Shown here: positions 1 through 64,000 of the stretch, piece by piece
Layout: the number at the start of each line of letters is the position of its first letter
How positions within the stretch are numbered: position 1 is the stretch's first letter
Source of the DNA: Longimicrobiales bacterium
GTDB taxonomy: Bacteria; Gemmatimonadota; Gemmatimonadetes; Longimicrobiales; Gaopeijiaceae
NCBI GenBank assembly: GCA_965238005.1
Contig: OZ250165.1
Span: forward strand, 384,001 to 448,000
Length of the DNA: 64,000 nucleotides
Direction of reading: 5' to 3'
Translations under genes and position numbers: made by a program
The notes under the pieces: model-generated
Told to the model about the DNA's origin: nothing
What the model saw: the letters and a program-made list of their open reading frames with translations, nothing else
Databases searched by the model: none

Positions 1-1052
1 TGGAGATGCATGCTCGAGCTGATGTGCGGTGTCTTCTTGCCATGCTCGATGTGAGCCGCGATCGCCTCGTCGGTGAGTGCGGTGGCGAAGTCTGTTTTCC
101 AGTAATGCTGCATGCCCTTCGGGACGAGACCGTCGAAGGCGCTGTTGAGGACCGGGAACGGCATGACGTCGACCTGCTCCGCCTTCACTTCGGCAACGTC
201 GCGTAGTGGCTGAAGTACTTGCTCGGCCTCCTCGTGTGGACCGTTCCAGCAACTGACCAAGACGCAGAACAGATCTCCGACCCGGTCCTCGGGGATGAAG
301 GGCAGGGGAGGAGCTATCTGCCAGCCGAAGAAGCAGCCGAGCTGTTCGGGCGCATCGGCTATGAATTCGCGGTAGCACTCCAGGACTGCCGCGGCATCGC
401 CGACCTCATAGAACATCGGGCCGCCGACGATGTCACCGACCTTGTGGAGCTGAAACTCGAAACTGGTGACGACACCGAAGTTGCCGCCGCCGCCGCGCAG
501 GGCCCAGAACAAGTCTTCGTTCTGGTAGTCGCTCGCAGTCACCTGCCGGCCATCAGCAAGAACGACATCGGCCGACAGCAGGTTGTCGATGGACAACCCG
601 ACGCTGCGGGTCAGGTAGCCGAGGCCGCCACCCAGCGTCAGACCACCTACTCCGGTCGTCGAGACGACCCCGCCGGGCGCGGCCAAGCCGAACGGGTAGG
701 TCGCATGGTCGACATCACCCCACGTCGCGCCGCCCCCGACCCGGGCGACCTTCTTGTCCGGGTCGACCTGAACGTGGTTCATGGTCGACAGGTCGATGAC
801 CAGACCGTCGTCCACCGTGCCGAAGCCCGGAACGCTGTGGCCGCCACCGCGAACTCCGAGGTCCAGGCCGCCGTCGCGGGCAGCGGCGACCGCGGCCATC
901 ACGTCGGCCGCATCCACGCACCGGATGACGGCACTGGGCTTGCGGTCGTGCATGGCATTGTAGACAACGCAAGCGTCGTCGTAGTCAGGATCCGAGGCGG
1001 TAATGACGCGCCCCCGTACCGCTTCGGTCAGTGCCTCGATCATGTCGCTCAT
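1..1052 (-). CDS. FAD-binding oxidoreductase (BBE/VAO-like), truncated by window edge; not in ORF track
   Basis: Hand translation from ATG 1052 (SD GAAAGG): MSDMIEALTEAVRGRVITASDPDYDD...VRGGGHSVPG...TGVGGLTLGGG...DLFWALRGGGGNFGVVT, the typical FAD-linked oxidase motifs. Confidence 0.9.
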   Translation of the reverse strand, partial: MSDMIEALTEAVRGRVITASDPDYDDACVVYNAMHDRKPSAVIRCVDAADVMAAVAAARDGGLDLGVRGGGHSVPGFGTVDDGLVIDLSTMNHVQVDPDKKVARVGGGATWGDVDHATYPFGLAAPGGVVSTTGVGGLTLGGGLGYLTRSVGLSIDNLLSADVVLADGRQVTASDYQNEDLFWALRGGGGNFGVVTSFEFQLHKVGDIVGGPMFYEVGDAAAVLECYREFIADAPEQLGCFFGWQIAPPLPFIPEDRVGDLFCVLVSCWNGPHEEAEQVLQPLRDVAEVKAEQVDVMPFPVLNSAFDGLVPKGMQHYWKTDFATALTDEAIAAHIEHGKKTPHISSSMHL

Positions 1053-1125
1053 TGGGTGCTCCTTTCTCGGGTTCACAAAAGATGCCCCAAGGATGCACCC
1101 TCAGGCGTTCCCGAAGCGTTCCCTC

Positions 1126-4100
1126 TTAACCGGGCTCGCTCAGCAGGCCTATTGCCGCACGGAACGCCGGGAGATCATGGCCCGACGGAATGGTGTCGAC
1201 GAGGTCCCCAAGTTGCTCACGCACTGTCTGATCGGGAAATCGACTGGCGAGGGAGTGAAGCGCCCGAAGCTCCAACCAGCCCGCGCCTTGTGCGGAGGCG
1301 AGCTCGACGGCATTGCGCAGAGACGCGGCTGCGGCTTCGGCTTCTCCGCTGCGATACGCCAGCTCCCCATCGACTCGCCACAGCTCGGCCTCGAGATAGC
1401 GCTGGTTGCAGCTGTGTGACCATGAGAGCCCCTCGCGTGTGGCGGCTCGTCCTTGCTCGAACTCACCGGCCATGCTACGAGCCCGGGCGAGCAGCAGGAG
1501 ACAGTAGGTCAGGTGCAGGGTCTCCCCCTCGGTACGCGAGCGCGCCACCGACCGCACGATCTTCTCGATGCCCCCGAGCGATCCCTCGCAGACGTCCAGC
1601 CAGCCCCGAAGGGCCTCCAGGACGACTACGAGGTAGCGCTCCGAAAGACGCCGCCACAGAAGCCCAGCGTCGCCGAGGAGCTCGGCGAGGCGGACGAGGT
1701 CTTCGGATTCGGCCGCGATGATCGCCGCGTAAGTGGTGACGTACCCCAACGTCATCAGGTGATCGAGATCGACGGCGATCTCAAGAGCGGATCGGGCCGT
1801 CTCGTTGGCCCGGCCGGCATCTCCAGCCCACAGCTCGACCCACGCCAGCCGTACGAGGCAAACCGCCCTCGGGTCCTGGGCGTACAAGGCCAGATGCTCA
1901 TCGCGATGAGACACGTCATAGGCTTCAATAGCGCCTTCGAGATAGTGCCGGGCCATAGCCAGATCGCCCCGCCAGAACGCACTCACGCCGAGGAGATATC
2001 GGCCCTCTGTCCTGGCGATCGGATCATGCCTCTCATCGTCGAGGAGGGCCTGGCCGAGTTCACTGCAATCGTCGAAGCGGCAGCCCTGCAGCCGGGCGAG
2101 GCCGAGACCGCGCAGAATCGGTGCGTCCACGGGTCGGTGAAGCTTGCGGCAAAGCGAGAGGGCTCGTTCATAGAGTCGGTGCGCACTGTTGGAGCCGTAG
2201 CCCTCGAGGGCCACAAGGGGTGATCCGAGAGCGATCCGCACGTCGAGTTCGAGCGCATCGCGGTCGGGCGACGTCGGCAGGTCAGCAAGCAGTGAGAGTG
2301 CTCGCCGAAACATGGTGACCGCTTCATCGAGAGCCGACACCGCCACCGATTGGGCCCCCGCCGTGCGGTAGGCATCGATGGCCGGTTCGACCATGCCGGC
2401 CTGGTCGTAGTGCGCGGCCAGCTGCGGGCCGGCCGCGTCGATGTGGTCCTGGAACTCGACCGCGATCGCCTCGGCGACGGCCCGGTGGAGTTGACGTCGA
2501 CGAGCTGGAGTGACCATCTCCAGGGCAACGGCCCGAAGCTTGTCGTGACTGAAATCGTACGTGAGGCCCTGATCGCGGATGATCCGTCGGCGCCAGAGTT
2601 CATCGACATGGTCAACCAGCTCGTGCTCACCGATCCCAGTGGCCGAAACGATCAGACCAACCGAGAACGGTCGACCGATGACCGCCGCCACCTCAGCGAG
2701 TCGCCGAGCGCCGTCAGGTAGCTGGCCCAGTCGGGCGCGAAGCACCGCCCGCATTGTCGGTGTGAGCACTGCCTGACTTCCATCAGAGGAGATCCCGGCT
2801 CGAAGAGCTTCGATGACGAAAAGTGGATTGCCTTCGGTCTCGCTCCAGAGTTGTGCCGCCAGTTTCTGGTCAATCGTGTCTTCAGCGCCTAGCCGAGCAG
2901 CGAGGGTTGCCGTGGTGGCTTCATCGAGCGGGTCGAGTGGCACGGTGGTCACTGCCTGGTCGTGGCGCAAAGCGTCGACGAGTCCGACGAGGGGATGGTG
3001 CTCTGGGATCTCCTCCCAGCGGACGGTACCGACGATGAGGACCGGTGCCGTCTGTCCGGAACGGACAACGAAACCGATCAACTCGATGGTCTCGGCGTCA
3101 CACCACTGCAGATCGTCGATGATCAGCAAGCGCGGGCGGTCGCCGACGACGATGGCTCGGTTCACAGCATCGAACAATCGATGGCGTTGAGCCAGGTCGC
3201 CCGACTGGCTCGGTCCAGATGGCTGGGAAGCGTCGAGGAGTTCGGGCAGGAGGCGAGCGAGCTCGGCCCTCCAGACCGTTTCGAGCGTGTCGATGTGGCT
3301 CCGGAGAGCATCCGATCGGAGTAGGTCGATGACGGGACCCCACGGCAGTCTGCCCGCAGCCTCGTACGCACGAGCCGATGCCACCATGTGTCCCTCTGCT
3401 CGAACGCGCCTGCCGATCTCCATTGCGAGACGGGACTTTCCGATCCCCGGTTCCCCGGTCACCAACAAGAGATGTGCCCCACCTTGCCGCGCGGTATTCC
3501 AGGCCTCGTTGAGCTGGTTCAACTCCAGGTCGCGGCCCACGAAAGGCGATTCGGCGACGGGTGCCAGGTTCTCACCGTGCACTTCGTCGCGGTTGATTGT
3601 GCCGGCCCGGAGCTGTTGGTACATGGCCCCGATCGCCTCGCCCGGTGCCACCCCGAGGTCGCGCTCGAGCACCTCTGCATACCGGTGGTAGGAGCGCAGC
3701 GCAGCGGCTCTATCGCCAAGTGCGAGATGTGCTTCCATCTGAAATCGGACGGCCGCTTCGTCGGTCGGCTCCAGGCCGATGACGCGTTGGGCATGCTTGA
3801 TCGTGGCCTTCTGTTCGCCGCGCCCCGCAGCCTGTTCTGTCAGCCGCACGAAGGCCCCGTACGCCTCAGCTCGAAGTTTCGCTCGCTCGTCCAGGACCCA
3901 GTCGTCATAGCAAGCTGGAAGGAGATCGCCCGAATAGAGGTGCGCGGCGAGCTCGAGATCACCGACCGCCAAGGCATCGCGGAACCTCAGCACGTCGACC
4001 TCGCTCGGCCCAGTCGGAATCCACCGGACAATCTCGTTGTCGATCTCGACGAACTCACCGATGTCGGGAAGGGAATGACGGAAGTCGTGGAGCAGCTTTC

Positions 4101-4332
4101 TGAGGTTGGTGCGCGCCTGACGTTCGTCGGAGTCGAGCCAGAGCTCGAACGCGAGTCGTGAGCGGTGCTGCAGGTCTCTCCGTATCGCGATCAACGCTAG
4201 AGACCGTTGCAAACGAAGAGAGTTGAAGGCGCGAAGACGCCGCCCGTCCAAGATGATCTCGACTACACCAAGAAGTCGGACCTCTAACCGCGCCGGCGCT
4301 CCGCCACTGACCCCGCTCGTGTCACTCGGCAT
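1126..4332 (-). CDS. SARP/BTAD + AAA ATPase + TPR transcriptional regulator
   Basis: N-terminal VRLLG/BTAD region (LYSGDLL..YDDWV), Walker A GEPGIGKS, Walker B LLIIDDLQW, TEGNPLF, helical C-terminus. Confidence 0.88.
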   Translation of the reverse strand: MPSDTSGVSGGAPARLEVRLLGVVEIILDGRRLRAFNSLRLQRSLALIAIRRDLQHRSRLAFELWLDSDERQARTNLRKLLHDFRHSLPDIGEFVEIDNEIVRWIPTGPSEVDVLRFRDALAVGDLELAAHLYSGDLLPACYDDWVLDERAKLRAEAYGAFVRLTEQAAGRGEQKATIKHAQRVIGLEPTDEAAVRFQMEAHLALGDRAAALRSYHRYAEVLERDLGVAPGEAIGAMYQQLRAGTINRDEVHGENLAPVAESPFVGRDLELNQLNEAWNTARQGGAHLLLVTGEPGIGKSRLAMEIGRRVRAEGHMVASARAYEAAGRLPWGPVIDLLRSDALRSHIDTLETVWRAELARLLPELLDASQPSGPSQSGDLAQRHRLFDAVNRAIVVGDRPRLLIIDDLQWCDAETIELIGFVVRSGQTAPVLIVGTVRWEEIPEHHPLVGLVDALRHDQAVTTVPLDPLDEATTATLAARLGAEDTIDQKLAAQLWSETEGNPLFVIEALRAGISSDGSQAVLTPTMRAVLRARLGQLPDGARRLAEVAAVIGRPFSVGLIVSATGIGEHELVDHVDELWRRRIIRDQGLTYDFSHDKLRAVALEMVTPARRRQLHRAVAEAIAVEFQDHIDAAGPQLAAHYDQAGMVEPAIDAYRTAGAQSVAVSALDEAVTMFRRALSLLADLPTSPDRDALELDVRIALGSPLVALEGYGSNSAHRLYERALSLCRKLHRPVDAPILRGLGLARLQGCRFDDCSELGQALLDDERHDPIARTEGRYLLGVSAFWRGDLAMARHYLEGAIEAYDVSHRDEHLALYAQDPRAVCLVRLAWVELWAGDAGRANETARSALEIAVDLDHLMTLGYVTTYAAIIAAESEDLVRLAELLGDAGLLWRRLSERYLVVVLEALRGWLDVCEGSLGGIEKIVRSVARSRTEGETLHLTYCLLLLARARSMAGEFEQGRAATREGLSWSHSCNQRYLEAELWRVDGELAYRSGEAEAAAASLRNAVELASAQGAGWLELRALHSLASRFPDQTVREQLGDLVDTIPSGHDLPAFRAAIGLLSEPG

Positions 4333-4520
4333 GGCGTGCCCTAATGTGATCGAGCACCGTGAGGTTGTCCTCTGCGCGGTCTCTCAAAGGTCTATCCCGG
4401 CAGGCATAGTAGCCACTGGACGAGACCTTCAGGCAACTGCACATCAGGCGAACCGGGAACGCGTCGCTGCCACGCTCGATCATGCAGAGGCGCGTCGCCG
4501 CTCAGCCGTCTCGAAGTAGC
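4322..4520 (-). pseudogene. IS3-family transposase relic (OrfA/OrfB junction)
   Basis: From ATG 4483: MIERGSDAFPVRLMCSCLKVSSSGYYACRDRPLRDRAEDNLTVLDHIRARHAE*, similar to the OrfB start at 35330 (FPVRAMCRVLDLSPSGYYAW). Confidence 0.75.
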
Positions 4521-5514
4521 AGCCGAACCGCCAAGGGCACGTGTCAGGGCCTTGGAACAGCACCCGTCGCACTCTCCATCCCGCGTCGCCTCGCGCAGAT
4601 GGCCCAAACCTGCCGTCCCCCCCAAGGAACGTCCGAGTCTGTGTCGCAAGGTCGCGCAACTGCAAGCTCAAGCCCATGAGCAACATTGGCACCGGGAGGA
4701 AGAACCCACCAGCGAACACGGATCGGCGGCTCCGTAACCACCCGCAGCGACGTGAGAACTATGGTCGGCACGTCTCGCGGAAGTGGGACAGCAACGACTT
4801 TGTCCTGCTCCATGAATTGCTGCAGGTCCTGGACCTCCCTGAGGACTGTCTCAATCTCAGGGCCAGGCAATTGGAAGACATCTCTGAGTGTCGTTCTGAG
4901 TGCCGATGGGTCGAGCGCCTCGAAGACTTGGTTGCCGAGCAAGAATACGGGGGCTATGCGCTACGCGCACGGACTATCGGCTGCCGTTACATCCCAAGGA
5001 TAGCAGCGGAACGCGAGCAGGACTGGGCGGTGTCGAGGCGGCTTCTCAAACTGTGCCAAAAAACTGCGTCGTTACCCACCGACGCTCACCGACGTCCACC
5101 AACGCCGCTGATGCGTTCCCAAGGCAGGTGCGCGACTGAGTCGAGATGCCGTCCCCGTATCGGAGTCTCCACGGCCGCCCATTCCATCCGATCACCCTTC
5201 GGTGTGCCCTTACCCTGAGTCCTCCCTCCAACTGGACCATCCATCACTGCACGCCATACCTTGGCTCTTGGACCAATTAGGCGGTTGGATCTCCTATCCT
5301 CGAACAACTGCCAATGCGATCGGCGCTGCCGGTGCCCAACCACGTCGCACGGTGCGGCCGACGCCGCGGCTGCGTTCACCTCGTTGAAGGCCAGCAGGGC
5401 GCGGCGGGAGTGAGGCCAGCCCAGCTCGCATCAGAACACACGCGCTGACATCCTTTACGCGTCAGCGCGCCCGTGATTCCGACCACTTGGTGGTCAATGC
5501 CAAAGGAGTGCCCC

Positions 5515-7209
5515 GTGTCAGATCCGATCGAGCAAGCCGAGTCCATGAGTGACGACCCAAGGGTTGGCGAACGGCAACCGAGCCCCGGCCTCAGTCGTCG
5601 GGAGTTCCTCGGCATCACCGCGGCGGGCAGCACGATTGCGCTTGCCGGACCGTTGGGCTGTGCCCCGGCGGAGACCGGCAGTACGGGGCGAGGGTTCAAT
5701 ATTCCGGAGTCGGAATTAGATGAGGTAACGGTTGCCGATCTTCAGGAGGCGATGGAATCAGGCCGGTGGTCAGCCGCGCGTATATCGGAGATGTATCTGT
5801 CCAGGATCGAGGCGGTTGATCGAAGCGGCCCGACACTTCGGTCTGTCATCGAGACCAACCCCGATGCCCTGTCGATTGCCAGGGAGTTGGATGATGAGCG
5901 CGCCAGGGGCAATGTCCGTGGGCCGCTGCATGGTATTCCGGTCCTGATCAAGGACAACATTGGAACGGCGGATCGGATGAATACGACTGCTGGCTCGTAC
6001 GCGCTCGAAGGTGCGGTTCCGGCGGAGGACTCATTCGTTGCCAGGCGGCTGCGTGAGGCGGGCGCGATCATCCTCGGCAAAGCAAACCTCAGCGAATGGG
6101 CGAACTTCCGCTCGACCCGCTCGTCGAGCGGATGGAGCGGGCGCGGTGGTCAGTGCAAGAATCCCTATGTACTCGACCGCAATCCGGACGGATCGAGCTC
6201 GGGTCCCGGCGCTGCGGCTGCTGCCAATCTCGCCGCGCTCGCCATCGGTACCGAAACCAATGGATCCATTGTCAATCCCTCCTCGGCCAACGGTCTCGTC
6301 GGCATCAAGCCAACCGTAGGCCTGTGGAGTCGAAGTCGCATCATTCCCATTTCTCACTCTCAGGATACCGCAGGACCCATGACCAGAACGGTCCGCGACG
6401 GCGCAGTCTTACTCGGCGCATTGACGGGCGTCGATCCTAGCGATCCGGCTACGAGCGCCAGTAGGGGGAACGCACAGTCCGACTACACACAGTTCCTCGA
6501 TCGGGACGGGCTGCGAGGCGCCCGCGTCGGCGTTGCCCGTCAGTACTTCGGGCGTCACGAGCGGATCGACGCGCTGATGGAAGATGCGATCGCCGCGCTG
6601 GCGGAAGCGGGTGCCATGGTGGTGGATCCGGTTGAGCTCACGACCAGAGATGAGCTGCGGCAGCACACCCGCGACATTCTGCTATACGAGTTCAACGCAG
6701 ATATGAAGGCCTATCTCGACGATTTGGGTCCAGCGACCACGATGCGTTCGTTGGCCGATCTCATCGATTTCAACAACCAGAACCGTGACCGCGAGCTTCA
6801 GTACTTTGGACAGGAAGTCTTCGAGCAGTCCGAGGAAAAAGGCCCGCTCACCGATCGTGAGTACCAGGACGCCTTGGCCAACGCGCACCGACTGTCGCGA
6901 GACGAGGGAATCGATGCGGTCATGAACGAGCACCAATTGGACGCCATCATCGCCCCAGCCGGGGGTCCGGCCTGGATGATTGATCTCATCAACGGTGATC
7001 ACTATCAGGGTGGAAGTTCGACCTTCGCGGCGGTGTCAGGCTACCCGAACGTGACGCTCCCAATGGGGACGGTGTTCCGGTTGCCCGTTGGAATGTCGAT
7101 CTTTGGTCGAGCCTGGAGCGAACCGACCTTACTTCGAATCGCATACGGGTTCGAGCAAGTCACGCAGCATCGGCAGCCGCCGACGTTCTTGCCCACCCTG
7201 GAGTTGTGA
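5515..7209 (+). CDS. Amidase-signature family amidase with Tat signal (probable lipoprotein)
   Basis: LSRREFLG Tat motif, PLGC, GPLHGIPVLIKDNI, GSSSG, IGTETNGSI; SD AAAGGAG before GTG 5515. Confidence 0.92.
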   Translation: MSDPIEQAESMSDDPRVGERQPSPGLSRREFLGITAAGSTIALAGPLGCAPAETGSTGRGFNIPESELDEVTVADLQEAMESGRWSAARISEMYLSRIEAVDRSGPTLRSVIETNPDALSIARELDDERARGNVRGPLHGIPVLIKDNIGTADRMNTTAGSYALEGAVPAEDSFVARRLREAGAIILGKANLSEWANFRSTRSSSGWSGRGGQCKNPYVLDRNPDGSSSGPGAAAAANLAALAIGTETNGSIVNPSSANGLVGIKPTVGLWSRSRIIPISHSQDTAGPMTRTVRDGAVLLGALTGVDPSDPATSASRGNAQSDYTQFLDRDGLRGARVGVARQYFGRHERIDALMEDAIAALAEAGAMVVDPVELTTRDELRQHTRDILLYEFNADMKAYLDDLGPATTMRSLADLIDFNNQNRDRELQYFGQEVFEQSEEKGPLTDREYQDALANAHRLSRDEGIDAVMNEHQLDAIIAPAGGPAWMIDLINGDHYQGGSSTFAAVSGYPNVTLPMGTVFRLPVGMSIFGRAWSEPTLLRIAYGFEQVTQHRQPPTFLPTLEL

Positions 7210-7260
7210 CTGGAAGGCGTTGAGCCCCCCTTGACCTCGCGCCCTCCTTCGTGAATATTG

Positions 7261-7275
7261 CTTGTGTACTACAAC
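7261..7275. promoter_or_regulatory. Putative MarR operator, (C/G)TTG-N7-CAAC
   Basis: CTTGTGTACTACAAC, downstream of a TTGACC -35-like hexamer (7231) and 14 nt before marR; related site at 7827. Confidence 0.45.
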
Positions 7276-7289
7276 TATCAGCGGACGCC

Positions 7290-7781
7290 ATGCCGACCAC
7301 CATCGCCGACAAGAGCATCGCCGAGGACGCTCGGGCCCTATCGCAGGCGTTCTCGGAGCTGATCCGCCTGGTCCAGTTCCGTGATCGGGATCGGGCCTGC
7401 TGCTACGGGCTGACGGTGAGCCAGTGCTATGGGCTGAAGGCGGTGTGCGAGACGGGACCGCTGAGCGTGAACGAGCTCGCCGGCGCCCTCTACCTGGAGA
7501 AGAGCACGGCCAGCCGGCTCGCCAGGGGACTGGAGGACGCGGGTCTGGTCGAGCGCTCCACCCACCAGGAGGACCGGCGCTCCGTGCGCCTCGCCGCCAC
7601 CGCGGCGGGCCGGCGCGCCTACGAGACCGTCGAGGCGGCACTCCAGACGGAGTACGCCGCCCTGCTCGAGGACTTCGAGCCCGAGGTGCGCTCCGGCATG
7701 ACCGAGCTCCTGGGTCGCCTCACTCGAGCGGTCGGCAGCCGTGTGGAGGCGGAGGGGGGAAGCTGCTGTGTGGTTCGCTGA
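7290..7781 (+). CDS. MarR-family regulator with vicinal cysteines
   Basis: wHTH (LSVNELAGALYLEKSTASRL...EDRRSV), DRACCYG near N-terminus, C-terminal GSCCVVR; upstream of arsM. Confidence 0.88.
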   Translation: MPTTIADKSIAEDARALSQAFSELIRLVQFRDRDRACCYGLTVSQCYGLKAVCETGPLSVNELAGALYLEKSTASRLARGLEDAGLVERSTHQEDRRSVRLAATAAGRRAYETVEAALQTEYAALLEDFEPEVRSGMTELLGRLTRAVGSRVEAEGGSCCVVR

Positions 7782-7826
7782 CCGCTTCGAGTCGCGTCCT
7801 AGGGGCCGTCTTCATTTCAAGTACAA

Positions 7827-7841
7827 GTTGTAACTGCCAAC
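7827..7841. promoter_or_regulatory. Second putative MarR operator, upstream of arsM
   Basis: GTTGTAACTGCCAAC, same GTTG-N7-CAAC dyad. Confidence 0.45.
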
Positions 7842-7856
7842 CATATGGTGAAGAAC

Positions 7857-8693
7857 ATGGAACACGACACCATCCGCGAAGCGGTCCGGGATCGCTACGC
7901 CACCATCGCAGACGACGAGGCCTCCTGTTGCGGTCCCTCGTGCTGCGCTTCCGGCGAGACCGACTCCGTCTCGACCGCCATGGGCTACGACGAGGAGCAG
8001 CTCGATAGCGTGCCCGAGGGCGCGGACCTGGGCCTGGGCTCCGGGAACCCCGTGGCCGCCGCCGGCCTCCAGGAGGGGGACACGGTGCTCGATCTCGGAT
8101 CGGGGGGCGGCATCGACTGCTTCCTGGCAGCCGAGAAGGTGGGCCCCACGGGCAAGGTGATCGGGGTCGACATGACGCCCGAGATGGTCGCCCGCGCCCG
8201 CAGGAACGCCGAGAAGGGCTCGTACCGGAACGTGGACTTCCGGCTGGGCGAGATCGAGGCCCTGCCCGTGGCCGACCGCACGGTGGACGTCGTCATCTCC
8301 AACTGCGTCATCAACCTCTCGCCCGAGCGTGACCGGGTCTTCGCCGAGGCCCTTCGGGCCCTCAAGCCGGGCGGCAGGCTGGTGATCTCCGATCTCGTAT
8401 GCCGGGGGCCGATCCCCGGAGCGCTACGTGAGGAGGCGGAGGCGGTGACGACCTGCCTTCCCGTCGAGGAGCACGAGTATCTGGCCGACCTGGAAAAGGC
8501 GGGGTTCACCGACGCGAAGGTGACGAACGCCCGGCCCTACCCCCGCGAGGTCTTGTCCTCGACGCCCATCGCCCGGAGCATCATCGAGAAGCACCCGGCG
8601 ATGGCCGAGTCTCTGGAAGAATTCGCCTCGTCGGTGAACGGCGCCATCATCGAGGCGCGGAAGCCGCTTGCGCCACTCACGTCGCGCGGATAA
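7857..8693 (+). CDS. arsM: Arsenite S-adenosylmethionine methyltransferase
   Basis: SCCGPSCC, LGLGSGNP, VLDLGSGGGIDCF, IGVDMTPEM, DVVISNCVINL, LKPGGRLVISD. Confidence 0.85.
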   Translation: MEHDTIREAVRDRYATIADDEASCCGPSCCASGETDSVSTAMGYDEEQLDSVPEGADLGLGSGNPVAAAGLQEGDTVLDLGSGGGIDCFLAAEKVGPTGKVIGVDMTPEMVARARRNAEKGSYRNVDFRLGEIEALPVADRTVDVVISNCVINLSPERDRVFAEALRALKPGGRLVISDLVCRGPIPGALREEAEAVTTCLPVEEHEYLADLEKAGFTDAKVTNARPYPREVLSSTPIARSIIEKHPAMAESLEEFASSVNGAIIEARKPLAPLTSRG

Positions 8694-8801
8694 TGCCGCA
8701 TCGGTATGATCCCCCTTTTCGGGGCAGCCAGTTGCGACCGACTTCGCCATCGCGTTGGCTGCCCCCAGACGGGAGCGCGTCCCAACGTGAGGAGCGACAC
8801 G

Positions 8802-10496
8802 ATGCATCGCACGAACACTCTCCGGGCCGCTCTGGTCCTGATACCTACTGGGCTGTTGGCAGCCTGCAGTGGCGAGGCCGGATCCCCGGGCTCGGACGCA
8901 TCCTCCGGCGACGTCCTGGCAGCCGCGTCCGCCATGACCACCGCGGGGCTGGCGGAACACATCCGCACCCTGTCCTCGGACGAATTCGGAGGTCGCGCCC
9001 CCGCGTCACCGGGAGGGGAGCTCACCGAGCGCTACCTGGAGGAGCAGTTTCGTGCCGCTGGGCTCCAGCCCGGCAACGGCGACAGCTACTTCCAGGAAGT
9101 CCCGATGGTGGCCATCACTGGCCTGGGTAGCCCGACCTTGACGTTGTCCGGGGCCGGCGCACCCGCCGAGCTGACCTTCCTGGACGAATACGTGGGCTGG
9201 ACCAAGCGCGTTACCGAGGCCGCGAGCCTGGACGCGTCGGAGGTGATCTTCGTGGGCTACGGGATCGTGGCGCCCGAGTACGGTTGGAACGACTACGAGG
9301 GACTGGACGTAGCCGGAAAGACCGTGGTGATGCTGGTGAACGACCCCGGTTTCGCCACGCAGGACGAGGCGGTGTTCAACGGCAACGCAATGACCTACTA
9401 CGGCCGGTGGACCTACAAGTACGAGGAGGCGGCCCGGCAGGGCGCGGCGGGCGCCCTGGTCGTGCATGAGACCGCCCCGGCCGGGTACCCCTGGGACGTG
9501 GTCACCGGGAGCTGGACCGGCCCTCAGTTCGACCTCGTGCGCGACGACGACAACATGGGTCGAGTCGCCGTCGAGGGTTGGTTGACCCTCGAGGCGGCCG
9601 AGAGCCTGTTCACCCTGGCGGGCCAGGACTACGGCGCCATGAAGGAACGTGCCCTGGAGCCCGATTTTCAGGCCGTGCCGCTGGGCGTGACCGCCTCGGT
9701 GTCCATCGAAAACGACGTCCGGCGGTCCTCGGCGAACAACGTGCTCGGCGTGCTGCCCGGCAGCGACCGGGCCGACGAGTACGTCGTCTATATGGCTCAC
9801 CACGATCACCTGGGCACGGCTTCGGGAGACATGGAGGACGCCATTTACAACGGCGCACTGGACAATGCCACCGGCACGGCCGGGCTCCTCGAGCTCGTCA
9901 AGGCGTACCGGACGCTGGGCGAGCCTCCATCCCGGTCCATTCTGTTCTTGGCGGTGACGGCTGAGGAGCAGGGGCTTCTAGGCTCCGCGTACTATGCCAC
10001 GTACCCGGTGTATCCGACGAACAAGACGGTGGCCGCTCTCAACATGGACGTGCTGAACATCTACGGTCCCATGAACGACGTCACGGTGGTCGGCTTCGGG
10101 GCGTCGCAGCTGGATGACTACCTGAATCGCGCCGCGTCGGCCGTGAATCGCGTATTGCGGCCCGACCCTGAGCCGGAGAAGGGATACTACTACCGGTCCG
10201 ACCACTTCAACTTCGCCAAGGTCGGTGTGCCCGCCCTGTACGTGGAGGGGGGCATCGACCACGTGGAGCACGGAGAGGAGTGGACTCTCGAGCAGCGGGA
10301 CAGGTACACCGCCGACGACTACCACAAGCCCTCGGACGAGTTCGACGAGAGCTGGGATCTGACGGGAGCCATCGACGACCTGATTCTCCTCTTACAGGTG
10401 GGTCACGAGGTGGCCTCGTCGGACGCCTGGCCGAACTGGAGTGAGGGGAACGAGTTCCGGGCCATCCGAGAGGCCGACATGACCGGCGGCCACTAG
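8802..10496 (+). CDS. M28 family metallopeptidase with PA domain, lipoprotein
   Basis: Lipobox LLAAC, AHHDHLG, NGALDNATG, TAEEQGLLGS, RSDHFNF, YHKPSDE. Confidence 0.92.
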   Translation: MHRTNTLRAALVLIPTGLLAACSGEAGSPGSDASSGDVLAAASAMTTAGLAEHIRTLSSDEFGGRAPASPGGELTERYLEEQFRAAGLQPGNGDSYFQEVPMVAITGLGSPTLTLSGAGAPAELTFLDEYVGWTKRVTEAASLDASEVIFVGYGIVAPEYGWNDYEGLDVAGKTVVMLVNDPGFATQDEAVFNGNAMTYYGRWTYKYEEAARQGAAGALVVHETAPAGYPWDVVTGSWTGPQFDLVRDDDNMGRVAVEGWLTLEAAESLFTLAGQDYGAMKERALEPDFQAVPLGVTASVSIENDVRRSSANNVLGVLPGSDRADEYVVYMAHHDHLGTASGDMEDAIYNGALDNATGTAGLLELVKAYRTLGEPPSRSILFLAVTAEEQGLLGSAYYATYPVYPTNKTVAALNMDVLNIYGPMNDVTVVGFGASQLDDYLNRAASAVNRVLRPDPEPEKGYYYRSDHFNFAKVGVPALYVEGGIDHVEHGEEWTLEQRDRYTADDYHKPSDEFDESWDLTGAIDDLILLLQVGHEVASSDAWPNWSEGNEFRAIREADMTGGH

Positions 10497-10502
10497 ACGG
10501 CG

Positions 10503-11282
10503 TCATGCGTCGTCCGCCCGCATGCGGGCGCCGCCGGGCCGGGCCCCCAGCTCCACTCTTGCGCCCCTGCCCTCCGCCAACTCGGGCGAGCCGACGTAAC
10601 GAAGGAAGACGGCGGTCAGCTCCGATGCCAGGTCCTTGTCCTCGATACCGTCTTCCCGGGCCCCCCACGCGAAGATGTAGCGACTCCTCAGGGTGGCGAA
10701 GACCTGGAGCGTCGCCAGGCGTACGGCCCACTCGGGATCGGGGTGGCCAAGCTCGTCGCTCCGCTCCATGAGGAGCACGATGAGGTAGTCGGCGACCCGG
10801 TTGTCCAGCTCGGCCATCCGGTCCAGGAGCTCAGGCTCCGGATGGGACATGGCGTGAACCAGGAACGCCCGCAGGAGAGAGCCGTGGGCCCGGCTCCAGA
10901 GCACCAGCGTCCGGGTGAACTGTAGGACGATCTCCCGCACGCCGGCCACGGACCAGCGGGCAGGAGCCAGGACGGTCTCCCAACCGTCCTGCGCGTCCTC
11001 CCAGAACCGGCTGGCCAGGTAGGCCAGAAGGGCGTCGCGGCTGTCGAAGCGCGCGTAAAAGGTGCCCGCGCCGGTCCCGGAGCGGGACAGGATCTCCTGG
11101 ACGGTTGCCCCCTCGAGACCCTCCTCGGCGATGAGATCCATGGCCGAAGTCACCATCCGGTCGAAGGAGGCACGGCTCCTCGCCTGCCTCGGAAGACGCA
11201 CGCCCGAGAGAACGCGGGCGGCGGCAGGCTCTTCGCCCCCCAGAGCCGGGGGCACGCCCGGCGGCCGTGGCGGATGATTCAT
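10503..11282 (-). CDS. TetR/AcrR-family regulator
   Basis: PRQARSRAS...GATVQEILSRSGTGAGTFYARFDSRDALL. Confidence 0.88.
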   Translation of the reverse strand: MNHPPRPPGVPPALGGEEPAAARVLSGVRLPRQARSRASFDRMVTSAMDLIAEEGLEGATVQEILSRSGTGAGTFYARFDSRDALLAYLASRFWEDAQDGWETVLAPARWSVAGVREIVLQFTRTLVLWSRAHGSLLRAFLVHAMSHPEPELLDRMAELDNRVADYLIVLLMERSDELGHPDPEWAVRLATLQVFATLRSRYIFAWGAREDGIEDKDLASELTAVFLRYVGSPELAEGRGARVELGARPGGARMRADDA

Positions 11283-11372
11283 GACACCGGCATACCTGGG
11301 TCAGAACGCTCCCGTTAATAATTGGCATTCAAATTCAAAGAAACATCATGAGGGAAGAGGTGGCAAGGGTTT

Positions 11373-12026
11373 TCAGCCCCAGATATCGAAGAACTCCACG
11401 TCTTCGTCGGAAGATGGAGCGGAGGGATGATCCCCGGTGAGGTGCCGGACGAGAGCCGCACAGAGGTCGGTCATGACCGCCGGATCCAGGGAAAGGGCGC
11501 ACGCTTCCAGGGACCGGCAGGTCGTCTCAACGGCCAGATCGGGGGTGGGGTGGGTGATAGCGGCGCTCCGGTCCAGGAGGAGGCGCCGCGAGCTCTCCAG
11601 GACCTTGGCCTTGAAGCGTACGGACGCCTTGGAGGGGCCGGCGCCGGGCCCACGGAGGGCCTGGGCCAGTGCATCACGCGCGGCGCGGTGCACCAACTCG
11701 AGCTCGGCGTAGAGCTTCGCCAGTCCAATCACCACCTCGGGGATGGCCCGATCGCCCCAGCTCCCCTCCGTGGCTTCGTTCCAGCGCTCCTCGGCACTCT
11801 CCCAGATGCGCTCGTCCAGGTAGATGAGCAGGTCGTCCTTGCCCTCGAAGCGGGCGTAGAAGGAGCCTACAGACGAGCGGGCGCGCCCGACGATCGCGCT
11901 GATGGTCGTGCCTTCCACCCCGTTCTCGGCGATGAGCTCGAGGGCGGCCTGGGTGATCCGCTGTAGGGTCCGGCGGCTTCGGGCCTGCTTGGGTTTGCGA
12001 AGGTGCGTAGCACTCATGACAGGCAA
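11373..12026 (-). CDS. TetR/AcrR-family regulator (tandem paralogue)
   Basis: PKQARSRRT...GTTISAIVGRARSSVGSFYARFEGKDDLL. Confidence 0.88.
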   Translation of the reverse strand: MPVMSATHLRKPKQARSRRTLQRITQAALELIAENGVEGTTISAIVGRARSSVGSFYARFEGKDDLLIYLDERIWESAEERWNEATEGSWGDRAIPEVVIGLAKLYAELELVHRAARDALAQALRGPGAGPSKASVRFKAKVLESSRRLLLDRSAAITHPTPDLAVETTCRSLEACALSLDPAVMTDLCAALVRHLTGDHPSAPSSDEDVEFFDIWG

Positions 12027-12147
12027 GAGAAATTAGTACGTGCATTCTAAATACGCTGAAGAGCCCCGCTTCGCAACACATATCGGTTGCCTCCGGAGCG
12101 TATCGGCAGCACTATTCCCGCACCCCCGTCACACGGAAGACCACGAG

Positions 12148-12441
12148 TTGGCAAGTCGAGACCCGCTTCAAGAGATTCCCGGCGTCGGCCCGAGCATCAG
12201 TGCAGATCTTCGCGCGTTGGACATCGAGCGGGTGTCCGATCTGGCGGGCCGTGATCCGGAGCAGCTCTACCAGCGGCTTCGCGTGCGTCAGGGCGGGCCG
12301 GTGGACCGGTGCATGCTCTACGTGTTCCGCTGCGCCGTCTACTACGCCACCGAGGAGCGGCACGACCCCGACCTCCTCCTCTGGTGGAGCTGGAAGGACC
12401 GCACGGAGCTGGACGGAAAAGGCGGCGGCGGTCGTATGTAA
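12148..12441 (+). CDS. Helix-hairpin-helix protein (Cdd1/'pathogenicity locus'-like)
   Basis: LQEIPGVGPSISADL...DPEQLY...DRCMLYVFRCAVY...WWSWKD; start uncertain. Confidence 0.75.
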   Translation: MASRDPLQEIPGVGPSISADLRALDIERVSDLAGRDPEQLYQRLRVRQGGPVDRCMLYVFRCAVYYATEERHDPDLLLWWSWKDRTELDGKGGGGRM

Positions 12442-12475
12442 GGGTGTACGTCCCCCGAGCCCGAGGACAAAGCCA

Positions 12476-13117
12476 GTGTCGAAGTCCCCGGTGAACCGCA
12501 ATCCGAAGCTCAACAGGCGCGAGGCTTTCCAGTCCGCGGCGTCCGACCTCGACGCCACGTTCGTGGCGGGCAAGTGGAGCTCTGGCGACGAGGTCCACCT
12601 CGAGCACGGTCCATGGAAGGTGATTCTCGACACCTACGCCCAAAGCACCGGCCAAACGTCGGTCACCTATACGCGGGCGCGAGCCCTCTACGTGGCGAAG
12701 GAGGACTTCGAGCTCGGCATCTCCCGGAGGAACGTCTTCACCCGAATCGCCGAGCTCTTCGGCTTCTACGGGCTCCTGGTCGGTGATCAGGAGCTCGAGG
12801 GCAAATACACGATCAAGAGCTCGAGCGACCCCCGGGGAAGGTCCCTCATGATGGACCGGCGGCTCCGGGAGCTGATCATGGTCCAGCCGTCGCTCCAGCT
12901 GGAGATCCGGCGGCTCTCGTGGGGGATGCGGAGGAAGAGGGGGGACGGCGTCCGGGCGGTGGCGGTCCAGACCACCGGCGTGGTCACGGAGCCGGATCGC
13001 CTCGCGAACTACGTGCTCCTCGTGGCCAACACCCTGGACCAGCTCGTCCGCATCGGCGCGGCCTACGAGGAGCCCGTGGCCGAGGGTCGCACCTACGCTC
13101 TCCCCCGGCGCGTCTGA
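12476..13117 (+). CDS. Hypothetical protein
   Basis: Long ORF with coding-like codon bias; GAGGA before GTG 12476. Confidence 0.65.
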   Translation: MSKSPVNRNPKLNRREAFQSAASDLDATFVAGKWSSGDEVHLEHGPWKVILDTYAQSTGQTSVTYTRARALYVAKEDFELGISRRNVFTRIAELFGFYGLLVGDQELEGKYTIKSSSDPRGRSLMMDRRLRELIMVQPSLQLEIRRLSWGMRRKRGDGVRAVAVQTTGVVTEPDRLANYVLLVANTLDQLVRIGAAYEEPVAEGRTYALPRRV

Positions 13118-13182
13118 GTCCAGTCCGGATTTCCGGATACCAAGAGGGAACCTTGGCGGGTATGCTCCCATGAAGGCATCAC

Positions 13183-13590
13183 ATGAGCCGGGAGGTCCGC
13201 GTGAAGGACGTGGCGAAGGGAGTGGGACTGGCGCTCGTGACGAGTGCCGGCCTGATGGTGATCCCCGAGGGACTGGCGCTCCCCCTGGTCGCGATCTTCA
13301 TGGGGGTGGCAGGCGGAGTCTACGTGGGATTCGCCCTGAAGGACCCTGAAGCGAAGGAGGCACCCATCCAGTGGGCGGGCGCCATCGTGTTCGCCGTGGC
13401 CGGAGCGCTGGGCCTGTGGGCATCGCCCTGGTGGCTCGTCGCCGGGTGGGCGGCCCACGCCATCTGGGACGCCCTCCATCACGTTCGAACACTGAAGACC
13501 CAGACGTCCCCCGGCTACCCCGGCCTCTGTGCCGCTTACGACCTGGCCCTCGCCGCTTTCCTGGCCTACTGGATCGGAGCCGGAGCATGA
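13183..13590 (+). CDS. Small integral membrane protein (DUF6010-like)
   Basis: Several hydrophobic segments; GWAAHAIWDALHH and YPGLCAAYD motifs. Confidence 0.7.
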   Translation: MSREVRVKDVAKGVGLALVTSAGLMVIPEGLALPLVAIFMGVAGGVYVGFALKDPEAKEAPIQWAGAIVFAVAGALGLWASPWWLVAGWAAHAIWDALHHVRTLKTQTSPGYPGLCAAYDLALAAFLAYWIGAGA

Positions 13591-13651
13591 CGCCTTCCCC
13601 CAACCGTTGGCGGCGGACCGCCCATCGAGACACGCAATCGAGGACGTGACC

Positions 13652-14176
13652 ATGACTGACCCGAGATATCCCATCGGACCCTTCCAGGCCGGAGGCAAGC
13701 TCACCCCGGAGGAGAGAGCCACCCTGCTCCAGCAGATCGAGGAAGCGCCGGCACGGCTCCGCGAGGCCGTGGCGGGCCTGGTCGACGCCCAGTTGGACAC
13801 GCCCTACCGGGAGGGCGGCTGGACCGTCCGTCAGGTGGCCCACCACGTGGCCGACAGCCACATCAACGCCTACGTGCGACTCCGCTGGGCCCTCACGGAG
13901 GACGCACCCACCGTCAAGGCGTACGAGGAGAAGGACTGGGCCCAGCTTCCCGACGCGTCGTCTGCCCCTATTGCGATGTCCCTGAATCTCCTGGACGCGC
14001 TTCACGTGCGCCGGCTCGCCCTCTGGCGGGCCATGAAGGAAGGAGACTTCGCGCGGACGTGGAAGGGACCCGACTTCGACTACCTGCCCGTGGACGACCT
14101 CGTCAGGCTCTACGTCTGGCACGGGCGGCACCACAGGGCGCACATCACGTCGCTCAGGGAGAGGATGGGGTGGTAG
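13652..14176 (+). CDS. yfiT: YfiT/DinB-family metal-dependent thiol transferase/hydrolase
   Basis: MTDPRYPIG, LDTPYREGGWTVRQVAHHVADSH, YVWHGRHHRAHI. Confidence 0.88.
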   Translation: MTDPRYPIGPFQAGGKLTPEERATLLQQIEEAPARLREAVAGLVDAQLDTPYREGGWTVRQVAHHVADSHINAYVRLRWALTEDAPTVKAYEEKDWAQLPDASSAPIAMSLNLLDALHVRRLALWRAMKEGDFARTWKGPDFDYLPVDDLVRLYVWHGRHHRAHITSLRERMGW

Positions 14177-14210
14177 GGGAGGGTTAGGAGGGTTAGGTGA
14201 TTGGGACAGC

Positions 14211-14936
14211 TTAGGTCACAGGGACGGGCTCTCCGAGGGAGACGCCGTCGAGGGTGACTCGGCAACGCCGGCCTAGCACTCGGACACCAGCCTTCCTGGC
14301 CTGAGCCAAAGCATCCGCGAAGCGGGGATCGATCTCGCGAGCCGCCGAGATGGACCGGGCATCGGCTCTTTGGAGAACGAAAAGGACTGCCGCTTCCCAA
14401 CCTTCCTTCCCCGCGAGCTCGCCCAACTCCCTAACGTGCCGAGCTCCTCTCTCAGTCACCGCGTCGGGAAAGAGGGCAACACCTTCCTCCACCAGAGTGA
14501 CGCTCTTCACCTCCAGAACGAGCTGTCTCCCGTCCTCCCGTGACAGCAGAAAATCGAAACGAGATCTGCCGATGATCACCTCGGACCGATCGAGTCTCCA
14601 CCCACGGAGCTCCGATATTGCGTCGACGGACAGCGCCCGGCCGATGAGTCGATTGGGGAGCGTAGTGTCCAGAGAGATCAGACCATCACCCTCGGGAGCC
14701 TGGACCAGAACGGCCGACCACTTCGTCCTCCTCGCCGCGGACGCTGCACTCTGGAGCCAGATCGATCTCCCGGGAACCAGAAGCTCTCGCAGCCGCCCCG
14801 GATCTGGAAGGTGTGCTTCGTGCGGCCCGCCGCCTTCCACTGGTTCCGCCATGACCAAGAAACGATTGGGACGCTCGAGGAAGCGGGCTTCCAGGAGGGG
14901 GCCTTTGATGGGCTCGAATGGCTCAGCTCGCGTCAT
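14211..14936 (-). CDS. sfsA: DNA/RNA nuclease SfsA
   Basis: RPNRF, HLPDPGRLRELL, SRFDFLL, EVKSVTL, FPDAVTERGARH. Confidence 0.92.
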   Translation of the reverse strand: MTRAEPFEPIKGPLLEARFLERPNRFLVMAEPVEGGGPHEAHLPDPGRLRELLVPGRSIWLQSAASAARRTKWSAVLVQAPEGDGLISLDTTLPNRLIGRALSVDAISELRGWRLDRSEVIIGRSRFDFLLSREDGRQLVLEVKSVTLVEEGVALFPDAVTERGARHVRELGELAGKEGWEAAVLFVLQRADARSISAAREIDPRFADALAQARKAGVRVLGRRCRVTLDGVSLGEPVPVT

Positions 14937-15103
14937 GCAATCGCCTTTCGGTGTCTAGTCCGCTTCACTCAAAGCAGGTGCCAAAGCTGCCATTTTCGGG
15001 GGCCCTCCCAGCTTCAGCCGATTTGATGATAGGGTGGTGACAGGACGGCGCTACCATCACTGCTCGAGTCCCCTTCGATCCGCCTAGGACTGGAGCAAAG
15101 CCC

Positions 15104-16030
15104 ATGGACGTCACCCCGGCCAACTCTCCCCCCCTTGCCCGACTCGCACCTCCGTATGACAGCCTGGAGCCGCTCTCACCGTCCGATGACTACCTCACCC
15201 AACCTCCAGGTCCGGGATCGAGCATTGTGTGGCAATTGGGCTTCGGAAGCTGGAGCGCGGCCTTCGATGTGATTCGTCGGCGATCCCCCGGAATGGCCCT
15301 GATCGTTATTCTAGCACCCAAAGTAGAGGTCGACTCTGCCCCTCAGTTGCTCAGGGTCGTTGAGGCTGGTCGCCCGCACAGCATCCTCCCCTTCCATCCA
15401 GAGCCACACCTCGATGACCTGACGGCCGTTCTTAGGAGGGAGCCGGAGGACCTCCCGGTGGAGTTCATGGACTATCTCCTTTGGCGAGGGATGAATGTGG
15501 ACATGGACGCTCGCCGGCTCATCAGGAAGACCGTCGAGCTGTCGCTCGAGCTGTACACGGTGACGGCCCTTGCACGAAGCCTCTACCTGTCTCGTCGAGC
15601 TCTGGGACGGCGCTTCCTGAAGAGAGGACTCCCCGTTCCCTCGCACTGGCTCCACTTCGGCAGAATCCTCCGAGCAGCCCTGCGGCTTCAGAACACCGAT
15701 GAGACTCTAGCATCCGCAGCCTATCACTTCGGGTATCCAGACGCCTTTGCTTTTTCCAACCAGATGTACCGGCTTACGCGCGTCCGACCCTCCGAAGCTC
15801 GGCGCTTCCTTGGTTGGGAGTGGCTCGTCGAGGCGTGGCTCCAAACCGAGGGCAGCACGGGTGGCCTGTCGAGGGATCTCTCGCGTACATTGGTCCTTGC
15901 GCCCGACGTCTTATCACGGCGGAAGGACTCCTCTAGCGTGAATGACGCAGAAGGAATGGCGGATCCCGAAGGCCCAGCCCCCCGGCCGACGCGGAGACCG
16001 CTGTCTTCAATGACCAAGGCCAAGTCCTAG
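15104..16030 (+). CDS. AraC-family regulator
   Basis: C-terminal double HTH: LARSLYLSRRALGRRF...AYHFGYPDAFAFSNQMYRLTRVRPSE. Confidence 0.85.
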   Translation: MDVTPANSPPLARLAPPYDSLEPLSPSDDYLTQPPGPGSSIVWQLGFGSWSAAFDVIRRRSPGMALIVILAPKVEVDSAPQLLRVVEAGRPHSILPFHPEPHLDDLTAVLRREPEDLPVEFMDYLLWRGMNVDMDARRLIRKTVELSLELYTVTALARSLYLSRRALGRRFLKRGLPVPSHWLHFGRILRAALRLQNTDETLASAAYHFGYPDAFAFSNQMYRLTRVRPSEARRFLGWEWLVEAWLQTEGSTGGLSRDLSRTLVLAPDVLSRRKDSSSVNDAEGMADPEGPAPRPTRRPLSSMTKAKS

Positions 16031-16903
16031 CTGAAGCGAGGCGCGGCCCAGGGGTTCTGTCGAATGTCCTTGGACTCAGTCGAAGCAGCCCCCGTTCAAG
16101 TCCGATTGTTCGGTGGGCCGGTCGTAGAGGTGGGAGCAAAGCCGGTGCGGCTCTCGAAGTATCAGGCCTACCTCATTGCTCTAGTCTTCGGGCATGGGCA
16201 GGACGGGCTCTCCCGCTCCAAGGCCATTGAGCTCCTCTGGAATGAGCCAGACGGCCGGAGGCAGCGTCACCGCTTGAGCCAGTTGCTCCATACACTGAAG
16301 CGGAAGTTGGGTGGAAGGGAGATCGTGCGTGATGACGATTTCTTTCTCATGTCGGCCCTGCCGAGTCATGCCACCGACCTAGAGAAGATCAATTCGTCAC
16401 TCGAGCAACGTGATCACGGCACATTGTCAGGTCTCTTAGGAGGTGCGTTTCTGTCCCGTTTGGAGAAAGCACCCACCAGCCAGTTTGACCAGTGGTCAGC
16501 CTTGACGAACAGGAGGATCGACGATGCGGTGGAAGCGAGCCTCCTGCATGCATGCCTCGAGGCAGAAGAAGAGAGCGATTGGCAGGCATTGGGCGATGCA
16601 GTTCGCGTGGCGGAGATCGTCTGCGCTCCCCAGGAGAACGTACTCCTTTACTCAATAAAGCACCTCGCGATGCGAGGACGCTTTTCCCTGGTCCGGCAAA
16701 CCGTAGCACGCTTCGCCTCCCGTTGGGCTGAGGCAACCGGCGATCGCTGGGAGCCTACTCCGGGTACGACCGAGCTGCTCGCGTGGGCACAAAGCGTCAA
16801 GGGCAGATGCCGAACCTCTGCCAATGACGGGGGCCCACTTCCGCTAATCGGTCAAAAGACTGAGTTGCGGGCCTTATATGAAAAGCTCACCACGGCGTCA
16901 CCG

Positions 16904-18360
16904 GAAGCTGTCCCAACCGTAGTTGAAGGTTCCTGATAGGGGAGAAAGAAAAGTGGTGGCTCCGGGGGTCCCGGGCCGATAGGCTCGGGTAGGCAAAAAC
17001 CCCAACACGGAGCCACCACGATGAAGAGAACGTACGAGGTAAGGGATCGGGCGGACAAGCGCGCGATCAGGGAGTTCCTGAAGCGGGAGGGGCAGTTTCT
17101 GCTTCCGATGCTTGAGCTCGTGGAGCAGACGGAGGTCGCGATCGACGAAGTCATCCAGGTGATGGGACGAGCGACGATCGAAGCGGTGCTGGAGATGAGC
17201 GCCGAGGGTGTGGCAGGCGTGAAGCAGGCAGGTCGGTCACGAGCGGAAGACGACACGGTGTGGTATGGCCGGCAGGGTGGTGTGGTTTACCTGTCGGACC
17301 GGAAGGTGCGTGTGGAGCGGCCACGGCTCAGGCGCCGGGGCGCCGGGGAGGGTGGCGAGGTCGAGGTGCCGGCGTACGCAGCGATGCGGAGACCGGGCGC
17401 CGTGGCGGATCGGATGCTCGAGGTCCTGATGGCGGGGGTGAGCACGCGGAAGTACGGCCGTGTGATCGGTGAGATGGCCGACACGGTCGGGGTGAGCAAG
17501 TCGGCGGTGAGCCGTGAGACGGTCGAGGCCTCGGAGCGCGTGCTGAAGGAGCTGATGGAGCGCCGGCTGGATGCGTGGGACCTCCTGGTGATCTACCTGG
17601 ACGGGATCCAGATGGGCTCGCACCACGTGCTTGCTGCGGTAGGCGTGGACTCAGACGGAAAGAAGCACGTGCTGGGCGTGAGGGAAGGAGCGAGTGAGAA
17701 CGCCGAGGTGACCAGCGCGCTCCTAGAGGATCTGGTCGAGCGCGGCCTGGACCCGGGCAGGCGGCGGCTGTTCGTGATCGATGGCTCGAAAGCGCCCAGG
17801 AAGGCGATCGAGAAGGTGTTCGGCCAACGTCACCCCATCCAGCGCTGCCGCAACCACAAGCTCCGCAACGTGCTGGGTCATCTGCCGAAGGATCAGCATC
17901 CTCAGGTGAAGGCGGCGTTCCGGGCGGCGATGAAGCTGGACGCGAAGCAGGGCGAGCAGAAGCTCGAGCAGCTCGCCCGATGGCTCGAGCGCGACCACCC
18001 CTCGGCCTCGGCCAGCCTACGCGAAGGCCTCAGCGAGATGTTCACGATCAACCGGCTCGGCCTCCCGCCGCGGCTGAGGAAGTGCCTGGGCTCGACCAAC
18101 CTGATCGACAGCACCCACTCGGGCGTAAGACAGAAGACCCGCAGGGTGACCAACTGGAAGAACGGAGCGATGGCCTTGCGCTGGGCCGCGGCCTCGTTCG
18201 TGGAGACCGAGAAGAGCTACCGGAGGATCATCGGCTACGACCAGCTCTGGATGCTCAGGGCCCACCTCGACGACCATGAACCGGTTGCCGAAATGAGAAA
18301 GGCAGGCTAACAAGGAGACTCTCCGGAGCCACCACCTTCAACTGTCAGCGGGACACCATC
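16904..18360 (+). mobile_element. IS256-family element, 1457 bp
   Basis: Imperfect IRs GAAGCTGTCCC...AGTTGAAGGT and GATGGTGTCCC...AGTTGAAGGT; 8-bp TSD CGTCACCG at 16896-16903 and 18361-18368. Confidence 0.93.
17021..18310 (+). CDS. IS256-family transposase
   Basis: GVSTRK, YLDG, GVREGASEN, VIDGSK, IQRCRNHKLRN, STNLIDS. Confidence 0.93.
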   Translation: MKRTYEVRDRADKRAIREFLKREGQFLLPMLELVEQTEVAIDEVIQVMGRATIEAVLEMSAEGVAGVKQAGRSRAEDDTVWYGRQGGVVYLSDRKVRVERPRLRRRGAGEGGEVEVPAYAAMRRPGAVADRMLEVLMAGVSTRKYGRVIGEMADTVGVSKSAVSRETVEASERVLKELMERRLDAWDLLVIYLDGIQMGSHHVLAAVGVDSDGKKHVLGVREGASENAEVTSALLEDLVERGLDPGRRRLFVIDGSKAPRKAIEKVFGQRHPIQRCRNHKLRNVLGHLPKDQHPQVKAAFRAAMKLDAKQGEQKLEQLARWLERDHPSASASLREGLSEMFTINRLGLPPRLRKCLGSTNLIDSTHSGVRQKTRRVTNWKNGAMALRWAAASFVETEKSYRRIIGYDQLWMLRAHLDDHEPVAEMRKAG

Positions 18361-20834
18361 CGTCACCGGGACCAAGCCTTGCAGTAGTCATCGGCGAAGG
18401 GGGCATCGGCAAATCGAGAATCGTCGAGGATGTGACCAAGAGGAGGGTCCTTGAGGGATGTCAGATCTTAGGTGCACGAGCAGCCGAGTTTGAGGATTGT
18501 ATCCCTCTTAACCCGATTATTGACTCGCTGGATCGGTTGAGTGCGAAAGACCTAGTAGGGCTTGAGGAGCCATGGTCGACCGTACTGCAAAACGTACTAC
18601 CAGGACTCAGTAACGCACCCTCACAGGTAATCGCACCCACTATTCAACCCGGCAGCGTACCACGGCGCCTCTTTGAGGCATTCCTGCGCCTCTTTGAACA
18701 CCTCTCTCGAAAGCGACCCGTCCTGCTGTTCCTGGACGACGTACATTGGATCGACGAGACCTCGCTGTCAGTCATCCAGTTCATCCGCAGACGAGCGGTA
18801 GGCGATATTGAGATCGTCTTGGTCTTCACCACGGAGATGATCCAGAAGCGAGCATGCATAGAAAACTTCTTGGACTCAGTCCCAGACGAGGATGAGAAGC
18901 TTTGTGTCCGCGAGCTCGATCCAGAGGACGCGGAAACACTTGTCCTTGCACTTGCAGGCAACTCGGTAGTGCCAGAGGCGCTTATCAACATATGCGCACT
19001 GGGTGCCGGCAATCCCTTTTACCTCACCGAGTTGACCGCCGAGTATCTCGCCGGTCGACTCATACATACACCAGAGACTTTAGACCCGCCTCTCCCACCC
19101 TCCGTAAGACATCTACTTGAGCCGCGGCTGTCGGGTCTCTCAATCGCTGCAGGTCGTATGCTGGCAGCCCTGGCGGTGTCTGGACACCCACAGTCGATCC
19201 CCGATGTGGTTCGTCTGCTTGAGCTAGATGCAGACGCCCTCATTGATGCCAGTGAGGAGTTGCTCATGGCGCGACTCGTGACGGAGAGAGACGCCCGGTA
19301 CGTGATCGCGCACCCCATGCTCAGGCGTGCCGTCTATGATCGCATTAGCCCCGCCCGGAGATGTGAGCTTCACGAGCGTGTAGCCCAGTCGTTTGCTCGC
19401 AGCGAAGGCGACGGAAGGGATGGCGCGGTAGCACTACACTTTGACCGGTCCGGCAATTCAGCGGAAGCAGTGAGGTTCGCCCTCCGGGCGGCAGATCGAG
19501 CCGAACGGTCGGGAGCGGTGCCGGAGACGATCAAGAACCTATCCATCGCGCGCCGACATGAGGAGCGACCTGATGCGGCGCGAGAAATTCTTTGTCGTCT
19601 TGGTCATCTCCACTATCTGCACCAGGACCTCGAACAGGCGGCGGCGATCTTGGGCCTAGCAAGTGATCAGCTGAAAGAGGCTGAACAGAATGACCGAGCA
19701 TGGGAGGCCCAGCTGGAGCAGACCGACTGTCTATTGAGACTCAACCCATCCCTAGTGCATGATCTGCTTGACCGTCTAGTCGCGATGAGAGAGTCGTTCC
19801 AGACCGCTTCCGCCACCGAACCCTACGCCAGAGCCTTGGATATTGAGGTCCACGCTCTTGATCGCCTTGGAGATACGGCGGGTATTCGCACTAGGCTCGA
19901 GGAGGCTGAGACCGTCCTGCGGACTGGCACTCCACTGGCCAGATGTCGAGCCCATTGTACGATGGCGTTGCACCAACTCCATGGGAACGCCGCGTTGGCC
20001 TTGAACAATGCTCGACAGGCCGTCGAGCTCGCTGAGGCCAATGACTTGGTCACCGAGTGGCCAATCGCCATCAACCGGCTCATTGTCGTGTTGATCTATC
20101 GGGGATCGATGGAGTCGGAGGGCGGCTTGGAACTCCTGGAAAGAGCCGAGAATGCTGCCGCCCGAGTTGGAGACCTGCTCCTTCGCTTCACGCTCGGACT
20201 CAACCGGGGCGTCTGGTACCTCGAGACGGCAAACTATGCAGCTGCCGAGGTGGCGTTTGAGAAAGCTCAAGCGATACTTGGGGAGCCTGACGACACTTCA
20301 TCCGGAGCACTACTCAATATGAACCTCGGCGAGCTCAGTCTAATGACCGGGGACACGCCTCGTGCCGAGATGTTCTTTCGCCGTGTGTTGGAGACGGATG
20401 CTGCCTCCTTGCCTGCCAATCTCGCTCTCATCGCTGAGGCTGGACTGGGAATCTGTGAGCTCAGCGAGGGTAAGCTCCGCGAGGCACGATCCCGAAGTGC
20501 CAGATTGACACTGCCAAGTCACTGGTCGTTTGACCCAACTTTGCCAGCGACCTTTCAGGCACGGATTAATACTCGGCGAGGCGATCTTGAAGGAGCATTG
20601 CGGACGATCCGTTCGGCCGCAGAGACCATAAGGGACCGGTTCCCACTCAGCTGGATCAAGCTACGAATGGAGGAGCTTCGCCTACTGCAAAGGGGTGACA
20701 ACAGCGATGCCGCGTCGCTAGCCCATGAAGCGTATGACTTCGCTGGCGACCTTGGGTTGGAGCATCACTGCGCGGCGCTCGAGAGGTTCATGTAGGTGTT
20801 GTGTTTCTCTGCGACACGTCAGGAGTGAGGAGGA

Positions 20835-22245
20835 TCAGATCGCCTCCGGGGAAGGCCGTACCGACGAACCCCTACCGTATGCGACCTTCGGGGGGTGAGG
20901 AGCCGGCTGGGGCGCCGATAGGTGAAGAGGCTCTGCGACAAGGTCCTGCCCCATCTCGGCGGCATGGTCGTCGAGAAGGGAGGATCCCACTACCACAGCC
21001 ACGATTGCCTGATCGAACTGGATTCCGGCGAACTCTTCCAGTTGCTCCCGTACTACCGGAAGCGGAAGGGCCTTCCGGTACGAGCGGTCTGATAGCATCG
21101 CATCCATCGCATCCGAGACCTTGATGATCCGTCCACCCATCAGGATCGCGTCACCGGCCACTCCATCCGGGTAGCCCCGGCCATCGACACGTTCGTGATG
21201 GTGTCTCACGGCCCCTAGGACCTCCTCCGGGAACGACGAGAAGGATTCGAGCAGTGCCACACCCCTTGTGACGTGTGACTCGATTACCTTCCGCTCGGCA
21301 GGCGTAAGAGGTCCCTTCTCTTGAAGGATCTCAACGTACATCTCATCGATCTTACCTATGTCGTGGAGGAGTGCAGCCGTCTCAATCAAACTGACCCGAC
21401 GCGCCGAGAGCCCGAGCTCCTCTGCGATCCGTCGTGACAGATCAGCGACGCGCTGGGAGTGCCCCGACGTGTATGGGTCACGCACTTCGATGGCCTTGAC
21501 CAGGGCTTTGAGGAGATTGGTGTTGGCCTCTTGGAGCTGGAAAGTGGTCAAGTACGCGCGGCGGATGAAAAGCAGCGGGAGCAAGACAATTAGAAAGCCC
21601 GGAATACCATGATCGACATACAGGAATGCGATTACGAGAGCGATAGGGCTAACAAGGAGATCATACAGAAGATTGGACCCGGACTTACCGGCCAGTAATC
21701 CCCAGGTCTTCTTGAAGGACATCCTCTGACTCACGGCAATCGCGAACGAAACCGATCCGTGATTGATCAGCAGGAATACGAGGGCGAACGCGACCACTGG
21801 TCCAAGCTGGAAGGCAAAGTCAGGCCCCGTCAGCTCCGGAGCCTGAGGTAGTCCCCCAACCGCTGTGAAGACGAGCCCGCCAACGACCGTCGAAAGAACA
21901 AACTGGCTGATGTTGAAGATGGCCTTTATCGGCAACTTCTGCCGAATAATGAGCTCACCGAAGGTCCCTGTCGTGGCATGGAGGATCAGAGCTGGCGCGG
22001 GCCCAAACAGTAGAACGCAGGCCAACAAGGGAAGAAACGTAATGGACGAACTACCCGAATTCCCACCAACCTTGATCGTTAGCGACAGGGACTCGGATAG
22101 CAACCCCAGGGTGATTAGGGCGAGGAGTCCCGCCCAGGCTTCCGCAGGAAGGCCAAAAAGGGAAGCCCAATCTACCAGGAGGCAGAGAACCCAGGGATAG
22201 AACTACAACTACCGCGACGTATGTACGTACGGGTCCAGTGTCCAT
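20835..22245 (-). pseudogene. Membrane-sensor HD-GYP phosphodiesterase with an apparent +1 frameshift near 22182
   Basis: RDPYTSGHS, LLHDIGK, HHHERVDGRGYP and a multi-TM N-terminus. The ATG 22245 frame (MDTGPVRTYVAVVVVLSLGSL) joins LLVDWASLFGLP...LLSESLS if one base is removed; may be a read error. Confidence 0.85.
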
Positions 22246-22274
22246 TCACAAGACCCCCCTCGACCCAATCGCCC

Positions 22275-22358
22275 TTACCAGCCTGAAATGCCGCTGTAGA
22301 TCAGCCACGCGGCAAAAAAATCCCACAGAGAGCTCCAAGCGTCTACAATGAGCAGCAC
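22275..22358 (-). CDS. 27-aa hydrophobic Trp-rich small peptide MLLIVDAWSSLWDFFAAWLIYSGISGW
   Basis: SD GGAGGTG 6 nt before GTG 22358; TAA at 22275-22277; sits between two same-strand genes; below ORF-track cutoff. Confidence 0.7.
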   Translation of the reverse strand: MLLIVDAWSSLWDFFAAWLIYSGISGW

Positions 22359-22491
22359 ATTTATCACCTCCCTTCGGGTGGTGTCAGCTTCCTCCGCTCA
22401 GGAAGCCGCTGCGCTCCGCTCTTGCCTCTCCGCTTCGCTCTTGGCCGGTCGAGGGGGTCTCCCGTTGTGAGTTGTCCGCTCCGAGCTCGCT

Positions 22492-23175
22492 TCAGATTCT
22501 GCCCCGGACCCAGCGGTCCGCGGCCTGAAGCGTTCCCAATATCACAGCCTTGTCGGCTGTGTCTTCGACGGCCGCCGCCCCCGCGAGGGCGGTGATCGAC
22601 CGTCCGTGAATCGCGTGTATCGCAACCAACGCGAACTGCTTGTCGAACGCCTCCAACAACTTCACTCCATCGACAGATAGGGCCACCTGGCCCTCTCCCA
22701 GGAGGGCCGCGATGGCACCTTCAATCGCCTTGACTGCCGCAGCGGCAGTCGTCTCGAGTCTCGCTCGGGCCAGGTCGGCTCCACTGGCCTCGCCTTCGTA
22801 GCGCTCTCCGCGCCACTCCACCGTCACCCGGATCCGCACTCGGTGAGACCCTTCGGTCTTGGCCTGGTGGCTGACGAAGAGCATCCGCTCCTCCCTGTTC
22901 AGCCGAGCCGGGTGCTGAAATACCTTTGCTTCTCTAGCCGCCTCCTCTTCCGTCGTCTGCGCCACCGACACCTTGCGGTGGTCGATCTTCATGCCGAATT
23001 GGGCCACCAGTGCGGACTCGACGTTCCGGACCGACTGCTTCGGCGACACGTCGCCCAGGGTGAGGAGATGGACCTCTTCGATCTCTCCTCCGGGCCGTGC
23101 CACCACCCGCGCCGACACCACTCCCTTCAGGGAGTTCAGCAGGGCCTATGCCTCCTCGATACTCCATTCCTTCAT
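22492..23175 (-). pseudogene. Conserved hypothetical protein (EVHLL...PKQSVRNVESAL...IDHRKVSVAQ) with in-frame TAG at 23146-23148
   Basis: MKEWSIEEA*ALLNSLKGVVSARVV is continuous with ORF 22492..23121. Confidence 0.7.
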
Positions 23176-23682
23176 GGGCGGAGTCGGAGTCTTCTCCGCG
23201 TTCACTAGCGGAGCCGAAAGGGGGACGAGGTCTCCCTCCGAGTCGCGCCCCCGACCCTGGTCCAACCCCGTCCGGAGCAGGTCAGGTCATCGTCGAAAGC
23301 GTGGTCTCCTTCGTCTATGTTGCACCCTCCCATCGTTCCCCGATCAAGAGAAACCGTGAGGGACGCCGGTCCGGGCCGACCCGCAGTGACACCGATGGGG
23401 AGGCAAGCCAAATGTTTATGAGACTTAAGGACAATGAGTCCCCAGGTCGGCTCCTGTCAAGAACATCTTATGCGGGGCCGTGTATCGGTGGCCTGGGGCG
23501 TTTTCCTATTGTTACGCTGATGATGATTCATCGGGAAAAAATACAACTTAGCAAACATCCGTAGCCAGCTATCTGGAGCCCTCGAGAGTCAAGTGGCTGG
23601 ACATGCGGGGACGCATTCACCTACACTAGGCTAGCCTGGCACCAGAGGGACGACTCAACCTCTCCAAAAGGACCCAGAGACC

Positions 23683-24387
23683 ATGGCGAGACCCCACGGC
23701 GTTGCTGCGCCCGTCCTTGCTTTCTCCCTCTTTCTCGCCGCATGCGCGACCACCCAGTCCATCTCCCGAGTGACTGAGTTTCCCGCGTTAACCAAGACGG
23801 GCGTTCAGCCGGGTGACCAGCTCGTCATCGCCTTCTACACGGCGGCCGGGACCGAGCTCGCGGAGGTCTCGGGAGAACGAACCATCGACGACAATGGTGA
23901 GATATTCCTGCCGTTCCTGGGGACCGTGACCGTCCTCGGCCTCGACGCCCAAACCATACGCGAGCTCCTCGAGGACCGCTACGGAGCTCTGTACTCCGAT
24001 CCCGTCGTCGAAGTGGTAGCCAACATCCACGTCAATATCACGGGCGCTGTCGCCAGAGCCGGCCAGTACTTCGTTCCCCCATCGGCAACACTCGTCGACG
24101 CTCTGGCGCTCGCGGGAGGAGCCGGCTCGGAGGTCGACCTCGGCCTGCAAGGAGGGGCGGCCGATCCAGCCCGCGTGCGGCTCGTCCGTGACGGCGTGGC
24201 GTCGGTCATCGACATGCGGCCTCTGGATGTCCGTCCGGAGGTCCTGTCGCTTCGTGTCCAGTCCGGAGATTGGCTCCACGTTCCCAGGGCCATCCGCTCG
24301 CAGGTTCGGGACGACGTCACGTTCTACGGCACGGTTCTGACTACGCTCCTCACACTCGGCTCTCTCATTGTCCTGATCGCGCGTTAG
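23683..24387 (+). CDS. Polysaccharide export lipoprotein (Wza-like, Poly_export + SLBB)
   Basis: Lipobox [40 protein letters not shown]. Confidence 0.85.
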
Positions 24388-24401
24388 CCGGACCCACCCC
24401 C

Positions 24402-25046
24402 GTGCACCATGGTACACAAGACGGTTGGATCGAGGTGGTCGCGGGGGTGATGTTTTCGGGCAAGTCCGAAGAGCTCCTCCGGCGCGTGCGCCGGGCCCTC
24501 ATCGCCAAGAAGTCCGTTCAGGTGTTCAAGTCGCATCTGGACGACCGTTACGGCGGGGTCTTCCAGATCAGCTCCCACGACGGGCAGCAAGTAGACGCCG
24601 TCCCCGTCTCGAGCTCAGTGCAGGTCGCCGAGCTCGTCAAGCCGAGCGCGCAGGTCGTGGCTGTGGACGAGGCTCAGTTCCTGGACGACGGCATCGTCGG
24701 CGTCGTGAACGACCTTGCGGACCGGGGCGTCCGCGTGATCGTGGCGGGCACGGACATGGACTTCAGGGGCGAGCCGTTCGGTCCCATGCCCCAGCTCCTG
24801 GCAATCGCCGAGCTGGTGGACAAGCTCCACGCCATCTGCGTCGTGTGCGGCGATCTGGCGACCCGGAACCAGCGGCTCATCGACGGGAGGCCGGCCCCTG
24901 CTGAGGGACCCACCATCCAGGTGGGCGGCTCGGAGAGCTATGAGGCACGGTGCCGCAAGTGTCACGAGGTGCCGCAGGTGGATCGCGGCCAGACCGTGAT
25001 GGCCATGGGCGACCTCGGCCCCGACGAGGTGGCGCGCGCCCAATAG
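24402..25046 (+). CDS. tdk: Thymidine kinase
   Basis: [44 protein letters not shown]. Confidence 0.96.
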
Positions 25047-25119
25047 CCTCTACCGTCCTTGACACTCCTTCCGCGGCACTAGAGTTTTTCTCACTCTGCC
25101 GACACCCGGCAAGAGTCAA

Positions 25120-25192
25120 TCCCGCGTAGCTCAGTTGGTAGAGCAGGCGGCTGTTAACCGCCTTGTCGCTGGTTCGAGTCCAGCCGCGGGAG
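25120..25192 (+). tRNA. tRNA-Asn(GTT)
   Basis: TCCCGCG/CGCGGGA acceptor, AGCTCAGTTGGTAGAGC D arm, GGCGG-CTGTTAA-CCGCC anticodon arm, GGTTCGAGTCC T loop; CCA not encoded. Confidence 0.96.
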
Positions 25193-25369
25193 CTCACGCA
25201 TCACCCTCGAGGCCCCCGGGGCCTGACCCTGGACCTCGTTAGCCATTCGCATAGCCTTCACGGCTTGCACACAGGCGGTCTCGCTCCCTGGAAATGTTCT
25301 TGGGGTCCAACGGGGCGAGATGTAGATTACCTGCCAACAGCCTGGAGTCGCCTCGGACGGAGGGCTCAC

Positions 25370-26719
25370 ATGGGTTACCAGCCCGAGACCACGCGGCAGG
25401 GCGGGATGTTTACCGACGAGACCGGCAAGCAGCTCTCCCTCGCCATGCAGTACGACTATACCAACTTCTACTTCGGGTCGGGCGACGACGCCTTCGCCAT
25501 GCTCGACCCGTTCGACGAGTGGTATAAGGACGCGAAGCCGGCGGGTTACTACCTGTACGGCCTTCCCATGCAGGGCGCACCCACCACGCGCGTGGACATC
25601 CGCAACACCATGACGGGTGAGATCCACGAAGGGCTCCTGAACTTCGCCTCGTACAACTACCTCGGTCTCTCGTATCGCTCCGAGGTCAAGGAGGCCGTGA
25701 TCGAGGCGGCCCTCCTCTACGGCAACGGTGCGTCGGGCTCACCGGTCCTGAGCGGATCGCTCGAGGTCCACCACGAGCTGGCGGACCGACTGGCGGCCTT
25801 CAAGGGCAGGGAGGCGGTGCTCCTCTTCCCCACGGGCTACAGCGTGAACGTCGGGGTCATAGCCGGGCTCATGCGCTCGGGAGACCTCATCGTCGCGGAC
25901 CAGTACGCCCACGCCAGCCTCGTGGACGGCATGATCCTGTCCAAGGCCACGAGCCGCTTCTTCCGCCACAACAAGGTCGAGGACCTCGAGCGGAAGCTGA
26001 AGCGCTACGATGGCAAGAAGCTGGTCCTCATCGAGGGCGTCTACTCCATGGACGGCGACGTGGCCGTCGTCCCCGAGATTGTCGAGGTGTGCCAGCGCTA
26101 CGGCGCCCGCATCCTCATCGACGAGGCCCACTCGACCTTCATCTACGGTGACAACGGCCGCGGTGTGGCCGAGCACTTCGGCTACGACGACGAGATCGAC
26201 ATCCACGTGGGAACGTTCTCGAAGAGCCTCGGCGGACAGGGCGGCTTCGTGGCCGGCTCGCAGAAGCTGATCAACTATCTGCGCGGGTTCTCGAGGTCCC
26301 GATTCTTCTCCTGCGGGCTGTCGCCCGTGGTGGCCGCCGGCATCCTCAAGGCGTTGGATCTCTTCGAGGCCGAGCCGGAGCTCCGGACCAAGCTCTGGGA
26401 GAACGTGGACTTCATGCAGAAGCGCCTCCGAAACGCCGGCGTCCTGGTGGGGGACTCCGAGTGTCAGGTGATCCCCATCATGATGCAAGACGACGCCCGC
26501 GTGTTCGAGATCGGCGAGGCGCTCATGCAGGAAGGCATCTACATCAATCCAGTCAGGTATCCGGCGGTCCCCAAGCACAAGTCCCGCTTCCGCATGTCCA
26601 TCTCCGCGTCCCACTCCCGGGAGGAGTTGGAGGAAGGAGCCCGGATCATAACCAGCGTCTTGCAAAGGTACGGCTCATGCCCGAAAACAGAGGACACTAT
26701 TACTTCAACAATGGGCTGA
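25370..26719 (+). CDS. PLP-dependent alpha-oxoamine synthase (serine palmitoyltransferase/BioF-like)
   Basis: NFASYNYLGL, TGYSVN, AHASLVDG, FRHN, EGVYSMDGD, IDEAHS, GTFSKSLGGQGG. Confidence 0.88.
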   Translation: MGYQPETTRQGGMFTDETGKQLSLAMQYDYTNFYFGSGDDAFAMLDPFDEWYKDAKPAGYYLYGLPMQGAPTTRVDIRNTMTGEIHEGLLNFASYNYLGLSYRSEVKEAVIEAALLYGNGASGSPVLSGSLEVHHELADRLAAFKGREAVLLFPTGYSVNVGVIAGLMRSGDLIVADQYAHASLVDGMILSKATSRFFRHNKVEDLERKLKRYDGKKLVLIEGVYSMDGDVAVVPEIVEVCQRYGARILIDEAHSTFIYGDNGRGVAEHFGYDDEIDIHVGTFSKSLGGQGGFVAGSQKLINYLRGFSRSRFFSCGLSPVVAAGILKALDLFEAEPELRTKLWENVDFMQKRLRNAGVLVGDSECQVIPIMMQDDARVFEIGEALMQEGIYINPVRYPAVPKHKSRFRMSISASHSREELEEGARIITSVLQRYGSCPKTEDTITSTMG

Positions 26720-27348
26720 GCTGCCTCTTCGAGATGCCGACCTCGAATGCGAAGCGGCTTCTTCCCTCGCACCTACAACCTATCGAAGTCCAGCACCAAC
26801 GGAGCGTCCTCTCGGTCACCGCGTTCGACTTCTTCGAAGGTGACGGCGGGGTGTACCAGGAGCTGCTGCTCTCCATTTTGGTGCCGCCGCTCGTGAAGCC
26901 GGGCGATTCGCTTCCCAAGGCCGCCCTCTATCCGTTCATGGTGGCAACCAGCACTGAGTTCGGGCGCAAGGAGGGCATCGAGCGCTGGAGGTTGCCGCAC
27001 CTCATGCGTGACATCGACATGGAGTTCACCGAGGGCGAGGGCAAGATTTCGGTGGCGGTGAGCGCCGACGGCGATGCCATCTGCGAGATGTCGGGGACGA
27101 GCCACGAATTCGAGCCGGCCGAGCTTCTCTTCCATTCCTTCATGTCGGACGACACCGGCAACTTCAAGGCGAATCTGACCATGCGGGGGGAGGGGTATAG
27201 CGAGCACGAGTTCGAGCGTGGATCGCTCACCCTCCACGAGCACGAGATGACGGCGGGGCTCACCATCGACGAGATCGCCGACTTTCCGTTCCAGGAGCAG
27301 TGGATGAAGGGCGGCGTGGAGATCTTCACGCCCCTGGAGAACGTCTGA
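26677..27348 (+). CDS. Acetoacetate decarboxylase-like family protein
   Basis: AKRLLPSHLQPIE...SVTAFDF..GVYQELLLSILVPP...GIERWRLPH pattern; overlaps the upstream gene end. Confidence 0.65.
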   Translation: MPENRGHYYFNNGLSCLFEMPTSNAKRLLPSHLQPIEVQHQRSVLSVTAFDFFEGDGGVYQELLLSILVPPLVKPGDSLPKAALYPFMVATSTEFGRKEGIERWRLPHLMRDIDMEFTEGEGKISVAVSADGDAICEMSGTSHEFEPAELLFHSFMSDDTGNFKANLTMRGEGYSEHEFERGSLTLHEHEMTAGLTIDEIADFPFQEQWMKGGVEIFTPLENV

Positions 27349-27386
27349 CCTCCATAAACATCGAGCCCCGGCCACAGCAACCGGCC

Positions 27387-28352
27387 ATGTCGTCCGACCA
27401 AGGCTCCAAGCGTGCCTTCGTGATCTTCAACCCGGCCTCGGGCCGGGGCAGAGGCGCGCGCCTAATGGATCGGCTGCTCGACCTTCTCGGAAAGCACCTG
27501 CCGGGGTTCGAGCACGCCGTCACGGAGCAGCCCGGCGAGGAGAGCCTGCTGGCCGATCAGGCCCTCGCCGACGGCCGCTTCGACCTCATCGTGGCCGTGG
27601 GCGGCGACGGCACCTGGAGCAACGTGGCGGACCGGGTGGTGGCATGTGACATGGAGGACGTGGCCTTCGGCCTCTTGGCCACGGGCACCGGAAACGACTT
27701 CGGGCGCAACTTTGGACTTTTCGAACGGGATCCCGACGTTGCCGTCCGGGCCCTCGCCGAGGGGAAGGTCATGACCGTGGACGTGGGTCGCGTGGTCACG
27801 CTGGGCACTCCCGTAGGGGCTCAGGCCGACGTTCTGGGCCCGGGCGAGGGGCGTCACTTCCTGAACCTCATCGGGTTCGGGTTCGACGTTGCCGTAGTCG
27901 AGGACGCCGCCGACGCCCGATTCCTCCGGGGGGCCGTCCTCTACAAGGTGACCGCCCTGAAGAACCTGTTCTCCTTCCCGGGCGTGGACCTGGAGCTCAC
28001 GGGTGACGAGCCCACGGTCCAGGGCAAGCAGCTCATGCTCACCATCTCCAACGGACCGTTCTTCGGGGGCGGGTTCCCCATCGCGCCGGCGGCGGAGCTC
28101 ACCGACGGCCTACTGGACGCTTGCGCCATCGGCAACGCCCCTCCGCTCACCCGCATGCGCCTGTTCCAAATGGCCGAGAAGGGCAGCCACGTTCTCTCCC
28201 CGTTCGTACACACACGCCGAAGCCGACGCTTCACCGTGAGCTTCGACGAGCCCCAAAAGTACGAGGTGGACGGCGAGGTCTGGCAGGCCCACGAGCCCCA
28301 CGTGGTGGTGGAGGTGGTGCCCCGGGCCCTCAGGGTCGTGGTCCCGGCCTGA
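27387..28352 (+). CDS. Diacylglycerol/sphingosine kinase-family lipid kinase
   Basis: NPASGRG, VGGDGT, GTGNDF, GFGFD, NGPFFGGG, DGLLD, EVDGE. Confidence 0.9.
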   Translation: MSSDQGSKRAFVIFNPASGRGRGARLMDRLLDLLGKHLPGFEHAVTEQPGEESLLADQALADGRFDLIVAVGGDGTWSNVADRVVACDMEDVAFGLLATGTGNDFGRNFGLFERDPDVAVRALAEGKVMTVDVGRVVTLGTPVGAQADVLGPGEGRHFLNLIGFGFDVAVVEDAADARFLRGAVLYKVTALKNLFSFPGVDLELTGDEPTVQGKQLMLTISNGPFFGGGFPIAPAAELTDGLLDACAIGNAPPLTRMRLFQMAEKGSHVLSPFVHTRRSRRFTVSFDEPQKYEVDGEVWQAHEPHVVVEVVPRALRVVVPA

Positions 28353-28377
28353 GACTCAGGCAGCTCGCTCCGGGCTC

Positions 28378-29025
28378 CTATCCCGACGTCTTCTTGAGGC
28401 GTCCGGCCACCAGCGTCCAGCTCTGGTCGGCCAGCAGCTCCGCATCGGCCTCGTCGTGGCTCACCAGGACCAGCGGAGTGCCGTGCCTTTGGGCGTAGTC
28501 GCGCACCGCCGTGGCGATCTCCAGGCGTAGGGGCCGGTCGAGGGCGGAGAATGGCTCGTCCAGAAGCAGCAGCCTGGGATTCGAGAGCAGAGCCCTGCCC
28601 AGGGCCACCCTCTGGCGCTCACCCCCCGACAGAAACCGCGGCCGCCTTTCCAGGAGCTCGGAGAGGGAAAGAAGCTCGGAAACCTTGGCGACGTCGGACG
28701 GGTCCGGCCCCGTGTAGGCCAGATTCTCCCGCACCGAGAGGTGGGGGAAGAGAAGGACCTCCTGGGGCACCCAGCCGACCCGTCGCTCCCAGGCCGGCAC
28801 GGACACTCCGGCCCCCGTGTCGAGCCAGATGTCTCCGTTGACCCGCACCGTCCCCTGAGCCGCGGGCTCCAGCCCCGCGAGGACCCGCAGGAGGGAGCTC
28901 TTCCCCGCGCCGGACGGTCCAACGATCGCGACCGAGGCGCTGCTCGGGCTCCAGTCCACGTCGAGCTCGAAGGCGTCCAGAGGGAGGCGGATCCGCGCGT
29001 GCAGGGGTCCGGCCTCAGTGCCCAT
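28378..29025 (-). CDS. modC: Molybdate ABC transporter ATP-binding protein
   Basis: GPSGAGKS, RRVGWVPQ, LFPHLSV, LSGGERQRVA, LLLDEPFSALD. Confidence 0.88.
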   Translation of the reverse strand: MGTEAGPLHARIRLPLDAFELDVDWSPSSASVAIVGPSGAGKSSLLRVLAGLEPAAQGTVRVNGDIWLDTGAGVSVPAWERRVGWVPQEVLLFPHLSVRENLAYTGPDPSDVAKVSELLSLSELLERRPRFLSGGERQRVALGRALLSNPRLLLLDEPFSALDRPLRLEIATAVRDYAQRHGTPLVLVSHDEADAELLADQSWTLVAGRLKKTSG

Positions 29026-30427
29026 GGTGGTCCTCCAACCGTCTCCGCTGCCACCGGGACAGCGACTCGAAGCCGAGGAGCGCCACCAGGGAGAGCATCA
29101 CGCTCGCCACCACCAGCGTCCACGTCGCTCCCCGCCCCGACGGAGACTCCAGAAGCGAGTAGACTGCGAGGGCGATGGTCCGGGTCTCGCCCTCCAGGTT
29201 GCCGGCCAGAACCACCGTCGCCCCGAACTCCCCCAGGGCCCGGGCGAAGGCCAGCACGCTGCCTGCTGCGATCCCCGGGAGGGCCAGCGGGAGCGAGATG
29301 CGGCGGAAGGTGGGCGCCTTGGGTACACCCAGCGTCCACGAGACCTCCTCGAAGCGCCGATCCACCGTCTCGAAGGCACCCCGGATGGCCATGACGTAGA
29401 GGGGAAAGCCCACCACGAGAGCCGCCACGATGGCGCCCAGGACCGTGAAGGGAACCGGCAGGCCCATGGCGTCGAGCAGCCCACCCAGGGCCGACTGCCG
29501 GCCCAGGACGCTGAGAAGGAGGAAGCCGGTCACCACGGGCGGAATGACCAGGGGCGCCATGAAGAGCATGGAGACGAAGGTCTTCCCAAGGAAGTCGTGC
29601 CGGGCCAGCATCCACCCCACCGCCACGGCGGGGACGAGGCCCAGGACCACAGCCCCCAGGGCCACGATGAGGGAGAGGCGAACCGCGGACCAGGGATCGA
29701 GGGCGAAGCCCGCCTCGGGTGTCTCGGAAGCGGCCGCTCCGGACTCTGCTACGTCCCGCACCCCGAAGCCCGACGCGGCGAAGATGGCCCGGGCCGCCGG
29801 CCCCTGGAGGAAGCCCACGAACGCGGCCGCCGCCTCGGCGCTGCGCGATCCCGCCGTCACCGCGCCCGGGTACACGACCGCCGGATAGCCCTCGGAGGGA
29901 AACGCGAACACCATCCGGACGCGGTCTTCGGCGAGGGCGTCGGTCCGATATACGATGCCCCCGTCGGCCTCGCCCCTGGCCACCCACTCCAGGGTGCCCC
30001 GTACGCTCCCCCCCCGAACGACGCGGTCCTCGACGGCTTCCCAGACCCCGGCCAGCTCCAGGGCGGCCCTCGCGTAGCGCCCGGCCGGCACGTCCTCGCC
30101 GGCCACGGCTATCCTCCGGAGACTGGAACCCTCCAGACCTCGCGGATCATCCGGTCCGAAGGCGGCATCCGAGGGCACCACGAACACCAGCCGGTTCGTT
30201 GCCAGGGGGCGGATCGACGCGGGGTCGACGCTCCCCTTTTCCTCGAGCCATCGCATCCAGTCGACGTCGGCCGAAATGAAGACGTCCGCGGGGGCGCCAC
30301 GGAACACCTGGGGCGCCAGGCGCGAGGTGGCGTCGAAGCTGAATCGGACCGGGAGCCCACCGGCGCGCTCCCAGGCCCCGGCCACCTCGGGTAGCACGTC
30401 CTGAAGGCTCGAGGCGGCCAGAACCAT
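29015..30427 (-). CDS. modB: Fused molybdate-binding protein ModA + permease ModB (start uncertain; frame is open to 30622)
   Basis: ModA motifs AASSL, ATSRLA.Q, VPAGRYA, GIVYRTD, then ModB motifs PLVIPPVVTGF and FARALGEFGAT in one frame. Confidence 0.85.
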   Translation of the reverse strand: MVLAASSLQDVLPEVAGAWERAGGLPVRFSFDATSRLAPQVFRGAPADVFISADVDWMRWLEEKGSVDPASIRPLATNRLVFVVPSDAAFGPDDPRGLEGSSLRRIAVAGEDVPAGRYARAALELAGVWEAVEDRVVRGGSVRGTLEWVARGEADGGIVYRTDALAEDRVRMVFAFPSEGYPAVVYPGAVTAGSRSAEAAAAFVGFLQGPAARAIFAASGFGVRDVAESGAAASETPEAGFALDPWSAVRLSLIVALGAVVLGLVPAVAVGWMLARHDFLGKTFVSMLFMAPLVIPPVVTGFLLLSVLGRQSALGGLLDAMGLPVPFTVLGAIVAALVVGFPLYVMAIRGAFETVDRRFEEVSWTLGVPKAPTFRRISLPLALPGIAAGSVLAFARALGEFGATVVLAGNLEGETRTIALAVYSLLESPSGRGATWTLVVASVMLSLVALLGFESLSRWQRRRLEDHHGH

Positions 30428-30497
30428 GAGGGCGTCGGGCTCCTGGGGGGTCCCGGAATCGTCCGACCGAGCGCCTCCCGGAGGGCCGGAAGCGGCC

Positions 30498-30679
30498 GCC
30501 AGCCCCTGGGCCGCCGATAGCTGGACAGCTAGGGCCCATCGGAGACATTGTTTAGGTTCAAGGAGTGACACGCGGCAGCCCGGAGGCGAGTCCCCGGTGA
30601 GACAAGTAAGTCTGTCGCACACAAGGAGTTCTTCTGGTCATAGGCAGTCGGCAGCTTAGGCATCACCTCAGAGACCGGC
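30498..30679 (-). ncRNA. ssrS: Candidate 6S RNA
   Basis: 182 nt. 5' GCCGGTCTCTGAGGT pairs with 3' GCCCAGGGGCTGGC; contains CTCTGAG, CCTTGAACC and CGGCGG segments resembling E. coli 6S, plus an internal hairpin. Confidence 0.6.
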
Positions 30680-31775
30680 AAGGACATGCGGGAGGATGGC
30701 GCGGGCCATGACTCGAGAAACTGAAGCCGCCAGTGGCTGAGCAACCCGACTCCTCTCGCTCCGCATCATGACCACTGTCCTACTCCTCGTAGCACTGACC
30801 CTGGCGCTCACCGCCGGGTGGGCTCTCATCCAGTTGGCAGAGGCCGGCTCCAGCGGTCCGCCCGCCCCTGCGGGAGGCGACCTCATGGTGCTGGAGCACT
30901 CGCCGGTGGGCGCGCTCCTCCTCGATCCGGCGCTCCGGGTCACCTGGGCCAACGACACCTTCTGCCGCTTCTTCGGACTGACCCGGGCCGAGGTCGTGGG
31001 ACAGAAGATGCCCGACCTCATCCAGACCCATTTGAAGGGCGCTGTGGCGGAGCCTGCGGCGTTCGAGTTCGGTCTCCTGGCCGCCTACGCCCCGGGCGGG
31101 GGCGCCACGACGCTCGAGATCCACGTCATCCCGCAGAGCACCCGGCAACACCGGTGGCTCGAGCACGTGAGCCACGTAATCCGAGAGGGCCCTTTGGAGG
31201 GAAGCCGGGTCGAGTACTTCGTGAACGTGACACCCCTCAAGCACGCCGCGCTACATCAGCAGGCCGAGGTGCATCGCCGCACGGAGCTCAACCAGACCCT
31301 CGTCGACTTGGCCAGACGGCGCACGCTGCGCAAGGGGGATCGGGACACGGCGCTCCGCGAGGTGTCGGGGGCTGCCGTGCGGATCCTGGAGGTGGCACGC
31401 GCCGAGCTCTGGCTTCTGTCGAAGGATCGGGACCGGTGGACGTTGGACCACTACTACGATGGGGCGGCCCGTCGCCACAGGAGCCCGCCCCACGAGGTGA
31501 AGGCCTCGGGGGTACAAGACTACTTCGGAGTGATCGAAGAGGTTCGCGTTCTAGCCGTGCACGACGCCAGGAACGACCCCAGGAGCAAAGGGCTCGTCGG
31601 GCAAGGCCTTCTGGAGCCTGAGGCCGGAGCCCGCCTGGACGTCCCCGTACGCGTCAGGGGCAAAGTGGTCGGAGCCACCGTCCTCGCCCACCACGTGACC
31701 CGAGCCTGGACTTCGGAGGAGGAGCAGTTCGCCGCGTCTCTGGGAGACCGATTCTCCCTGATCATGGAAGGGGGA

Positions 31776-31961
31776 TTATAAAGCTGGCTTGACGGCGGGG
31801 TTGTCCGGTTCGACCTTCTCCGGTGGTGTGACAGACCGCCCGGCCCGCTCTTCCAGATCCTTCTTGGGATGCAACAGCGCCCTCGCCACATCGCTCATCA
31901 TCGCGCCCTTGTAGCGCGGGTTCACGGCCTTGACGTCGAACTGCTTCGGCTTCTCGGTCAT
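31776..31961 (-). CDS. Small IS1595 passenger protein
   Basis: 61 aa (YKGAMMSDVARALLHP); stop codon lies within the left IR. Confidence 0.5.
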   Translation of the reverse strand: MTEKPKQFDVKAVNPRYKGAMMSDVARALLHPKKDLEERAGRSVTPPEKVEPDNPAVKPAL

Positions 31962-32210
31962 AACCCCTGGCTCCGTCTGTGCTTGCTTTGCGGAAGCGTT
32001 TGACAGCCCGCATGACGACTCCCCCGTATGCTGACGGTACCACCTCTAGCGCCCTGCCGTCCACCCTCCTGACTGCCCAATCGCCCACCGAGTACTTCCT
32101 CCGCAAGCAGCTTTAGCTCTCTCATTTCGCTACCTTTCCCGAGACGCTGGGGTAGCCCCGAAGGGAAACCGGGGCTTGACAGCAAGATCGGGCTGGGACC
32201 TCTTTCTATG

Positions 32211-32244
32211 AATTCTCTTGTCAATAGCTATTGACAAGAGAATT
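32211..32244. promoter_or_regulatory. Perfect 34-bp palindrome with back-to-back TTGACA
   Basis: AATTCTCTTGTCAATAG-CTATTGACAAGAGAATT between divergent passenger ORFs. Confidence 0.8.
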
Positions 32245-32286
32245 TCGGGTGACCTCCGAGACGGTCCCCTCCCACAGGAGAAGCCC

Positions 32287-32592
32287 ATGACGATTCAGGT
32301 GGTTTTTTTCGAGAGAAGTCCCAGCGAATGGGTTGCTCAATGCCTCCAGTACGATATCGGAGCGCAAGCCGACAACCTGCTAGAATTGGTCTACGAACTG
32401 CAACGCTCACTCGTGGGCCACGTCGTCATTTCCATCGAAAACGGGCTGCAGCCATTCGAGAGCCTGCCTCCAGCCCCGGCCGAGTATTGGGACAAGTGGA
32501 GGCACGGCATGGGGATTGATCCAGACCCCCCTCTATTCCGTCTGCCTGAGTCCGCGCCAAGCTTTATTCCGAGTTTTCGAGTCACGGCGTAA
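32287..32592 (+). CDS. IS passenger, HicB-like antitoxin candidate
   Basis: SD CAGGAG; WVAQCLQYDIGAQADNLLELVYEL resembles the HicB N-terminal fold. Confidence 0.6.
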   Translation: MTIQVVFFERSPSEWVAQCLQYDIGAQADNLLELVYELQRSLVGHVVISIENGLQPFESLPPAPAEYWDKWRHGMGIDPDPPLFRLPESAPSFIPSFRVTA

Positions 32593-32601
32593 AATAGGTA
32601 G

Positions 32602-32883
32602 ATGGCCTACCCCTTCGCGAGGGCGCCGACCACCGGCGATGTCATCGGTCGACTGATCGGACTGGGTGCCGAACTCCGAGAACTCGCTCCCGTCATGGGG
32701 CCCAAGGGCTTGGTCGTCATCCGATACCTAGCACTGAGCACGGGCAATGGCACGATCCTCTTTTCTGAGCCCCTCGCGGAGAACGATGACGAGCGCGTGG
32801 GGTGGGATAAGCTGCGTAGGATTTGCCAGCAGCTGAAGGTGGACCTAGTGGATCTGGAAATTCCTGGACTTCACCTGGGGTGA
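32602..32883 (+). CDS. IS passenger, small toxin-like (HicA-fold?) protein
   Basis: 93 aa, 9 nt after the HicB-like gene; C-terminal LRRICQQLKVD is reminiscent of the HicA last helix. Confidence 0.45.
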   Translation: MAYPFARAPTTGDVIGRLIGLGAELRELAPVMGPKGLVVIRYLALSTGNGTILFSEPLAENDDERVGWDKLRRICQQLKVDLVDLEIPGLHLG

Positions 32884-32920
32884 CGGGTAGGGGACAGAGC
32901 CTCCGCCCCCCCCATGGAGG

Positions 32921-33859
32921 TTATTCGGCGATCAGGTCCCGGTACATGAGCCGACGCCCGACCATCCCGGCTGCGACGTGCTGCATCTGAGCCATCGTGT
33001 CCATCTCGCGGATGTTGTGACGGCCCGCGAACTCCGCCACGTAGCGTTGCAGGTGCTTGGGGCTCAGCTTGTGGTAGACGCCCTTGTGAGCCCGCTTGAG
33101 CATGCTCCAGAAGCTTTCCACGCCGTTGGTGTGCGCCATCCCCCGTACGTACTCCCCGACGCTGTGCTTGACCGTCTCGCGGTTCTCTAGGCCGTCGTAG
33201 GCCTTCGCCTCGTCCGTGTAGACCTTCACCCCGTCCGCCGTGTGCTCCTTGACGAATCCCTGTAGCGTCTCCTTGTCCGTCGCCTCGACCACGCGGGCCG
33301 CTACCCGCTTCGTCGTCCGGTCCTTCACGCCCACCACCGCCGTCTTGCCCACCGGACCCCGACCGGGAGCCCGCTTGTGCTTCGGCATGTTGCGCTGGCG
33401 ACCGCCTACGTAGGTCTCGTCTACTTCCACCGGACCCTCGAACGTCATCGCCACACCCGCGAACGCCTCCCGAATCCGGTGAAGCATGAACCATGCGGTG
33501 GGCTGGCTGACGCCCAGGTCCCGATGAATCTTCATGCTCGACACGCCCTTGAGGCTGGTCATCTCCAGATAGATCGCCCAACCCCAGACACGGAGCGGAA
33601 GCGGGCTGTCCTCCATCGCCGTCCCGGTCTTGAGGCTGAAGTACCGCTTGCAATCCCGGCAACGGTAGGGCTGAGGCTTTCCGCTCTTCACACGGTAGGC
33701 CCCGTCCGCGCTCCCGCACCGCAGACACGCCATCTCGCCGGTCGGCCAATGCAGGTTCTCGAACCACCGGATCGCCTTCTCGTCCGTGGCGAACATCTCC
33801 GCCATCTCCATGACAGTGATCCCCTCGCGGTAGCTCTTTCCGGGCGCCTTCCGAATCAT
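32921..33859 (-). CDS. IS1595-family transposase
   Basis: Zn ribbon CLRC...CRDC, VEVDETY, VYTDE, HTNGVESFWS, LQRYVAEF. Confidence 0.95.
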   Translation of the reverse strand: MIRKAPGKSYREGITVMEMAEMFATDEKAIRWFENLHWPTGEMACLRCGSADGAYRVKSGKPQPYRCRDCKRYFSLKTGTAMEDSPLPLRVWGWAIYLEMTSLKGVSSMKIHRDLGVSQPTAWFMLHRIREAFAGVAMTFEGPVEVDETYVGGRQRNMPKHKRAPGRGPVGKTAVVGVKDRTTKRVAARVVEATDKETLQGFVKEHTADGVKVYTDEAKAYDGLENRETVKHSVGEYVRGMAHTNGVESFWSMLKRAHKGVYHKLSPKHLQRYVAEFAGRHNIREMDTMAQMQHVAAGMVGRRLMYRDLIAE

Positions 33860-33973
33860 GTAACCTCCTATCGGGCCGTGTCTTATCGTACATTGAAGTT
33901 ACCATGATCTTGTGCGCCTGTCAAGTCAGCTTTATAATCCCCCATGGAAGCCACCGAAGGTAAGGAAGAGGCG

Positions 33974-34117
33974 CACCCGAGCGCACTACCGCACCCGAGC
34001 GCACTACCGCACCCGAGCGCACTACCGGACCCGAGCGCACTGCCGGACCCGAGCGCACTGCCGGACCCGAGCGCACTACCGGACCCGAGCGCACTGCCGC
34101 ACCCGACCGCACGACCG
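33974..34117 (+). repeat. 18-bp coding tandem repeat, 7 full copies + 1 degenerate
   Basis: (C/G)ACCCGAGCGCACT(A/G)CCG encoding (H/D)PSALP. Confidence 0.95.
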
Positions 34118-34616
34118 CGCCCGGCCGAGGAGCCCGATCCCCTGGACGGATTCATACATCTCGACGAGAACCTCAGCTTCACGTACCTCAACCCCACGGT
34201 GCTGCAGTGGCTGCAGGAGCGCGGTCACGACGGTGGAGCGCTGGTAGGGAAAGGGCTCGTGGAGTCCCTGAAGAACGTGGACGACACCTCCATCGTGGCC
34301 GAGATCCGGAAGGCGGCCCGGGGTGGGGGGCCGGCACGCATCCGGCGTCAGATCGAACAAGACGGGCCCTGGCTCGACGTCTACATCAATCCCGTGGAGA
34401 ACGGCGTGTCGGTCACGGTGCAGCACAAGGCGCGCCACCACGAGCAGGAGGCCGAGCGCTCGCTCCTGGAGTCCGAGACCCGCTTCCGGTCCGTAGTGGA
34501 GTCGCTGGGGGAGGGGCTGATCATCACCGACCTCGAAGACCGCATCGTCTACGTGAATCCACGCATTGATCACCGAGCTCACAGGGCATCGTTGACACAA
34601 TGGTGCCAGCTGATGG

Positions 34617-34960
34617 TTAACAGATTGGGTTACGTCCTGTGTTACCGTGGGTGTCGCAAATGACGAAGAGTTCTTCGTCAAACCACCCGAGGGTAGTGGG
34701 TCCGAAGTAGACCTGCCACAGAGCGGGACCGATGGGTTCGAGCCCGATGAAGTCGTTGCCCAGAGCTGAGCTGACGTTGATCCAACGGGAGTGCCAGCGG
34801 ATCCCTCCGTTCGTAGAAACCTTTCGGACCTCGAAGTGCTCGGGGTACTCGAGCGGAGGAAGGGTCTCAGGGTAGGCTTTAGAGGCAGATCGGTAGACGG
34901 AGTCGGGAGTCGCATCGTCGAGAGCCTCGTGCGGCCGGATGTGATTGAAGATGTGGAGGA
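34617..34960 (-). pseudogene. IS481-like transposase C-terminal fragment
   Basis: FNHIRPHEALDDATPDSVY...YPEHFEVRKVSTNGGIRW...WQVYFGPTTLG; cut by IS3 at 34961. Confidence 0.8.
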
Positions 34961-35018
34961 TGGAGTTGACCCGCTTTGGTGGACACCTCAGTAGTGAGGG
35001 AGACAGGAGGAGTCCACG

Positions 35019-35333
35019 ATGCCAAGAACACATGCGCCGTACCCGCCGGAGTTTCGGCGGCAGATGGTCGAGTTGGTCAGGTCGGGCCGCTCCGTGGAGG
35101 AGCTGGCCCGGGAGTTCGAGCCCTCAAACGGGGCGATACGGAACTGGGTCAAACAAGCTGACTTGGATGAAGGCCGTCGCAGTGACGGGCTGACGACGGA
35201 GGAGCGTGGGGAACTCAGGCAGCTTCGGCGTGACAACAAGCGTCTGCGCATGGAGCAGGAGATTCTAAAAAAAGCCGCCGCCTGGTTTGCTCGGGAGAGC
35301 AACTCGATCCCGGAACGGGGTTCGAGTTCATGA
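35019..35333 (+). CDS. IS3 OrfA
   Basis: YPPEFRRQMVELV...IRNWVKQ...EILKKAAAWFA. Confidence 0.9.
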   Translation: MPRTHAPYPPEFRRQMVELVRSGRSVEELAREFEPSNGAIRNWVKQADLDEGRRSDGLTTEERGELRQLRRDNKRLRMEQEILKKAAAWFARESNSIPERGSSS

Positions 35334-36181
35334 AGACGAATCAGGCCGACTTCCCTGTGCGGGCGATGTGCCGTGTGCTGGATCTCTCCCCCAGCGGCTA
35401 CTACGCCTGGTTGGATCGCGAGCCTTCGGCTCGGGCGAAGCGAGATGAGGAGCTCACAGAGCGGATCGAGACGGTCTGGCGCGAGAACCGAAGGGTCTAT
35501 GGCCGGCCCCGCATCTACGCGGACCTCAAGGAAGCTGGCGAGCGGGTCGGTGAGAAGCGGGTGGGCCGGCTCATGAAGCAGGCCGAGATTGTGGGAGCTA
35601 GCCGGAGGCGGCGCGGCCCGAAGACGACCAGGCGCAACGAGGACGCCCGTCCCGCGCCGGATCTCATCGAGCGGGACTTCAGCGCAGACGGGCCAGACCA
35701 GTTGTGGGTGGCCGACATCACCTACATCCCGACCTGGGCGGGGTTCTTGTACCTCGCGGTTGTGCTCGACGTCTGGAGCAGGCGGGTGGTCGGGTGGTCG
35801 ATGGCTACGCACCTGCGCACCGAGCTCGTCCTGGACGCGCTGAACATGGCGACCTGGCAGCGCCGGCCCGAATGCGTCATCCATCACAGTGATCAGGGAA
35901 CCCAGTACACCTCGATCGCCTTCGGCCTACGCTGCAACGATGTCGGTGTGCGGCCCTCGATGGGCTCCGTGGGCGACGCCTACGACAACGCGATGTGCGA
36001 GAGCTTCTTCGCGACGCTCGAGTGCGAGCTACTCGACCGGCAGCGCTTCCGGACCCAGGCCGAGGCGAAGATGGCCGTGTTCGACTTCATCGAGGGCTTC
36101 TACAACCCCCGGAGGCGACACTCGGCACTGGGTCAGCTGTCGCCCATCAACTTCGAGCGTCGCCACGGAGCGGCAGCATGA
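35330..36181 (+). CDS. IS3 OrfB (DDE integrase core)
   Basis: WVADITY, HHSDQGTQY, DNAMCESFF, YNPRRRHS. Confidence 0.93.
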   Translation: MKTNQADFPVRAMCRVLDLSPSGYYAWLDREPSARAKRDEELTERIETVWRENRRVYGRPRIYADLKEAGERVGEKRVGRLMKQAEIVGASRRRRGPKTTRRNEDARPAPDLIERDFSADGPDQLWVADITYIPTWAGFLYLAVVLDVWSRRVVGWSMATHLRTELVLDALNMATWQRRPECVIHHSDQGTQYTSIAFGLRCNDVGVRPSMGSVGDAYDNAMCESFFATLECELLDRQRFRTQAEAKMAVFDFIEGFYNPRRRHSALGQLSPINFERRHGAAA

Positions 36182-36305
36182 GAAACCTGCGTGGCCAAGT
36201 TGCCCTTTACTCCCCCGCTGCGCGGGGGAAGCTTTCCTCTCCCCAGCGAGGGGGACAGACTATAAACCTCAGTGTTCACCCGTCCACTGAAACGGGACAG
36301 CTCCA

Positions 36306-37513
36306 CTCAACAGCTTCAGCGTCTACGGGATCCTCGGATTGGCTGTGTCGACCGTCACACGGTGACTCCGGCGACCTCCGAGTTAGACGTCGGAGCGTCC
36401 GTTCAGCTGAGCACCACGATCCAGTCCAGTTCCGGCACGACCCTCCAGAGGACCGCAACCTGGAGTAGCTCGGACGAAGGTGTCGCAACGGTGGATGCGA
36501 GCGGGAATGTCACCGGCGTGGGGGAGGGCCAAGCAACCATCACCGCAACCAGCGAGGGAGTCTCCGGCACGGCCACGGTTACGGTGACCGTTCCGGTAGC
36601 TTCGGTAGACGTCGATCCAGGAGAATCCACGCTGCTGACGGGTCAGTCGGTCCAACTCACGGCCACCCCCCGGGCATCCGATGGAACGGCTCTGGATCGG
36701 CCTGTCACTTGGGGCTCCTCGGACGAAGCAGTCGCGACGGTCGATTCGAACGGCCTCGTTACAGCACAAGGTGTCGGCACAGCCACCGTCACGGCCACGA
36801 GTGAGGGCACGTCCGGCACCGCCTCCGTTACCGTGACCACCGACCCGGTTGGCACTGTCGTGGTTACGGGCGGAGTGCTTGGGCTGATCGCGGGGAACAC
36901 CAATGCGCTCGGTGTCACGGCCACAACTGTCGGCGGATCCGTCGTTAACAACCCTACGGTGATCTGGTCCACCTCCGATGAAGCTATCGCAACGGTGGAC
37001 GGCAACGGCCTCGTAACCGGGGTCACGCCTGGGCAGGTAACCATCACCGCCACCGTTGACGGCGTGGCTGGCACCACAGACATCACCATCACGATTGATT
37101 GGACCCAGTTCGCCGGCACCTGGGTCGGCAGTTGGCTCAACACCACCTTCGGTTCCACTGACGCCATCAGTTGGGTGTTCACGGTGGACGTGGATAACCT
37201 GACCATGACCCTCGTGGTGGATATGGATGGACCGGTCTTCGGCCTAAGCAACCCTGTTGCCATCGCAGCTGAGGGCACGCTGGGAGCAACGACGTTCAGC
37301 GCCTCGGCCAACGCCCCCCTGCACGGGCCGGTGACCTTCAACGGCTCTCCGGACAACATCACGTTCCAGAGCACCAGCGTGCCTGCTGTCGGCATCGATG
37401 CCTGGACCTCATCGGGAGCCATCGCAAACGATCAGTACACCGGCACCTTCACCATCACTTTCACGGGCGGTGGAGGGGCCGCGGGTACGTCGCAACTCAC
37501 AAAACAGCCGTAG
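36306..37513 (+). pseudogene. Ig-like (Big_2 x3) surface protein, N-terminus removed by IS3
   Basis: Three TWxSSDExVATVDxxGxVTxxxxGxATxTAT-type repeats; LNSFSVYGILG starts right at the IS end, with a 2-nt slip near 36357. Confidence 0.8.
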
Positions 37514-37615
37514 CCACACTTCTCAGCCCGAGCGAAGTCCTGGGATGAAGTGGGGCAGGGCTGCCCCAGTGTTGGTGATGGTGGGGTTGGGAGTGAGGAA
37601 GGGACGGGACCGCGC

Positions 37616-37770
37616 AGGATGGGGAAGACGATAGATGATGCGCTGGCCTCCAGGGCGCACCGTACCCGGTGGCCTCGAGCCGTTCGAGGGCGAAGGGAGG
37701 ACGGGCGCAGTAACGCAAGAGTCGTTCGAGCCCAGCACGATCACGGGCCGGGATATGGAGGGTGTCACGA
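37616..37770 (-). pseudogene. IS91-family (Y2) transposase fragment
   Basis: IPARDRAGLERLLRYCARPPFALERL, then frameshifted RIIYRLPHP. Confidence 0.75.
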
Positions 37771-37923
37771 GCGGTGCGGATGCCGTAGCGGGGCGAGAGC
37801 CTGAAGCTCACCTCGGTAGGTGACATGAGCGTGTCGGCGTACTCACAGCGGACTGTCAGGCGCGGAGTGCGAGTCGCCTTCTCTGTTGAACCGAAGTTAC
37901 CCCACGTGCATATGCCCATGCGC

Positions 37924-38664
37924 TCAAACTATGGGTGATGCTGAGGTTGGGCGATGGCTGGATCGGACTGATGCGTGGCCCCCAGAAGATATGAACGGGC
38001 TGGCCCAGCCTGATCGGATTATCGTGGCTTTACCGTGATCCAATCGGGTAACGCGCCAGAGTTCATAGCCGAGCATCACCCAACCCACACCGAACAACGT
38101 CATGAGCAGCAATGGCATCCATCTGGGAGACTCGATCATCCATCCAGTTAGCAGCAGTACGATAATGAGGGGAATGCCATTCCAGTGGCGCAAAGCCCGG
38201 TCCTCGAAGCGGATCAGCTTGTTCGAGGACATCTCAAACTGAGGTCCTGACAGCACTCAGCAGTTCTGGACGACGATGTCCTGAACTTCGGCGACAATGG
38301 CGTGTTCAAGCCTGGGGCGTCTCCGTGGTCCCTCCGGCAGGGACACCTTCGGCGGACCAGACGGCGTAGCCCAGTAGGAGCCATGCCACGCCGAAGAGGC
38401 CGGCCCCGATGGCTAGAACCCAGTCGCTTAGGTAAATGAAAACCGCCCCCGCCACTGGGATCAGCCCGATCAACAGCGGCAATCGGTTCCAACGAGGAAG
38501 GGCCTGCGACCAGAGATTCGGAACAGCAAACGCGATCCACCCTGCGAACGCCATGATGTAGCCAATGGCCAGCAGTCTCCACGCCAATTGCCTTGGCCCG
38601 CTAGTGACGGTGCCGGAAATATGGCAGCGACCACAGCGCCGACTGCGAAAAGCTTTAGGCCCAT
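37924..38664 (-). pseudogene. Two tandem paralogous membrane-protein fragments
   Basis: ALPRWNRLPLLIGL...LFGVAWLLLGYAVW versus ALRHWNGIPLIIVL...LFGVGWVMLGYELW; no clean 5' ends. Confidence 0.55.
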
Positions 38665-38678
38665 GCGCGCACGCCGCC

Positions 38679-39068
38679 TTACCGGGTCAGGACCATGATG
38701 ATCCCGCCCGGGTGCCCCGACCCGTACCGCATCTCTGCCTCAGATCGATCGAGGAACTGCATCTGATGGACCGTGGTGGAGATGATCCTCCGCAGGTGTT
38801 CGAGCCCCAGTCCGAACCACAGTTCGTCCACGTAGACCCTGGGCAGGCTCGCGTTCGGATCTGTCGGCCTGACCGTTCCGCGGGCCCGGAGCCAGAGCGG
38901 CCGTAAAATCTGCACCATCTCGTACGCATCACGAAGATTGTCCACCCGCCTGATCTCCTCGGAGGTGATCAGGTTCCGCGCCCCGCCGCCTCCCCTACTC
39001 CCCGCACCGCCGCTGGCGCAGGCGGTGAGGCCGGTGTTCAGAGCCAGGGCCAGGATGAGATACCGCAT
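38679..39068 (-). CDS. Stand-alone TonB-plug-like lipoprotein
   Basis: Lipobox [55 protein letters not shown]. Confidence 0.75.
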
Positions 39069-39087
39069 GATGTTCCCCTCCGGTGTC

Positions 39088-39544
39088 GAGTGGCTCTCCC
39101 TGCTCGCTCAACAGGATGTTGCCCGGCTTGATGTCGCGGTGGACGACGCCGTGCCCGTACGCGTAGTCGAGCGCGTTGGCAACTTTCTGTGTGATCGCTA
39201 GAGTCTTGCACGGCAAGCTGCTTCTCGGGGTCGATGCGCTGCCTGAGCGACTCCCCCTCCACGTAGGGCATCACGTAGTAGAGGAAGCCGTCAGAATCCC
39301 CGGAATCGTGGAGCGGCAATATGTGCGGATGTTGCAGATTCGCGGTCGTCTTGATCTCGGCCACGAAGCGCTCGGCACCCACCACCGCAGCCAACTCGGG
39401 CTTGAGGACCTTCAGCGCGACCTTGCGCTCGTGCTTGAGGTCGTCGCCAAGGTAGACTGTCGCCATCCCGCCCTCGCCTAGCTCACGCTCGATAGCGTAG
39501 CGGCCCTCTAGGGCTGCGTTCAGGCGGACAACTGGATCGGACAT
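39088..39544 (-). pseudogene. Hanks-type Ser/Thr kinase, frameshifted and truncated
   Basis: ELGEGGMATVY, VALKVLKPEL, HPHILPLHDSG; shift near 39207; [11 protein letters not shown], then ends before DFG. Confidence 0.9.
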
Positions 39545-39550
39545 CTGGAT

Positions 39551-39721
39551 GTCCTCGGCTACGGCAGATCAGACCTGAGCAAGATCCTATGGGGGGGCCG
39601 GTAGGCGCAAGCAGAACCGTGTCAGGCGCCTGTATTCGCGTTCTGGAGCGTCTTCGGGGTGTATTCGGTATTTGGGTCCGGCTGGAGCGTGCTCGTGGCT
39701 TAGAGGGCCGTTAACGGCTCG
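39551..39721 (-). repeat. Dispersed non-coding element, copy A (upstream of kinase)
   Basis: Reverse complement aligns with 62392-62563; core 39639-39721 differs at about 11 of 83 positions by hand alignment. Confidence 0.85.
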
Positions 39722-39864
39722 CTCGCCACGGAGGAGGGTCACGCTCCAAACTCAATCACCTAGTCCGTGTTGCACTTCAAAGTTGATGCTGAGCCGCTCA
39801 ACGCCCGGGCGTGCTTTGCCGTCCAACGACTCTGCCCATCAGCTGCGGCGTGATCACTTCCCAG

Positions 39865-41139
39865 CTACGAGATCGAGATCGTGAGGATGAGCTTGCCAGC
39901 TTCACAATACAATGGCTTTTGCAAGCCCTCTCGATTACGCATCTCGGCGGCCTTCTGACGGTAGTGATCGGCTCTGACGTGATTTAATTCGGTCGCTATC
40001 CTGGCAGCGTTACGGTAGGCCTCCTCTGCCGCTTCGTAGCGGCCGCCTCGCTCAAGCGCGTCCGCAAGCCGCTCGTACCCGAACACGCGTTCAGGATATA
40101 GCTCCGTGCTGATGCGGTGCAGTTCGGCCGCACCATCGAAGTCACCCTGATCAGCCAGCTCACTGCCCATCACGGCGAGATCGATCTCCGGAAGTTTCGC
40201 AGACGGACCGTACTTAGCCTGGATCCGCTCTAAGTGGGCTCTAATGGCCGTCGGATCCGGGGATTCCCGAAGAGCCTCCGTTAACGCGATGTCGCGGAAA
40301 AGCCAACGCAATCCCCGAAACCAGCTCAACAGAACCGTGGACTCATGTTCCTCACCAGGGCCGACGTCGTGCGTCCAGCGAAGGGTTGAAGGCGCCAGCG
40401 CTTCGAGTAAGTGAACGAACCTCTGCAGTTCCATACGCATCCCGTACCCGTCGTTGCCACCGATCGTGAGGTACAAGGAGCCGTTGAATGCTGTATCCGG
40501 CGAGAGCGCCTCTGTCGCCTTTCTAAGGGTAACCTCGTCGTCGTACCACAGCGCGGGGGCGATCGCCAGATAGTTGTCGAACGCGTCGGGTTGTTCCAGC
40601 ACAGCGTTGATGGTGAAGAGGCCGCCTAGAGAATGGCCCACCAACGTCCGATGATCGTGCACCCGGTGGCGAGCTGCCACGAACGGATGCACTTCGTTCA
40701 GAATGAATTCAAGGAGCCGAGGCGCCCCGCCACTCGTGGGATTCTCACTGACATGAGTCGGAGTCATGTCTCCCATTCGGTCTTCATTAACGATGCCCAC
40801 GAATATTGCGCCTGGCATATGTGCGGTGAACTGCTGGAAAGCGACGATCCCTGCCTTGGTAAGCGTGTGCCCTGAACCGTCTGTGGTGTAGACGATGGGG
40901 TACGCATAGTCCGTGTCAGCGTAGTCGGGAGGGGTCACAACGATGATCCGCCTCTCCGTGCCGAAGACACTCGAGGACAAGGTGAACTCTGTCCCTATCT
41001 CCACCGGCCGCGATGACTGGAGGGGGCTCTGAGCTCTAGCGTGGGAGGCCGGGATGACTGACGTCAGTAGAACCGCTGATAAGATGCTGGCAGTCCGATG
41101 GTGTGCTATCAAAATGTCCTCCTTACTGATGTATACCAC
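39865..41139 (-). CDS. Secreted esterase (IroE/Fes-like alpha/beta hydrolase) with C-terminal TPR
   Basis: YPIVYTTDG, GHSLGGLF, AIAPALW, EEHES, helical tail; start uncertain. Confidence 0.82.
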   Translation of the reverse strand: MVYISKEDILIAHHRTASILSAVLLTSVIPASHARAQSPLQSSRPVEIGTEFTLSSSVFGTERRIIVVTPPDYADTDYAYPIVYTTDGSGHTLTKAGIVAFQQFTAHMPGAIFVGIVNEDRMGDMTPTHVSENPTSGGAPRLLEFILNEVHPFVAARHRVHDHRTLVGHSLGGLFTINAVLEQPDAFDNYLAIAPALWYDDEVTLRKATEALSPDTAFNGSLYLTIGGNDGYGMRMELQRFVHLLEALAPSTLRWTHDVGPGEEHESTVLLSWFRGLRWLFRDIALTEALRESPDPTAIRAHLERIQAKYGPSAKLPEIDLAVMGSELADQGDFDGAAELHRISTELYPERVFGYERLADALERGGRYEAAEEAYRNAARIATELNHVRADHYRQKAAEMRNREGLQKPLYCEAGKLILTISIS

Positions 41140-41587
41140 TGAGACGCAATCTGAGGGAAGTCAGTTGCCCGACGACGTCAAGGCTCGACGAACGGCAGAG
41201 ATGGAACGGCAGATGACGCGGGTCGCTGCCGCCGCTCTCGGTCGCCAGAAGCTGCCCAGTCTTGCCCAGGCGGGAGGCCGCTGACTCCGACTCCTCGAAG
41301 CAGTTCCGAGAGGAGCCGCTGCCAGCGTCCTGGGTTCTCCTACTCATCCCTCTCCATCTCCTCTCTCCACGTTTATCTCACGGCGCGTTCACCAGGCAGG
41401 GGATTCGCTTGCTCCTAGTCCAGAGCCAGCAGTAGAATCAGCAGCAGGTGGAAGGTAGCAACTCACCAGCCGCCCCCCTCCCGGTGGCGGAAGTGTGACG
41501 CCTCGCCGGGCGCCCGGTCGCACGCTACTTGGAAGAAACGCGGCACCAGGATGGCTCAAGGCGGCTGTGTGCTGGGCGATGGAGGTC

Positions 41588-41827
41588 ATGTTGCCGGACC
41601 AAGAACGAACCGATGAGGAACTGACGCCGCCAGAGACCTCGGGTGGTGATCATGCACACGCGGTGACGCGTGCCGGGCTATCCAGCATTCCTCTTGTAGG
41701 TGGGGCGGCGGCAGAGCTCTTCTCAGCCCTCGTGACACCGCCTCTAGAGGCCCGTCTTGAGGGGTGGAGGGAGACGGTTGGCGAAGCGCTCCAGACCATC
41801 GATGAGCCGAGAGCCCCGGACCTCTGA
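41588..41827 (+). pseudogene. Probable N-terminal remnant of a hypothetical protein
   Basis: SD GGAGG; GDHAHAVTRAGLSSIPLVGGAAAELF...PPLE; ends abruptly against the next gene. Confidence 0.5.
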
Positions 41828-41831
41828 TGCG

Positions 41832-42938
41832 ATGAAGATCACCCGGCTCTCCGCCTATCGGGTCGACCTGCCCCTCCACGAGGGCAGCTACAACTGGTCC
41901 GGGGGCAAGTCCGTCTCCGTGTTCGACAGCACGATCGTCAGGCTGGAGACCGACGAGGGCCTGGTGGGGTGGGGCGAGGTGTGCCCTCTGGGCGCCTTCT
42001 ACCTCCCGGCCTACGCCGGCGGAGTGCGGGCCGGGCTGAAGGAGTTGGGGCCCCACCTCATGGGCATGGATCCCACGGAACTCGGGAAGCTGAATCACTC
42101 CATGGATGCGGCCCTGAAGGGCCATCCCTACGTGAAGTCACCCGTGGACATGGCGTGCTGGGACATCCTGGGGAAGGTCGCGGGACAGCCCGCGTGCGTG
42201 CTCCTGGGTGGCCGCTACGGAGAGGACTTCGTGCTCTACAGGGCCATCTCCCAGGAGAGCCCCGAGGCCATGGCGGGTCGCGTGGCCGGGTACCGGGACG
42301 AGGGGTACCGCAGATTCCAGCTGAAGGTCGGCGCGGACCCCGAGGAGGACATCGAGCGGATCCGGGCCGTCGCCGCAGTGCTCGAGCGGGGCGACGTCCT
42401 CATCGCCGACGCCAACACCGGCTGGCTGCCCCACGCCGCCGCCAGGGTGGTGCGGGGCGTCCGTGACGTGGATGTCTACATTGAGCAGCCCTGCCTGAGC
42501 TACGAGGAGTGTCTCTCCATCAGGCGGCGTACCGACCACCCCTTCGTGCTGGACGAGAGCATCGACGGGATGGAAGCCCTCCTGCGGGGTCATGCCGACC
42601 TGGCCATGGACGTGGTCAACATCAAGATCAGCAAGTTCGGTGGCCTCACGAAGGCCAGGCAGGCCAGGGACCTGTGCACGTCCATGGGGATCGCCATGAC
42701 CCTGGAGGACTCCTGGGGTGGCGACGTCACGACGGCCGCCATCGCCCATCTGGCCCACAGCACCTTACCGGAGTTCTTGTTCACCGCCACGGACTTCAAC
42801 AGCTACGTCACGGTGAGCACGGCAGACGGTGCGCCCCAGCGCCAGGACGGCCGCATGAGAGCGTCCGAGTCGCCGGGCCTCGGCGTGGAGCCCCGCCCCG
42901 ACGTCCTGGGCGAGGCGCTCGTGGACGTGAGCGCCTGA
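41832..42938 (+). CDS. Enolase-superfamily enzyme, cis-3-hydroxy-L-proline dehydratase/hydroxyproline-betaine epimerase-like
   Basis: MKIT...[53 protein letters not shown]. Confidence 0.8.
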
Positions 42939-43050
42939 CGGTGCCCGTGACTATGGTGCCCCGGATGTCTGAAGCCGGCAACCGCGAGAAGGACAGGGGG
43001 TACTTCGCCGGCCGCATCTGGCACGGGCTCTTCACACGAAAGGACTCGAC

Positions 43051-43449
43051 GTGAACGTCGATAGCATTCTGATCGCGGAGTACGCCACTGTAGACCCGGG
43101 CGGACGCCTGACCGTCGTGAACGCGTTCAACCGCCTCTCGGGTCCAGGTCCCCAGTGGGGAATGCCAGTCCTTGCTATTCCACTCGTGATCCACGGCCAT
43201 TCCGAGGAAGCGGAAACCGAACATGAAGGCAAGATCAAGCTCATCGACGCAGAGCGCACAGTGAAGCAGGAGATCGACTTCTCCTTTCGCTTTCCTGAGG
43301 CCAGCGTACCCGGGCTCCCGGTCAAGCACATCGGGAACATCATGATCTTCGGAGCAACATTTGACGCGCCCGGGCTCTACGCGTTCGAGGTCTACATCGA
43401 CGATATCTACATGGCGGCGGCCTCTATGGTGATCCAGCAGACGGGCTAA
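43051..43449 (+). CDS. DUF6941-like beta-rich protein
   Basis: ILIAEYA...GRLTVVNAFN...FDAPGLYAFEVYID. Confidence 0.6.
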   Translation: MNVDSILIAEYATVDPGGRLTVVNAFNRLSGPGPQWGMPVLAIPLVIHGHSEEAETEHEGKIKLIDAERTVKQEIDFSFRFPEASVPGLPVKHIGNIMIFGATFDAPGLYAFEVYIDDIYMAAASMVIQQTG

Positions 43450-43454
43450 CGTCG

Positions 43455-43718
43455 ATGGCGTCTCCTGCCGATCTTTTGGAGACAGTCCGTGTCTCTCCCT
43501 ATGATCGAGAGCCAAGGGAGATCGAACGCATCTTGACGTTCTTCGGATTCGGGAAGAAGGAAGGCCGTTCTCACACGATCTACATACACGAACAATTCCC
43601 GGATATCCGCGTAACAGTACCCCGTCATCGCGTTCTCAGGGCGTATGTGGCGCGGAGGGTGGTTGCTGCCATAGATTTGGTAGAGGAGAGGAGCGCAGCG
43701 AATGCAGACGACAAGTAG
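43455..43718 (+). CDS. hicA: HicA-family toxin
   Basis: IERILTFFGFGKKEGRSHTIY.H...VTVPRHRVLRAYV. Confidence 0.8.
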   Translation: MASPADLLETVRVSPYDREPREIERILTFFGFGKKEGRSHTIYIHEQFPDIRVTVPRHRVLRAYVARRVVAAIDLVEERSAANADDK

Positions 43719-44130
43719 GGATCTCCGGTACTACCGTGGTCTTCCGTACACTCGCCGAGTCAGACTTGAACGGGATGACGGTGGTGACTATTTCGTCGCC
43801 TATGTGGTGGAGTTGAGTGGCCTTGAGTCCGATGGCCTCACTGAAGCCGAGGCGCGCTACAACCTCCAGGCTGCATTCGATGACTACATCGAGGCGTTGC
43901 TCGAGGAGGGCATCACGATATCTGAGCCGAAGCGATGGCCGGCCTCGGTGGCGAAAAAAGGAATGCGACGGGGGCAGATGGCATCGGCGATCCGGCGCTT
44001 TATCCGGCGGCGCACCGGGTCCTCCGACGAGACTGTTTCGTTTGATCAGCACCTGACAGGGATGCCGGCGGAGGACTGGCTCCAGGCGGAGCCCGATGCA
44101 GAGACCAGCGGAGAGATGGCGCACGCATAA
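43702..44130 (+). CDS. hicB: HicB-family antitoxin
   Basis: YYRGLPY...YFVAYVVELSGLESDGLTEAEARYNLQAAF...GITISEP; overlaps hicA. Confidence 0.82.
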   Translation: MQTTSRDLRYYRGLPYTRRVRLERDDGGDYFVAYVVELSGLESDGLTEAEARYNLQAAFDDYIEALLEEGITISEPKRWPASVAKKGMRRGQMASAIRRFIRRRTGSSDETVSFDQHLTGMPAEDWLQAEPDAETSGEMAHA

Positions 44131-44450
44131 TCTGTGTCCCGATTGTGGGTAGTGGGTCAGTTTGAATTAGACGTGCCCCCAAACCAAAAGAACCTGCCAG
44201 GATTCGTCTAGTCCCGGTCAGGTTCTCCGCAGCGCGTCTAAGCCACTTCCGAATTTCCAATTTGGTTTATTGGCCCGGCTCATGTCAAATACTTGGGACC
44301 AGGCCAGAAGGTTCCTAATCTGAACCCTGGTTGTCCGACCCACCCTCGCGTTTGGTGAGCCACATCCAGGTGGTGATCCCCGCTACCACTAACGCGAAGA
44401 GCCACCCCATGAGGGCGGCGAAAGGAGTGGAGGAGGCGTTGGAGGGATGC

Positions 44451-44969
44451 CTACTCGCCCTCGGGCCCTGAGGGAAAGGTGATCGAACCGTGCTCGTTCG
44501 CGTCCCTCATGAAGAGCCCGATGTCTTCGCCGAGAGCGCGGAGCTCGTCGCCGAGCGTGTTGAGCTCGCTTGCGTCCACCTCTTCTTGAGCCACCTGGAG
44601 CTTACCCTTCCGGACGGTGAACTTGATACGCATCGATGACGTCTCGTCCGGATGCGCTGGTGCAGTCCATGCCGAGTGGAACAGGGCGTTGCGCCGCTGC
44701 TCAGCTTTCTGAGCACGTTTGACGAGATCCCTGAGTCGGGCGCGTAGGTCGGAGTCGGTCTCGCGGATTTCAAAAAGAGCCAGGCAGACGCGGCACAACT
44801 TCCCGAAGGGGAGCTGGGAGGTGAGCACTGGTCCGACATCTTGGCCAGCACCGATCAGCTGCCACGTGAGAAATGCGATGTGTATCTCACATGCCTGAAA
44901 GTTGACGATGACCCGGCCGAGGGCTCTGAGCTGCTCGTCGTGCATGGCGCGAAAGATCGCCTGATGCAC
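44451..44969 (-). CDS. Hypothetical helical protein with an R-x4-H (HEPN-like) motif
   Basis: ALGRVIVNFQACE...RRNALFHSAW. Confidence 0.55.
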   Translation of the reverse strand: MHQAIFRAMHDEQLRALGRVIVNFQACEIHIAFLTWQLIGAGQDVGPVLTSQLPFGKLCRVCLALFEIRETDSDLRARLRDLVKRAQKAEQRRNALFHSAWTAPAHPDETSSMRIKFTVRKGKLQVAQEEVDASELNTLGDELRALGEDIGLFMRDANEHGSITFPSGPEGE

Positions 44970-45648
44970 GAGGCCGGTCCAGCACGCTGCATGTGCGCCG
45001 TTTGTGCGCCGCGAGGTGGCGAAAGGCGGCGAAGACGAGAGGGGTGGGGGTGGGGCGTGGGAACAAACACAGGAGAGGGGGCCGCGAATGTGGTATTGTC
45101 TAAAGAGAGACGACTTGAGGGAGGCTGATCCGCCTTACGGAATGCAGTTGGGGCGGTGGTATGAGGACACCCGGGGGGCAGACATGGAGGGAGATGTGCC
45201 TACCGCATTTCTCAACATCGACGGGATCGAGACTTCCGTTCCGCGGCACGAGCTTATGTTCGCGGAGAAGAAGCCCGACTACTCATTCAACTACGTACCG
45301 GGGTTCGTACCCCCAGCCCCAGCAGGGCCCAGGAGATGGCATGGATGCCCATTTGCCCCGAAGGCCACCGAGGTGAGTCCAAGTCGCCGGAGCCGGCGGA
45401 GCACGCTTGTGGTGACTGTGGACGCACGTATCCAGTCCAGGGCGAGGATTCCGCCTTGGTGCAGCGGGGGTAGGAAAACATTCAGGGCAGTGAGCCGGCT
45501 CCCTCACCTCTTTGGCAACGGCTTTGGCAACGCACCCCTTGAAAAGCACGCAAACCAGCGCAACCACCTGAGAACGGCCCCCGCCGAAAGCCCGCGCCGC
45601 GCAACGCAATAGAGCCAGGCGCAACCAGACGCAAAACCCTGCGAGGAA

Positions 45649-45702
45649 CTCGAAAACCGGCGCCCGTGAGGGTGTGTGGGTTCGAATCCCACCGGCTCCG
45701 CT
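45649..45702 (+). repeat. tRNA-Ser(CGA) 3' fragment 1 (att site)
   Basis: CTCGAAAACCGG, variable arm, GTGGGTTCGAATCCCAC, CGGCTCCG; no 5' half or D arm. Confidence 0.85.
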
Positions 45703-45822
45703 TTATAAGACAACGACTTACGGCGTTGGTGAGTCGGCGAGGGGTAGGGTGGAGGATGGGAAGTTACCCAACATCGAGACGAAGGGCGTTCCACAGCACT
45801 GGTCTCCCGGCGCGGGGAGCGA

Positions 45823-47163
45823 CTAGAACGCCCACCAAAGACGGAGTCCGACGAGTCGCTGGTCCCCGTCGTCCGCCTCGGCCTGAATTTGCTGGTAGGC
45901 AGACAGCAACAGCCCGGCGTTCCGCGCCACTCGATACCCCACGGACCCCTCGTAGCGGTACACGTCGTGGTCCCAATCAGCCGTGCCGTCCGGCAGGGGT
46001 GAGGCGCCACCCAACCCGTCATCGATGGCCCGGAAGTCGATCAGGCCACCGCGCACGGCAGCGAAGAAGCCGGCCGCCAGGTCCCGCTGCACCTCCAGGC
46101 TGATGCTGACGTCCATAGGCGTGCCAACGACATTCGGCACCCTCCAACGGTCAACGAGCGCCTCCACCCGTACCATCGTCGGCCCGCGCTCGAAGCTGAT
46201 ATCCGCGGAGAACAACTCCTGATCGAACTCGCGCCGTGCTGGTGCTTCGGTACCGGGGGGGGAACCTGGTGGCGGCTGGATCGTGCCGCCGATGATGTCC
46301 TCCATCCACGGACCTCGATTGTACGCGATGCCGATTTCCAGTGAAGCGGACGGTCTCTTGCGCGCGCCCACGACCCAAGAGGGGCGCTCGAACCGATTCC
46401 ATTCGAACCTCCAGGACTTGGGCCCACTCGATGGCGCACTGTTCATAGCGGCAGCACGGAGATCGACGGGGCCGAGCCTGCCGAACACCATCAGGCCCCA
46501 CTGATACGGCACGTCCCACACCGGAGGTGCCCCGGGCCGGTCGACATCCTCCGGTGCATCCTTCCAGTACAAGAAGTCCTGAGCGTCCATGGGCACGCGC
46601 TGACGATTCATCACGGTTCGGTATTCGTAGGCGAGCGGCGGCCCGAGGAAGTAATCGACCGTCGAGAGGTGCCAGGTCGGGTACGCACCAAACGGTGTTG
46701 CGAAGCGGCCGGCCTGAACGCCCGCGGCCCATGAGCCGCTCACGAGCCTCACATAAGCCTGCTTGACTTCAGACCGCGGCGAGCCGTCCACCGCATCCGA
46801 CCCACCGTCGCTTCGGAGCTCGAAATGGGAATAGAGGTGATCTCCGAGGAACAGGTCTGCGAAGACCCGAAGCCGGTGCGTACCAAGCGCGCCCTCGGCT
46901 CGTCGAAGCTGTCTCGCGACGTTGACATGACAGGTCTCACAATCCGAGCTGGAAGGCGTCGTTTCCCACGGACGAGTGACGTGCATTCCCTCTAGATCTA
47001 GCTGGCCCGACAGTGACACTTGAAAGCCGCCAGAGCTCGAGAGGTACTCGGCACCGAGGGTGGGGAACTCGGGGAGCTGCGCGGTGGCCGCCGAGGATAG
47101 CGCTGCTCCCGAGACCAGCCACACACAAAGTGCCGAGGGAATGCGGGTCAGCCGCCGCCTCAC
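45823..47163 (-). CDS. Putative outer-membrane beta-barrel protein with a CxxCH motif
   Basis: Signal peptide (SSAATAQ), VKQAYVR, AGRFATPFG, C-terminal LRLWWAF; DCETCHV near the N-terminus. Confidence 0.7.
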   Translation of the reverse strand: MRRRLTRIPSALCVWLVSGAALSSAATAQLPEFPTLGAEYLSSSGGFQVSLSGQLDLEGMHVTRPWETTPSSSDCETCHVNVARQLRRAEGALGTHRLRVFADLFLGDHLYSHFELRSDGGSDAVDGSPRSEVKQAYVRLVSGSWAAGVQAGRFATPFGAYPTWHLSTVDYFLGPPLAYEYRTVMNRQRVPMDAQDFLYWKDAPEDVDRPGAPPVWDVPYQWGLMVFGRLGPVDLRAAAMNSAPSSGPKSWRFEWNRFERPSWVVGARKRPSASLEIGIAYNRGPWMEDIIGGTIQPPPGSPPGTEAPARREFDQELFSADISFERGPTMVRVEALVDRWRVPNVVGTPMDVSISLEVQRDLAAGFFAAVRGGLIDFRAIDDGLGGASPLPDGTADWDHDVYRYEGSVGYRVARNAGLLLSAYQQIQAEADDGDQRLVGLRLWWAF

Positions 47164-47506
47164 GGTAGGGTCGTCCCGGCCACTCCTAGGCAGGCTTTGT
47201 CGTCGTCCGTCGTGCGCGGCATCACCCGCCTTTCGAATGGGCCACTCCCCTCAAGCCACCGGGACGCTGCCTTCCCTTGTGGGTCTCGCTCCGTCAACAT
47301 GACGATATTACTGAGTCTCAGATGCGTTCGCATCTGTGAGTAGTTTTTGTTCACGAAACCGTTTTCTAACAGGCCTCGCCCGAGGTCTTTCGTCAGATTA
47401 CGCTAAATCCGATCCCGGCGGCCTACACCGGATGGGTCGAACGGTGCCGGGTCCGAACGACGCGGTAATCCTGGCACGGCCCCCGATCTGGTGGCATCTT
47501 GGCCCC

Positions 47507-48211
47507 ATGCATGCTGAGACTACCCGCCTCACGGCCGTCGCCTCCGGCGGCCGCCGAGGAGTGATCACCCTCCTTGGGTTGACTCTGGGGGTGTTGCCCG
47601 CTGCACCGTTGTCGGGCGCATGGCTGCAGGCTGGAGCGGGCGTGGTGTCTGGCACGGTCGAGTTGAACCTTCGTCCTCCGCGGCGGCAGGCCAACCGCTA
47701 CCCGAGCGGCAAGGTCGGGGCGGCCAAGCTAATCCAGCAGCTCCCCCCCGTCGTGTACCTGAGAGGTGACGGCCTGCCCGACGGCGCCGCCTCACTGGAG
47801 ACGATCGCACAACAAGACACGGCCTTCCTGCCCTCTGTTCTCGCGGTTCCCCTCGGATCGACGGTGGCCTTCGAGAATCGCGACGACTTTTTCCACAACG
47901 TCTTCTCCTACTCCACGTTCAAGAGATTCGACCTGGGGCGTTATCCCAAGGGCCAGTCCAAGTCCGTGACCTTCGACGAGCCTGGGATCGTCAAGATCTA
48001 CTGCGAGGTCCACGACTTCATGCGGGCCACGGTCTTGGTGCTCGACCACGCCTATCACTCCACGGTGGCCGAGGACGGATCGTTCTTGATCGCGGGTGTG
48101 CCTCCCGGTGAATACGAGCTGGTGGCGTGGCATGTCGATCTGAAAGAGCAGGTCGTCTCGGTCTCCGTGGCATCTGGCCAGACGTCGAAGGTAGAGCTGA
48201 CCCTGCGGTGA
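47507..48211 (+). CDS. Secreted cupredoxin-like/carboxypeptidase-regulatory-domain protein
   Basis: FENRDDFFHNVFS, FDLGRYPKG, PGIVKIYCEVHDFM (H/C/H/M ligand set), GVPPGEY. Confidence 0.8.
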   Translation: MHAETTRLTAVASGGRRGVITLLGLTLGVLPAAPLSGAWLQAGAGVVSGTVELNLRPPRRQANRYPSGKVGAAKLIQQLPPVVYLRGDGLPDGAASLETIAQQDTAFLPSVLAVPLGSTVAFENRDDFFHNVFSYSTFKRFDLGRYPKGQSKSVTFDEPGIVKIYCEVHDFMRATVLVLDHAYHSTVAEDGSFLIAGVPPGEYELVAWHVDLKEQVVSVSVASGQTSKVELTLR

Positions 48212-49953
48212 GTGACCCTGCCGCCGGGCCCCACGTTCGTTGGCGGGAGAGCTTCGGCGCGAAGGTCGCGGCGGCGGTCCTCGGGACGGTGGCGCTCGTC
48301 CTCGGCGGTACGCTGCTGGCGGTTCGGCTCGAAACGGAGCGTCAGGTCGTCGACGTCACCAGAGAAGCCACGGAACGTTCCCGAGCCGCCTTCGCCGAGA
48401 TCGTTCGGCTTCAGGAGGAACGGCTCAGCGACATCCTGGATCCGATCACGGGGTCGCGACGAACCCTGGCCGCTCTCGAGGCGGCTCTGGAGGCGAGCGA
48501 TCCGGACCTTCTCATGCAGGAGATCGGATATGACCTGGATCTGGCCGACGCGGGCGATCTCGCCCTTACGGCGTTCACGGACGGGTACGGAGATCCTGTC
48601 GTCACCGTTGTGGAAGGGGAGAGCCTCACCGGAGATGAACCCGCCGGCCTGTCGTCGCTCGTCGAGCGGATCATGGACGGTGAAGCCGAGACGATGGGCT
48701 TCCAACTGGTCGGTGATCGTCTGTACATGATCGAGGCTCGGGCGCTGGAGCTCGGCACTCGGTTCGTGGGGACGGCGGCGTTCGGCGTTCGCGTCGACGA
48801 CGACGTGGCCGTGCAGCTCGTCCGCATCGCGGGGGGTGAGGTCTGTTTCGTGGTTGAGGGACGATGCGTAGCGGGCACTCCGAATGCCCTCGATCGGTTG
48901 GGGCCCACTCTCGTGGCCGCGGCCGGAGTGGCGTCGATGGAGCAGGTCGACGCTCTCGGCGAGCCGTGGGGAGTGATCAGCGACCCCCTCAATGACGTCG
49001 TTCAGGAGTCGGGATGGCGAGTCATCGCCGTCCCCCTCGGCCCTGTTCTCGAGCCCTTCGATCGCATATCACGCGCGCTCACGCTGAGCGGCTTGCTTGC
49101 CCTGCTCTGCGCGTCCTTGGCGAGCCTGTTCCTGTCCAGGGGGTTGGCCGGTCCGGTACGCTCGCTGATGGAGGCCGCCGGTCGTGTGGCCCACGGCGAC
49201 TATCAAGCGAGCGTCGAGGTGCAGGGCCGCGACGAGCTGGGCCGGCTCGCCGCGTCGTTCAACGAGATGACGGCCGGGCTCCGCCTGAAGGAGCAGTACC
49301 GAGGTGTCCTGAACAAGGTCGTCTCCAAGGACGTAGCCGAGGAGCTCCTCCGGGGTGACATCGAGCTCGGCGGTGAGACGCGCGAGGTCTCCGTGCTCTT
49401 TGCCGACGTCCGTGGGTTCACGGCGCTGACCGAAGGGATGTCTCCGCAGGCCGTGATCGCCCTCATCAACTCGTGTATGGAGCGCATGAGCGAGGCCGTG
49501 GAGATCGAGGGAGGAGTCGTGGACAAATACGTGGGAGACGAGCTCATGGCTGTGTTCGGGGCTCCCATCTCACGTGGGGACGACGCGGGACGGGCGGTCC
49601 GGGCCGCCGTCCGGATCCAAGTCTCGTTGAAGGATCTCAACCGCATCCGAGCCTCACAGGGGCTGAAGCCGCTCGGCGTCGGGGTCGGCATCAGCACTGG
49701 AGAGGCGGTCGCCGGTAACATGGGATCGACGAACCGCCTCAACTACACCGTGCTCGGCGAGGCCGTCAACCTGGCCTCGCGTATCTGCTCGTCCACGCCC
49801 GCCGGAGAAGTCCGCGTATCGGGCGAGACCGTTGCTCGAATGGGCAACAGGGTGTCCGCCGAGTCCCTGGAGCCTCAGCGGTTCAAGGGATTCTCCAAGG
49901 ACGTCACGATCTACCGTATCGACGCCGAAGCAACCATGAGGGGGGTGGAGTGA
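48208..49953 (+). CDS. Membrane HAMP-domain class III adenylate/guanylate cyclase
   Basis: Two TM, HAMP (DELGRLAASFNEM), LFADVRGFT, DKYVGD, YTVLGEAVNLASR; GTGA overlap with the upstream gene. Confidence 0.92.
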   Translation: MSDPAAGPHVRWRESFGAKVAAAVLGTVALVLGGTLLAVRLETERQVVDVTREATERSRAAFAEIVRLQEERLSDILDPITGSRRTLAALEAALEASDPDLLMQEIGYDLDLADAGDLALTAFTDGYGDPVVTVVEGESLTGDEPAGLSSLVERIMDGEAETMGFQLVGDRLYMIEARALELGTRFVGTAAFGVRVDDDVAVQLVRIAGGEVCFVVEGRCVAGTPNALDRLGPTLVAAAGVASMEQVDALGEPWGVISDPLNDVVQESGWRVIAVPLGPVLEPFDRISRALTLSGLLALLCASLASLFLSRGLAGPVRSLMEAAGRVAHGDYQASVEVQGRDELGRLAASFNEMTAGLRLKEQYRGVLNKVVSKDVAEELLRGDIELGGETREVSVLFADVRGFTALTEGMSPQAVIALINSCMERMSEAVEIEGGVVDKYVGDELMAVFGAPISRGDDAGRAVRAAVRIQVSLKDLNRIRASQGLKPLGVGVGISTGEAVAGNMGSTNRLNYTVLGEAVNLASRICSSTPAGEVRVSGETVARMGNRVSAESLEPQRFKGFSKDVTIYRIDAEATMRGVE

Positions 49954-50172
49954 CAGCTCACACAAGTGATCGGGTACGCCGTTGTTTGCTAAGCGAGCTA
50001 TCTTCGACCGCTCGACCACCGCGTAACGCGTTACGGCCGGGTTACCCAATTCGTTACCCGCGTACCGGATCTTACACGGTCTTAGCGGTCCTTAGCCGGA
50101 AACGCGGCGAGGGAAGACCACTGTAAACCGGACCTCGACGGCCTTAGAGGGTCTTAGCCGGACACCCCCGTT

Positions 50173-50230
50173 CGGTCTCGAAAACCGGCGTCCTAACGGA
50201 CTTGTGGGTTCGAGTCCCACCGGCTCCGCT
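50173..50230 (+). repeat. tRNA-Ser(CGA) 3' fragment 2 (att site, variant variable arm)
   Basis: CGGTCTCGAAAACCGGC-GTCCTAACGGAC-TTGTGGGTTCGAGTCCCACCGGCTCCG. Confidence 0.85.
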
Positions 50231-50328
50231 TGGCTTAGGTATGCGACAAAACCCCTCTTGACCCCTAATGGGGAAGGGGGCCTCTTCACGCCCGATTGTG
50301 CCGTTATTGTGCCGTTCCGAGGTGTTTC

Positions 50329-50634
50329 TCATGCTTCTTTCGCTACCTGGAGCGGTACGACTGTCCGGTTCCGGTCTTGGTGCAACTTGGCCAGCTTCGC
50401 AACACCTTCCTCGGAGGCGCTCTGATCGGCGATGGCGTAGCGCGTGTAGATGCTTTCGGTCTTGTGCCCTGTGAGCTTCATGGCCACCGAGCGGGGCACG
50501 CCGGCACGCTCGAGGTTCCGCACTGCCGACCGACGTAGATCATGGAACCACGCACCCTCCAGGCCGGCCCTCTTGGTAGCGAGGTCCCAGCCATTTCGGA
50601 TGGACTTTAGCTGGTGGCCGTTTGCTCGGGGGAC
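50329..50634 (-). pseudogene. Tyrosine integrase C-terminal remnant cut by IS3
   Basis: WFHDLRRSAVRNL...KLTGHKTESIYTRYAI (HxxR, H, Y). Confidence 0.88.
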
Positions 50635-52036
50635 TGGAGTACCCCCGATTTGGCGGACACCTGCGAGATTGAGGAAAAGGGGGTGTCACCATGGCAAGAG
50701 CACGAGGACCGTACCCGCCTGAGTTCAAGGCGAGGATGGTAGAGCTGGTCAGGGCCGGGCGCAGTCCGGAGCAGCTCGCGAAGGAGTTCGAGCCGTCGGC
50801 CAACGCGATCCGGAACTGGGCGCAGCAGGCTGATCGGGACGAGGGTCGTCGAACGACGGTCTAACGACGGCAGAGCGAGAAGAGCTACGCCGGCTACGTC
50901 GAGAGCTCCGGCAGGTGAAGCTGGAGCGGGAGATCCTGGCAAAAGCCACGGCCCGACCAACGCTTCGCGTCGGTGCCCCGCACGGGAGACCGGCTCGATC
51001 CCGTCCGGAGGTTCGAGTTCGTGAAGGCGCATCAGGCCGTCTATCCGATTGCCACGCAGTGTCGGGTGCTGGGCGTCTCCACCAGCGGATACTATGCGTG
51101 GCTCGAGCGTGAGCCTTCGGAGTGTGAGAAGGCGAATGCTGCGTTGCTTGAGGAGATCCATGAGATCCACGCCGAGAGCGACGGGACGTACGGAGCTCCG
51201 AGGATGACGGAGGAGCTGAAGGCGCGAGGCCCCGCGGCGAGCGAGAATCGGGTGGCTCGCGTGATGAGGGAGGCGGAGATTCAGGGCGTGAGTCGACGAC
51301 GTGGGGCGAAGACGACGGTACGAGGCAAGGATCGGCGACCGGCACCGGACCTGGTGGATCGAGACTTCACGGCGAGCGGTCCTGACCAGCTCTGGGTCGC
51401 GGACATCACGTACGTCGGGACGTGGGCGGGCTTCCTGTACCTGGCCGTGGTGTTGGACGTGTGGAGCCGGCGGATCGTGGGCTGGGCGATGGCGACGCAC
51501 CTGAGAACCGAGCTCGTGCTCGAGGCGCTCAACATGGCCCTGTGGCAGAGGAAGCCCGAGGCGGTCATCCACCACTCCGACCAGGGGAGCCAGTACACGT
51601 CGGTAGCCTTCGGACGTCGGTGCGATGAGGTGGGTGTCCGGCCCTCGATGGGCTCAGTCGGAGACGCCCTCGACAATGCGATGTGCGAATCGTTTTTCGC
51701 GAGCCTCGAATGTGAGCTCATCGACCGCCGTACGTTCCGGACTCCGGCCGAGGCGAGGATGGAGCTATTCCGCTACATCGAGGGCTGGTACAACCCGCAT
51801 CGGCGCCACTCAGCCCTCGGGTACGAGTCGCCCATCAACTTCGAAAACAACCGCGAGCGCGCGGCCGAGAACACCTGGGCTCCCCAGGACATCGGCCCTA
51901 CGACAACCTCCGCGGAGCCCGGCTTGCTTCTACTCCCCAGCGCCGCTGGCGCTGCGGAAGCCTCTGACTCCATCGGCCTTTGAAGAGAGAGAAAACACAC
52001 AAGCGTTCACCTGTCCACCGAACCGGGGTAGGCCCA
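50635..52036 (+). mobile_element. IS3-family element (OrfA frameshifted, junction disrupted), no TSD
   Basis: Ends TGGAGTACCCCCGATTTGGCGGACA and TGGGCCTACCCCGGTTCGGTGGACA; OrfA from 50691; OrfB about 51021-51983 with DDE motifs. Confidence 0.9.
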
Positions 52037-52049
52037 CTAGCTCCACTCG

Positions 52050-52439
52050 TCAGGAGCAGATGACCTGTGCGATGTGAGTGTGGAAATTACCGGAGGCGGC
52101 GGTCCAGGTGGTGGTGCCGACCGATACGGACTGATTGGCCTGGAGCGAGGCGAAGTGGTCGGCCGTGAGCGTCACGCTGTGTAGGTGGTTGCTCGGGCTT
52201 TGGACTTCGTAGGTCTTGTCCACGCCTGCCCGCACGTCTTCTGGGGAGACCCTCAACGCGTGGCTCGTTGGTCCAAATCCCCCAATGTCCGCCGTAGCTC
52301 CGTTGGAAAGGCAGTCCACATCGGTCGGTGGGGTGAGGCCGTCGGAGCCCTCGTCGCCGCCGCCGCCGCCGCACGACAACGCGCTGGTGGCGAGAACGGT
52401 CAAGGTGGTCGCGAGAAACTTTCTTCGAGTGTGTCTCAT
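52050..52439 (-). CDS. Small Tat-exported His-rich lipoprotein (metal-binding candidate)
   Basis: TRRKFL, ALSC, SHAL, NHLHSV, FHTH, terminal VICS. Confidence 0.7.
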   Translation of the reverse strand: MRHTRRKFLATTLTVLATSALSCGGGGGDEGSDGLTPPTDVDCLSNGATADIGGFGPTSHALRVSPEDVRAGVDKTYEVQSPSNHLHSVTLTADHFASLQANQSVSVGTTTWTAASGNFHTHIAQVICS

Positions 52440-52957
52440 TCTCGACTCCGTGCTCTTGCGGGTTGGGCGTTTCTTTATCCCTCCGTTGCGAAGTTCGTTC
52501 CCATCTCGAAACCGGTACCCTTCAGTTCCCTTGATTCTAAGTTTCCACGTAGATCGAGCCGGCTGAGGTTGTCAGGGTGGTAGCCGAATCCGAGCAGCAT
52601 CATACATGACGATGATGTTACGACCGATAGTGCGTTCCAAAGCACTTTCGACGCGCTGCGTGAGGCTCATCTAACTTGTCTTGAAACGCTTTAACCTTGG
52701 CTCGTTGGGTCAGGGCTTCCGCGCCGTCCCGGATGGCGAAGCGGAACCTCCGCAGCCGGTCGAGCGTCATGGCGTCCAAGTCGCTCATGCGACCTCCGTG
52801 GTGGGATGCCACTGTGCCGCGATTGTGTCGTGGTTGTGCCGGAACCCACAGGAACGCATGTCGCGGATGTCACTGGGGCGTAGGATGAAAACGCCGTAGT
52901 TATGCGGGTGTTGGGGGTTTGCGTGTACAGTGGTGTCTGTCAGTTCCTCCGCAGATA

Positions 52958-53015
52958 CGGTCTCGAAAACCGGCGCCCGTGAGGGTGTGTGGGGTCGAAT
53001 CCCACCGGCTCCGCT
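52958..53015 (+). repeat. tRNA-Ser(CGA) 3' fragment 3 (probable original host 3' end)
   Basis: Matches fragment 1 except the T loop reads GGGTCGAAT; followed by a terminator. Confidence 0.85.
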
Positions 53016-53018
53016 CAG

Positions 53019-53054
53019 GCTCTCAGATGTGTGAACATCTGGGAGCTTTTTTTT
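53019..53054 (+). terminator. Intrinsic terminator
   Basis: GCTCTCAGATGT-GTGA-ACATCTGGGAGC followed by T8. Confidence 0.85.
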
Positions 53055-53143
53055 GATCTGGCGGCCTCACCCGACTTTGCCGTCCCTCCCCTCGACCCAT
53101 TCAGCCATTGCTGGGATCCGGCCAAGGGAGTGAGATTAGATGC

Positions 53144-53359
53144 ATGACGAAACAAGCTCTCCTGACTGAGATTCTCCGCCTCCCACCCGAGGAGCGGCTC
53201 GATCTGTTGGGCGAGGCTTGGGACGCCATCGCAGCTAGCCCAGAGAACGTGCCCGTTCCAGAATGGCACGTGCGGGAATTGGAGAGACGCCTGGCGGACC
53301 CGGAACCGAAGTATGTCCCCTGGGAAGACGTGCGGGACCGATTGAAGGGGTCGACTTAA
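53144..53359 (+). CDS. Putative addiction-module antitoxin (TIGR02574-like)
   Basis: ILRLPPEERLDL...WD...VPEWHVRELERR...VPWEDVRDRL. Confidence 0.82.
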   Translation: MTKQALLTEILRLPPEERLDLLGEAWDAIAASPENVPVPEWHVRELERRLADPEPKYVPWEDVRDRLKGST

Positions 53360-53361
53360 GC

Positions 53362-53472
53362 ATGACGGTCCGCTTCCGTGAGGAGGCGGCCGCGGATGTG
53401 ACATCGGCCAGGGAATGGTACGATGAGCAGCGACCCGGATTGGGCGACGAGTTCCTAGGAGCGCTAGAGCGT
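53362..53472 (+). pseudogene. RelE/ParE toxin N-terminal remnant
   Basis: MTVRFREEAAADVTSAREWYDEQRPGLGDEFLGALE, after which similarity is lost. Confidence 0.7.
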
Positions 53473-53967
53473 CGCCGCACCAACACCTTGGTGGAGGTCG
53501 CGTTACCCGATTCGTTACGCTGTCCCGGCGGCTTCGCAAACTCGGCGAGATCCAGTTCCGCCGGATCCCCACGGATCGACCGATCCACCTACTCATCGAC
53601 AGTACGGGACTCAGGATTCACGTCGGCCATACCTGGGATGGACAACGAATTGAGGTTCAACTGGCGAGCAAAATCCTCAACACGATGACCGTACTCGGGA
53701 GGCCTGACAGCTACAAAGTGGCGTGAATCCCGCTCGGGGGACGGGGGATCCGTCTTCAGTTTGGAGCCATGCACCAAAGCCCCTCCGAGGCTGAGCCCGT
53801 GCCCGACTTCGTCTCCACTGCCGTCCATTCCGTCCGATCACACTTCGATGTGCTCCTATCGAAGGCCCCCTGCTCCTAGCCCATCCATCGATGCACGCCC
53901 TACCTTGGCTTTTGGATCAAGAGGGCGGTTGTATTTCCTATCCCTCACCTCACACAGCGAGTAAGCC

Positions 53968-56841
53968 ATGCGTGCTTGGGTCAAGAAAATTCGGCCGCTT
54001 CTTTGCGAGGCCGCGCTGATTCTGATGCTGTGCCTCGCACATTCGGCCGCCGCGCAGCCGCCGGATATGGCCGCCGAAGAAGACGTCGATCACGCCGGGA
54101 TCATTCGTTCCTGGACCGACGCGAATCGTGCCCGTGGGCAGAGGATCTACGACACCCACTGCTATAGCTGTCACGGCTACGAGGGTGCCGCCAGGTTGCC
54201 GGATGCCCGGGCCTTCAATCGCGACGAGCTGCGCGCCGGAGGCGACCCGTACACGATGTGGCTGACGCTGACCGAAGGATTCGGTCAGATGGTGCCGCAG
54301 ACGCAGTACACACCCGAAGAGCGCTACGACGTCGTCCACTTCATTCGCGAGGTCCTCATTAGGCGGCCCAACCGAAATCAGTACTTCGAGGTCACCGAGG
54401 AATATCTGGACTCGTTGCCCAAAGGGACGCCTCGCGAAGATCTTGTACCGCCCGACGGGCATCCACGCGACTACGGCCCGGTACTTACCTCCCAGTTTCG
54501 GCGTGAGGTAAACCGGGCGATGACCTTCGACCTCGGCGAGGACGTGTTCGCCTCGTATGACCTGCACCGCATGAGGCAGCATCACGTCTGGGACGGCTTT
54601 CTGAACCTGTCCCAGACCCAGCACATGCGCTACCGAGGCGAACGTCAGCCTTTCCCCGACGGCGAGCCTCTAGCGGGTCTGCAGACCTACCACTGGGCGT
54701 ACGGCGCCGACTTCGACGCGGCGCCGGAGAACTCGCTCATGCAGGGGCTCGAGGACGGCAAGTCGATGGCCCCGACGGATCCCGAGCTGATGCGCTACAA
54801 CGGGCACTATCTAGACGGCCGCACGGCCACGCTTTCCTTTTCGGTGCTGGGCCGCGTGGTGCTGGAGCGTCCGCGGGTGCATCGAATGGAGGACTTCGTG
54901 GTGCTCGAGAACGTCCTCCGCGTTGCTCCGGGCGAGACCGCGCTCCAACTTGCCGCCGGGGCATTCGACGGCGATCCCGGTACCGAGGGTGTCCTCGGGC
55001 TCGCCGGCGAGCTGTCGTCGGCACTCGACAAGAGCGGGTCGGCGCACCGCACCATCGTCCTGGCTGCTGATGTGCCGGCACCAGGAGCATCCGGGATAGG
55101 CGAGTTCATCGCCGCCGCGGTGGCTGGCGATACCGACCAGCTACGTTGGGAAGTGACCTCGCAACATCGTCTCGGCCTGCACATCCCGGCGAGCCGCACG
55201 CCGCTGGTCATCCGAGTGCTGCGCTTCGCCGGTAGCGGCGCCGAGCAATGGACGCGCTTTCGCGACTACGCCGACCTGGTCCTCCAGAACGGGCTGATGA
55301 CCGCTCCCGATCTGTCGGCGGTAGAGTGGGGTGGGGCGCCGCGCTGGACGACGGTAATCGAGACGGCCGGGATCCTCGACGTCAAGAAGGCTCGTTACGA
55401 TCCGATCGACTACCGCCGCACCGAAGGCATCAGTCCGTTCAGGATCAAAGATCGGCCGCGGGTGTCATTGCCGACCGATCCCGCCTACGTCGTCGACGAC
55501 CTGACGCTTCCGGAGGACAACCCGTGGAACGCCTGGATGAGGATGGCGGCGCTCGATTTCTTCGACGACGGCCGCATCGCCGTCTCCACCCTGGGTGGCG
55601 ACGTGTGGGTCGTCTCGGGCGTGGACGAAACCCTCGAGCGGCTGCGCTGGCGCCGATTCGCGAGCGGCCTGTTCGAGCCGCTCGGTCTGCGGGTCATCGA
55701 CGGTCTCGTCTACGTGACCACACGCGACGGCATTCTCCGCCTCCACGATCTCAACGACGACGGTGAAGCCGACTACTACGAGGACTTCTACACCGACACC
55801 GACGTGTCCAACGGATTTCACGCCTTCAACTTCGATCTGCAGACCGATTCGGAGGGCAACCTCTACTTCACCAAGCCGGGTCGCTACACCGATTACTCGC
55901 TGCCCGGCGCGCTGCTGAAGATCTCTCCCGACGGTGAGGACATCGAGGTTATCGCCCGTGGCTTTCGGGTCCCCAACGGAATGGGTGTCGATCCGCAGGA
56001 CGATCACATATACGTGAGCGGCCAGGAGGGACAGTGGGTTACGGCGTCGAAGATCACCATCGTGCCCGTTGGTGAGGACGTTCAGCCGTGGCTCGGCGTC
56101 TCGCAGACCAGAGAGAAACCCTTCGACACATTCGTCCAGCCGGTCATCTGGATGCCGCGCGAGCTCGACAGTTCAACCGGCGGTCAGCTCGTCGTGCGCG
56201 ATGAGCGCTTCGGGCCCTTGAACGGCAAGCTCATGCACGTGAGCTTCGGCAAGGGGTGGATCTACTACCACATGCAGGAAGAAGTAGAAGGCGTTACCCA
56301 GGGCGCGGTGGTCGCGCTTCCTTTCCAGTTCGATGCAGGCGTGCAGAGGCTGCGAGTGAACCCGTTCGACGGGCAGGTCTACCTCGTCGGCCTCACCGGC
56401 TGGGACGCGGAAGCGACGGAACGCGACGGCAGCCTCAACCGCGTTCGCTACACCGGCGCGCCCGCCCATCTGCTCACCGAAACTCATATCCGCAATAACG
56501 GGATCGAGTTGGTGTTCAGCTTCGAGGTCGACGCCGAGAGCGCCGCGACGGTCGCTAACTACACGGTGGAGGGCTGGAATTATCGCTGGACGTCGAACTA
56601 CGGGTCGGACCACTGGTCGCTCGACGATCCCGGCGCCACCGGCAACGATTCGGTGCCGGTGCGCGGCGCCGTGATCGGCGAAGACGGCCGCTCGGTGCTC
56701 CTGATGATCAACGACCTGCGGCCGGTAGATCAGATGATGATTCGCATGGACTTTATGGCGAGCGACGGGGCGCCCTACAAAGAGGTGACGTACCTGACCG
56801 TTCACCGCGTGCCCGGATCGCAAGATATCTCTCAACTCTGA
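53968..56841 (+). CDS. Secreted cytochrome c + DUF6797-like + beta-propeller protein
   Basis: Signal peptide, CYSCH, FGQMVPQ, FASGLFEPLGL, GFRVPNG. Confidence 0.8.
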   Translation: MRAWVKKIRPLLCEAALILMLCLAHSAAAQPPDMAAEEDVDHAGIIRSWTDANRARGQRIYDTHCYSCHGYEGAARLPDARAFNRDELRAGGDPYTMWLTLTEGFGQMVPQTQYTPEERYDVVHFIREVLIRRPNRNQYFEVTEEYLDSLPKGTPREDLVPPDGHPRDYGPVLTSQFRREVNRAMTFDLGEDVFASYDLHRMRQHHVWDGFLNLSQTQHMRYRGERQPFPDGEPLAGLQTYHWAYGADFDAAPENSLMQGLEDGKSMAPTDPELMRYNGHYLDGRTATLSFSVLGRVVLERPRVHRMEDFVVLENVLRVAPGETALQLAAGAFDGDPGTEGVLGLAGELSSALDKSGSAHRTIVLAADVPAPGASGIGEFIAAAVAGDTDQLRWEVTSQHRLGLHIPASRTPLVIRVLRFAGSGAEQWTRFRDYADLVLQNGLMTAPDLSAVEWGGAPRWTTVIETAGILDVKKARYDPIDYRRTEGISPFRIKDRPRVSLPTDPAYVVDDLTLPEDNPWNAWMRMAALDFFDDGRIAVSTLGGDVWVVSGVDETLERLRWRRFASGLFEPLGLRVIDGLVYVTTRDGILRLHDLNDDGEADYYEDFYTDTDVSNGFHAFNFDLQTDSEGNLYFTKPGRYTDYSLPGALLKISPDGEDIEVIARGFRVPNGMGVDPQDDHIYVSGQEGQWVTASKITIVPVGEDVQPWLGVSQTREKPFDTFVQPVIWMPRELDSSTGGQLVVRDERFGPLNGKLMHVSFGKGWIYYHMQEEVEGVTQGAVVALPFQFDAGVQRLRVNPFDGQVYLVGLTGWDAEATERDGSLNRVRYTGAPAHLLTETHIRNNGIELVFSFEVDAESAATVANYTVEGWNYRWTSNYGSDHWSLDDPGATGNDSVPVRGAVIGEDGRSVLLMINDLRPVDQMMIRMDFMASDGAPYKEVTYLTVHRVPGSQDISQL

Positions 56842-56864
56842 GCTGGCGGAAGGTCTCGATCGGG

Positions 56865-58313
56865 ATGGAACACAGAAAGCGGTTGTTCGCAGCCAGCTTC
56901 ACGACCCTTATCGTGGCCGGCGTTGGCTTTGCGATTCGCGGCGCGATTCTCGCCGATTGGGCGACCGAGTTCGGCTTCACCAAGACCCAACTGGGCACCA
57001 TTACCGGTGGCGGGCTGGTGGGCTTCGGCATAGTCATCCTGGCGGCGAGCGCGATCGCCGATCGAGTCGGGTACGGAAGGCTCCTCTGGGTGGCGTTCGT
57101 TCTCCACGCGACGTCCGCTGTGGTGACGATGGCCGCCTCGCCGATCTACGGCGACGGCAGCGCCGGCAACGCCTCCGCATATTGGCTCCTCTACGTCGGG
57201 ACCTTCTTGTTTGCCATCGCCAACGGTGTGTGCGAGGCGGTCATCAATCCGTTGGCGGCGACGCTGTATCCGAAGGACCGGACGCACTATCTGAACGTCC
57301 TTCATGCCGGTTGGCCGGCGGGGCTCATCATCGGCGGCCTGATCGCCTATGGGTTCGCCACCGCCGACGCGCGTATCAGCCACGTACCTTGGGAGGTCCT
57401 CGTCGGTCTCTTCCTTGTCCCCACCGCGCTTTACGGCTTGTTGATCTATCGGGTGGGGTTCCCGGTATCCGAGGCTCGTGCCGCCGGTATCTCGTTCGCG
57501 GGAATGCTGCGGGAGTTCGCGCCCCCCGTTTTGTTGCTGCTGTTGTTGTTGCACGCCATGGTCGGCTACGTCGAGCTCGGCACCGATAGCTGGATCGTCA
57601 ACATCATGCAGAACGTCATCGAGGGCCAAGCGTTCCTCTTGTTCATCTACACCTCCGCCTTGATGTTCGCACTGCGCTTTTTCGCCGGCCCGATCACCCA
57701 CCGCATCAACCCACTGGGTTTGCTGTTCGTCAGCTCGTTGCTCGCTTGTGCCGGCCTGATGATGCTGGGCTCGTCGAGCACCGGGTTCGCGATTCTCGCC
57801 GCGGCGACCGCATACGGTGTCGGCAAGGCATTCCTCTGGCCCACGATGCTCGGCGTCGTCTCCGAGCAGTATCCGCGCGGCGGAGCCTTGACCCTGGGAG
57901 CCGTCGGGGCCGCGGGGATGCTGTCGGCCGGGCTTCTCGGAGGCCCCGGGATCGGCTACAAGCAGGACTACTTCGCGTCACAGTACCTCGAAGAACGGCA
58001 CGCGTTCGTCTACGAGGAATTCCGCGCGCCGACCGAGCACGGATTCCTGATGTTTCCGAAGATCGCCGGGTTGGACGGGGCCGAGGTCGGCGCCATCCTG
58101 GAGGCTCCACCGGCCGAGTTGACCGCCGTCGAGAACGAGTACCGGGGGGCGCTGCTGCGTGCCTCCATCTACGGAGGACAAGCCGCATTGAGGTGGACGG
58201 CGCTGGTGCCGCTGATGATGGCGATCGGTTACCTGTCGTTGATGTTCTATTTTCGTTCGAGAGGCGGATACAAGGCGGTGCACTTGGAACAGGAGTCTGG
58301 CCCCTCCGGCTAG
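56865..58313 (+). CDS. MFS transporter
   Basis: Many TM segments, ADRVGYG, EAVINPL, LHAGWPAG, FLWPTMLG. Confidence 0.9.
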   Translation: MEHRKRLFAASFTTLIVAGVGFAIRGAILADWATEFGFTKTQLGTITGGGLVGFGIVILAASAIADRVGYGRLLWVAFVLHATSAVVTMAASPIYGDGSAGNASAYWLLYVGTFLFAIANGVCEAVINPLAATLYPKDRTHYLNVLHAGWPAGLIIGGLIAYGFATADARISHVPWEVLVGLFLVPTALYGLLIYRVGFPVSEARAAGISFAGMLREFAPPVLLLLLLLHAMVGYVELGTDSWIVNIMQNVIEGQAFLLFIYTSALMFALRFFAGPITHRINPLGLLFVSSLLACAGLMMLGSSSTGFAILAAATAYGVGKAFLWPTMLGVVSEQYPRGGALTLGAVGAAGMLSAGLLGGPGIGYKQDYFASQYLEERHAFVYEEFRAPTEHGFLMFPKIAGLDGAEVGAILEAPPAELTAVENEYRGALLRASIYGGQAALRWTALVPLMMAIGYLSLMFYFRSRGGYKAVHLEQESGPSG

Positions 58314-58401
58314 GATCCGGGCTCTGGTGCCGGTCCGGGTTTTTTTCGCTCGGCCGGCCGGACATTGCGTCGCCGACGCAACAAAAACCGAAGGAGACCC
58401 T

Positions 58402-59286
58402 GTGTACTTGGCCATGCACACCTGGATGCGCGCCGAGCCCATCGAGGCGGCCATTCGTCGTATTGCGCCGCTCGGCTACAAGGCCCTGGAAATCGGCGGC
58501 GAGCCCGAGCGGCACGACATCGACGAAGTGCGCCGACTGCTGAGCGAGCACGGAATCCGTTGCTTCGGGGCGGTCACCCTCATGCAAGGCGAACGTAATC
58601 TTCTCGCCGCAAACGAGGGCGAGCGGGCCCGGACGATCGCCTACGTGAACGACTGCATCACGATGGTCAAGGAGCTCGGAGGCGAGGAGATGTCGATCGT
58701 TCCCGCCACGGTGGGCAAGATCACTCCCGACTCGAATCCGGAGAACGAATGGCAGTGGGCCGTCGACTCCCTCAAGGAGATCTACGACCACGGCATGGAA
58801 TCCGGGGTGCGCCTCGGCATCGAGCCGATCAACCGTTTCGAGACCTATTTCATCAACCGCGGCGACCAGGCGATGGCGCTCGCCGAAGCGGTCGGCCCGG
58901 AGTGCGGCGTCTGTCTCGATATCTTCCACATGAACATCGAGGAGACGAACGTTCTGACGGCCATTCGCCGGGCCGGGGATCGGCTGGTCGATTTCCACGT
59001 GGCGGACAACAACCGCATGGCTCCTGGGATGGGGACGTTCGACTGGCCGGCCATCGTCGAGACGCTCAAGGAGGTCGGCTACGACGGTCCGCTCTCCGTC
59101 GAGTTCTGCGCCCCCATCGATCGGACGCCGGCCGACCCGCATCCCGACGCGCTCGAAGGAGAGCCGATCGATATCAGCCCCGAGCAGAAGAAGTTTCTCG
59201 AGGAGCACGGTTCGGCCTCGATCAGTGAGGCTTTCTACTCGTCCCTTGTCGAGACCTCCGCCCAGACGCTGCTGCCGCTGACATGA
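58402..59286 (+). CDS. Sugar phosphate isomerase/ketose 3-epimerase-family TIM barrel
   Basis: IEPINRFETY, LDIFHMNIEE, FHVADNNR, LSVEF; SD AAGGAG. Confidence 0.88.
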   Translation: MYLAMHTWMRAEPIEAAIRRIAPLGYKALEIGGEPERHDIDEVRRLLSEHGIRCFGAVTLMQGERNLLAANEGERARTIAYVNDCITMVKELGGEEMSIVPATVGKITPDSNPENEWQWAVDSLKEIYDHGMESGVRLGIEPINRFETYFINRGDQAMALAEAVGPECGVCLDIFHMNIEETNVLTAIRRAGDRLVDFHVADNNRMAPGMGTFDWPAIVETLKEVGYDGPLSVEFCAPIDRTPADPHPDALEGEPIDISPEQKKFLEEHGSASISEAFYSSLVETSAQTLLPLT

Positions 59287-60456
59287 CTCTGACCATCAGC
59301 GAGGTCGAGGCTCGTTGGATCCGCTGTCCGATTCCGGAGGAGCGACAGCACGTTTCCGACTTCGGGCGCCTCGAGACCTTCGACATGGCGCTGGTGCGGA
59401 TCCGCACCGAGGACGGGCTCGAGGGGTTCGGCGAGGCCAAGGGCGCGGTTGGCAGCGCCGGCGAGTGCGCTTCGCTGGTGACCTGCGTGGAGCGCGAGCT
59501 CGGACCGCGGCTGGTCGGACGCGACGGCCGCGAGATCACCCGAGCGTGGGAGACGCTCTACAACGGAACCCGAGACCACTATGCGCGCGCCCGTGGTCGC
59601 GGATTTCCCGCCCTCGGTCGCCGGGGGACCACCGTTGCCGCCCTGGGGGCGATCGACGTCGCGCTCCACGATCTGGTCGGCAAGGCGCTCGGCGTACCCG
59701 TGGTCCAGCTGCTCGGCGGCTCGTGTCGAGATCGCATGCCGGCCTACGCGAGCGGCGGCTGGGCCGACGCCGACGGCATCGGCCCGCAACTCGAGAGCTA
59801 CACCCAACAGGGATTTGCGGCGGTCAAAATGCGCGTGGGCGCGATGGACAACACCGTCGACGTCAGCGTCGAACGGGTGCGCGAGGCGCGTGCTCATCTC
59901 GGTCGCGACATCGACATCATGGTCGACAGCCACGGGACGTTCAGCGTCGCGGAAGCCAAACGGTTCGCCCGCGAAGTCGAAGACTGTGGGCTGCGGTGGT
60001 TCGAGGAACCGCTCAACGCCGACGACCGGGCCGGGCTCGCCGAATTGCGAGCCGCGACCTCGATCCCGATCGCAGCCGGAGAGAGCGAGTTCACCCGCTT
60101 CGATTTCCTCGAGCTCTTGCCGGGCGGGAGCAGTCGATGTGTTGCAGCCCGACACCGCGATCGTCGGCGGAATCACCGAGGCTCGGCGGATCGGGGAGCT
60201 TGCGAGCGCTTTTCAGCGGGAGCTTGCGCCGCACCTCTGGGGTTCGGCGCTGTCGTTCGCGGCGGGTCTGCACGTCGCTTTCGCCTGCCCCGCCGCCGTC
60301 ATCCTCGAGTACTCGCTCGGCGACAACCCCCTCCTCCACGACCTGGTGGAGGAGGATCTGCGCCCGACAGGTGGGACCTTCGAGGCTCCTAAAGCGCCTG
60401 GCCTCGGCGTGACCCCGAACGCCACGTTCATCGAAGAGCACACGGTGCGCGAATGA
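59283..60456 (+). pseudogene. Mandelate racemase/MLE-family enzyme with a +1 frameshift near 60120
   Basis: KMRVG, MVDSH, WFEEP, GESE; removing one C joins RAGAVDVLQPD...APHLWG...PGLGV; may be a read error. Confidence 0.85.
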
Positions 60457-60496
60457 CGGCTCATTACGTTCCGCCCACCGGACCGGAGTGACACCC

Positions 60497-61003
60497 ATGC
60501 CACGAATGCTCCGCATCAACCACGTGACCCTGGTGGTCGACGACCTCGCCGAGGCGTGTCGGTTCTACGAGGAGGAGTTCGGTCTCGAGGCGCTCCCGGC
60601 GTTCAAGTTCGACTATCCCGCCCAGTTCTACAGGATCAACGACGAGCAGCAGCTTCACCTCACTGAGTGGGAGGACCGGCCGTCGTTTCGCGGCCACGTC
60701 GCCATCCAGGTTGCCGATTTCACCGACTGTTTTCGACGCATGAAAGCCCGCGGCGCGATCGACACCGCCCCCTGGGGCAAGGTCCGGCGCCTCCCGGACG
60801 GAGTCATGCAGATGTTCATTCGCGATCCGTCGGGAAACCTGGTCGAGATCGTGTGCCCGGCGAGCGACCATGTCGACGAGAGCATTTTCGAAGAGGATCT
60901 CGTTGAGTCGGAGCCCGGCGCCTATGTCTCGGGCCGTGGCGACGCCCGCGGCCTGCAGAGCGATGACGCGACGCTCTACCACGACGACGAACCGAGCGAC
61001 TGA
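60497..61003 (+). CDS. VOC/glyoxalase-family protein
   Basis: INHVTLVVDDL...FYEEEFGL...QLHL...HVAI...FIRDPSGNLVEI. Confidence 0.88.
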   Translation: MPRMLRINHVTLVVDDLAEACRFYEEEFGLEALPAFKFDYPAQFYRINDEQQLHLTEWEDRPSFRGHVAIQVADFTDCFRRMKARGAIDTAPWGKVRRLPDGVMQMFIRDPSGNLVEIVCPASDHVDESIFEEDLVESEPGAYVSGRGDARGLQSDDATLYHDDEPSD

Positions 61004-61008
61004 CCACC

Positions 61009-61971
61009 TTGCGCGCGCTGCTCCTCGAGACGATCGATGAGGCCGCTCATGCAGAGCTCGCGGAGCAGTCGACGACGACCTTCCCCCCGACTCCGGACGC
61101 TGAGCTGGACGATCGCGACCTCACCGACGTCGACGCCATCATCACCTGCGGGCGCGGCCAGGTGACATCGGAGCTCATCGCCCGCTGCCCGAATCTGCGG
61201 GTCATCGGCCGCTGCGGCGTCGGCCTCGACAACGTCGATGTCGGCGCCGCCACCGCGGCCGGAGTAGCGGTGATCAACACCCCCGGCAGCCCCACCATCA
61301 CGACCGCCGAGCACACCATCATGTTGATCCTCGCCCTCACCCGGCAGCTCTACCCCCAGGTCGCGGCGGTCAAGAGCGACGACTGGGCGATCCGGAGGGG
61401 TGTGAGCGCAGAGTGCGCCGGCAAGAAGCTGGGCGTGGTCGGCCTCGGGGCGATCGGCTGCCGCGTGGCCGAGCTGTCAGCGGCGCTCGGGATGGAGGTC
61501 ATCGCCCACAATCGAACGAACCGGAATAGCACCGAGGGCCGGACATCGGTTCGCCGGCTTCCGTTCGCCGAGTTGCTCGCGGAGTCGGACATCGTCAGCC
61601 TTCACGTCGCGTTGACGCCGGAGACCCGAGGTCTCGTCGGACGAGCCGAGCTGGCGGCGATGAAACCGGGCGCCCTACTGGTGAACGCCGGGCGCGGCGC
61701 CCTGGTCGACGTCGATGCACTCCTCGAGGCGCTCGATTCCGACCGGCTCGCCGGATACGCGGCCGACGGCGTCGACCCGGAACCGCCCGCCGTCGGCGAT
61801 CGCCTCATCCATCACCCGCGCACGATCATCACCCCCCATTCCGCCGCCCTCACGGCATCCACCTACTGCCGGATGTGCCTGCGAACCGTTCGGAACGCCC
61901 TCGGCTACTTGACGGGTTCGCACTACGAGGCCGAGAGCGTTTTCAACGCCGCGCAGCTCTCGGGCGCCTAG
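61009..61971 (+). CDS. D-isomer-specific 2-hydroxyacid dehydrogenase
   Basis: GVGLDNVD, GVVGLGAIG, SLHVALTPET, VNAGRG, TPHSA. Confidence 0.9.
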   Translation: MRALLLETIDEAAHAELAEQSTTTFPPTPDAELDDRDLTDVDAIITCGRGQVTSELIARCPNLRVIGRCGVGLDNVDVGAATAAGVAVINTPGSPTITTAEHTIMLILALTRQLYPQVAAVKSDDWAIRRGVSAECAGKKLGVVGLGAIGCRVAELSAALGMEVIAHNRTNRNSTEGRTSVRRLPFAELLAESDIVSLHVALTPETRGLVGRAELAAMKPGALLVNAGRGALVDVDALLEALDSDRLAGYAADGVDPEPPAVGDRLIHHPRTIITPHSAALTASTYCRMCLRTVRNALGYLTGSHYEAESVFNAAQLSGA

Positions 61972-62391
61972 CGGCGGGTCGACCGGATGAACGCCCGGCC
62001 CTGAGAGACCACCGTGCCGTAGCGTTGCCCGCGGCGCATCGACGGCCACGCCTTCCGGGTTCGAGCCGCCGGGGTACTGGAAACCGTCTCGTTGATCAAA
62101 CGGATAGGAAGTTCAAAGGGGCTGTCTAGGCGAGAGTTGAGGCGGGAAGGGAATGTGTGGGGAAAGTGTGCGGCGGACATCGGCGGACGCCATACGACTT
62201 GAGGTAGGAGGTGCGAGCGAAGGGGGTTCGTAGTGGCCGATCGTACGACCCAACCGGAGCAGACTGGCCGGCTGTCCAGATCGCGCTTTCTAGGCGCTCA
62301 AAGAGCACTCACCAGGGCCGGTCTGGTGACCCATCACCGCATGGCGGAGGTGAGTTGGTAGAAAATTAGTCGCCGTAGGCCCATGCAAGGA

Positions 62392-62563
62392 CGAGCCGAT
62401 AACGCCCCTCTAAGCCACGAGGACGCTCCAGCCGAACCGGAACACCGAATACAACCCGAAGCTGCTCAGAACGTCTCTAAGGGCAACTCTCCGGCCTGCT
62501 CCTTGCGCCCACCGGCCCGCTCTCGGATGTTGACCTCGGTCTGATCTACCCCACGCTGAGGAC
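62392..62563 (+). repeat. Dispersed non-coding element, copy B
   Basis: Inverted homologue of 39551-39721; precedes the gene fragment at 62590. Confidence 0.85.
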
Positions 62564-62589
62564 TTCGTGAGATCAAGCTCGAACTAACC

Positions 62590-62690
62590 ATGGCCAGTCC
62601 TTCCGACGATCCCCTGAAGCGCCTCATCCGCGAGATCCACCGGAGGTCTCTGTGGCAGGCGTTGGGGATCTTCCTGCTCGGCGGCTGGCG
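62590..62690 (+). pseudogene. N-terminal fragment of a membrane signalling protein
   Basis: MASPSDDPLKRLIREIHRRSLWQALGIFLLGGW, an N-terminus typical of TolB-like/TPR membrane proteins, then breaks. Confidence 0.6.
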
Positions 62691-62965
62691 GCGCCCCGGC
62701 TCTCTCGGGGGCTGCAACTCCAGGAGCCCTTCAGGCTCCTTCCATTGCAGCCGGTCGTTGATTTAGGAACGCCCTATCTGTGATGTGAAGTCGTACTCAC
62801 AGGTAAGGAAAACATGAGGCAACGGGAATTCTAATTGTCGCTGATGAGAAAAAGTGGTTGACGCTGGACAATTCATAATAATCTGTTGAATCAGAGAAAA
62901 GACATGAGAAAAGACATGATAAGTATCGACAGAATCGCAATCATTTCTTTGAAGCGAGGTGTGTC

Positions 62966-64000
62966 ATGAGATCCGAAACATTCAGTCGGCGCGCGTTTCT
63001 GGGTAGCCCTGCTGCCCTAGGGATAACAGCGTATGCTGCGAAAGCCAGTAGCTTCAATAACTTGGATGATATCTTTAATAACTTGGATGATATTACGACG
63101 AAGATTACAGAGATTGAAACAATACCTTTGAGCCTCCCTGTGAAGCCGTTTGAGGATGGAGTCGACAAAACCGGCGCAAAAGCCGCACCAAGTAAATATT
63201 ATGAAGGGGAACCATTAAAGAGAAAGAGAAAACGAAACGAAGAAGGGCACCTCTTAATGGATTACGTATTTGTGAAAATCCATACAGATAAAGGCATCAT
63301 TGGAATGGGTGAAGCCCCAACTGATCGCGTTGAGACTCTTGAGACAGTGAAATTCACTATTGATCGATACATGACCCCTAATTTGATTGGTCTAAATCCA
63401 TTTGATATTGAGCGCAATAACGAGATAGTGTCTTTACAGAAAAATGGAAGAGTGATCACACGCCACGCTGCTTCAGCGATCAATTACGCCTTATATGACA
63501 TCCTAGGGAAAACATTAAACGTACCACTATACACCCTAGTGGGTGGATTATATCGAAACAAGGTGCTTGCTTCGGTTGAGGTCCCAGGAGGTCCTCCGGA
63601 GGAAATGGCCGCCCATAGTATGGAGTATTACAAACAGGGGATAAGAGGGATCAAGGCGAAAGTTGGATCGAACCCTGATAGAGATGCGAAATCTTTGAAA
63701 GCCATTAGAGAAGCCCTTGGAGACGAGATCAGTCTTAGAGCTGATGCAAATCAAAAATACACGATACATGAGGCGATTCGACTATGCAGGTTAGCCAAGG
63801 AATACGATGTAGGTCTTGAACTCCTTGAGCAACCCATAGCGAGTACTGATTTGGAGGGTGCGAGAAGAATTGCCAGAACCGTGAATATACCCGTAGAGGC
63901 AGATGAAGCTGCAGATAGCCTATACCAAGTTTATCAGCTTCTCAAGAACGATGCCTGCGATATCATTAACACAAAATGCTCCAAATCTGGAGGGATCTCA
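62966..64000 (+). CDS. Tat-exported mandelate racemase/MLE-family enzyme, AT-rich, truncated by window edge; not in ORF track
   Basis: SD GAGGT; MRSETFSRRAFLG, GMGEA, ALYDILGK, IKAKVG, ADANQ, LEQP, ADE, NTKCSKSGGI. Confidence 0.88.
   Translation, partial: MRSETFSRRAFLGSPAALGITAYAAKASSFNNLDDIFNNLDDITTKITEIETIPLSLPVKPFEDGVDKTGAKAAPSKYYEGEPLKRKRKRNEEGHLLMDYVFVKIHTDKGIIGMGEAPTDRVETLETVKFTIDRYMTPNLIGLNPFDIERNNEIVSLQKNGRVITRHAASAINYALYDILGKTLNVPLYTLVGGLYRNKVLASVEVPGGPPEEMAAHSMEYYKQGIRGIKAKVGSNPDRDAKSLKAIREALGDEISLRADANQKYTIHEAIRLCRLAKEYDVGLELLEQPIASTDLEGARRIARTVNIPVEADEAADSLYQVYQLLKNDACDIINTKCSKSGGIS

Follow-up and report, generated by a model that had tools for sequence, protein, structure and literature searches.

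A selected, tryptophan-tailed small gene within a covarying RNA element precedes MASE9-HD-GYP genes in two bacterial phyla

Introduction

Small membrane proteins such as MgrB and SafA tune the sensor PhoQ, and peptide pheromones operate in the ComC–ComD, Agr, Phr/PapR and ComS/SHP systems. The membrane domain MASE9 (PF20972), which is found also in T. maritima, T. thermophilus and Streptomyces, is an orphan sensor. It was defined in a study that proposes intramembrane ligand binding for it, and in the main text of that study the words "peptide" and "upstream" do not occur (10.1101/2021.11.05.467447). Described MASE9-HD-GYP phosphodiesterases include TM1467 of T. maritima and HdgA of S. venezuelae (10.1101/2021.11.05.467447, PMC6205966). 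HdgA and HdgB are reported as membrane-bound and without a developmental phenotype, and the authors of that report supposed that activating signals were missing (PMC6205966). The S-component fold, for its part, is described as a sensor in 5TMR kinases; the known S-component ligands given are vitamins, metals and pyruvate, not peptides, and that paper contains neither "MASE" nor "HD-GYP" (PMC11109136).

We analyzed a stretch of 64,000 nucleotides from a Longimicrobiales bacterium of the phylum Gemmatimonadota (assembly GCA_965238005.1, contig OZ250165.1, positions 384,001 to 448,000), hereafter called the window. Its minus strand carries an unnamed protein gene, a structured RNA leader, a small ORF and a MASE9-HD-GYP gene (Table 1). 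This four-part module is real and widespread, and it occurs in two phyla. In the literature searched, which left out most subscription journals, we found no description of the peptide, the RNA element or the upstream protein family, nor did the term TM0504 appear in it.

Table 1. Features of the module and its neighbors in the window
Feature	Position	Strand	Basis or remark
AraC-family gene; family-level neighbor, not core	15104..16030	+	Pfam
Convergent AAA-TPR regulator gene, split by IS256; neighbor, not core	16064..20795	+	Pfam and IS analysis
MASE9-HD-GYP gene, without a clear SD of its own; frameshifted in the window copy	20835..22245	-	Pfam and alignment to L171
3′ arm of helix P0; the HD-GYP start codon follows after about 10 nt	22254..22265	-	Pairing with the 5′ arm
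Peptide ORF, 27 codons, hydrophobic, GTG start, terminal Trp	22275..22358	-	ORF reading and conservation
Shine–Dalgarno sequence (SD) GGAGGTG of the peptide ORF	22365..22371	-	6-nt spacer to GTG
Covarying hairpin P1, further AGCG in the loop	22385..22408	-	RNAalifold and pair counts
AGCG block; NAG triplets recur every 5 nt	22407..22440	-	Strict pattern unique to the locus in the genome
5′ arm of long-range RNA helix P0, C-rich	22447..22457	-	Pairs with 22265-22254
Conserved unnamed protein gene, in-frame TAG in the window copy	22492..23175	-	N-terminal CDF-CTD/KH-like and LeuA/CimA-type domain (model)
Divergent Wza-like Poly_export/SLBB gene; patchy neighbor, not core	23683..24387	+	Pfam

Results and Discussion

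A small gene under purifying selection precedes MASE9-HD-GYP genes

An earlier note on this DNA had proposed an unannotated peptide ORF with four Trp and a Gly-Trp end, starting behind an SD at ideal spacing and ending 29 nt before a multi-TM HD-GYP gene. The sequence bears out the ORF, its SD, its Trp residues and the distance of 29 nt, which leads to the ATG at 22245. As a pattern, the Trp content held only in part: the four Trp and the Gly-Trp end are present in the window, whereas only the terminal Trp is conserved. Four Trp occur in a single one of 170 distinct peptide genes, the window copy itself, and the Gly-Trp end in 16 of them.

PF20972 was present in 132 of the 301 Gemmatimonadota genomes sampled, with 134 matches, of which 125 were evaluable after nine with less than 450 nt of upstream sequence had been left out. 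Directly upstream of the MASE9 gene, 120 of these 125 loci had an SD-led ORF of 12 to 40 codons, and in 106 of the 125 it carried Trp within the last two residues. Read by eye, four of the five remaining loci also have the peptide, preceded by a weaker SD, and the fifth is interrupted. The identical scan before 2,219 long ORFs of the window's genome returned any such ORF in 373 cases, of which 13 had Trp at either of the final two positions and 2 were additionally hydrophobic (hydrophobicity of the peptides was judged from residue composition). In 34 disjoint pairs of peptide genes (equal length, at least 75% identity, a filter that favors similar pairs), third codon positions held 180 of 313 differences, and pS was 0.31 and pN 0.08, giving a dN/dS of 0.21. 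The small ORF is therefore a genuine, selected gene whose residues matter, and two expectations of the earlier note, comparable small ORFs before the HD-GYP orthologues and conservation at the codon level, were borne out.

Within this frame the peptide is highly variable, with lengths of 14 to 35 residues and a mean column identity of 20%. One Trp is present in 98 of the 170 distinct peptides and none in 12. Among 153 peptides, 145 have Gly, Glu or Asp four residues ahead of the Trp. Pfam and NCBIfam yielded no fitting family among 76 peptides scanned, only single marginal matches. Between the window and its closest relative (locus L171), the leader RNA is nearly identical and the peptide strongly different, with three extra Trp in the window; the peptide may be evolving fast or, as the locus decays, may have come under relaxed selection.

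The module in a second phylum

On a plasmid of Natranaerobius thermophilus (Bacillota; NZ_CP144220.1, L251), a homologue of the upstream gene (hhalign 99.8%) is accompanied by MASE9-HD-GYP and a small ORF that contains Trp. AGCG units and an enclosing helix are present as well, and DUF5317 is the downstream neighbor. The small ORF, at about 3682–3768, is unannotated in the record, and both MASE9-HD-GYP and DUF5317 appear to be split there (3813–5611). In the phylum of genome G326, a MAG titled Bacillota, MASE9 was present in 14 of 31 genomes; we examined 19 of the 20 matches, leaving out that of G326 itself, which had already been counted as L188. The upstream gene was found at 10 of these 19 loci, all 10 of which had the peptide and nine at least three AGCG units. 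Among the loci lacking the upstream gene, the peptide was present in one of eight evaluable (the ninth had no upstream DNA), so MASE9 stands without a peptide in the other seven. Judged by eye, the peptides of this phylum resemble short signal peptides that begin with basic residues and end in aromatic ones.

Three further loci should be mentioned. L258 has the peptide and MASE9-HD-GYP, and neither an upstream gene nearby nor the AGCG block. L186 and L188 are modules of Gemmatimonadota type on contigs in MAGs titled Phycisphaerales and Bacillota, respectively, and both are probably misbinned. MASE9 was found in none of 25 other genomes from the phylum of G327, the source of L186, and this locus was not counted as a third phylum.

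A conserved RNA element encloses the peptide gene

The earlier description had overlooked a conserved RNA structure around the peptide ORF. In the fold of the window (z −2.5), a long-range helix, P0, encloses the entire ORF. Over 120 loci, the longest helix between the leader and the region after the stop codon averaged 11.4 bp, compared with 8.4 bp for the arms of other loci and 7.8 bp for shuffled sequences, and it reached 12 bp in 48 loci, against 6% and 1.5% in these two controls. Whole-region duplex energies were noisy, the own pair being best in 12 of 120 loci, and contiguous helices and pair counts were used instead. RNAalifold, run on 40 close loci out of 48 prepared, recovered both the enclosing helix and the hairpin. 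In the pair counts, 93.7% of cells were paired (37–54% in slid controls). Double changes occurred at 12 of 19 pairs and no shuffle out of 500 matched this, a test that relatedness among the loci inflates. G-U pairs were present in 73 of 87 helices, which points to an element acting as RNA, not as DNA. Leaders carry AGCG four to six times in 152 of 170 cases, and the 5-nt recurrence of AG amounts to 3.28 per sequence, compared with 1.16 after shuffling. Rfam gave no match to the element at gathering score, either for the window or for the 14 loci scanned, and no sigma-70-like promoter was found on the minus strand.

Several conventional roles of such a leader were considered and set aside. An intrinsic terminator at the helix is not general, as T-rich tails with at least five T in the 8 nt after the 3′ arm were seen in only 11 of 87 loci. 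A Trp attenuator is disfavored by the same tails together with the lack of any Trp-codon run. Strong burial of the peptide SD by the fold turned out to be a weak effect only (0.30 versus 0.38 unpaired, 26 of 40 loci), and a read-through fusion of peptide and MASE9 would be in frame in only 32 of 119 cases. A wider AGCG regulon was not seen either: the strict pattern matched only the module locus in four of five family genomes, and a looser pattern failed to find the module locus in G284, its additional matches being roughly as frequent as those of the reversed pattern used as control. TRAP (PF02081) was found in none of five genomes, with B. subtilis as a positive control.

The geometry of P0 raises the possibility that the ORF is a cis-acting leader: translating it would unwind the helix and thereby allow the HD-GYP gene to be translated or transcribed, while the peptide would matter little or act only inside the ribosome. 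Its 3′ arm begins a median of 8 nt after the peptide stop codon, presumably near the leading edge of a terminating ribosome, and the strict tie of helix, peptide stop codon and downstream start would fit a purely cis role too. Few HD-GYP starts show an SD core (14 of 120 scored), but the HD-GYP SD lies outside the helix in Natranaerobius and, by eye, in several loci of the G326 phylum. In computed folds, leaving out the leader makes the HD-GYP start region somewhat more accessible in 23 of 34 loci, yet the opening is small (from 0.27 to 0.39 at −20 to −10, none at −10 to 0). T occurs 2.8 times in the 8 nt that follow the arm, against 1.2 expected, although few tails are truly T-rich. Runs of Trp codons as in attenuators are absent. 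The low dN/dS and the conserved hydrophobic, Trp-tailed pattern speak for a peptide whose sequence counts, and we regard an exclusively cis-acting role as unlikely.

The upstream gene encodes a predicted two-domain protein

The earlier note had also pointed to a conserved hypothetical gene upstream, and this gene lies within about 1 kb of the peptide in 116 of 120 loci. Its product belongs to a family of 4,007 clusters at 50% identity (E ≤ 0.001) that carries no family name: Pfam and NCBIfam gave only single marginal matches on 54 members, the ESM Atlas only clusters labelled "hypothetical protein", and a sequence search of the PDB came back empty. The structure model (pLDDT 92.5, pTM 0.65) places a LeuA/CimA regulatory-domain fold at residues 86–214 (Foldseek E 2.5e-6; Z 9.4, rmsd 3.2, 110 residues aligned), while the sequence match to this domain is marginal (2 of 54 members, E 0.012). 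The small N-terminal domain resembles the C-terminal domains of CDF proteins with a middling score (Z 7.8). The protein is thus predicted to have a two-domain fold with a LeuA/CimA-type regulatory domain and is a candidate amino-acid sensor. Paralogues occur several per genome, with up to six matches (L015, L016, L017 and L021, family f3; L013), and some stand in tandem or before short genes resembling histidine-kinase dimerization helices in place of MASE9. In one clade (L033, L052, L065 and related loci), a receiver-domain-like gene apparently separates the upstream gene from the RNA leader, as judged by eye.

The near-constant company of the upstream gene, with its match to amino-acid-binding LeuA/CimA regulatory domains, suggests another target for the peptide, which might act on the LeuA-like domain in feedback on its own RNA, or on the membrane in the manner of an RNA-silenced type I toxin. 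The mRNAs of type I toxins typically pair 5′ to 3′ around a hydrophobic ORF, and a helix around a hydrophobic ORF is what we see here; the burial of the SD is slight, however. Peptide distances correlate with those of the upstream protein (partial rank correlation 0.12), yet the peptide keeps a fixed position before MASE9 in two phyla, and L258 retains peptide and MASE9 with no upstream gene nearby. On this evidence a target other than MASE9 appears improbable.

MASE9 as a candidate receptor of the peptide

The multi-TM HD-GYP gene that the earlier note had placed downstream was confirmed by Pfam, which finds MASE9 (E 1.9e-10; 41.5 bits, cut-off 24.3) followed by HD_5 (E 2.6e-30; 105.8 bits, cut-off 27.2). 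The HD, HH and GYP motifs are readable in the window translation, and from its sequence the protein is predicted to be a c-di-GMP phosphodiesterase. A MASE9 model of the orthologue in L145, built from 85 sequences (pLDDT 94.9), fits the six-helix S-component core, and a cytoplasmic output domain is present in the protein. The top 14 VIA rows were all ECF S-components (Z 10.8–14.3; next row Z 8.0), the best with Z 14.3, rmsd 2.5 and 153 residues aligned, although Z values near 14 are common among helical proteins. Foldseek gave no match at E ≤ 0.001 for the same model; its best S-component match was at 2.2e-3 and others were weaker. MASE9 is accordingly predicted to adopt the ligand-pocket fold of ECF S-components, and the earlier note's proposal of the peptide as a ligand or intramembrane modulator of the phosphodiesterase would suit such a fold.

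We favor a reading in which the peptide, through its Trp tail, serves MASE9 as a ligand or membrane partner while the RNA element adjusts peptide production, and we give it a probability of about 0.5. It is favored because the peptide sequence is selected and its tail constrained, because the peptide is kept before a sensor with a predicted pocket fold in two phyla, and, as a weak argument, because peptide distance tracks MASE9 slightly better than the other partners. Over 91 loci with non-independent kin, the partial rank correlation of the peptide was 0.19 with MASE9, 0.08 with HD and 0.12 with the upstream protein; the signal is small, the value for MASE9 exceeding that for the upstream protein in only 72% of subsamples. 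Against a ligand role count the high variability of the peptide, the 12 of 170 peptides without Trp, the occurrence of MASE9 also without a peptide, the non-peptide nature of known S-component ligands, and the modest Foldseek value.

If the peptide is a ligand or partner of MASE9, the circuit could run as follows. The upstream protein would bind the AGCG units, and its LeuA-like domain would gate translation of the peptide on a metabolite cue. A ribosome finishing the peptide would open P0 and so couple synthesis of the SD-poor HD-GYP gene. The peptide would travel to the membrane, either at full length or trimmed to the final four to six residues, and there the predicted S-component pocket of MASE9 may bind the Trp tail and thereby set the predicted c-di-GMP phosphodiesterase activity. 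The complete chain, from a metabolite-sensing RNA-binding protein that reads AGCG and releases the Trp-tailed peptide to an S-component-fold receptor that it switches as ligand, is a tentative proposal and somewhat doubtful as a whole.

The copy in the window is damaged

The earlier note had missed the lesions of the window copy. It has the HD-GYP gene begin 29 nt after the peptide ORF, where the ATG at 22245 lies. This ATG is out of the MASE9-HD-GYP frame, and its product is 64 aa long. Relative to the intact 469-aa gene in L171, one extra base near 22178 causes a +1 frameshift. A sequencing error is unlikely, since contigs of three runs (X1, X2 and X5) cross the site without a gap; a contig of run X3 lacks the extra base. 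The frameshift is genuine, and a related strain carries an intact allele. As for the upstream gene, its conservation stands, but the window copy has an in-frame TAG at codon 10 (23148–23146), where L171 has Glu; an X3 contig covers the TAG without a difference. A CTG after an SD-like stretch just past this TAG could serve as a restart.

In addition, IS256 (16904–18360, with an 8-bp target duplication) interrupts the convergent AAA-TPR gene just before its Walker A motif, and the site is empty in run X2. Sequencing depth over IS256 is hundreds of times that of its flanks. The window copy of the module is decaying and probably non-functional, which makes it a poor subject for study. Two other Longimicrobiales loci (L178, L106/L212) have an IS-like interruption directly after the upstream gene or the peptide, and MASE9 is present in 11 of 47 family genomes; in this order the module is thus frequently missing or damaged.

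Neighbors and exopolysaccharide control

Regarding the flanking regulators named in the earlier note, Pfam confirmed AraC and AAA_16/TPR and gave no match for a BTAD domain in the first half of the latter. The divergent Wza-like exporter was likewise recovered as Poly_export. Production of exopolysaccharide (EPS) is commonly governed by c-di-GMP, and the earlier note had linked the module to EPS; the divergent Wza gene in the window and close relatives, with a Wza homologue within 3 kb in at least 28 of 80 related loci (many on short contigs), would suit a module that specifically controls this exporter. The synteny is patchy, however, which leaves the proposed link weak: only one of six wider 20-kb regions has Wza, thymidine kinase is an equally frequent neighbor (35 of 80 related loci), no other capsule genes stand beside Wza among the window ORFs scanned, and the Natranaerobius neighbor is DUF5317. 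Specific control of the Wza-type exporter is, in our view, improbable. Elsewhere in the window, the minus-strand genes at 28378–30622 are, judging from their translations, presumably of molybdate ABC type, with an apparent ModA-ModB fusion.

Comparison with known systems

The module offers a concrete candidate ligand for MASE9, together with a predicted pocket fold that could accommodate it. Its RNA motif is missing from Rfam, and its upstream protein represents a large family without a name. Whether a c-di-GMP phosphodiesterase takes peptide input could be examined directly in Bacillota that grow in culture. If the proposal is true, the module would be a self-contained, cross-phylum circuit of an undescribed kind that de-orphans MASE9 and provides the first peptide ligand of the S-component fold.

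The leader recalls TRAP and HutP attenuation in that NAG triplets recur in it every 5 nt and a candidate amino-acid sensor is encoded next to it. TRAP attenuation sites comprise eleven triplets, whereas the module has about five AGCG units and a candidate binder with a fold unrelated to TRAP or HutP. As in peptide pheromone systems, a short, hydrophobic, lineage-variable precursor with a conserved Trp-bearing C-terminal tail is encoded by a conserved, selected gene beside a putative receptor, here MASE9, which differs from theirs in belonging neither to the histidine kinases nor to the RRNPP proteins. Among the neighbors scanned, no gene dedicated to export, proteolysis or maturation of the peptide was found, and general Sec or proteases could take this part. 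With TM1467 and HdgA the downstream protein shares PF20972 and HD_5 as well as the HD, HH and GYP motifs, the window copy differing by its frameshift. The 5TMR-LYT kinases BtsS, YpdA and KinB have the S-component core, an N-terminal extra helix and a cytoplasmic signaling domain in common with MASE9-HD-GYP; their known cue is pyruvate, whereas the module has an HD-GYP output and the peptide as its proposed cue. Finally, the module resembles MgrB/SafA-PhoQ in that a very small hydrophobic protein is associated with a sensor in the membrane, and differs in that its proposed target is a c-di-GMP enzyme and that the peptide gene is presumably co-transcribed within a structured RNA.
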